Below, piece after piece: positions 1 through 39,021 of a stretch of DNA of 39,021 nucleotides (within the stretch, counting starts at the first letter, position 1; the number at the start of each line of letters is the position of its first letter). A program made the translations under genes and the position numbers. Under the pieces are notes generated by a model that did not search any database, was not told the origin of the DNA, and worked only from the letters and a program-made list of their open reading frames with translations. The stretch is from Methanosarcina sp. GTDB taxonomy: Archaea > Halobacteriota > Methanosarcinia > Methanosarcinales > Methanosarcinaceae. The stretch is from assembly GCA_013331265.1 (NCBI GenBank), contig DUGS01000159.1:27988-67008 (forward strand). The letters are read 5' to 3'.

Positions 1-203
1 CTAAAAAGTAAAAGAAAAAAGGAAAGCGAAAGGAGAAATCAGTCTTTCGCATCCGTCATATTTATTCAATTTTTTCTGAATTTTTTAAGTATCTAACTTT
101 TGCAGGTCAGATTTTATTCAAATATAACTATTTTCCAAACCCATTTATTAAATCCAACTTTTTTTCAAATCAAACCTTTTTCTTAACCGATTTTTGAATA
201 CTC

Positions 204-2306
204 TTAGAGAGCCTGTATTGATTCAGAGTTTCTGGAGAAAACATTTCTCTTTCTGTCATCCTCAGAATCGATTGAGTTTTTAGCCTCAACTTCCTCCTCG
301 AATTCCGCAGCGCATTCATCAGGGCTTTTCCTTGTGGACTGCCCGGGGACTTTCCTTTGAAGTACAACCTTTCCACCTGTTCCGATACCATACCTTTTCT
401 TTGCAGCCCCGATAATTGCTGCAAGCATACCGGAATAAGAGATATTTGCATAAGCCGACATCTTAGCAAGATGCCCGTCCCAGCACCATCCAGGGTTAGG
501 ATTTACCTCAAGAAGCCTTGGCCTGCCTTCAGCGTCAAGTCTCCAGTCAAAGCGTGCATAGTCGCGGCAGCCCAGCCTTGTAAAGAGAGAAAGGCAGCTT
601 TTCACGATTTCTTTTTCTATATTCTCAGGAAGCCCCGCGGGCACGGATTTAATCTTCCAGTACGGAGAGTCAGGGAGCCATTTAGCCTCATATCCACATA
701 TCCTGGGAAGTTCTTCGGGGACTGCGGAGTAATCTTCTTCTGTGATAGGCAGTACAGTACAGGCAGGCGGATTTCCGATTATGCCAACACTGATGTCTTT
801 ACCCGGAAGGAATTCCTCTAGCAGGAAAGGCTTATTTGTCCCTATTTTTTCCCGCGTTTCCTTAATGATATCTAATAACTCTTCCCTGCTGTGAACCATG
901 CTTTTCTGAGTGATCCCGAAACTTGAATCCCCGGAATTGGGTTTTACGATCAGGGGGAAAGAGAGAGCAAGCTTTGAAATATCAGAATCGTCGGTAACAA
1001 AAATTCCCTTTGCCACAGGAATCTGCATTTCACGGGCTACACCCCTCACAAGAGATTTATCATAGCAGTAGGCAAGGCATTGGGGACCTGCGCCCGTGTA
1101 AGGGATGTTAAGCTGCTCAAGCATGGCAGGAACATGTAACTCTTTTGTAGGGTCGTTGTAAAAACCTTCATCACAGAGGTTGAGTACAAGGTCAGTTTTT
1201 CCTGCTTTCTTTCTAAGGTCTTCGAAAAGAGTTTCGTGCCTGTCAAGGAAGGTGAATTTCATGTAAGGAATTTCGGCAAGAGCCTTCTTCATCCTGTTAA
1301 CAGTTTCGAAATCATCCTCGTCAAATACACAGGCAGGTTTGACCTGGTCTTCCTTTTTCGGGTCTCCAAGCACTACGACAACATTAAGGGGTTTTTTACC
1401 TTCAGCACCAGAAGCTATAGACGGCTCAACTTTCTCAACCGTAGCTGAAAGAAGAACCCTCTGTTCCATCATTCCTGCGTCCTGAGTTCCTGTTGATACA
1501 GGGCTGAAGGTTGTGTGAAATGTAGGGCTGCTAAAACCTGATGCTGTAAGCAGTTCAAAAAGACTTTCCCTGTTGTACAGTCTTTCAGCGTAAAACTGGT
1601 CTGCAATAATTCCTCTGTCAATACGGCATATAACCTCCCTGCAGATCAGACGTTCACCATCGGATGAAAGGGCTCTTTCCCTGCATACAAAATATTTCCT
1701 GTCCAGCCATTCCCATGACCTTGGCTGGAAATTCTTTTTCAGATAATCCCCATCTGAGGCGTCAATATAGACCCTCCCCCCCGGCTTCAATACTCTAAAA
1801 ACTTCTTCAAGCACCTTCCGGTCTTGCAGAGTGGAATCAAAGTATCCAAAGCTATTTCCGAGAATGGTAACTACAGAGAAAGTGTCAGATGGATAAGGCA
1901 GTTTTCTTGCATCCCCTTCCCTGAACCTGACCTGCAGGTTTTCCTTCTGAGCTCTTGTTCTTGCTTTTCGGATGAGGTACTGGGATCGATCATAGCCTTC
2001 AACGTTTGAAAATCCTCTCCTTGCCAGTTCCAGGACATGCCTGCCCTGCCCGCAGCAAAGGTCAAGAACCGAATCTTCAGAGTCGAGTCCAAGGATAGAG
2101 ACAATAAGGTCTGTCTCTTTCTTTGTAACTTCCAGATCATCCAGAAGGTCGGCATCTGTCTTGAGATAGAGAGAATTAAAAAGGGTCTGCCACCAGTCGG
2201 ACCGGACATGTGTTTCAAGGTCTTCAACAGGCCCGAAGGTTTTCGTCTGTACGGTACCTTTAGCGCGTTTGCGCCTGGTATTTGAATCGGTAGTATTCTG
2301 GGTCAT
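204..2306 (-). CDS. Class I SAM-dependent methyltransferase fused to a D-Ala-D-Ala ligase-like ATP-grasp domain
   Basis: 700 aa ORF. N-half has SAM motif VLDLCCGQGRH and LKPGG; C-half has Ddl-type motifs IPYTG, DK, PLIVKP..GDSSFGI, EEFLPG, YEAKW, RFDWR, LEVNPNPG. Confidence 0.9.
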   Translation of the reverse strand: MTQNTTDSNTRRKRAKGTVQTKTFGPVEDLETHVRSDWWQTLFNSLYLKTDADLLDDLEVTKKETDLIVSILGLDSEDSVLDLCCGQGRHVLELARRGFSNVEGYDRSQYLIRKARTRAQKENLQVRFREGDARKLPYPSDTFSVVTILGNSFGYFDSTLQDRKVLEEVFRVLKPGGRVYIDASDGDYLKKNFQPRSWEWLDRKYFVCRERALSSDGERLICREVICRIDRGIIADQFYAERLYNRESLFELLTASGFSSPTFHTTFSPVSTGTQDAGMMEQRVLLSATVEKVEPSIASGAEGKKPLNVVVVLGDPKKEDQVKPACVFDEDDFETVNRMKKALAEIPYMKFTFLDRHETLFEDLRKKAGKTDLVLNLCDEGFYNDPTKELHVPAMLEQLNIPYTGAGPQCLAYCYDKSLVRGVAREMQIPVAKGIFVTDDSDISKLALSFPLIVKPNSGDSSFGITQKSMVHSREELLDIIKETREKIGTNKPFLLEEFLPGKDISVGIIGNPPACTVLPITEEDYSAVPEELPRICGYEAKWLPDSPYWKIKSVPAGLPENIEKEIVKSCLSLFTRLGCRDYARFDWRLDAEGRPRLLEVNPNPGWCWDGHLAKMSAYANISYSGMLAAIIGAAKKRYGIGTGGKVVLQRKVPGQSTRKSPDECAAEFEEEVEAKNSIDSEDDRKRNVFSRNSESIQAL

Positions 2307-2496
2307 GATTTGATATCTTCCCGAAAAAAGTGTATGTGCTCTCAGTATATCAAGTTTATCGGAGGGTTGGGAAGTATTTATATACTTGAGGGTTAACCAG
2401 AAAAATTTGTTAAAGGATTAATAGGAATTAAAACGGTATTTTCAGTTAGAATGAATCTTTTAACTCCATTTAAAGAAATATTTTTGCTTATAACCT

Positions 2497-3771
2497 TTAT
2501 AAGAATATAAAGTAAATAATAGCATCTAAAACACAAATTAAGATACCAATCTGAGCAAATTCTACAAAAGAGAAAGTTTCACCCTCTTTTTCAGCGTTCT
2601 GAAGAATAATAACGTTGCTTGCAGCCCCCAGGATCAAAAGATTCCCTGCAATTGTACTTCCAGCAGCGAGAGCCATTAATTGCTCCTGGGAAACTCCACC
2701 TCCCATTGCAGGGAGATAGAGCGCAACAAAGGGAACATTAGAAATAAGCTGACTGAGTATAATGCTGAGAGTGAGGATAGCAGGAACCGAGCCTAACTGC
2801 GGAGACATCCTGCTGAGGAGTTCCTGGCAGGTCCCGGAAATCCAGACACTTCCCATTAACACGAACATCGAAACAAAGAAGACCAGAGTTGTCCAATCAA
2901 TATTCTTTACAACCTCAGTCCGCCTTTTGCTGAGCAATATGGGAGAAGCTGAGATCAGGGCAATCCAGCTCAAATTGAAATCCCAGGCAGGTAAAAACTC
3001 TACCAGAAGAATTTTACATGTGATAAGAACCAGCATAAGGAACAGAGCCTTTTTTGATAGATCTGCAAGTTCAGGGTCTGAAATAACCTCTTCGGAATGG
3101 ACCAGAGCCGGTTTCCCGAATTCCTGACTGAAAAAAAGTTTAAGAACGGCATAAACAAGTATAAGATTTATGATAGTTGGCAGAGCCAGGGAACTTAAAA
3201 AAGTCACAAACGGGGATTCAAGGTTTCCATCAATTGCGATCAGGAGGTTCTGAGGGTTTCCTATGGGACTCATGACACTCCCTGTAGTTATTCCGAAGGC
3301 CAGGGCAAAGAGCATGAGTTTGGGAGATACACCGTATTTCCGTGAAAAACGAAGAACCAGCGGGGTACCCATAATAGCAAGGGTATCATTCATAAGGACT
3401 GCAGAGAGGAGCCCTGTAGAAAAAATTACAAGCAAAACAAGCTGGTCCGTGTTTTTCGCCCTTGAAACTATCTGGCTTCCAAGACAGGCTAGATACCCAC
3501 TCCTGTTAAGTGCTTCACCCACGCAAAAAGCCCCGAAAAGAAAAAGGAGCACATCAATGTTAATTGCCCTGAGAGCTTCTTCAGGTGAAATTTCTCCGAG
3601 CAGCAGCACAGCCAGAGCTCCCAGGGTCATAACCTGCCAGATCTGCAGCCTCAAAGACCCTACCTGCCTGAGAGCGGTAAGCAGGAGGACACAAAGGAGG
3701 ACAATAACAGAAAGGTCAGGAGAAGATAAAAAAGAGGATATAAAAGAGGGTACAAAAGACTCTGCTGCCAT
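2497..3771 (-). CDS. ArsB/NhaD (ion transporter superfamily) anion permease
   Basis: Highly hydrophobic; motifs LMND, SPIGNPQN, ISNVP, GNLLILGAASN. ATG at 3771 preferred over the ORF-track start at 3810. Confidence 0.85.
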   Translation of the reverse strand: MAAESFVPSFISSFLSSPDLSVIVLLCVLLLTALRQVGSLRLQIWQVMTLGALAVLLLGEISPEEALRAINIDVLLFLFGAFCVGEALNRSGYLACLGSQIVSRAKNTDQLVLLVIFSTGLLSAVLMNDTLAIMGTPLVLRFSRKYGVSPKLMLFALAFGITTGSVMSPIGNPQNLLIAIDGNLESPFVTFLSSLALPTIINLILVYAVLKLFFSQEFGKPALVHSEEVISDPELADLSKKALFLMLVLITCKILLVEFLPAWDFNLSWIALISASPILLSKRRTEVVKNIDWTTLVFFVSMFVLMGSVWISGTCQELLSRMSPQLGSVPAILTLSIILSQLISNVPFVALYLPAMGGGVSQEQLMALAAGSTIAGNLLILGAASNVIILQNAEKEGETFSFVEFAQIGILICVLDAIIYFIFL

Positions 3772-3944
3772 AAATTCCGCAAGCCTGCTAACATTAATTT
3801 GGAGATTCAATTAATATAAACTTTGAAAGTGATATATTTACAGGTATAAAATTCCTGCGCCTGCAAATACAGTTTCCAGAAAAACGACATGTGAGAGTAC
3901 AGGAATACGAAATATTTTAAACGGACTAAACAATATTCCAGGAT

Positions 3945-4136
3945 ATGACTATATGGTTTCCTTTTTCTGCGACCATCATGAAGGAAGAAAATATCTTTGT
4001 TTCAATATGCCCGGAAGCGGACTTAATTTGTAAGGGGAAAACTGTCGAAGAAGCCGTTGCAAATCTGAAAAAAGAGGTTGAAAAATTCCTGGGAGAAGAA
4101 CTGTCTCAAGGCTTTTCGAGAATAGTGTATTATTAA
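3945..4136 (+). CDS. HicB-like (UPF0150) small protein
   Basis: 63 aa with CPE...CKGKTVEEAVANLK, matching the HicB N-terminal GxTxEEA motif; no DNA-binding tail. Confidence 0.75.
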   Translation: MTIWFPFSATIMKEENIFVSICPEADLICKGKTVEEAVANLKKEVEKFLGEELSQGFSRIVYY

Positions 4137-4260
4137 GAAACATTAAGAAACTCTTTGTCATTAAGCTTCAAAATTACCCGGTTTCTGACAAATATCCGCT
4201 AATATTCCCTCACATCTTATTAGAATTGATATTTAAAAAAAGCAAAACCCACCTGAAAGT

Positions 4261-4365
4261 CCGGAAGGGGGTAATTCAGAAAGGTAGAACTGTCGAAGAA
4301 GCCGTTGAAATCTGAAAAAAGAGATAGTAAAATCTCTGGGAGAAGAATTTCCCCAGAGAATTTTC
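4261..4365 (+). pseudogene. Decayed partial duplicate of the upstream HicB-like gene
   Basis: 4288-4348 (aactgtcgaagaagccgttg-aaatctgaaaaaagag...ctgggagaagaa) copies 4040-4100 with a 1-nt deletion; upstream ccggaag also shared. Confidence 0.7.
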
Positions 4366-4413
4366 AAAAAAGAAAGAATCCTGATTTACAGAGAATATGA
4401 GAAAAACAATTTT

Positions 4414-4698
4414 TTACTCGATTGTTTCTATTTTTTCTTTCTTGACAAAGGGTTTACTAATTTTATCTGGCATCCATTCAGGTTTGTTTTTGGGGGCTGC
4501 AACAACCTGCTTCCAGGCCTTAAAAACATGAACCTTCTTTGTCCCGCGTTCCCTGAGGCGGATGATATCAGGTTTGGATTTAGTTCCTTTTCCCCGGTTT
4601 GCAACTTTCAAGGCAGCCTGTCTGGGCTGTTTTCCAGTGAAAACTCCGTGCTCATTGCCATCTACATCTCGTAGAACAAAATTTCGTGTGTCAGACAT
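4414..4698 (-). CDS. Non-histone chromosomal protein MC1
   Basis: MSDTRNFVLRD..GNEHGVFTGKQPRQAALK...IRLRERGTKKVHVF...KPFVKK is the Methanosarcina MC1 signature; start placed at MSDTR. Confidence 0.95.
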   Translation of the reverse strand: MSDTRNFVLRDVDGNEHGVFTGKQPRQAALKVANRGKGTKSKPDIIRLRERGTKKVHVFKAWKQVVAAPKNKPEWMPDKISKPFVKKEKIETIE

Positions 4699-5057
4699 AA
4701 GGGTCATCTCTCAAAATATATTACTAGAGAATGATAAGTTAAAAGTATATATAATTTTCTTATAATGTTGCCAATTGTTGTTGCTTTATTTTAGACAAAT
4801 GCCCTGGAACTTGCTGAGGGGACAAAAACTACCCTAAACTTAGAAAACTGAATAAAAACTGCATTAATTTACAAGAATTTTGGGGTTAAACCTGCGCGGA
4901 TACAAAAAGATTGAGATTTCGAAAAAAGGAAAAAAATCAAAGCTTTTATTGGTTTCCGGGGGACAGTTAAATATACACCTGCCTGGAGAAGAAAATAACC
5001 AGCTGCGAAATAATTAGTTACGATATATTTAACACAAACACTGGAGTATTACAAATA

Positions 5058-5297
5058 ATGACAAAGATGTTTACATTTTCTGCGAGGGTGCAAAAGAAGA
5101 ATGGGCTGTATACATCTTCATGCCTGGAACTGGATGTCTCTAGCCAGGGAAAAACGATTGAAGAAGCGGTTTCGAACCTGAAAGAAGCAGTTGAGCTCTA
5201 TATTGAAAAAGAGGGGCTCACCCTTCCAATAAAACGCCCTTTTTTGACCAGATTTAAAGTAGCAGGAAAAGAACCAGAAGAGAAAAAACCTCAGTAA
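5058..5297 (+). CDS. HicB-like (UPF0150) small protein
   Basis: 79 aa with CLELDVSSQGKTIEEAVSNLKEAVELY, typical of the HicB N-terminal domain. Confidence 0.85.
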   Translation: MTKMFTFSARVQKKNGLYTSSCLELDVSSQGKTIEEAVSNLKEAVELYIEKEGLTLPIKRPFLTRFKVAGKEPEEKKPQ

Positions 5298-5459
5298 AGA
5301 AACGTTATTAGAAGAACCTCAGAAATGCTATAATCCTTTTTTTACTGTGCCCCAGCAGAAGCCCTGAAGATATGCGCCCCAAAGTGGTTCTTTTTGTCTA
5401 ACCAACTTCACTTTCTAATTCCAAAATTGGAAAAAAGCCAGTAGAAAGGAGAAAAAGTT

Positions 5460-5628
5460 GTAAGAAAAAGCCTGGAGGCACTGCACATATTCACTGTGTC
5501 CCCCAACACAGCCCCCTCAAATATTATGCTCCCCCAAGCATATTGATTTGAAGAGAGAACCAGCAGTCTCCAGGCGGCTTTTCGGTGGTAGATTATGCTT
5601 GTTTACCCCATCTTGCTTCCCAACTGCA
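5460..5628 (-). ncRNA. Putative structured small RNA, copy A (UGGGGG-loop hairpins)
   Basis: Closing stem 5470-5484/5563-5575; inner hairpins 5494-5511 and 5525-5542, both with UGGGGG loops; U-rich tail; TATA-like element at 5653-5666. Ends are estimated. Confidence 0.65.
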
Positions 5629-5824
5629 ATATATAGTAATAAGATACATTATTTTAAATTAATTATGCCAAAAATTGATCAATAGCAAATAATATTATTG
5701 TGCTAAAAGTTTCAAAGCTAACATAAATTATGTACTGGTTTTAATTTTTAACCAGAAACAAAATAACCTCCTACCCTAATGAATAGCCAGAAGTCAATCA
5801 AGAATAGGCATAAAGCATTCACAA

Positions 5825-5876
5825 GTGAACTACTCCTCCGTGTAGGCTTGATAGCCGCCGAGGAAGGATTCCTCTT
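5825..5876. mobile_element. IS200/IS605-type terminal palindrome remnant
   Basis: gtgaactactcctcc...hairpin...gaggaagg, with the same start motif as 24386 and 38928. Confidence 0.5.
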
Positions 5877-5982
5877 GCCTTATCGAGATAGAAGAAAAAA
5901 GTACTGAAAATATAGAGAAGACGAAACGACGCTGATCATAAATTAATTAAAAATTAGAAAAAGCTATAAATAGGATGCTTGA

Positions 5983-6153
5983 GCAAGAAGAAGCCCGGTG
6001 TCACCTTCATCCCTTACCGCGTCCCCCAACACAGCCGCTCTGAAAAATGTTCCCATCAAACATATTCCAGAGCAGGAACAGGTAACTCCGGGCAATTCTT
6101 TCACAATCCGCTAAAACTTCGCTATTCGGTCATACCTATCTCTTCCAACTCCA
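5983..6153 (-). ncRNA. Putative structured small RNA, copy B
   Basis: Closing stem 5993-6006/6080-6093; hairpins 6017-6034 (UGGGGG loop) and 6037-6073 (UGAUGGG loop); G-U pairs work only on the minus strand; promoter shared with copy A. Confidence 0.65.
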
Positions 6154-6359
6154 TCATATACTAATAATGTAAAATACTTTAAATTAATTATACGAAAAAT
6201 TTATTTCAAACAAAAAATATTGCCATACAAAAAGTTTCAAAGCCATTATACGACTTTTAATATAACTTAATATTCAACCTTAAACTCTCACAAAAAAGTC
6301 CAGAGATGGCACAAAAATTAAGTACATGAATTAATCTATAAGTAAAAGCTTTCATATGC

Positions 6360-6432
6360 AGTCCTGTAGGGTAGTGGTCAATCCTTCGGGCCTTTGGAGC
6401 CCGGGACAGCGGTTCGAATCCGCTCAGGACTA
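6360..6432 (+). tRNA. tRNA-Gln(UUG)
   Basis: Acceptor stem AGTCCTG/CAGGACT (A1-U72, typical of archaeal tRNA-Gln), anticodon arm CGGGC-CT-TTG-GA-GCCCG, T-arm GGTTCGAATCC; CCA not encoded. Confidence 0.96.
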
Positions 6433-6508
6433 TAATCACTATTTTAAGTTCTATTTTTATAATTAATGTAGCTGAAATGTCTTAAGGCAAACAAAAACAA
6501 ATGTTTTC

Positions 6509-6549
6509 AATCCTGGGAGTACATCAAGAATCCTGGGAGTACCATCAAG
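6509..6549. repeat. 20/21-bp tandem duplication
   Basis: aatcctgggagtacatcaag followed by aatcctgggagtaccatcaag. Confidence 0.85.
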
Positions 6550-6677
6550 TTCTATTTTGATTTTCTATTTTCGCCCGCTACATATCAGAGCATCTTAAAG
6601 AATGCTTATTGCAACATTCAACAGGTAAACTATTTTAAGATATGAACGATATAGTTTAACTCATTTGGGGATGCAAA

Positions 6678-8036
6678 ATGGAAAAAAAAGTACAGACTAA
6701 CAGATGGGGAAGCAGAAAAAAAATAATAATTTCCAGCGTAACTTTGATTCTTTTAATAGCAATTATAATTTTCTTCCTATCAGGTTTACCATTTGGGAGA
6801 GTAGTTTATGTAACTACCAACGGCAGTGGGGATTTCAACTGTGATGGTGTCGATGATCAGGTCGAAATAAATAAAGCTCTTGCTTACGTGGCAGAAAACC
6901 CTCTGTATACAACTGTTCACCTGAAAGGGAATGCTACATACATAATATCAGATAGTATTCTTATTGGAAGTAATACCGTCCTGGAGGGAGATTCCACAGC
7001 CGTAATCAAGCTTGAAGATAAATCAGACTGGCCGGAATACAAGCCTATAATTACGCAGATGGACAGCTCTGGAAATCATGATATAACCATAAGGGGGTTT
7101 GAGATAGACGGAAACCATGATGGTAATTCAGAAAAGAAGAGAGGCGCAGGATATCATAATCTGATTCATCTCCTTGATTCCGAAAATATACAGGTGCATG
7201 GTCTGTACATGCACGACAGCCACGGAGATGGACTGAAAGTTACAAGATGTTCAAACATTCAGTTTTACAACAACAAAGTGTACAGGTTAGGCCATGATGC
7301 CCTCTATGTTATCTATTCTTCAAATGTGGAAGCCTGGGACAATAGAATAACGTGCAGAACAAACAGCGGCTTGAGGGTTTACAACTCAAACCATGTAAAG
7401 TTTTACAACAACACAATTAACTCCGAAGGGGAAGGAGGAGCAGGGATTCAGGTCCAGAAAGATGGCTCGTCATTCATCATGGATGATATTGAAATCTTCA
7501 ATAATCTGTTATATGAAACCAATGCTGCAGGCATCTGGATTACAGGTTACGGGTCCAAATATTCTAAAGACACTGCAAAAGATATATACATCCATAATAA
7601 CAGGTTTTACAAAGCCGGCACCAATCAGGGTGCTGATTGGGCAGGAGGCATAACGCTCAATGGGTTCCAGAATACCCTCATAGAAAACAATCTATTCGAC
7701 GGGTGTTATGGTGCAGCCATTGCCCACAAAAGAGTTATGGCATTTTCGGCTCCTGAGTCAGGGTACACGACTATTGTAAAAAACAATATAATAATTAATA
7801 CACAGCCCAGCCGTACAGCCGGAAAAGGATATGCCATATTAAATAAGTTGAACAACACCCATTCATTTATCCTGGAAAACAACTGCCTTTCAAACAACGC
7901 CGCTGGAAATTACTTATATGCAAATTCCACATCCGATGTTAACGTCGATAAAGGGCATGTCGAACAGGTGGCCAATAATGAGTCCATGAAAAAAGAATTT
8001 CCATGGAGTGAAGCATTGTCTGCAGGGCCACAGTGA
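6678..8036 (+). CDS. Membrane-anchored or secreted right-handed parallel beta-helix protein (pectate lyase-like, disaggregatase-related)
   Basis: Basic N-terminus plus hydrophobic anchor; GDFNCDGVDDQVEINKAL; repeated N-rich beta-helix turns (DSHGDGLKV..SNI..YNN, GHDALY). Confidence 0.8.
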   Translation: MEKKVQTNRWGSRKKIIISSVTLILLIAIIIFFLSGLPFGRVVYVTTNGSGDFNCDGVDDQVEINKALAYVAENPLYTTVHLKGNATYIISDSILIGSNTVLEGDSTAVIKLEDKSDWPEYKPIITQMDSSGNHDITIRGFEIDGNHDGNSEKKRGAGYHNLIHLLDSENIQVHGLYMHDSHGDGLKVTRCSNIQFYNNKVYRLGHDALYVIYSSNVEAWDNRITCRTNSGLRVYNSNHVKFYNNTINSEGEGGAGIQVQKDGSSFIMDDIEIFNNLLYETNAAGIWITGYGSKYSKDTAKDIYIHNNRFYKAGTNQGADWAGGITLNGFQNTLIENNLFDGCYGAAIAHKRVMAFSAPESGYTTIVKNNIIINTQPSRTAGKGYAILNKLNNTHSFILENNCLSNNAAGNYLYANSTSDVNVDKGHVEQVANNESMKKEFPWSEALSAGPQ

Positions 8037-8214
8037 TCTTAATAAAGTCGAATCCCATTAATAAGCAAAAAGTCCTGAATATCTCTTACTTTATCCCCTG
8101 TACAAGGCAATAGCTGCATACTGCTGCAACCCCGTCGCATGCTTTAGACCTTGAAAGGTTCATTGATATTATTATGTCATACACAAGTCCATACATGGCT
8201 GCATAAAAAAATAT

Positions 8215-9006
8215 TTAGCTCCCCAATTCAGCCATTTCTTTTAGTGTTTTTCTTTCCATTATCTTTTCGGAGAGCCGACCAATAACATTGTAAACAGGAT
8301 TAACCGATATATCCACATAATATTTTGCTTTCGGATTGAGCCAGCCTTTTTCTTTCCAATATGCATAATCAGCAGGAGCAGTGTACCCAGGCTTACTAAA
8401 ACTCACTCTTTGAAAATGGAAAGCCAGTACATTTATGAGTCCTGGAGAATGACGTTTTTTAAGAAGGGAATTGTAAAAAACAAGTGCAGCTTTCTCAAGC
8501 TTCTGGTTGTTTTCCTGTTCTTTCTTCATTGAGATCTGTCTTGCAGGAACTACAAGACCAACACTATGAGATACCTCAAAACCCCATGTACCAACTATAA
8601 ATTTGAGGTAATCAAGAACCCTTTTAAGACCCAGCGAGGCTGAGGTAGAGAGAAGAAGAGCTTTTTTATCGAAAAAGCGGGGTCGATGACAGATATAAGA
8701 GAAACGATCTATAAAGGTTTTCATGAGTGCGGAAACATTCATGACATAAACAGGGGTAGCAAAAACCACCCCATCGGCAGAGTGCATTTTCTGCTCAATG
8801 ACCGAAGACTCATCTTTAAACGGGCAGTGATCCTCTCCTTCCATAATACAAGCGTAACAACCGCGGCACTGTGAGAGATTTACATCTTTGAGCATCAAAT
8901 ACTCAAATTCGACATCACCTTTAGACTGCATGAATTCTTCAATCTTCTTTACAGCTCGATATGTGTTACCTTCTCGCGGACTTCCCATGATAACCAGAAT
9001 TTTCAT
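8215..9006 (-). CDS. Flavodoxin-fold iron-sulfur flavoprotein / NADPH-dependent FMN reductase family
   Basis: GSPREGNT FMN-binding loop, CxxCxxCx7C (CRGCYACIMEGEDHC), ATPVY, MKTFIDR. Confidence 0.88.
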   Translation of the reverse strand: MKILVIMGSPREGNTYRAVKKIEEFMQSKGDVEFEYLMLKDVNLSQCRGCYACIMEGEDHCPFKDESSVIEQKMHSADGVVFATPVYVMNVSALMKTFIDRFSYICHRPRFFDKKALLLSTSASLGLKRVLDYLKFIVGTWGFEVSHSVGLVVPARQISMKKEQENNQKLEKAALVFYNSLLKKRHSPGLINVLAFHFQRVSFSKPGYTAPADYAYWKEKGWLNPKAKYYVDISVNPVYNVIGRLSEKIMERKTLKEMAELGS

Positions 9007-9310
9007 GATATCCCCCTTCTATTCACAAAAATAACCGACAGAATAATGCTTGCTTCTGCATCCGAATAATCCCATGACCTTATAAACCTGAAATTTGAAG
9101 AATTAAGATTATAGATATTAATTGTATAATGAAGAACAAATATATGTCCTCTGAACATAGTATAAAAATAGGGCGTTATTTTTAGAAAGGTATTTTTCAA
9201 TAGAAAAATTCCTACCTTTGAATTTAAAATATCGAATCTTTCCTGGGGGTGAAAGAATTACTTCTTAGATATCTGAAGATGCAGGACCTGAGGAACTTGA
9301 AGCCATAGCA

Positions 9311-10837
9311 GTGGCAGTACACTCTCTTGTAGGGCTTCCGACCACCATCCGCAGTTCAAAGAGAAAAGGGCTCCGCCTGGAAAATGGAAAAATAATTGAC
9401 AGGGACTATACAGGACCGGTACTCGAAGAGGTGCTCAGGACCGGAACGACTGTACATAGCATCCCAAAGGAAGGTACTTACCTTGGCAGGAATGTGGTTG
9501 TTTGTCCTATATTCTCAGAGGACGGGAAAGTTATTGCGGCTATAGGAATTGTGGATCTCATATCCCTCCTTGAGATGCAGGAAATAATCAGGACTGTGGT
9601 AAACAACAGCCCAGCAGTTGTTTTTCTGTGGAGGAACGAAAAGAAATGGCCTTCGGAGTTTGTTTCGGAAAATGTTGTCCAGTTTGGGTATACGGTTGAG
9701 GACTTTATTTCCGGCAATTTCCTTTATGGGGATATTATCCACCCTGATGACCTGAAAATGGTAGAAGAAGCGCTTGAAAAACGTATCCGGAGAGGGGAAG
9801 TCGACTTTAGTATGGAGTATAGAATACTCACAAAAGCCGGAGACCTGCGCTGGGTAAACGAAAGGACGTTCATCCAGAGAAATGAAGAAGGAGAAATAAC
9901 TTACTTACAGGGGCTTGTCCTCGATGTAACCGAAAGGAGAGAGAAAGAAGAAGCCCTGAGGGAATCTTTTGAAATGCAGAGGCTTCTGAGGACTATAATA
10001 AATAACAGCCAGGCAGTAGCTTTTCTGTGGGAATATAAAGAAAACCTGCCTGCAGAATATGTTTCGGAGAATGTTACCCAGTTAGGGTATACCGTAGAAG
10101 ATTTCACGTCAGGAAAAGTGATGTACGGGAATATAATTCACGGAGATGATATAGGCAGAGTTAAAGAAACCCTTGAACGCAACATCGCAGAGGGCAGGGA
10201 CTCTTTCGGGATTGAGTACAGGATTTTCACAGGAGACGGAAAAATGTTCTGGGTGGCTGAGAGAGTGTTTATCCAGAGGGATGAGGAAGGCAAAGCAACT
10301 CACCATCAGGGCCTCGTCATAGATATTACCGAAAGAAAAGAAGCCCAGAAAATGCTTGAAATCCAGCGGGAACTGGGAGAAAAGCTTAATATCACCTGGA
10401 ATCTCCATGCCATTCTTAATATGATACTTGATGCATGCCTGCAGATAAACGGAATAGACGCCGGAAATATGTATATCAAGGACGAACTTCTGGACCAGAT
10501 AAACCTTGTTGAATCCCGCGGGATCTCCCCTGAATTCAAAGAAAAGGTCTCAAGATATAAGGCAGATTCAAAAGAAGCAAAACAAATATGGGCTGAAAAA
10601 CCTATCTACTCACTCGATTTTTACTCAAAAAACACAGCTGAAGCAGCAAGGAAAGAAGGAATTACAGCAGTTGCAATAATCCCTCTAAAGTACAGTAATG
10701 AAATCATAGGCAGCCTGAATTTTGCCTCCCATACACTGGACAGGATCCCCTGGAATATCCGCAACTTCCTTGAAAGCACCGCCCTGCAGGTAGTAAGCCA
10801 CATAGCTCCGGTCTGTATCCAGGCAGACCTATCTTAA
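9311..10837 (+). CDS. DUF2111-PAS-PAS-GAF sensor protein without output domain; true start uncertain
   Basis: N-terminal AVHSLVGLPTTIRS...YTGPVLEEV...G.Y.G..VVV.PI; two PAS/PAC repeats (IHPDD, EYRI, RWV.ER, DVTER/DITER); C-terminal GAF-like region. Coding-like sequence continues upstream to 9269. Confidence 0.8.
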   Translation: MAVHSLVGLPTTIRSSKRKGLRLENGKIIDRDYTGPVLEEVLRTGTTVHSIPKEGTYLGRNVVVCPIFSEDGKVIAAIGIVDLISLLEMQEIIRTVVNNSPAVVFLWRNEKKWPSEFVSENVVQFGYTVEDFISGNFLYGDIIHPDDLKMVEEALEKRIRRGEVDFSMEYRILTKAGDLRWVNERTFIQRNEEGEITYLQGLVLDVTERREKEEALRESFEMQRLLRTIINNSQAVAFLWEYKENLPAEYVSENVTQLGYTVEDFTSGKVMYGNIIHGDDIGRVKETLERNIAEGRDSFGIEYRIFTGDGKMFWVAERVFIQRDEEGKATHHQGLVIDITERKEAQKMLEIQRELGEKLNITWNLHAILNMILDACLQINGIDAGNMYIKDELLDQINLVESRGISPEFKEKVSRYKADSKEAKQIWAEKPIYSLDFYSKNTAEAARKEGITAVAIIPLKYSNEIIGSLNFASHTLDRIPWNIRNFLESTALQVVSHIAPVCIQADLS

Positions 10838-10972
10838 AAAATTCGAAGCCTGAAGGTCGCCGGTCTTCTGCTCTACTTCTTGAACCTGGAGTAGCAGTAA
10901 AAGATGAAAAACAGCAGTCCAGGGCTTGAAAGTTAAGAAAAAAGCAGTTTGGTGGTTCACAGGGACCCTGTG

Positions 10973-11230
10973 TCAATGAAGTATATTACGGGATCAGCTT
11001 TCAGACTGTCCTGAATTTACTCCATTTACATTACGCGCCAATGAAGTAGAGATTTCGGAATCAATTCTTACTCTGTCCTGAATTTGCTCCATTTTACAGC
11101 TTATGAGTCAATGAAGTATATTTCGGGACCGGTTTTCAAGCCGTCCTGAGCTTGCTCCATTTAAGCCTACGCGTCAATGAAGTTTTCGGGATCAGTTTTC
11201 AGGCTGTCCTGAATTTGCTCCATTTTACAG
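10973..11230. repeat. Four-copy degenerate tandem repeat, ~65-70 bp unit
   Basis: Units start at 10973, 11038, 11108 and 11174: (t/c)caatgaagt...cgg.a.c....tc....gtcctga.ttt.ctccattt. Confidence 0.9.
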
Positions 11231-11362
11231 TACTTCCCTTATGAACCAATTAATACTATATAAGTTATAATATAAAATTCTGACGATAGAATTGAAAGTT
11301 ATTTCACCGGTTAATAGGTTTAAGAATCGAGTGCCTTTGTTCACCTGTAGAAACGCTTTCAT

Positions 11363-12616
11363 TTACCTGCCGGCTTCCCGGATACTTATCAGGATTTCTT
11401 TTACCCCGGGTCTTTTTCCATACATGAGCAGATAAACCCTGAATAACCGGCTTGAAATTACAATTACTGCGTGAACAGAAACAAAGAGGATGAAGAGGCT
11501 AGCTGCAATCTGGTAAAAAGGCACTTCCGAAACTCCTATCCTGAATAGCATTGATGCTGGAGACGTAAAAGGGAAAAGGGAAAGAAAAATTGCAAGCGGA
11601 CTGTCGGGCTTCGTAAGGATTAACTGCATGAAACCAAGAGGAAACGCAGCAGCAAATGTAAAGATTCCCGCAACCTGCTGGCTCTCCTGAAGGGAACCTG
11701 TTACTGCCCCAATACCTGCCATCATGCTGGCAAAGAGGAGAAAACCTAACAGGAAGTAGGTAAGGGCTAGAAAAAGAAGCATGGGCTCTATCTTTACCGG
11801 AAAGGCATACCTACTCCCGAGAACAATTACTGAAAGCCAGATGACAACCTGCAGAAGGCCTACTGCACCGAGCCCGATTATTTTACCGGAAAGAAGCTCA
11901 ATAGGGGCTGCAGAAGAGAGAAGAACTTCCATAATTCTGTTTTCCTTCTCTTCAGCAAGTCCGCGGAGAAGATAGCCTGATGCCGAAAAAATGCTGAAAA
12001 AGAGTATAAAGGCAGTAATGAAAGGCAGACCAAAGTTAGACAGGACCTCAGCTATGCCCTGTTCTGAAGATTCTCCATTATCCCCAATGTTATACAATTT
12101 CAGGTTAATTGGATTTTTAACCCTCTGGAGGACGGGTTCATCAACACGGTCTTTCAGGAGAGAATCAATTGCGATATTTGAAAGTTCAGCTGAGAGTTCA
12201 CCCCCTGGGACCGACATTTCCTTTTCGAAGGCATAAAGTTCAATCACACCGGTCTCAAGGAAATCTGCAGGGACTATAAGATAGGAAGAAATCTGCCCTG
12301 ACTGCAAGGCTTCCCTGGCTTCAGAGCTCTCTTCATACTTCACAAACTCTATAGTTGAAGGATTCGCCTCAAGTGACCCTACAGAAAAACCTTCACGTGT
12401 TGAGGATGACGGGAAATCGAAGGACCCGGTCATGTCAATGTAGCCTACCCTCTGGTCTTCAGCAGAAGCGGTACTGGCAAGCAGAGAGGGAATAATAGCG
12501 ACTCCTGCAATGAGAAGAGGAAACGCGAAGGTCATGAAGATAAACTCTTTGCGCCTGATGGTTTTCAGGAACTCGTGCCTGGCAACAATAGATGTTTTTC
12601 CAAAAAATTTACTCAC
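11363..12616 (-). CDS. ABC-2 type (NatB/YhgE-like) exporter permease
   Basis: ARHEF N-terminus, large extracellular loop, EEKENRIMEVLLSS, GKIIG, PFTSP; GTG at 12616 overlaps the ATPase stop codon. Confidence 0.88.
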   Translation of the reverse strand: MSKFFGKTSIVARHEFLKTIRRKEFIFMTFAFPLLIAGVAIIPSLLASTASAEDQRVGYIDMTGSFDFPSSSTREGFSVGSLEANPSTIEFVKYEESSEAREALQSGQISSYLIVPADFLETGVIELYAFEKEMSVPGGELSAELSNIAIDSLLKDRVDEPVLQRVKNPINLKLYNIGDNGESSEQGIAEVLSNFGLPFITAFILFFSIFSASGYLLRGLAEEKENRIMEVLLSSAAPIELLSGKIIGLGAVGLLQVVIWLSVIVLGSRYAFPVKIEPMLLFLALTYFLLGFLLFASMMAGIGAVTGSLQESQQVAGIFTFAAAFPLGFMQLILTKPDSPLAIFLSLFPFTSPASMLFRIGVSEVPFYQIAASLFILFVSVHAVIVISSRLFRVYLLMYGKRPGVKEILISIREAGR

Positions 12617-13520
12617 CAGAAGCACCCTCCACAGTCTCGATAAAAATATCATTCAGGGAAGGAAACATCTGCTCAAAACGCAGGATTTCAGCTCTTCTTG
12701 TGAGCTCCTGAAGAACCGAATGTGCACTTATTCCTTCTTCAGGAAAGACCTCAACTGACCCCTCATGCTCTGTAATTTTTCTGATGCCTGGAATTTCTCG
12801 AATGGTGCTCAAACTCCCTTTATCTGCAAACTCCACAAGCAGGGAGTTTTTGCCGTGTTCCTTTCTTATCCCTGCAACTGTACCGTAAAGCACTCGCTGA
12901 CCTTTATTGATCATAAGGATCCTGTCGCATAGTTTTTGCGCCTGCTCCATCATATGTGTGGAGAGGATGACGGTCCTGCCTTCATTCCTGTACTCGATAA
13001 TTTTGGCTTTAACAGTTTTTGTGCTCACAGGGTCAAGCCCGGAAAAAGGCTCGTCAAGAATAATAAGTTCAGGGCCGTGGATAATTGAAGAAAGGAACTG
13101 AACTTTTTGCTGCATCCCCTTTGAGAGTTCTTCTACTCTTTTTCCCCTGTGTTCATAAAGTTCCAGGGACTTTAAAAGTGCCTCTGCATTCTCCTTAGCC
13201 TCTTTTTTAGGGACATTTTTAAGCTGGGCGAGGTAGATAAGCATATCCAGAAGTTTCGTTTTTCTGTACAGCCCCCGCTCTTCAGGCAGGTAGCCAAGCC
13301 TATCTTTTGAAACAGGAGTAAGAGGACCCCCAAGGACCCGGATCTCTCCTGAGTCCGGCTTTATAATGTCAAGAAGCAGCCTTATTAGAGTGGTCTTTCC
13401 AGCCCCGTTTGGTCCTAGCAGCCCAAAGATTTCGCCCTTTTCTACTGAAAAGGAGATATCTCGGATAACGTTTTTTTCTGCGAAAGACTTTGATACGCCT
13501 TCAAATTCCAGAGCATGCAT
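12609..13520 (-). CDS. ABC transporter ATP-binding protein (NatA-like)
   Basis: Walker A GPNGAGKTT, signature LSKGMQQK, Walker B ILDEPFSGLD, STH. Confidence 0.95.
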   Translation of the reverse strand: MHALEFEGVSKSFAEKNVIRDISFSVEKGEIFGLLGPNGAGKTTLIRLLLDIIKPDSGEIRVLGGPLTPVSKDRLGYLPEERGLYRKTKLLDMLIYLAQLKNVPKKEAKENAEALLKSLELYEHRGKRVEELSKGMQQKVQFLSSIIHGPELIILDEPFSGLDPVSTKTVKAKIIEYRNEGRTVILSTHMMEQAQKLCDRILMINKGQRVLYGTVAGIRKEHGKNSLLVEFADKGSLSTIREIPGIRKITEHEGSVEVFPEEGISAHSVLQELTRRAEILRFEQMFPSLNDIFIETVEGASGE

Positions 13521-13564
13521 CCAGAGGAGATATATTCCAAAATAGAAAAAGTTTATTGAGTGTT

Positions 13565-13623
13565 TAATTTAAGTTAATAAGCGCTCTAATTTAAGTTAAT
13601 AAGCGCTCTAATTGAGTTAATAA
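13565..13623. repeat. 22-bp tandem repeat (about 2.7 copies) in a divergent promoter region
   Basis: taatttaagttaataagcgctc twice, then taattgagttaataa. Confidence 0.85.
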
Positions 13624-13654
13624 ATGATTTTAATTTGGGGGAACAGGTGACAAT

Positions 13655-14326
13655 ATGCTACCCAGACTGGTTATACACAACAGCATAAGTCTTGATGGCT
13701 CGACTACAGGTTTTACGGCAAACCTTGATGTCCACTATGGAATCCTGGGCAGTTACGAGCCCGATGCTATGATAGTCGGCTCAAATACCGCAAAGACGGG
13801 GACACAGTTTTTTTGCCAGAAAATCCCTCCGGAAGAGGAAGCTGATTTCAAGAAACCTGAAATCCGGCCCGAAGACAAAAGGGCGTACTGGATGATTGCG
13901 GATTCAAGGGGAATTCTCGAAGGGCTCATGCACGTATTCAGGCGTTCCGAATACAGTAAGGACGTGATCGTCCTTGTCTCGGAGAAAACTCCTGAACCTT
14001 ACCTAAACTACCTCAAAGAAAGAAACTATGATTATATCCAGACAGGAGCAGAACGCGTTGATATCAGGAAAGCCCTTGAAGTTGCAAGTGAACGGTACGG
14101 TTTTAAACTTGTGGTCTCGGACAGTGGAGGAATACTGAACAGTATTTTACTCGAACAGGGACTTGCCGATGAAATCAGCCTGGTTCTGACTCCGGAGATT
14201 GTGGGGAAAAACGGGACAAACCTTTTCAGGGGCATTGAGAAAAGCGGGATTCAGCTAGAACTTGTAAGAAACGAAATTGTGGAAAAGAAATATGTTCATC
14301 TGGTTTACAGGGTTTTAAAAGAGTAA
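13655..14326 (+). CDS. RibD C-terminal domain / dihydrofolate reductase-like protein
   Basis: SISLDG, AMIVGSNT, DSRG, SGGILNS.LLEQGLADEI...PEIVG. Confidence 0.85.
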   Translation: MLPRLVIHNSISLDGSTTGFTANLDVHYGILGSYEPDAMIVGSNTAKTGTQFFCQKIPPEEEADFKKPEIRPEDKRAYWMIADSRGILEGLMHVFRRSEYSKDVIVLVSEKTPEPYLNYLKERNYDYIQTGAERVDIRKALEVASERYGFKLVVSDSGGILNSILLEQGLADEISLVLTPEIVGKNGTNLFRGIEKSGIQLELVRNEIVEKKYVHLVYRVLKE

Positions 14327-14522
14327 ACAGGAGCAGGAAAAACAGAAATAAATCCCTGAGATCTGTAAACCCGAGATCTAAAAATATACTTAGGGAAGTG
14401 AAACTCAGGAGACTTAAATAGAGGCAAACTCAGGGAAATTAACATGAGAACTACTCCTTCCTGCCTCTTATGCTCCGAAGGAGAGAGCTGATATGGCTAT
14501 TATCTATCTCTCAAATCTATCC

Positions 14523-14885
14523 TCAACTGAGCCTTACCGGACTTGCGGGGATCTCATCCTTCTCAACCACGACCGCCGTGCCATACGCGAGCAACTCAGT
14601 CATTGTCTGACCGATCTCTGAAGAATCGAACTCTACGCTTACTACCGCGTTGGCCCCGAGGGTTTTTGCATGTTCCTTTAATCGGTCAAGTGCCTGTTCG
14701 CGAGACAAGTTCAGGAGTTCCGTGTACTCGTGGATCTCCCCGCCGACAATTGACCGGAGGCCAGCAGTTATGTTTCGCCCGAGCCCACGGCTCCGCACGA
14801 TTAAGCCCCACGTAAATCCAATGGTCTTTGTGATTTTATAACCTGGTAAGTACGGTGTACTGACAATAATGATGTCATTAGTCAT
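14523..14885 (-). CDS. YbjQ/UPF0145 family protein
   Basis: AGLRSIVGGEI.EYTELL..SREQAL.RL...A..LGANAVV...ELLAYGTAV. Confidence 0.92.
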   Translation of the reverse strand: MTNDIIIVSTPYLPGYKITKTIGFTWGLIVRSRGLGRNITAGLRSIVGGEIHEYTELLNLSREQALDRLKEHAKTLGANAVVSVEFDSSEIGQTMTELLAYGTAVVVEKDEIPASPVRLS

Positions 14886-15584
14886 GGTATCCCCAATATA
14901 TTAGTTAAATTAGAATTTCTACAAAGACATTATTCAACTCTTCAATTAAGAAACTATCCAAAACTTCTACAACATGCAATTATTGGCTTTTCGGATAGGC
15001 TCTAAGTGATCAACTTGAAAGTAGACGAGAAAATGGATGACGAGATATCATCCGGAAATTTTTTGAGTTTACATTAGTTTTTTTATAATGTAAGTGTTTA
15101 CAAATAGCAATTTTAAAAGTCAACTATAATATTAATGTTAAACCATTATAAATAATAGGATTTCAGTTCCCAGGCTAAGATATGACATAATAAGACATTT
15201 TCTCCTTGTAAACGAAAAACGTAGCCTGCTTATTGCTTCTATTCAGCTATACTGACTTTATTTTCAGGGCTTTATGATCTTTTTCCAGAAAAATATATAT
15301 CACGAATAATAATTATTAATCCGTGCAATAAACTTTATAATGTAAACCTATATAATATTAGAGAGTATTAGGCAAAAAACGTTTCCGGGGAAAGCAGCCC
15401 CCGGATGAAATTTACGGTGGAATGTCAATACGAATTACATAACTAACCCTATTAGCTCATACGCAGAGGACAGTTTCAAAAGTCTCTCTTTAAGCGGGAT
15501 AAGAGCTGGAAAGCCAGAACTCTTTACCTGGACTGAAAAACTGTTTTCAGCTTTTCTTTTAGCTGTCAGACCAGGGTTTGAGGA

Positions 15585-17525
15585 GTGAATATATTGCTCG
15601 AAGCCTTAATGTATGGTGCAATTGCTACCCTTTTATCCGGAACTGTCCTCCCTCTCCTGTACCGCAGTAAAAACATAAGGAAGACTTCTTTTGGCCTTTC
15701 TCTTCTCTCATCAATCCTGCTTATCGGCTTTGCGGGCATAATTCTCTACACCGGAAAAGAGCCTGTTTTCCCAGTAATAGGATTTCTTCCGGGCCTGGAC
15801 TTTACCCTGAGTGCAGACAGACTTGCAGCCGGGTTTATCCTGTTAATCGCAGTAGTAGTGCCCGGAGTTTCAATATATTCAATAGAATATGTTGAACATG
15901 CTAAGAGCGAAGCCCGGAAAAGCCTTCAGACAGCCCTGACAAATCTGTTTGTTCTTTCCATGCTGATGGTCGTACTTGCAGGCAATATGGTAGTCTTCCT
16001 GATTTTCTGGGAAATAATGTCCATTTCTTCTCTCCTGCTTGTGATGCACGACTATTCTTCAGAGAAGAATAAAAAAGCCGGCTTTTTTTACTTTGTAATG
16101 ACAAATATAAGTACGGCTTTTCTTTTCGTGGGCTTCATAAGCCTCTTCAGACTTACAGGCTCTCCCGATTTCGGGCAGCTTGAATACCCTGCAGCAGACC
16201 TGGCTCTTCCCTTCCTCTTTCTGTTTATTGGCTTTGGGGTTAAGGCAGGACTTGTTCCTTTCCACAAGTGGTTGCCGTATGCTCACCCTGCAGCACCGTC
16301 AAGTGCCTCGGCTCTGATGTCAGGAGTCATGCTTAAGGTTGCAGTTTACGGTTTCCTGCGTTTTCTTCTCTCTGTCTCCGCACCTGAACTCTGGTGGGGA
16401 GTGCTCATCCTTACAGCTGGCACCCTTTCAGCCCTTTTCGGGGTAATCTATGCCCTTAAAGAAAACGACATAAAAAGGCTTCTTGCTTACAGCAGCGTTG
16501 AAAATATAGGGATCATTTTCACGGGAATAGGACTGTATGCCATATTCAAAGTTGAAGGACTGGAATCACTTGCTCTGTTAAGTCTTACAGGGGCCTGCTT
16601 CCACGCCTTTAACCATGCCCTCTTCAAAAGCCTGCTCTTCCTCTGTGCAGGCTCGGTGGTCCATGCTACAGGCACAAGAAAAATCGAAGCCTTTGGAGGG
16701 CTTGTAAAAAAAATGCCTGTAACCTCAGCCCTTTTCATGATAGGCTCGGTTTCCATTGCATCCCTTCCGCCAACAAATGGTTTTGCTGGGGAGCTCCTGC
16801 TCTACCAGGCATTCTTCCAGTCCTTTGCCGTTACAGACCCCCTGATCACCGTATTTCTGATAATTGCCCTCTCAAGCTTTGCCTTAACAGGAGCACTGGC
16901 AGCTGCCCTTTTCGTAAAACTCTTCGGAATAACCTGCCTTGCCATCCCGCGTTCGGAAAAGAGCCGCCTTGCTGAAGAAGTCCAGAAACCCATGCTTATA
17001 GGACCCGCAGTGCCTGCAGCCCTGTGTATATTTGGAGGGCTCTTTTCAAAGCAGCTCCTTTCTCTTGCAGGCCTGGAGATTGAGTTTCCGGACCTGCTTT
17101 TGCTGGGGATTCTTCTCGGATTAATATACACAGCCCTTTTCATGATAATCCGCTCGAAGGAAACAGGACCCGCCAGGATTAGCGAAACATGGGGATGCGG
17201 TATTCCGACTCTTACACCTTATATGGAATACAGCTCTGCAGGCTTTTCCGAACCTCTTGTGATGATCTTCAAAAGCGTTTACAGGACAAAGATTTTGAAC
17301 AGAACTGAGTACTTCGACGACCAGGAAAGCCTCTTTAAGAACGGGAAAGTGGAAATCCGCCTGCTTCGATTCTTTGAAGAATACCTTTATACCCCCCCTG
17401 CCAGGGCGATTGACATTTTTTCAAAATATGTTTCAAAGCTGCAGAACGGAAAACTTGACAGTTATGTCCTTTACGCCTTTCTCGCAGTCATTGTATTAAT
17501 AATAGCAACCGGAGGCTTTATATGA
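15585..17525 (+). CDS. hyfB: HyfB-like (Ehr) antiporter-type membrane subunit, NuoL/MrpA family
   Basis: FWEIMS, KAGLVPFHKWLP.AHPAAPS, AYSSVENIG, NHALFKSLLF, TWGCG. TTG at 15594 after GAGGAG is an alternative start. Confidence 0.88.
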   Translation: MNILLEALMYGAIATLLSGTVLPLLYRSKNIRKTSFGLSLLSSILLIGFAGIILYTGKEPVFPVIGFLPGLDFTLSADRLAAGFILLIAVVVPGVSIYSIEYVEHAKSEARKSLQTALTNLFVLSMLMVVLAGNMVVFLIFWEIMSISSLLLVMHDYSSEKNKKAGFFYFVMTNISTAFLFVGFISLFRLTGSPDFGQLEYPAADLALPFLFLFIGFGVKAGLVPFHKWLPYAHPAAPSSASALMSGVMLKVAVYGFLRFLLSVSAPELWWGVLILTAGTLSALFGVIYALKENDIKRLLAYSSVENIGIIFTGIGLYAIFKVEGLESLALLSLTGACFHAFNHALFKSLLFLCAGSVVHATGTRKIEAFGGLVKKMPVTSALFMIGSVSIASLPPTNGFAGELLLYQAFFQSFAVTDPLITVFLIIALSSFALTGALAAALFVKLFGITCLAIPRSEKSRLAEEVQKPMLIGPAVPAALCIFGGLFSKQLLSLAGLEIEFPDLLLLGILLGLIYTALFMIIRSKETGPARISETWGCGIPTLTPYMEYSSAGFSEPLVMIFKSVYRTKILNRTEYFDDQESLFKNGKVEIRLLRFFEEYLYTPPARAIDIFSKYVSKLQNGKLDSYVLYAFLAVIVLIIATGGFI

Positions 17526-18463
17526 ACACCTCATTCCTGCTCTTTGCCCTCTTAAACCCCCTCTTTGCCCTGCTGGCAGCCCCTCTATACATGTCTCTGA
17601 TCCGGAAGGTGAAGGCATACGCCCAGGGAAGAAAGGGCCCGAGGCTCTTTCAGGTTTATTACGATTTAAAAAAACTCATGAAAAAAGAAGCAGTTTATTC
17701 CCCGACTTCTTCATGGGTTATGCGGTTTACTCCGTACCTGAACCTTTCAACTCTGCTCGTCTGCTCGCTTTTCGTACCCCTGGTCTTTGTCCCAGAACCG
17801 GCTGGGGGGCTCGGGAACATTATTGTCTTCCTGTACCTTCTGGCACTTGAGAGGTTCTTTACCGCCCTTGGCGGACTTGACGCAGGAAGTGCCTTCGGAG
17901 GCATGGGCAGTTCAAGGTCTATGAGCCTTGCGGCTGTGATCGAACCCACAATGGTAATTTCTTTTGCAGCTCTTGCATTTGTCCTGAAAAGCCTGAACCT
18001 GCACCAGATGTTCGCGCTTACCGCAGGCAAGATTCTTCCCATCAGCCCGACACTTGTCCTTGTATCAATCTCTCTCTTCATCATCCTCATAGTGGAGACA
18101 GGAAGGCTGCCTGTGGATAACCCGGCAACTCACCTTGAACTTACTATGATAAACGAGGCAATGATCCTTGAACAGGCAGGAAAGAACCTTGCCCTGCTCG
18201 AACTTGCCCATGCTCTTAAACAATTTCTGCTGATGGGGATATTGATTAACACAATCCTTCCAGTAGGGCTCAGTACTGAGATAGATGCCGGAAAAATTGC
18301 GGTTTCAGCCTTTCTTTTCCTTCTGAAGGCAGGGTTGCTTGCAATAATAATAGGGCTCTTTGAATCAGCCTTTGCAAAGATGAGGCTATTCAGGCTTCCT
18401 GCATTTTATGTCATGGCATTTTTCTTTTCAGCCACTACAATCCTTATAGAGGTGTTTGCATGA
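17522..18463 (+). CDS. hyfC: HyfC/HycD-like (NuoH family) membrane subunit
   Basis: RKVKA..QGRKGP...Q.YYDL.KL, GGMGSSR, ETGRLPVDNPATHLELTM; ATGA overlap with the upstream gene. Confidence 0.9.
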   Translation: MNTSFLLFALLNPLFALLAAPLYMSLIRKVKAYAQGRKGPRLFQVYYDLKKLMKKEAVYSPTSSWVMRFTPYLNLSTLLVCSLFVPLVFVPEPAGGLGNIIVFLYLLALERFFTALGGLDAGSAFGGMGSSRSMSLAAVIEPTMVISFAALAFVLKSLNLHQMFALTAGKILPISPTLVLVSISLFIILIVETGRLPVDNPATHLELTMINEAMILEQAGKNLALLELAHALKQFLLMGILINTILPVGLSTEIDAGKIAVSAFLFLLKAGLLAIIIGLFESAFAKMRLFRLPAFYVMAFFFSATTILIEVFA

Positions 18464-19146
18464 TTGACCCGCTCTTCCTTGAAGGCATAATAAAGATCCT
18501 TTTCGTCTTTGTCCTTATCAGTGCAGGGCTGATCATCTCAACCCGCAACCTGAGTTCAATACTGACCTCATACACAATCCAGTCTTTCCTGCTGGCTGCA
18601 GTCTCATTCCTTCTCTACCTGATAGACGGAAAAAGCCAGCTTCTGCTGCTTGCAGGCCTGACTCTGGGAAGCAAAGTAATCCTGATCCCTTACTTTATTT
18701 CCAGGATAGAAGAGAAAATCAGAATTGGGAGAGATATCCACTTTACATATCTGGAGCCGACGACCTCTCTTATGCTGAGTATAGGCCTTATAATCCTCTC
18801 CTACTCCTCTCTTTCAAAAATTTTCGAAGGACTCCCCCTCTCGAAACTTTTCTTCTTCGGAGCTGTGATAGGGCTTTCCCTTACCCTGATGGGCATGCTT
18901 GTGGTGTTCAGCAGAAAAAGAGTCATAACAAAAGCGCTTGGCTACCTCAGCATGGAAAACGGGGTCCTGATGTTCGGCCTTTTTGTAACCGAGCTTCCGT
19001 TCATTATAGAAGTCCTGATTGTAATCGACCTTATTATTCTGGTCATACTGACCACAATCCTGGCCGTAGGAATGGATTCCAGCATTGAAGAGTACCGGGA
19101 GAAGGTCCGGAAATTGCAGATCTGGACAGGAGGTGAATTCCGGTGA
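18460..19146 (+). CDS. hyfE: HyfE-like membrane subunit
   Basis: Hydrophobic 228 aa; Y.IQS, KVILIP, GYLSMENG, ELPFIIE; position in the operon. Confidence 0.85.
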   Translation: MIDPLFLEGIIKILFVFVLISAGLIISTRNLSSILTSYTIQSFLLAAVSFLLYLIDGKSQLLLLAGLTLGSKVILIPYFISRIEEKIRIGRDIHFTYLEPTTSLMLSIGLIILSYSSLSKIFEGLPLSKLFFFGAVIGLSLTLMGMLVVFSRKRVITKALGYLSMENGVLMFGLFVTELPFIIEVLIVIDLIILVILTTILAVGMDSSIEEYREKVRKLQIWTGGEFR

Positions 19147-20687
19147 TTCGATACTACCTTTTAATAATGGGAATATTTCTGGCATTCGGCCTTATTCCGA
19201 AGTCTCACAGGCTAATGAATGCACTTGCTGCAGGAAACGGCCTGTTGCACCTTGTTGTGAGCTGGGTCGCTCTTTTCATGCTTGATCTGCCAGTTAGGTT
19301 AGGAGAATCGCTCTATATGGACCACCTTAACCTTTACGTGGAACTGATAACCGCACTGGGATTCACTGCTGCAGCCTTCTATGCAAGAGGGTACACTGAC
19401 AGCCTTATGGAAGAAGGAGAGCTTGATCCCAAGAACCTGAAGACCTTTTACCTCGCCTTTAACCTCCTGCTTATTACAGCCACTGTTGCGCTTTTCTCAG
19501 ATAACCTGGCGCTCTTATGGATCTTTGCAGAACTCACAACAGTCTGCGCTGCTATGCTTGTTGCAATCCTCTCTGCAAGGGAGAACATCGATGCCGCTTT
19601 AAAGTACGTCTTTATAGTCTCGGGGTCCATGCTCTTTGCGTTTCTCGGGTTGATTTTCCTGTTCACTCTTTCGGAACAGGCCCTAGGAGAAGGAACCCTC
19701 AACTGGACAGAGCTGTCAGTTCATGTTTCTGAGTTTTCACCTGCCCTCCTCCTTGCAAGCTTTACCTCCGTGTTCATAGGTTTCGGAGCAAAAGCAGGAG
19801 TAGCTCCTTTCCACACATGGCTTCCTGATGCCTATGCAAGGGCACCTTCAGTAAGTGCAATTCTCTCAGGACTGATGCAGAATCTGGGAATTTATGGTAT
19901 AATAAGAATGTACGCCCTGCTTAGAGAAAGCAGTGCAGCCCCGCATGCATCTTCGATCCTGCTTGCTGCAGGGGTTTTCTCAATTGCTCTTGCTTCATTC
20001 AGCATGTTCCAGCAGAGAAACCTGAAGAGGTTAATAGCTTTCTCAAGTGTCGAGCATATGGGCCTTCTCCTTATAGGGATAGGGATAGGGACACGTCTTG
20101 CACTATTCTGGACTCTTTTCTACATGCTTGTTCATGTGCTGATAAAAGAAACCCTGCTGTTTTCCGCAGGTGTCCTGCACAGACAGTACAGGAGCAATAT
20201 GCGTGAAAACATGTGGAATGTCTTTAAACTCCAGCCCAGGGCAGCCTGGAGTTTGATCCTTGGAAGCATTGCAATAGTAGGAATGCCGCCTTTTCCCCTA
20301 TTTCCGGCAAAGTTTTTCATCCTGCTGGAAAGTGCGGCAATTTCCCCTTACCTGACCCTTGCAGTGCTACTCATGCTCATCCTTGCAGCTGCATCCTTTG
20401 CAAACTTCCTCTTTAAAGCTTTCTCAAAAGTGACCGTAGAGGAAGAAAACGAAAAAGACAGGCACATGGCCAGTGCCCATGTAGAGACAGGAAGAGCTGA
20501 ACTGAAAACTCCAACCGGAAAAGCAGATTATGATGAAATCAGGCTTCCGAATCAATATATAGTCAGGAGTGGAATGAGGGTTCCAGCAGTCTTCATGCTG
20601 GCTCTTGCCCTTTCCCTGGGCATTTATTTTCCGGATTCGCTGAGAGACCTGCTTGATGCGATAATTCTTGAACTCGGGTATGTTTAA
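19143..20687 (+). CDS. hyfF: HyfF-like antiporter-type membrane subunit (NuoM/N, MrpD family)
   Basis: WIFAELTT, AALKY, GFGAKAG.APFHTWLPDA, LKRLIAFSSVEHMG, GMPPF. Confidence 0.88.
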   Translation: MIRYYLLIMGIFLAFGLIPKSHRLMNALAAGNGLLHLVVSWVALFMLDLPVRLGESLYMDHLNLYVELITALGFTAAAFYARGYTDSLMEEGELDPKNLKTFYLAFNLLLITATVALFSDNLALLWIFAELTTVCAAMLVAILSARENIDAALKYVFIVSGSMLFAFLGLIFLFTLSEQALGEGTLNWTELSVHVSEFSPALLLASFTSVFIGFGAKAGVAPFHTWLPDAYARAPSVSAILSGLMQNLGIYGIIRMYALLRESSAAPHASSILLAAGVFSIALASFSMFQQRNLKRLIAFSSVEHMGLLLIGIGIGTRLALFWTLFYMLVHVLIKETLLFSAGVLHRQYRSNMRENMWNVFKLQPRAAWSLILGSIAIVGMPPFPLFPAKFFILLESAAISPYLTLAVLLMLILAAASFANFLFKAFSKVTVEEENEKDRHMASAHVETGRAELKTPTGKADYDEIRLPNQYIVRSGMRVPAVFMLALALSLGIYFPDSLRDLLDAIILELGYV

Positions 20688-20699
20688 GGGGCGGTATGT

Positions 20700-22325
20700 A
20701 TGGAAATCAAAATGAATGAGGATATAAAAGAATTGCTTTTAATGGTCACCAGTATTGCACAGGAGAAGCCCGAACTGTTAAATGCCCGTGAAAACGAGAT
20801 ATACCTGAAATTTTCGGAAACCGGGTTTATAGAGGTCTATCCTTCACTTGCAGAAAGGAAGTTCAGCCTTATAGGGCTCTTCTGTGCAGAATCCTTTGAG
20901 AAAAGGGAAGGCTTTACCCTATTTTACGCTTTCAAACAGGAAGGCATGGCACCTGTCCTTATTCTTGTCCGGGAGACAGGAAAGGAAAAAATGACTACTT
21001 CAATTGCAGAAGCCTTTCCATCAGCATCCTGGTTCGAGAGGGAGGTAAGGGACGGCTTCGGGATTGAATTTGACGGGGCATTTGATACGCGAAGGCTTTT
21101 CCTGCACGAGTGTTATCCTGAAGATTTCCATCCTCTGCAAAAAGCTTTCAAAAACGGGCCAATCCGTCAGGCTGAATCTCCGCGTATGGAATACAAATTC
21201 AGGCAGGTCAAAGGGGAAGGTATGTACCAGATCCCTGTAGGGCCTGTGCATGCAGGGATAATTGAGCCCGGGCACTTCAGGTTCAGTGTAATAGGGGAGC
21301 CTATATTCAGCCTGGAAATCCGTCTCTTTTACAAGCACAGAGGAATAGAAAAACTGGCTGAAGGGAAAAGCCCTTCAGAATGTGTTGTTCTTGCCGAAGC
21401 AGTAAGCGGGGACGAGAGCATGGCAAATGCAACAGGGTTCTGCACGGCGGTAGAACAAATCTGCGGAATAAACGTGCCTGAAAGGGCAGAACGCCTGAGG
21501 GCAATAATGCTTGAACTCGAGCGCATTAATTCCCTTTTAGGAGACCTTGGAGGCATGGCTGTGGATGTGGGATTTGCTCTTGTAGCAAGCCCTTTCCACG
21601 TGATGAGAGAAGAGGTGTTCAGGCAGAACGAGAAACTGACAGACTCAAGGTTCCTGCGCGGAATTACCGTTCCTGGAGGGTTGAAAAAAGATATTCCCGA
21701 TTCGGCTCTGAAAGAGCTGCCTCCCTTCCTTGAGAAGTTTACCAGGGATTTTGAATCTGCTTATAACAGGGCAATATCTTCGTCTTCCCTGATCGACAGG
21801 TTTGCAACAACAGGAGTAATAAGAAAAGAACTTGTCTCTCCGCTTAACCTTACAGGTCCTCTTGCAAGGGCTTCAGGCTGTCCTGCCGATATAAGGATTG
21901 ACAGGCCCTATGGAGCCTATAAGGACTTTGCTCCTCAGAATTCTCTAAGGAAAAATGGAGATGTCCTTGCCCGCTACGAGGTAAAAGCCGATGAGGTCCG
22001 TGCATCTATAGCCCTGATCCTGCGCCTCACAGAAAACCTTCCAAAAGGTCCTGTATTTGCTGAGAGTGCTGGATATGCTGGAAATAACTCATCAGGAAAC
22101 ATCTCTGGAGCCACAGGATATTCCCTTGCCCTCGTAGAAGCCCCAAGGGGACAGAGCCTGCACTGGGTTTATCTGAAAAACGGGCTTGTTGACCGCTATA
22201 AAGTAAGGACGGCATCATTCTGCAACTGGCAGGCTATAGAACATGCAGTGCTCGGGAATATTGTTCCTGATTTCCCCTTGATAAACAAGAGCCTTAACCT
22301 CTCATATGCAGGAACCGACCTTTGA
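20700..22325 (+). CDS. hyfG: HyfG/HycE-like (NuoCD-type) large subunit lacking NiFe-binding motifs (EhrL type)
   Basis: WFERE..D.FG, GPVHAGIIEPGHFRF, YKHRGIEK, VEAPRG. EAVSGD stands where RxCGxC is expected, and the C-terminus is NKSLNLSYAGTDL instead of DPCxxC. Confidence 0.9.
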   Translation: MEIKMNEDIKELLLMVTSIAQEKPELLNARENEIYLKFSETGFIEVYPSLAERKFSLIGLFCAESFEKREGFTLFYAFKQEGMAPVLILVRETGKEKMTTSIAEAFPSASWFEREVRDGFGIEFDGAFDTRRLFLHECYPEDFHPLQKAFKNGPIRQAESPRMEYKFRQVKGEGMYQIPVGPVHAGIIEPGHFRFSVIGEPIFSLEIRLFYKHRGIEKLAEGKSPSECVVLAEAVSGDESMANATGFCTAVEQICGINVPERAERLRAIMLELERINSLLGDLGGMAVDVGFALVASPFHVMREEVFRQNEKLTDSRFLRGITVPGGLKKDIPDSALKELPPFLEKFTRDFESAYNRAISSSSLIDRFATTGVIRKELVSPLNLTGPLARASGCPADIRIDRPYGAYKDFAPQNSLRKNGDVLARYEVKADEVRASIALILRLTENLPKGPVFAESAGYAGNNSSGNISGATGYSLALVEAPRGQSLHWVYLKNGLVDRYKVRTASFCNWQAIEHAVLGNIVPDFPLINKSLNLSYAGTDL

Positions 22326-22362
22326 ACTCAGGAAAACTAAAAAAACAAATTGAGGTCTTATT

Positions 22363-22875
22363 ATGGTAAACCCACTATCTTTCTTCCTCCGCCCGAAAGT
22401 TACGGAGACCTTTGAATTTCGGGACGAAGAACTGGAAGCCCTTGGAGCAGAAATCAGAAAGGAAATCCCGAAGATTTTCGGGCACAGCCTTGCCATCCGT
22501 GAACTGGATTCAGGCAGTGACAATTCTACAGAGATTGAAATCTCAAACCTCGGAAACCCTCATTATGATGTGGAGAGGTTCGGGATCTCTTTTGTAGCAT
22601 CCCCGAGGCATGCTGACGTCCTGATGGTTACAGGGGCAGTTACTCTTAACATGGCTGAAGCCGTGAAAAAAACCTATGAAGCTATGCCTCACCCAAAGTA
22701 CGTGATAGCAGTTGGGGACGATGCCTGTGACGGCGGGATCTATAAGGGTTCTTACGCCGTACTCGGAGGAGTTGACAAAATCCTGCCCGTGGATGTAAAA
22801 ATTCCAGGGAACCCGCCCTCTCCGAAAGAAATCTTACAGGGGATTTTTGCCCTTGTGAAAAAAGCCTCTAAGTGA
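22363..22875 (+). CDS. hyfI: HyfI/HycG-like (NuoB-type) small subunit (EhrS type) with Fe-S cysteines substituted
   Basis: YDVERFGISFVASPRHADVLMVTG, PKYVIAVG, PVDVKIPG.PP; the canonical Cys positions read D53, T56, D120 and N150. Confidence 0.88.
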   Translation: MVNPLSFFLRPKVTETFEFRDEELEALGAEIRKEIPKIFGHSLAIRELDSGSDNSTEIEISNLGNPHYDVERFGISFVASPRHADVLMVTGAVTLNMAEAVKKTYEAMPHPKYVIAVGDDACDGGIYKGSYAVLGGVDKILPVDVKIPGNPPSPKEILQGIFALVKKASK

Positions 22876-22920
22876 ATCCCCTGAGCTAAAGACTCATGGG
22901 TTTTACGCTTCGTCATATAA
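22872..22920. mobile_element. IS200/IS605-type terminal hairpin remnant
   Basis: gtgaatcccctgagctaaagactcatggg shares the gagctaaagactc hairpin core with the element end at 38928. Confidence 0.55.
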
Positions 22921-23507
22921 AAGCATCAAAAACATCCGCATCAAAAACATCCAGAAATCGTGGAACTCCTTCTGCTTCGAGCAGAGGAGACTTCTTTTAA
23001 TATTGAGAATTAATCGAAACTTCACTTTTCTCATTTAACCTGACTTTTTATTCCTTCCCAGGAGGAAGAAATAAACTCCAGAACAGCGTAAACTCGGCTG
23101 TGGGACATGTTTTTCTAAAAGAGAAACAGAAGGAAGGGAATTTCGAATAGGGTTGAATTCAGGTGGGTGACGCCTATACCCTGCCTTTCGAAGCAGGGAC
23201 TTTTGATGTAGTGATAACAGGCACAAAAAATAAAAGTTCTTGACAGCACTTTCATGCCAGGGAAACTAGACAAAGAAAAGGGAAACGGGCAGAAAAAGTA
23301 GCTTAACTTTAGAAAGTTAGTGTTTTTTGGAAAAAAATATAAGTAATTAACTAAAAAATAGCGCATGAGTGTTGCACTAAGTCCCAGTTACGATTTTCTC
23401 CTGGGAGAAAGAAAGGACTTTTGCCAATAAACATTACTTCCTAAAAAGAAATGAAGGAGAAATTCTCCGGCATGCTTAAGAAAAACTTCTAGGGGAGATG
23501 GAATAAA

Positions 23508-24293
23508 ATGAAGATATCACTAATTGACCTGGCGTTCCTATCCGAAAAAAGGAAAGACGTATTGCTCCTGCTGGAAGAAGGACCCAAGACAGGCGACGAA
23601 ATAAAAACAGCCCTTAACGTGAATTCGACTTCGATTATGCCTCAGATCAAAAAACTAAAAGAAGGGCGTCTGATAGTGCAGGATGAAAAAAACGCCTACA
23701 GGCTATCGGATATGGGAGAAATAGTTGTTGAGAAGATGGAACCGCTACTGGACACGGTTAGAGTTTTCGAGGAGAACTACGATTACTGGATCAACCATGA
23801 TTTTACCGCAATCCCCGAGCACCTCCTTAACAGGATAGACGAACTCGGAAATTACTTTATGCTTGAAGCCGACCTTAACCGGCTCTTTGAGGTCCCTGAA
23901 GACTTTAAGAAGAATCTTCTTGAGTCAAAAAATATAAAAATATTCCTTTCATACTTCAACCCTCTCTATATTGAGATATATGCCGAGATTATACGAAAAG
24001 AAGCAGAAATGTGTCTTATCCTGACACAGCCGGTCTTTGAAAGGATGAAAAAAGACTATCTGGATGACCTGAAGATGCTCGTAGAGTCAAAGAGTGCGGA
24101 AGTCTATGTCTGTGAGAAAAACGTAACCCTTAAAGATGTTGTAACAGAACGCTTCTGCTCACTTGTACTCTTTGATAAAAAAGGAAAGTTTGACCATCAA
24201 CGGTTAATGAGCTTTGATGAAAGTGCACTTAAATGGTGTGAAGAACTTTTTTCATATTATAAAGATATGTCCAGACGGCTGGAGAAGATATAA
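23508..24293 (+). CDS. Msr-family winged-helix transcriptional regulator (HTH + DUF1724-type domain)
   Basis: FLSEKRKDVLLLLEEGPK...IMPQIKKL...YW..HD..AIP.HLL.RI.ELG...SALKWCEELF.YY, typical of Methanosarcina Msr proteins. Confidence 0.88.
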   Translation: MKISLIDLAFLSEKRKDVLLLLEEGPKTGDEIKTALNVNSTSIMPQIKKLKEGRLIVQDEKNAYRLSDMGEIVVEKMEPLLDTVRVFEENYDYWINHDFTAIPEHLLNRIDELGNYFMLEADLNRLFEVPEDFKKNLLESKNIKIFLSYFNPLYIEIYAEIIRKEAEMCLILTQPVFERMKKDYLDDLKMLVESKSAEVYVCEKNVTLKDVVTERFCSLVLFDKKGKFDHQRLMSFDESALKWCEELFSYYKDMSRRLEKI

Positions 24294-24385
24294 TTGTCCT
24301 CTGAGAACTGGGATTCATAAAATAGAAGCAGTTTCTCTTTGAAACATACGGCTGAAACTGAAGCCAGATAAAAATCGAATCGAGA

Positions 24386-24438
24386 GTCAACTACCCCTCC
24401 CTGACTCCTTCGGCTGTCGAGGAAGGTGTCTCCTGCTT
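24386..24438. mobile_element. IS200/IS605-type terminal palindrome remnant
   Basis: gtcaactacccctccc...gaggaagg, similar to 5825 and 38928. Confidence 0.5.
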
Positions 24439-24874
24439 ATGAAGATGAAAACTGGATTGGGAAAAATCTCGATATAACCCGGATCATTAAGCAGAAAACG
24501 GCCTGGGAGCCCCTACAGAGCTTACAAGTATGGTTATTCGATGGCTTTATGAAGGTCCGAAATGACTGGAATAAGGGCTCTGAATTATTTGACTGGATAG
24601 TAGACACGTTGACCACATGACAAAAATGAAAAAAGGTTAAATCTGGTCAGTGGGACAAATATCTTTTCCAGCTATAGTAGCATATTTTAGTTCACTTTTC
24701 TATATATTCTCGGTTTTGAAGATATTAAAGTTCTTTGGAATGCGAATATTATCTAAAGATGTGAACTTCTAATTCAAAAACAGTATGGATAAATTTTAGA
24801 TAATGTTGCATTTTTTTGGAGAGTTATAAACACAGAATTACAGACTATTCAAGCTGAAATCATTCTTATTTCCT

Positions 24875-25243
24875 TTATTCTCCCAGATATTTGTCGATCA
24901 AAGATCTGAACCTGTGAATATCTATGGGTTTTGAGATATAATCTACGCATCCCATTTCGATAAAGTGCTCTTCGCTTCCTTTCATAGCATGGGCTGTAAC
25001 AGCTATTACGGGAATTTCTGCAGTTGCAGGGTTCTTTTTTATTCTTTCCAGAACCTCAAGCCCGTCCATTTTAGGGAGCTGCATATCGAGGAGAATAATA
25101 TCGAACTTTTTCTCAGCAAGGCGTTCAAGAGCCTTTATCCCGTCCTCTGCTTCGGTTACATGGTGTCCATAAAACTCGAGGAGGTCCAGGATCAATTCCA
25201 TATTCATAGGGTTATCTTCGACAATCAGAATTTCTTTCATCAT
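24875..25243 (-). CDS. Single-domain response regulator (CheY/DivK-like receiver)
   Basis: ILIVEDN, LLDMQLP.MDG, AVTAHA, ISKP; overlaps the 3' end of the kinase gene. Confidence 0.95.
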   Translation of the reverse strand: MMKEILIVEDNPMNMELILDLLEFYGHHVTEAEDGIKALERLAEKKFDIILLDMQLPKMDGLEVLERIKKNPATAEIPVIAVTAHAMKGSEEHFIEMGCVDYISKPIDIHRFRSLIDKYLGE

Positions 25244-28200
25244 CACGCCTCTTCAGCATAGCTAATTGTTTTATCCTATTAATTAATTCTTTTCTTCCGA
25301 AAGTGCCCTTTTTCATAATAGAAATGAGGCTTCCTTTAAGTTCGTCATTTAATTCTTCGATATTTTTCTCAGTAAACTCGGCTGCGGTACACATAATTAA
25401 AGGAATATCTCTTGTCTTTTCATCTGCTCTCATGTGGAAAATAATCTCAAATCCACTGATTTCCGGCATCAGAAGGTCGAGAATGAGGATGTCCGGCCGT
25501 TGCCCGGAAAAGAGTTTGTCCAGACCTTCCTGCCCGCTATAAGCTTTTGCTACCTCAAAGCCTTCGGGCTCAATCATTGAACTCAGCAGTTCCACAGCGT
25601 TCTCATCATCATCAATAATAAGAATTCTTGGCTCTTCAAACTTGAATTTACCTGTGATTTCTCTTAAGGAGTCCAGCAGTTCGACTCTTTTTACGGGTTT
25701 TGTAAAAGAATAAGCTGCCCCAAGAACAACTCCCAGCTCGTTATTATCTGTCACTGAAATAATAAGTACGGGGATGCGAGCTGTCTCAGGGTCACCCTTC
25801 AGCTGTCTCAGGACATCCCAGCCGTTAGTATCAGGAAGAAATATATCGAGCGTAATAACATCAGGCTTCAATTTCTTTACAACATTCAGAACATCTTTTC
25901 CTGTATATAAAGAAGCTGTACTGTATCCGTCTTCCCTGAGCACAACTGAAATCAATTCATTGGAATTCCTGTCGTCATCAACTACAAGGACAAGGCTCTG
26001 GGCCTCAGGAACCGTTTCAGGAAGATAGATCTCAGGAAGAGGGACCTCAGAAAGCTCAGTCTCGTCCAGCAGATCTTTTTCACACTCTTTCACGGAAAAA
26101 GCAGCCGTTTTACTCATTTCGAAATCTATCAGTACTTCTTTAAGGTCTTTTGTTTCGGCGTTTCGAGGTTCAGAAGGTCTGGTGAGGGGAACCGTAAATA
26201 TAAAAGTACTTCCCTTTTCAGGTTCACTTTCAACCCAGATATCTCCCCGATGTAAGTTTACGATTTTCTTCACGAGGGCAAGCCCAAGCCCTGTCCCGCA
26301 GTATTGTTTGGAAGATGACGAATCTATCTGAGTAAAGGGCTGGAAAAGTTTTTTCTGGTCTTCAGGAGAAATACCTATTCCCGTATCCGTAACTGAAAAA
26401 ATAGCTCTGTTTCCACTTTTCTTACAGTGGACAAAGATCCTGCCTCCTTCCGTAGTAAACTTGATCGCATTGCTAACGAGGTTATAAAGGATCTGGATAA
26501 GACGGCTTCTGTCAGCCTGAATATCTCCAAAATACGGATCTAACTTAAAGTCCATTTCAAGAGATTTTGCCTGTGCAAGAGGGAAAAGAGTGGATTTTAC
26601 CTCTTCGAAAACCGAGTTAACGGAAAATTCACTGTAATGGAGCTCCATTTTTCCGGCTTCTACTTTTGAGAGGTCAAGAATATCGTTTATAAGACCCAGC
26701 AGGTGTTTTCCGCTAACAGAGATGTTATTAACATATTTAAGCTGTTTTCCGTTGAGTTCTCCAAAAATTTTTTCGAGCAGGATATCCGAAAAACCGATTA
26801 TAGAGTTCAGAGGCGTCCGCAGTTCATGACTCATATTGGCAAGGAACTCACTCTTTGTACAGTTGGCAGCCTCAGCTTCCAGTTTTGCCTGAAGGAGCTT
26901 TTCTTCTGAGTGTTTGTGTGCTGTAATATCAAGCCCTGTTTGCAGGATTCCTGTTGCTTTTCCATTTTCATCTATTATCAGATTTGCACAGATCATCCAG
27001 ACTTTTCCATCCGGAGTAATTACCTCTCCTGATTCCTCATTTCCGGACTCAAGTGTCTTTTGTGCAAGAGACTTTCCAGAAACAGCATCTGACATAAGGA
27101 AAAACTCATCGTATCTGTGTCCAGTAATGTTTTCAAGCTTAAGACCTGAATGATCCAGAACAGCCCTGTTTGCCCAGATGATTCTCATCTCAAGATCCAT
27201 AAAGATTACAAGCTCGCTGAGAGAGTTTAGAATTACCCTTTTCTCATGTTCCTGGGTTCTAAATTTATTAGAACTTTGATTCAAACGGTCAATCATCCCA
27301 TTTATTCCGTCAGCCAGCCTTGAAAGCTCATCATCCCCTTCTATAATGCAGTATTCTGAGAAGTCTTCGCCCTTTCCAACTTTTTTTACAAAATTGTCAA
27401 TGGCAACAATTCGGGATACAACTTCCCTGTCAAGTAGAAGCTTACAGCATGCTCCAACCATGAGGCCTGAAAACAGAAAGAAAATTACAATATACCTGAG
27501 TGTATTTCTACCTTTTTCGTAGATGCCCCTGTCAGCGTCAGTCCGAACCATGACTGTAGGGTTTCCATGAATGTCTTCATGCACATAATAACCTGCTAAC
27601 CCGCCTCCCTTTTCGAGATTTATAACAGTCCTGTTTCCATTTTCGAAGAAGGTTTGCTGAAGATCATCAGGCACATTATCTGGGCCATAAAACAAAACCG
27701 GGTTACCTGTAATTTTCTGAACGGACTCTACGAAATCAGAATCAAGATTCTTCCCCAGGATTATCGTTCCAATTGTTTCATTAATATCCGAGGTTGCAGA
27801 TACAGGGTGACAGGAAACAATTACAGGTCCGTTATTCAGCAGGAGTATCCCATTCAAAGGATTCATTTTGTCTCTGCAGAGAAGGGCCTCATCATTAATT
27901 TTCGGGTTAATTTCGGAAAGTATTGAGTCTTCGGAAGAATTACCTGCATATTCCGGATCAGAAACCTGGTAATGCATTATCTTTCCGGAACTATTGACAA
28001 AAAAAATAAAGTCACACCCATTTAGAGTAAAAAGATCAGTAAATAAACTCCCGCCAAGGTCCTCTGGATTCTGACTTAACATAAAAGTCCTGACATCTTC
28101 CCTTGAAGAAAGGGCAGAGCTTGTTTCATACAGTTTCATAATCTGAAAATCAATTACTTTATGTACATTTTCCACATCATTTATTGCCTCTTTTTCCTCC

Positions 28201-28310
28201 AGGTCGGAAAAACTTGAGTAAAGGATACTCTGGGACGCAAAAATGATGATCGAAGTAAGAAGAGCAAAAATTATGTAGATAATAACAAAAATTTTCCTAC
28301 TGACATTCAT
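25212..28310 (-). CDS. Membrane hybrid histidine kinase (CHASE4-HAMP-PAS-HisKA-HATPase-REC-REC)
   Basis: Two TM helices around a sensor domain, HAMP DELSRLA..IN.M, H-box FLANMSHELRTPLN, NAIKFT, DTGIGI, GTGLGL, two receivers (TLDIFLP, ILDLLMP). Confidence 0.93.
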   Translation of the reverse strand: MNVSRKIFVIIYIIFALLTSIIIFASQSILYSSFSDLEEKEAINDVENVHKVIDFQIMKLYETSSALSSREDVRTFMLSQNPEDLGGSLFTDLFTLNGCDFIFFVNSSGKIMHYQVSDPEYAGNSSEDSILSEINPKINDEALLCRDKMNPLNGILLLNNGPVIVSCHPVSATSDINETIGTIILGKNLDSDFVESVQKITGNPVLFYGPDNVPDDLQQTFFENGNRTVINLEKGGGLAGYYVHEDIHGNPTVMVRTDADRGIYEKGRNTLRYIVIFFLFSGLMVGACCKLLLDREVVSRIVAIDNFVKKVGKGEDFSEYCIIEGDDELSRLADGINGMIDRLNQSSNKFRTQEHEKRVILNSLSELVIFMDLEMRIIWANRAVLDHSGLKLENITGHRYDEFFLMSDAVSGKSLAQKTLESGNEESGEVITPDGKVWMICANLIIDENGKATGILQTGLDITAHKHSEEKLLQAKLEAEAANCTKSEFLANMSHELRTPLNSIIGFSDILLEKIFGELNGKQLKYVNNISVSGKHLLGLINDILDLSKVEAGKMELHYSEFSVNSVFEEVKSTLFPLAQAKSLEMDFKLDPYFGDIQADRSRLIQILYNLVSNAIKFTTEGGRIFVHCKKSGNRAIFSVTDTGIGISPEDQKKLFQPFTQIDSSSSKQYCGTGLGLALVKKIVNLHRGDIWVESEPEKGSTFIFTVPLTRPSEPRNAETKDLKEVLIDFEMSKTAAFSVKECEKDLLDETELSEVPLPEIYLPETVPEAQSLVLVVDDDRNSNELISVVLREDGYSTASLYTGKDVLNVVKKLKPDVITLDIFLPDTNGWDVLRQLKGDPETARIPVLIISVTDNNELGVVLGAAYSFTKPVKRVELLDSLREITGKFKFEEPRILIIDDDENAVELLSSMIEPEGFEVAKAYSGQEGLDKLFSGQRPDILILDLLMPEISGFEIIFHMRADEKTRDIPLIMCTAAEFTEKNIEELNDELKGSLISIMKKGTFGRKELINRIKQLAMLKRRDDERNSDCRR

Positions 28311-28670
28311 ATTCTGGACTCGGCGGGATTGAAATTGGATAGGGGCTTGTGTATTAATTATAATAGACAGGTATAAGTGACTTATATAAATAATTTCAAC
28401 ATACGTAGTATAAAAGTTTATCCTGTGATATTAATAAATAGACAAAATAAAGTTTTATTAATTGAAATAGGAATTTAAATGAGGATTTATAAGAAAAATA
28501 TCTGAAATAATATCTAGAAAAAGATCATGTAAAGAATTTTGTTATTACATTACATGCCTTTACAGCACCCATAAATTGTGCATCAGTTATTCTCTCCAGC
28601 CTTCTTTGCAAGTTGTACTTTTAGCCATTTCTGTATCTACGTGAATTTATTCATTAAGCCAGTGATAGGA

Positions 28671-31538
28671 TCACCATTTAAAGAATCTTAATGCCCAGTT
28701 TATATTTTTTCTCAGGAGGTATTTTCTCAGTTCATCAACCCAAAGTAGGAGAACTGAAAAAGGAACTGCAAGCAGCATGTACCTGATATAAATGGGTGAT
28801 GTGTTGAAAAGCAGATTAGCAAACGGGTTCAAGAGAATGAAAGCAAGAATAAGGAGTTCGCTTACGATTCCCAGGAGGACAAAGCGGTTGCTGAATAACC
28901 CCATTGAGAAAACAGACTGAAACCGCGTTCTTGAAGCAAATACATTGGCGATCTGACAGATAACCACGGCTGAAAAGAAAGCTGATATCGCCTGCATATA
29001 AAGCGTGTTAGTGTTTGCAAGCTGCTCGCCAAAAGTCCAGCCCCCTTCAAAAAGGACGGCGAAATAACAAAAGAAACCTGCAGCAGCCTCTATAGGTCCT
29101 TTTAATCCGTAGGCTGTAAAAAGCACCTGAGGAGTCAATAACTTTTCATCTCTTGGTCTGGGGGGCCTTTTCATAATATCTCCTTCTCCTTTTTCCACGC
29201 CCAGAGCAATGGCAGGCACCATGTCGGTACCCAGATCAATTGCCAGGACAAGCTGTATAGGCAAAGGAAGAGGCAGGGAAAGGAGAACGAAGGCTATAAA
29301 AGGCAGGATTTCAGGAACATTACTGGCAAGATGGTATACAATAAACTTTTTAATATTATCAAAAACGGTTCTGCCTTCTTCTACAGCATTTACTATTGTA
29401 GCAAAATTATCATCCAGAAGCACCATATCTGCGGCCTCGCGGGCCACATCTGTGCCGCTTCCCATAGCGACTCCCATGTCAGCATTCTTGATAGCCGGAG
29501 CATCATTAACCCCGTCTCCGGTCATGGTAACTATCTCTCCTTCTGCCTGGAAGAGCTGTACGATTTTTAATTTCTGGACAGGAGACGTCCGTGCAAAAAC
29601 AATGCTTGGGTTTTTGAGCCGTGAGGCAAGCTCTGTTCTGGAAAGGGACTTCAACTCATCTCCGGTAATAATCTCAGGTTTTCCCGGACCTGCAAGTCCT
29701 ACATCCCTTGCAATTGACTCTGCGGTAACAGGGTGGTCTCCTGTGATCATAACAACCTTGATCCCGGCTGCATGGCATCTTGCAATAGCTTCTCTGGCTT
29801 CAGGGCGCGGCGGATCTACAATCCCTATGAAACCCAGGAAAATAAAGTCGCCAGTATATTCTTTAAAATCTTCTGCCTGCCTGAATGCAAGAGCAATTAC
29901 CCGTTCGCCTTTTTCTGCCAGCCTCAAGTGTCTGTCCAGAAGTTCTTCTTGCTCGGTTTGGTCAAGTCTTCTGACTTCTCCTGATTCCAGAATGTACTCA
30001 CACATCTTAATAACCACTTCTGGAGCACCTTTAAGGTATACCTCAAGCTTGCCTTCAGGAGTGCGGCAGATAACCTCCATGCGCCGGGTAAGAGATTCAA
30101 AAGGAAACTCCTCAAGCCTTGGATATTCTTGATGGATTTTTTTTAGATCTACGAAATTGTTAGCAAAAACAAGAAGCGCCCCTTCTGTTGGATCACCGGT
30201 ATATCCGGGAGGGGCGTCGTAAAGTTTCGCGTTGTTGCATAGCCCTGCAACCCTTATAAAAACCGAAGGGATCTTTTCCGTGTTCCCCATAGGGCTTCCG
30301 GTAGCATAAACTCCTTTTTCACCTGAGTCGGTCATATTATCAGGATCAGCAACTATCTCAACGGGACCTTTTTTTATACTATCTTCTGAATCCTGCCCTT
30401 CATCCCATTCGTAAGGAATGAAAGAGCCTTCCAGCTCCAGCTTTTCGAACCCTACGATAAAAGAACTTACTGCCATCCTGTTCTGAGTCAGGGTGCCGGT
30501 TTTGTCCGTACATATGACAGTAGTCGAGCCAAGAGTTTCTACAGACTCGAGCTGTTTTATAAGGGCATTTCGGGAAGCCATTCTTCTGGAAGCAAGGCTG
30601 AGGGCAAGCGTAACTGTTGGCAACAGTCCTTCAGGAATATTGGCAACAATTATTCCTATGGCAAAGATAAGGCTTGCAAGAAAAATATCCTTGAGAAAAA
30701 ATGCGAGCAAGAAAAAGGTAATTCCAAGGAAAATAGCAATTGCTGAAATAATCTTTATGAAACGGTTGAGCTCTTTTCGGAGAGGTGTTTCAATGGAGGT
30801 GGTCTGCTCTGTAAGCGTTGCCAGGTTTCCAATCTGAGTATCATGTCCTGTTGCGAAAATAACCGCTTTGCCATTTCCACTCAGTACGAGAGTTCCGGAA
30901 AAGACCATGTCCCGGCACTCCAGCAGGTTCGAATGAGAGCATTTAAGAGAGCGCAGCTGTGGCTCTGATTCCCCTGTAAGGGCTGAATTGTCCACTTTCA
31001 GGAAATTGATTTCAACCAAACGGCCGTCGGCAGGAACCTTATCTCCCTCTTCAAGAAGGACAACATCCCCTACCACAAGCTCCGAAGCCAGAACGTCCCT
31101 TACCTTTCCATCCCTCAGGACTTTTGCATGAGGAGGTAGAAGCTGCCTGAAGCTTTCCATTGTCTTTGCAGCCTGGTATTCCTGCACAAACGTGAAAGTC
31201 CCATTCAGGAAAAAAACTCCGACAAGAGCAAAACCTATATAAATATTTCCCTTTCCAGGATCAAAATACTCGCCAATGAAAGCTAGAATAGCCCCTACAA
31301 TCAGCAGGATGGAGAAAAAGTTTCGGAACTGCCGGACATATCGCTTAAATATGCTTTCCTTTCCGATTTCTTCGAGGATATTTGGGCCGCATTCCCGGAG
31401 CCTGAGGGCAGCTTCCTGTTCACTGAGCCCGTTTTCATTTACATTTAATCTCTGCAAGAATTCAGAGAGAGAAATAAGATGCTCATCACCCCGCGGAGAA
31501 CATACACTATTTCTGCTTCCAGCCGATTCTTTTTCCAT
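28671..31538 (-). CDS. Cation-transporting P-type ATPase, type IIC (Na+/K+-ATPase)-like
   Basis: TGES, VANIPEGL, DKTGT, KGAPE, TGDGVND, SNVPE, DLGTDMVPAI. Confidence 0.93.
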   Translation of the reverse strand: MEKESAGSRNSVCSPRGDEHLISLSEFLQRLNVNENGLSEQEAALRLRECGPNILEEIGKESIFKRYVRQFRNFFSILLIVGAILAFIGEYFDPGKGNIYIGFALVGVFFLNGTFTFVQEYQAAKTMESFRQLLPPHAKVLRDGKVRDVLASELVVGDVVLLEEGDKVPADGRLVEINFLKVDNSALTGESEPQLRSLKCSHSNLLECRDMVFSGTLVLSGNGKAVIFATGHDTQIGNLATLTEQTTSIETPLRKELNRFIKIISAIAIFLGITFFLLAFFLKDIFLASLIFAIGIIVANIPEGLLPTVTLALSLASRRMASRNALIKQLESVETLGSTTVICTDKTGTLTQNRMAVSSFIVGFEKLELEGSFIPYEWDEGQDSEDSIKKGPVEIVADPDNMTDSGEKGVYATGSPMGNTEKIPSVFIRVAGLCNNAKLYDAPPGYTGDPTEGALLVFANNFVDLKKIHQEYPRLEEFPFESLTRRMEVICRTPEGKLEVYLKGAPEVVIKMCEYILESGEVRRLDQTEQEELLDRHLRLAEKGERVIALAFRQAEDFKEYTGDFIFLGFIGIVDPPRPEAREAIARCHAAGIKVVMITGDHPVTAESIARDVGLAGPGKPEIITGDELKSLSRTELASRLKNPSIVFARTSPVQKLKIVQLFQAEGEIVTMTGDGVNDAPAIKNADMGVAMGSGTDVAREAADMVLLDDNFATIVNAVEEGRTVFDNIKKFIVYHLASNVPEILPFIAFVLLSLPLPLPIQLVLAIDLGTDMVPAIALGVEKGEGDIMKRPPRPRDEKLLTPQVLFTAYGLKGPIEAAAGFFCYFAVLFEGGWTFGEQLANTNTLYMQAISAFFSAVVICQIANVFASRTRFQSVFSMGLFSNRFVLLGIVSELLILAFILLNPFANLLFNTSPIYIRYMLLAVPFSVLLLWVDELRKYLLRKNINWALRFFKW

Positions 31539-32053
31539 CGAACCCCCTTATAGTTCAATGTGACACAAGAATAAGAAACTTAACGTTACGAGTCTCCTTA
31601 ATTCCTGAAAAAACGGCCATAAGAGATCCAGTCAAACGTTACAAGTCATTGAGAAGTAAAAACCTGGAGCCTGAATCTCCTCATAAAAATAATAGAAGTT
31701 AACAAGGTCAAAATTTATTATGTGGTTTATCAAAGAAAAGACTGAAAAAAATTCCTGGCAATTAGTTTTTATAATTTGCTAACTAAAAAAATATCAGTAT
31801 ATTGACTCAATTGAAGGGTTCGAGAATTGTTTTCACTTTGATTATTCTCACTCCTGCTCAGGCAAGGAAATCAGTGATTAAGAACTATCTGTTCCCGTTC
31901 ATCAAAATAAACCATATTTTTAACATGTTTTGAACTCTGGATAATCTAGACCGGAGTTTGAAACATTTTGGATTGAAAAGGTCTATATAATATTGTCAAG
32001 TAGAAAGTAAATTGTAATAAAAATAAATGTACAAGGATAAAAGTAAAAAAGGT

Positions 32054-33082
32054 ATGACCGATATGAGTGAATTCACATTAAAAACAAGACTTTTAGCCGC
32101 CCTGAAAGGCGAGCCTGTTGACAAAGTACCTGTCTGCTCCGTAACCCAGACCGGAATTGTAGAACTCATGGACGAAGTCGGCGCCCCCTGGCCTGAATCC
32201 CACACAAACCCTGAACTGATGGCAAAGCTGGCAATCGCCAACTACGAGCTCAGCGGACTTGAAGCTGTAAGGGTCCCATACTGCCTTACCGTTCTGGTCG
32301 AAGCTATGGGCTGTGAGATCAACATGGGTACCAAGAACAGGCAGCCCTCGGTTACCGGTCACCCCTATCCAAAAAGCCTCGAAGGCGCAGCAGTTCCTGA
32401 AGACCTCCTGCAGAGAGGCAGAATTCCAGCAGTCCTCGAAGCGATCAAGATCGTCAGGGAAAAAGTTGGTCCTGATGTGCCAATCGTTGGCGGTATGGAA
32501 GGCCCTATCACCGTCGCATCCGACCTTGTAAGTGTAAAGTCCTTCATGAAATGGTCCATTAAAAAACTTGACCTTTTCGAACAATCTCTGGACCTTGCAA
32601 CTGAAGCTGCAATCATCTATGCAAATGCATTGGTAGAAGCCGGTGCAGACGTTATTGCCATTGCAGACCCTGTTGGTTCTCCTGACCTCATGAGCCCTGA
32701 CTGCTTCAAGCAGTACCTCCAGCCAAGGCTGCAGAAGTTCTCTTCAAGCGTGAACTCGGTTACAGTCCTGCATATTTGCGGTAATGTAAACCCTATCCTT
32801 GACTACATGGCAGACTGCGGCTTTGAAGGTCTCAGCGTTGAAGAAAAGATCGGCAGCGCAAAGAAGGCAAAGGAAATTCTCGGAAACAGGGCCAGATTCG
32901 TAGGAAACATGTCCAGTCCATTTACCCTGCTGCCCGGACCTGTTGACAAGATCAAAGCCGAAGCCAGGGCATGTCTTGAAGACGGCGTTGATGTACTCGC
33001 TCCAGGCTGTGGAATTGCACCCATGACCCCGGTCGAGAACATAAAAGCCATGGTCGAAGCAAGAAACGAATTCTACGCCTGA
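32054..33082 (+). CDS. mtaA: Methylcobamide:coenzyme M methyltransferase MtaA
   Basis: MSEFTLKTRLLAALKGEPVDKVPVCSVTQTG N-terminus; Zn ligands LHICG and APGCG; UroD fold. Start at 32054 or 32063. Confidence 0.92.
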   Translation: MTDMSEFTLKTRLLAALKGEPVDKVPVCSVTQTGIVELMDEVGAPWPESHTNPELMAKLAIANYELSGLEAVRVPYCLTVLVEAMGCEINMGTKNRQPSVTGHPYPKSLEGAAVPEDLLQRGRIPAVLEAIKIVREKVGPDVPIVGGMEGPITVASDLVSVKSFMKWSIKKLDLFEQSLDLATEAAIIYANALVEAGADVIAIADPVGSPDLMSPDCFKQYLQPRLQKFSSSVNSVTVLHICGNVNPILDYMADCGFEGLSVEEKIGSAKKAKEILGNRARFVGNMSSPFTLLPGPVDKIKAEARACLEDGVDVLAPGCGIAPMTPVENIKAMVEARNEFYA

Positions 33083-33297
33083 GAAGGCATAAATTTTTTT
33101 ATTTTTTTACGGGCAAGTCCGGGTAAAAAATTTCAAGCTCTGGACATCATGCCCGACTCATTTTTTTAACTTTTTGGGGAAGGAGCTTCAGGGACGGGTA
33201 TACCGAAACCAGTGTTCTGATAAACTGTCAGTCCAGAGGCTCAATGTTGAAAGGATTGTTCGAGAAAATCTTAAACTTTTTTGAAGGAGGTTAAGAT

Positions 33298-34917
33298 ATG
33301 AGGACAGGAGTTGCAATTGACCTGGGAACCAGTGGATTCAGGGCCCATAAAATTGACCTTGAGAGCGGCGAGATTAAGAAAACCGTAATTACTCTCCGGA
33401 ACCCTTTACCAGGAGCAAATGTAATGGACCACCTTGACTTTGCAATCCATTACGGGCTTGATAAAGCCCATGGGCTCTCGGCAACAGCGGTAAAAAATAT
33501 CCTTAATGAGCTAGGAGTAAAGCCTGAAGAAATGGAAAAGTTCTCAATCTGCGGAAACCCTATCCAGCTTTCTATCTTTCAGGGAATTCCCATTGAAGAC
33601 CTGGCATACGCAGGAGAGCGTAAGAAACAGAAGTATCACATTGAAGAGCAGAATAGAGATGCCCGGGTCATACCTCTATCCGAAATCGCGGGATTTGAAG
33701 AGTTTAAAAACTGCAAACTGTTTGTGCCCCCGGCAATAAAGCACGAGGTTGGAGCCGACGCACTTGCCCTTATTGTAAAAGCAGGCATGATTGAGAGCAA
33801 CGAGATTGCAATTGCCACCGACTACGGAACAAACGCCGAAATGGCCCTTAAATCAAATGGGATTATCTATACAGGGTCGGCTGCTGCCGGGCCTGCTCTC
33901 GAAGGCCAGGAAATCGAATACGGATCTATTGCTTCTCCGCATACCATCTGTGATGTAGAATTTGAAGGAAATAACCTGCGCTGCTATGTTCTTGACAGAG
34001 ATATGAAAACAGCCAGAGGAGACCTCGTAAACCCAAAGACAGGAGAAGTCGTGGAAAAGGGAGAGATAACTGCAAAAGGCATTACAGGCACTGGGGTTAT
34101 TGCCCTTATCGAAACCGGGATGAGAAACAAATTAATAGCCCTTCCAAAAATTCAGACTCCAGAAGGCATCATCCATCTTCAGGACGGCATCAAGTTCACA
34201 GAAAAAGACCTTATCGCAGCTGGAAGAGCGATAGGCGCGCTCCGGGCAGGCCATATTTCCCTCTGCGCAGCTGCAGGAATTGAGATGGAAGACCTCAAGA
34301 TAGCATACATGTCAGGAGCTGCCGGAACCTACATGGACGCCGCAAAAGCCCATCATGTAGGGATGATCCCTTACAATGCAAGTTATGTTTCACAAATAGG
34401 GAACACCTCTCTTACAGTTGCCCGGGAAATTCTGCTTTCTGAAGATAGGCTGTGGGAACTGCAGAAAATTGCAAAGGAAATCCTGGGCACACATGTGATG
34501 TTTGCAACCTCCGAAGCCTTTAAGGAAGCCTATATGCTTGAACTTGCTTACTGGAACGAGGGTATGGCATTCAAGATGCTTCAGAAGTTCCTGAAAAAGA
34601 AAAAACTGCCCATGATAAGTGAGCCTTCGACTGTCCTGAAAATCGACCGCCAGGTAGAAAGAGACATTCCCGAACTGGGAGAAGAAGGGCTCGACGTGCT
34701 TGAGAAAGTAGGGACCTACCTTACCATGGTCATTGAGGACTGCGTAAGCTGCCAGAAATGCGCAAAGGTATGCCCGAACGGAGCTCTCAGGATGGAAGAC
34801 AACGGGCTTGTCAGAATAAGGACAGACCTCTGTGACGGAGCAAACTGCCAGCGCTGCCTGCATGCCTGCCCTGATGACAGGTTCAAATGGGAAAAACTGA
34901 CTGTTGAAGGGATCTGA
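33298..34917 (+). CDS. Corrinoid protein reductive activase (RamA family, ASKHA ATPase with two [4Fe-4S] motifs)
   Basis: DLGTSG, RNPLPGANVMDHL, DYGTNAE, GSAAAGPA; C-terminal CVSCQKCAKVCP and CDGANCQRCLHACP; adjacent to mtaA. Confidence 0.93.
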   Translation: MRTGVAIDLGTSGFRAHKIDLESGEIKKTVITLRNPLPGANVMDHLDFAIHYGLDKAHGLSATAVKNILNELGVKPEEMEKFSICGNPIQLSIFQGIPIEDLAYAGERKKQKYHIEEQNRDARVIPLSEIAGFEEFKNCKLFVPPAIKHEVGADALALIVKAGMIESNEIAIATDYGTNAEMALKSNGIIYTGSAAAGPALEGQEIEYGSIASPHTICDVEFEGNNLRCYVLDRDMKTARGDLVNPKTGEVVEKGEITAKGITGTGVIALIETGMRNKLIALPKIQTPEGIIHLQDGIKFTEKDLIAAGRAIGALRAGHISLCAAAGIEMEDLKIAYMSGAAGTYMDAAKAHHVGMIPYNASYVSQIGNTSLTVAREILLSEDRLWELQKIAKEILGTHVMFATSEAFKEAYMLELAYWNEGMAFKMLQKFLKKKKLPMISEPSTVLKIDRQVERDIPELGEEGLDVLEKVGTYLTMVIEDCVSCQKCAKVCPNGALRMEDNGLVRIRTDLCDGANCQRCLHACPDDRFKWEKLTVEGI

Positions 34918-35139
34918 GAAGGAAATGGAAAAAGGTAAGAATCACCACGCTCAAGATTACTATTTAAAATGTTGATGCAGTTACTGGACGCAGAGAAGAA
35001 AAAGATAGTGCATCGATTCCAAAATAGAATCGAAGTACCGGGAATCACCCTGGCTAGAATCAAAAAAGGCAATTCCAGGATTGAAGAAATATCACATCCG
35101 GGTATTAATATCACATCCTGGTATTGCAAAATTCTACAT

Positions 35140-37137
35140 TCAGTGTGCTTTTAAACTTTTCTTTCTGTCTAAAATCTGCGGTTTTCCAGAAGAGATCTGA
35201 TTGTCTTTCTGTTCTCCTGAAACTTTGAATTTTTCTATGAGAGTATCAACTGTTTTCTGGGCAAGCTCGCTGACGTTCTGCACAGAACTACTTACCTGCT
35301 GCATGGCAGCTGTCTGCTCTTCGATTGCAGCAGAGGTTTCTTCGCTGCTTGCCGCGTTTTCTTCAGCAGTAGATGCAGTCTCACTGATGCCTTTCTCAAT
35401 ATTTTCAATCTTTTTCAGACCTTCCTCAGAAAGCTTATCCAGTTCGACAAGCATGGAGTTTATAGTGGCAACTGCAGTTGCAATCTCCTGACCTTTACTC
35501 AAAGCCTCTTTAATGTTTTTGCTTCCGGTTTTAGCCTGACCGTCTGCGATGTTAATAGCTTCGGTCACTTTCTTGGTCTCTTTCTGGACATTTGTGACAA
35601 TTTCATTTATATCATCAGTACTCTTCCTTGAATCAGCAGCAAGTTTTCTGACCTCATCGGCAACGACAGCAAATCCTCTTCCATATTCGCCGGCTCGGGC
35701 AGCTTCGATAGCTGCATTTAATGCAAGGAGATTGGTCTGGTCAGCAATTGACTTGATTTTCCCTGTAACGGCACCGATTTTATTGACAGCATCGTCCAGT
35801 GAGTGAATAATGTCCCCGAGTTTGGAGATATCTGCAACAAGATGCTCAACTTCCTCAAGCCCCATATTACTGAGACCCTGAGCCTCATCACTTGTTTTAG
35901 CTGCCTGAGAAGCATAACTTGCGGACTTGTTGGAAGAATCATTGAGCTTTTTGAAGATCTCCTGAGAAGCTTTTATATCAGAGGCTGCTGTGCCCGCATG
36001 CCTTGAGAGATTTTCGGATCCGATTGCAATCTGTTCTGCTGCGGTTGAGATTTGCTGCATTCCCATGTTCATCTGACTGACAGCTTCATTGGACTGCTGA
36101 GCTTCTTCCAGAGTTGTGAGCATGTCTGCAAGGATATTTTCAATAACCGAATTCATTGTGAGAACAAGCTTATTAAAATCGTCAAAGGTCTTACCAAAAT
36201 CGTCATCCCGGAGTTTTTTGAGATTGGTTTCAAGATCCCCATCACTGATCTTCCGGATACCTTCCCCAAGATTCTTAAGGCAACTGTTAGTATAATCTAA
36301 AAGGTCCTGAATCTCTTTTTCCCGATCTTTCATCTCAGTCATATCGGTTATGACCGTGAGACTGCCAACAATAGCACCAGTTTGATCTTTCATTGGTATA
36401 GCAGAAAGTACTGTAGATAGTGGTTTGTCTAAAGCCTTGAATTTGAAAGATGTCTCGAGGTTATAAACACCTTCTCCGGTTTCAATTACTTTATCAATAA
36501 CCGTTTTTTGGGATTTAGTTTCCAGTAGTTCGGTAGGATATCTCCCCACCACTTCATCAGCACTCTTAAATCTGCATATTTCCAAAAAATAGTCATTTAC
36601 GAATTTTATTTTTCCAGACAAGTCCACATAAAGTGCAAGTGATGGAGCAGGTATGCTGCTGACAATCGCCCTTTGAGAATCTTCTCTCCGTTTTACATGT
36701 GAAGTTACGTCAAGAAACACGCCGTCAATATAAGAGAGGTTTCCTTTGCTATCATTCGAGAAATAAGCCTGTTCCTGAATGAATACTGTCTCACCACTTG
36801 ATTTTTTGATTCTGTATTCAACCCGGTAAGGAGTTTTGGTTTTCATAGCGTTCTCTATAGCCTTATCGATTAAAGGAACATCTTCTGGAAAAACAATGTT
36901 AGACCAGGATAATTTTTGAGAAAGAAAATCTTCTGCAGGATAACCTGTGAGTTTTTCCACATATTTGCTTATATAATGTATAACCCATGATGATTCATTC
37001 GAGATTCTAAAAATAGTCACCGGAAGATTATCTATTAACCAGCTTACCTCTTTTGCTTCGAGGTCTACATCGTTAGTAAAATTATTTTTTGAGTCTACTG
37101 ACTCTACCTGTTTTAAATCACTATCTAGTAAAGCCAT
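35140..37137 (-). CDS. Soluble methyl-accepting chemotaxis protein (PAS-PAS-HAMP-MCP)
   Basis: [37 protein letters not shown]; two PAS domains; no TM helix seen. Confidence 0.94.
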
Positions 37138-37484
37138 AATTAATCGATCCCTTAATAAGTTATATATTAACTGACAATATAAATCGAGGATGTATTCAAC
37201 TGATAATATAAATAGAGGGAGTATTTAAATGTATAGGAGAGTATATAAACCAATACTCCATCTCCAGTTGTAACTGCATAAATATTTATGCAAAGAAAAC
37301 ATATTCTAAGTATGTTTCAACTTGATACCGAATCAAAGGTGTTAGGAATCTGTCTACTTATACTCATTATCTATGTCCTATACAGACTGATCCCTATTTT
37401 ATCAGCTAACAATTAAAGGTAAATTATTACAGAGCCATTTGCTTTCCTGATTATTCCATATATTATGCGGAGATCGCGCCCAAA

Positions 37485-38663
37485 CTAAATTTCTTTCCGG
37501 ATATACTGCCAATCAAATCCTTCTTTGTCAAGTGTCAGAATTCTAAGGAAGCCTCCATTCCGGTTTTCATCGCATAAATTAAATGTTCTACCGTTTTTTA
37601 CCGGGAGACTTTCAGGATTCCTGTGGCCGTGGATCTGATAAGTATTCTTATTCGTGTTTTTGTTGAAACTTTCAGCAACCAGAGAAGCATCTTCAGGCTC
37701 GCCCACACCATTAATCATCTGTTCGGTTCCTGCAAAAACCAGGTTTTCAGGAAGGTTGCTCAGGCCTCCGTGAGTTACAAGCACGGATTTATTGTGGAAC
37801 CTGTAATAAATGCAAGGTACTGTTTTCCTGTATAGTTCAAGAGCATTACTCAATGTGATTCCTGCCTTTTCGAGTTCTCTCATGGGACGAAAAGTATCCG
37901 CAAACTCTGTTTGCTCTTCACCTGCTGCCGGGCCGCAAATGTATTTTTCGTTATCTCCTTCGAGCAGAACCACATTATCCCTGCACATGACTGAGAAAAG
38001 GAACTTAATTACTCTGGTATTTTCATTCCCTCTGCCTGTGTAATCTCCAAGAAAAATATAAAGGTCATTGTTAGTCAGTCCGCATGTAAGGTATGTCATC
38101 AGGGCTGTATAACTGCCATTTATATCTCCTATATGATGGATTCTTCTATAGTTTGAAAAATCAGGAACTCTATATTGCAGCTTTTTATGGAATTCATGAG
38201 GCTTTATTACCGTAACAAATGAAGGCACGCTTTGCCTGCTTATTATAGAGTACATATCTTCGATTACAGCCTCCGGTACAATCTCATATGCAGGTCTTTT
38301 CCTGTTTCTTTGTTTTGCAAGTTCAAGAGGCACATCCGAAAAATCAACGCAAAATGCCTCATATCTGTAAGCTTTGACAAGCGGCCTGTACTTTGCCATA
38401 TCTGCGTTTTCCGCATTTGTAGCGTCAAGGATTGTAAATTCTCCTTCTTCAATGCGGCTTTTAATAAGCGAGTAAATGAGCCCCCAGACTCTGCGGTTGA
38501 TTTTCTGGGACGTAATAGTCTGACCGGTAACGGAAAGTACAGGTGGTTTTATAAGAAGCCTGACATCGTCTGAGGAAATGGTATAAGGCTCAAGCCCGTT
38601 TTCTTTAATGAAAGTAGATTTGCCGGAGCCGGGTATTCCCCTTAAAAATACTAAATACCTCAT
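37485..38663 (-). CDS. Polynucleotide kinase (P-loop) fused to a degenerate calcineurin-like phosphoesterase
   Basis: GIPGSGKST, SSDDVR, LDATN, RNRKR; C-half IGDING, FLGDYTGRG, GDNE, VTHGG, HGH. Start placed at MRYLVF (38663). Confidence 0.82.
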   Translation of the reverse strand: MRYLVFLRGIPGSGKSTFIKENGLEPYTISSDDVRLLIKPPVLSVTGQTITSQKINRRVWGLIYSLIKSRIEEGEFTILDATNAENADMAKYRPLVKAYRYEAFCVDFSDVPLELAKQRNRKRPAYEIVPEAVIEDMYSIISRQSVPSFVTVIKPHEFHKKLQYRVPDFSNYRRIHHIGDINGSYTALMTYLTCGLTNNDLYIFLGDYTGRGNENTRVIKFLFSVMCRDNVVLLEGDNEKYICGPAAGEEQTEFADTFRPMRELEKAGITLSNALELYRKTVPCIYYRFHNKSVLVTHGGLSNLPENLVFAGTEQMINGVGEPEDASLVAESFNKNTNKNTYQIHGHRNPESLPVKNGRTFNLCDENRNGGFLRILTLDKEGFDWQYIRKEI

Positions 38664-38927
38664 ATGACACTCCACAGCCGATTTTGAAAATACTTGATTT
38701 ATTCCAGTTAACATGCCAGCTTCGGTTGACTTTTCTGGTTTAAGCAAACTTGCCCAGAGGCAGATAATCTTAATATTCCTTTCCATTTTTTTAATATCAG
38801 CCTTTTTTGATAAATCTGCTCAAACGAAGGATACTGAAGATGTACCTAATTTTCCGTAAAATTATAAATTTTAAGAGGGGTTTAAGTTTAGAATTCGAGA
38901 ACTGAAGATTATTTTTATTTACCGTGC

Positions 38928-39021
38928 GTGAACTACCACCGAGCTAAAGACTCGGCGGCTTCCTGATTCATTCCCCTTTCTATCGAAAGCAAGTCCTCAG
39001 GCTCTTCCCCGCGTTCCGCAG
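38928..39021 (-). mobile_element. Right end of an IS200/IS605-family (tnpB-type) element or derived MITE, continuing beyond the window
   Basis: Minus strand reads ...gaatcaggaagccgccgagtctttagctcggtggtagttcac: a subterminal hairpin ending in GGTAGTTCAC, as typical of these ends. Confidence 0.7.

Follow-up and report, generated by a model that had tools for sequence, protein, structure and literature searches.

Loss of the [4Fe-4S] cluster ligands from the small subunit of an Ehr complex in Methanosarcina

The coupling of soluble-arm chemistry to proton pumping in complex I and the group 4 hydrogenases has long been a puzzle, and every model gives cluster N2 a central place. What could such a machine do once the cysteines that hold the cluster are gone? 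This question is raised by ehrS, a gene at 22363..22875 on the forward strand of a 39,021-nucleotide stretch of Methanosarcina DNA (the window). A preliminary description had read the gene product as a NuoB-like small subunit in which all four cluster cysteines are replaced by D/T/D/N, turning the pocket into an oxygen-ligand site for a cation or substrate so that the subunit no longer carries electrons.

The small subunit and its operon

The open reading frame of ehrS is intact and translates into 170 residues. The product matches PF01058 with 98.5 bits (cut-off 27), and its predicted model resembles the NuoB, PSST, MbhJ and HycG chains in the PDB (best E 2.5e-10). By domain and fold EhrS belongs with the NuoB/HycG/MbhJ-like small subunits, but none of their four [4Fe-4S] Cys ligands (0 of 4) is present. 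Alignment to MbhJ (6cfw_J: 'GSCNGCDIE', 'GACPTGG' and 'PGCPP'), and also to PSST and HycG, places D53, T56, D120 and N150 in the columns of the cluster cysteines. The first motif, D49-S-G-S-D53-N-S-T56-E57 (22507..22533, forward strand as are all features of ehrS), corresponds to the family form D-x-G-S-C-N-G-C-E/D, with D53 kept and position 56 free; the second, G118-D119-D120-A-C122 (22714..22728), to G-A/D/S-C-A-x; and the third, P-G-N150-P-P (22804..22818), to PGCPP. Coordinates, codons (GAC at 22519, ACA at 22528, GAT at 22720 and AAC at 22810) and the MbhJ alignment thus agree with the replacement first described. The codons lie two, three, two and two base changes from the nearest Cys codon, at least two each as had been claimed, and the translation confirms C122 (TGT at 22726) as the only remaining cysteine. 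EhrS has in common with NuoB/PSST (cluster N2), MbhJ (6cfw_J) and HycG (7z0s_G) the fold, the motif spacing and the RFG...ASPRHAD and PGxPP segments; it differs from them in lacking the four ligand cysteines and a ferredoxin partner, and EhrL lacks the NiFe ligands and the L1 arginine. An AlphaFold model of EhrS built on 34 sequences reached a pLDDT of 68.5, with the pocket loops 53-56, 122-126 and 137-143 under 50; its confidence is lowest at the pocket and it is therefore too poor for pocket geometry.

The gene is the last of a six-gene operon (15585-22875), all on the forward strand, in which the first three junctions overlap by 4 bases each and the last two are gaps of 12 and 37 bases. ehrA (15585..17525) encodes a HyfB/NuoL-like antiporter-type subunit of 646 residues with E143, K220, H227, H234 and E403 kept; ehrB (17522..18463) a NuoH/HyfC-like subunit of 313 residues with E141, E192, D199, E206 and E212 kept; ehrC (18460..19146) a HyfE-like membrane subunit of 228 residues with E166 kept; and ehrD (19143..20687) a HyfF/NuoN-like antiporter-type subunit of 514 residues with E130, K217 and H224 kept. 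In 58-66 members of the clade described below, conservation is 93-100% for the Glu/Lys/His axis of the two antiporter-type subunits, for the acidic channel residues of EhrB and for EhrC E166. EhrL (20700..22325), a NuoC+NuoD/HycE-like large subunit of 541 residues, forms the textbook pair with EhrS. Both of its NiFe motifs are replaced: A234-V-S-G-D-E-S-M-A-N243 (21399..21428) stands in place of R-x-C-G-x-C-x-x-x-H in the former L1 motif, and N-L-S-Y-A-G-T-D-L (22296..22322) in place of D-P-C-Y-S-C-T-D in the former L2 motif, so that AVSGDE and NLSYAGTDL occupy the HycE positions of RVCGIC and DPCYSCTD. Group 4f [NiFe]-hydrogenases have a related operon and subunit set, and their four-Cys large subunits adjoin Ehr in the tree of both subunits; with neither the L1 RxCGxC nor the L2 CxxC motif in EhrL, however, Ehr is not a hydrogenase. 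The same genome (80% complete) encodes a separate Ech-type small subunit with four Cys on another contig.

A terminator-like hairpin, a match to the consensus only, lies 94 bases 3' of ehrS (22969..22995, forward strand). An RNA contig of a relative (~92% alike) from two sludge RNA runs of one study spans 15374-22934, which are the operon limits, with depths of 71 and 51 versus ~6 and ~4 in the upstream gap bin; this is weak support for the operon, as contigs cannot prove transcription, start, strand or level. The stretch 3' of ehrS (22876-23260) also contains a 15-base tandem repeat (22923-22952), palindromes at 22969 and 23179 and an element at 23214-23259; many unrelated contigs pile up on these elements, which are probably a dispersed Methanosarcina repeat.

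The same six subunits in the same order, with a large subunit lacking the NiFe cysteines, are found in the Ehr complexes (ehrABCDLS) of Geobacter, Methanospirillum and Methanosarcina. The published accounts give GSU0739-45 of Geobacter sulfurreducens as an Ehr complex (PMC7894505), name Mhun_1817-1822 of Methanospirillum hungatei ehrABCDLS with ferredoxin reduction assumed (PMC4704411), and report homologues of the latter in M. acetivorans and M. mazei, with large subunits devoid of NiFe Cys (PMC2686161). Other papers describe an Ehr in Desulfotomaculum (PMC3569383), propose an FDH-Ehr electron chain (PMC6349859), report CPR Ehr from large-subunit motifs (PMC7304191), place Ehr phylogenetically close to group 4f while calling its function unknown (PMC10284858), and list Ehr as a non-hydrogenase homologue, the group 4f HydDB entry being putative and of undetermined role (PMC5037454). 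The window operon comprises two antiporter-like subunits and NuoH-, HyfE-, NuoCD- and NuoB-like subunits, its large subunit has no NiFe CxxC motifs, and Methanospirillum loci fall in the same starred clade, in a tree without a Geobacter reference. By the operon and large-subunit criteria, the gene is ehrS and the predicted complex is Ehr.

The Ehr family is already named, and the loss of the small-subunit cluster ligands on top of the known large-subunit loss appears to be new. The published Ehr accounts, in their accessible portions, mention ligand loss in the large subunit only and assume electron transfer, whereas in the window the small subunit is also without ligands and there is no ferredoxin subunit, so that no cofactor would be left. 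We found nothing on the Ehr small subunit in the available parts of PMC4758237 and PMC3144371, no mention of ehr in the M. barkeri hydrogenase-mutant preprint, and no paper on small-subunit ligand loss in our literature search, although the defining papers (Marreiros et al. 2013, Coppi 2005) may mention it. MA4368, which from gene order we infer to be ehrA, is among the transcripts lowered on hdrED repression in PMC11619418. Genome papers draw such operons as ferredoxin-reducing hydrogenases or formate-linked electron chains, an annotation that the present analysis corrects.

Distribution, selection and repeated cluster loss

What had been described as an oddity of a single subunit turned out to mark a broad clade whose Ehr complexes are cofactor-free. 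Not one of the 120 best EhrS homologues (69-94% identity) has Cys at any of the four positions, and no close relative therefore keeps the cluster cysteines; their patterns are DTDN in 101, DADN in 8, DAEN in 5, DPDN in 2 and single variants in four, and the window protein is 94% identical to that of another Methanosarcina locus. A scan of GTDB with a pattern in which positions 49-54 and 57-59 were fixed gave at least 119 loci (~220 estimated), comprising 114 ehrS genes and five chance matches; conservation at these positions was left uncounted because the pattern itself fixed them. The 114 ehrS loci are from Methanomicrobia (60), Bathyarchaeota (17), Chloroflexota (15), Woesearchaeota (4), Thermoplasmatota (3), Moduliflexota (2), Aenigmatarchaeota (1) and unranked genomes (12). 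Methanospirillum loci, two of them labelled M. hungatei, carry the D-x-D-N type. Across these ehrS loci position 120 is D or E and position 150 almost always N, and one locus (L080) has Ile at 122. Position 56 is T in 53 loci and one more, A in 43, P in 11, V in 5 and a gap in 1; because it varies so freely, T56 is ruled out as a ligand, contrary to its original treatment as a fixed residue. D119, passed over in favour of D120 at first, is kept as well as D120: it is present in 83 of 88 cluster-free versus 2 of 38 Cys-bearing sequences of one set. In these alignments, the kept residues of EhrS are D53, D119, D120 and N150.

In 16 genomes from two genera of the family, the median dN/dS of EhrS was 0.075 (range 0.017-0.19; Nei-Gojobori, 109 of 120 pairs usable) and that of Cys-bearing EhrS 0.069 (20 of 21 pairs; seven sequences from other genera of the same family), ratios that are rough because dS is near saturation. 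The four replaced codons vary synonymously only in all 16 genomes. This, together with the 120 homologues, rules out a sequencing error, chance or a private mutation. A decaying subunit or neutral substitutions would be compatible with an operon that is dispensable at the genus level, being found in 31 of 42 genus genomes and not found in 11, several of which are closed. However, a dN/dS as low as that of the Cys-bearing relatives, the purely synonymous variation at the four codons and one conserved pattern over several phyla and both domains make decay scarcely credible, as the intact reading frame, the preserved flanking motifs and the codon distances had already led the preliminary description to argue.

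To follow the trait, quick, unrooted trees were built with the trait columns removed. Mapping of the aligned homologues placed the D-x-D-N type in a single clade spanning methanogens, Bathyarchaeia, Dehalococcoidia and DPANN archaea; its support was 100 in the tree of both subunits (65 rows, 481 columns) and 98 in the tree of the small subunit only (126 rows). The cluster-free state required 5 changes on the former, at least 3 of them forced by starred branches, and 12 on the latter, at least 4 of them so forced. On this mapping, Ehr small subunits have lost the cluster independently at least three times. Given these repeated losses within the family, the function of Ehr probably never required the cluster.

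We also compared the replacements themselves. Among the 150 best representatives at 50% identity, 88 have all four Cys, and 21 full-length sequences with at most one Cys were taken as cluster-free after truncated or frameshift-looking rows had been left out. In these 21, D or E occupies 39 of 79 replaced positions (49%; background 11%) and D, E, N, S or T 73% of them versus a background of 24%, and only 24% of the replacements are residues one codon step from Cys. At least two acids over positions 53, 56, 119, 120 and 150 are present in 17 of the 21, at differing places: the patterns by lineage are D-x-D-N, S/T/N-E-G-D, D-C-E-D, D-V-D-D and D-D-D-S, and some lineages have no acid at the former Cys positions (S-V-G-N, G-C-G-S). 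The pocket could possibly have been rebuilt as a cation site (Mg2+, Ca2+, Mn2+, Zn2+ or Fe2+) from D53, D119, D120 and N150, perhaps with D49 and E57, where a bound metal would gate the complex or act as a Lewis acid. D53, D119, D/E120 and N/D150 are indeed nearly fixed, a separate, unrelated Chloroflexota lineage converged on D-x-D/E-D, and every replacement costs two to three base changes. Yet position 56 is free, no single geometry recurs across the cluster-free lineages, and D119 is already present in 28 of the 88 Cys-bearing representatives, so we regard a dedicated cation site, the chief alternative, as a tentative reading only. Of the oxygen-ligand site for a cation or substrate proposed at the outset, the D/T/D/N version fails, with position 56 free and the acids moving between lineages, and a putative site of D53, D119, D120 and N150 stands as a candidate.

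Probable loss of the electron wire

No CxxC was found in any of the six operon proteins, and all 64 complete clade operons are free of internal ferredoxin-motif genes. By contrast, 36 of 40 Firmicutes/Chloroflexota operons, picked as best matches, carry a ferredoxin, either as a domain fused to the small subunit or as a gene between those of the large and small subunits. At position 234 of EhrL, all 73 clade members have A, S, T or E, and all 35 Cys-bearing partners of the set have R; we take this L1-motif arginine to be a contact of the proximal/N2 cluster. R234 and ferredoxin loss were considered as universal markers of cluster loss and hold for the window clade only: other cluster-free lineages retain R234, two Cys-bearing operons (L321, L333) are without it, and all 18 listed Cys-bearing metagenome operons have no ferredoxin match. 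Because Cys-bearing operons without ferredoxin exist, a single-cluster, six-gene Ehr is the usual state, with the window clade one step further. The missing NiFe ligands, the missing ferredoxin subunit and the absence of CxxC back the earlier claim that the subunit no longer carries electrons. EhrS is very probably without a cluster and the complex without electron transfer, and redox-coupled ion translocation, assumed in print for Ehr, is argued against by sequence for the window clade.

Electrons might still reach an Fe-S or other redox centre held by unusual ligands (C122 plus aspartates, or Cys of EhrA and EhrL), delivered by a separately encoded partner. C122 is kept in 120 of 120 top matches and EhrA C481 and C538 and EhrL C508 in 94-100% of the clade, and in other hydrogenases an aspartate can take the place of one of the cluster cysteines. 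These cysteines are, however, common in Cys-bearing Ehr too (C122 in 36 of 88 representatives, C481 in 24 of 32, C538 in 27 of 32 and C508 in 23 of 35). C122 is therefore an older family trait, and the four residues predate the cluster loss, which disfavours them as compensating ligands. Ile occupies position 122 in L080, 13 of the 21 cluster-free representatives have no Cys there, no donor or acceptor cluster is encoded, and we know of no precedent for a cluster bound by one thiolate or none. The strongest case that a pocket of acids might still conduct electrons is made by the group-4f-like operons L247-L253 (Chloroflexota; genomes G527, G482, G680, G696, G640, G431 and G672), where the two ends of the wire are retained: the large subunit has four NiFe-type Cys, and the small subunit has a ferredoxin domain and D-x-D/E-D at the proximal cluster. 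HypD was found in just one of five genomes of this lineage, genome completeness not being established, which suggests that the large subunit is not a matured hydrogenase; its four-Cys site may bind another metal. Altogether, an unconventional redox centre is very unlikely.

Possible work of a cofactor-free Ehr

We favour, at a probability of roughly 0.55, the reading that acids in cofactor-free Ehr stand in for the anionic cluster and that proton flow through the complex is probably coupled to work of a non-redox kind. With no cofactor there would be no electron wire, and the complex would not be a redox pump. D53, D119, D120 and N150 would fill the empty pocket, replacing the charge of the cluster and its backbone N-H bonds and perhaps holding water, a proton or a loosely bound cation, and the filled pocket would keep EhrS folded as a brace between EhrL and EhrB. 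The working site would then be the His/Glu/Asp/Arg core that EhrL keeps invariant where the NiFe centre used to be, coupled via the acidic channel of EhrB to EhrD and EhrA, and the net job would most likely be pH or inorganic-carbon handling driven by the proton-motive force. H184, E189, H192, H213, D238, E239, R483, D524 and D540 of this polar core are invariant in 73 of 73 clade members, as are S506 and S535, and most of the core residues are common to Cys-bearing Ehr. The stand-in role is favoured over a fixed metal site because the acid positions shift between lineages, although the near-invariance of D53, D119/D120 and N150 within the clade would fit a true metal site equally well.

Proton-translocating subunits of the complex-I type are coupled to non-redox chemistry in the inorganic-carbon pumps DAB/MpsAB and in the cyanobacterial NDH-1 CupA/B complexes that take up CO2. 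By analogy, Ehr may be a converter of CO2 and bicarbonate driven by the proton-motive force, with catalysis either at the former NiFe site or by a carbonic anhydrase that docks onto the complex, a proposal compatible with the stand-in role at the level of the subunit. The invariant polar core of EhrL would suit it. Of 76 clade loci, 15 have a beta-carbonic anhydrase gene no more than 10 kb away, two subfamilies being represented, and in L276, from a separate cluster-free lineage, a carbonic anhydrase gene lies directly 3' of ehrL in an operon behind ATP-synthase epsilon; we presume it to be of the gamma type from a hexapeptide match and characteristic His motifs. On the other hand, all 15 loci are from Methanomicrobiales and hence represent two or three events, and three of them adjoin formate dehydrogenase genes. 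The operon has no carbonic anhydrase gene nearby, either in the window or in the Methanosarcina loci, the two gamma-type genes of the source genome are on other contigs, and a match was obtained in only 1 of 40 cluster-free metagenome loci (two queries; most loci short). Unlike the DAB and NDH-1 Cup systems, the window operon has no carbonic-anhydrase-like subunit beside it, such genes being neighbours in Methanomicrobiales and L276, so that the activity is hypothetical and the likeness a putative one. A converter of this kind is therefore a speculative proposal, and so is its specific form, in which Ehr is a complex-I-shaped, electron-free proton pump that interconverts CO2 and bicarbonate at the vestigial NiFe site. 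Such an electron-free pump would explain why the cluster was repeatedly discarded for carboxylates and would make the Methanosarcina operon the fully stripped, genetically tractable case.

Mrp Na+/H+ antiporters are likewise redox-free and built on NuoL/NuoN-like subunits, and Ehr could be an Mrp-like Na+(K+)/H+ antiporter whose soluble arm is merely a cap or sensor. Its two antiporter-like subunits have intact charged axes, it is cofactor-free, two metagenome loci have a gene for a Na+/H+ exchanger upstream, and four adjoin F-type ATP synthase genes. MrpB, C, E, F and G, which form the Na+ path of Mrp, nevertheless have no homologue in the operon, which instead encodes NuoH-, NuoB- and NuoCD-like subunits, and a cap would not readily account for an invariant core so deep inside EhrL. 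Ehr as a replacement for Mrp was rejected because Ehr is also present in 9 of the 10 genus genomes that have Mrp, and both are missing from 10 of 42; MnhE was not found in the source genome (80% complete). We consider an antiporter of this kind unlikely.

Returning to acids as stand-ins for the cluster, a cofactor-free member that keeps the NuoB, NuoCD, NuoH and antiporter architecture under strong selection implies that this architecture can do something else. In this clade the entire Ehr complex probably translocates protons with no accompanying electron transfer. Homologous operons are reported from M. acetivorans and M. mazei, tractable hosts for which deletion, purification and cryo-EM are standard practice, so the function of Ehr is directly testable. 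Cluster-free EhrS is thus conserved, convergent and open to experiment in model methanogens, a setting in which the function that we infer can be put to the test.

A shared partner gene beside the operon was sought across 76 clade loci, and none was found that would name a substrate; the neighbours are lineage-specific (GNAT, alpha/beta hydrolase, RibD_C, regulators and transposases). In the window, 23508-28310 encodes an Msr-family regulator, a single receiver and a CHASE4 hybrid histidine kinase, the gene order of MA4375-MA4376-MA4377, which have been linked to methyltransferase genes (bioRxiv 10.1101/2021.03.04.434021). Because these three genes lie beside the operon at only 6 of 76 loci, all Methanosarcina-type, and in view of that published link, they do not appear to be tied to Ehr. 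In L040 and L078, ehrS and the regulator are separated by a SAM methyltransferase gene that is absent in the window.

Several other arrangements were observed. L276 (2-8507) carries, on one strand, ATP synthase epsilon, ehrS-A-B-C-D-L with a D-C-D-D small subunit and the gamma-carbonic-anhydrase-like gene; L294, L310 and L319 also adjoin F-type ATP synthase genes. L260 and L261 (two Chloroflexota genomes), L254 and L256 represent a divergent Ehr type with the large-subunit sequence 'YGPVRSGIFETTQF', a D-V-A-T/A small subunit and one ferredoxin motif; two genomes with this type carry a second Ehr-like operon, and several small upstream ORFs have no Pfam match. In L050 (3218-19178, Altiarchaeales) a second ehrB, C, D set, apparently a tandem duplicate, follows the first operon. 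In L156-L162, from other genera of the same family, Ehr is Cys-bearing and is accompanied 3' of ehrS by a separate 2[4Fe-4S] ferredoxin gene and a gene for a universal stress protein; in the tree, this Ehr does not group as sister to the Methanosarcina operon. VTC-domain and DUF4956 genes, a polyphosphate-related module, adjoin the operon in L058, L070 and L071 (two Bathyarchaeia and one Dehalococcoidales). Elsewhere in the window, a MtaA/URO-D-family methyltransferase gene adjoins that of a RACo/RamA-type corrinoid activator with a ferredoxin domain (32027-34917), and 204-2306 on the reverse strand encodes a 700-residue protein in which a SAM methyltransferase domain is joined to an ATP-grasp domain of the D-Ala-D-Ala-ligase type, which is unusual for an archaeon without peptidoglycan.
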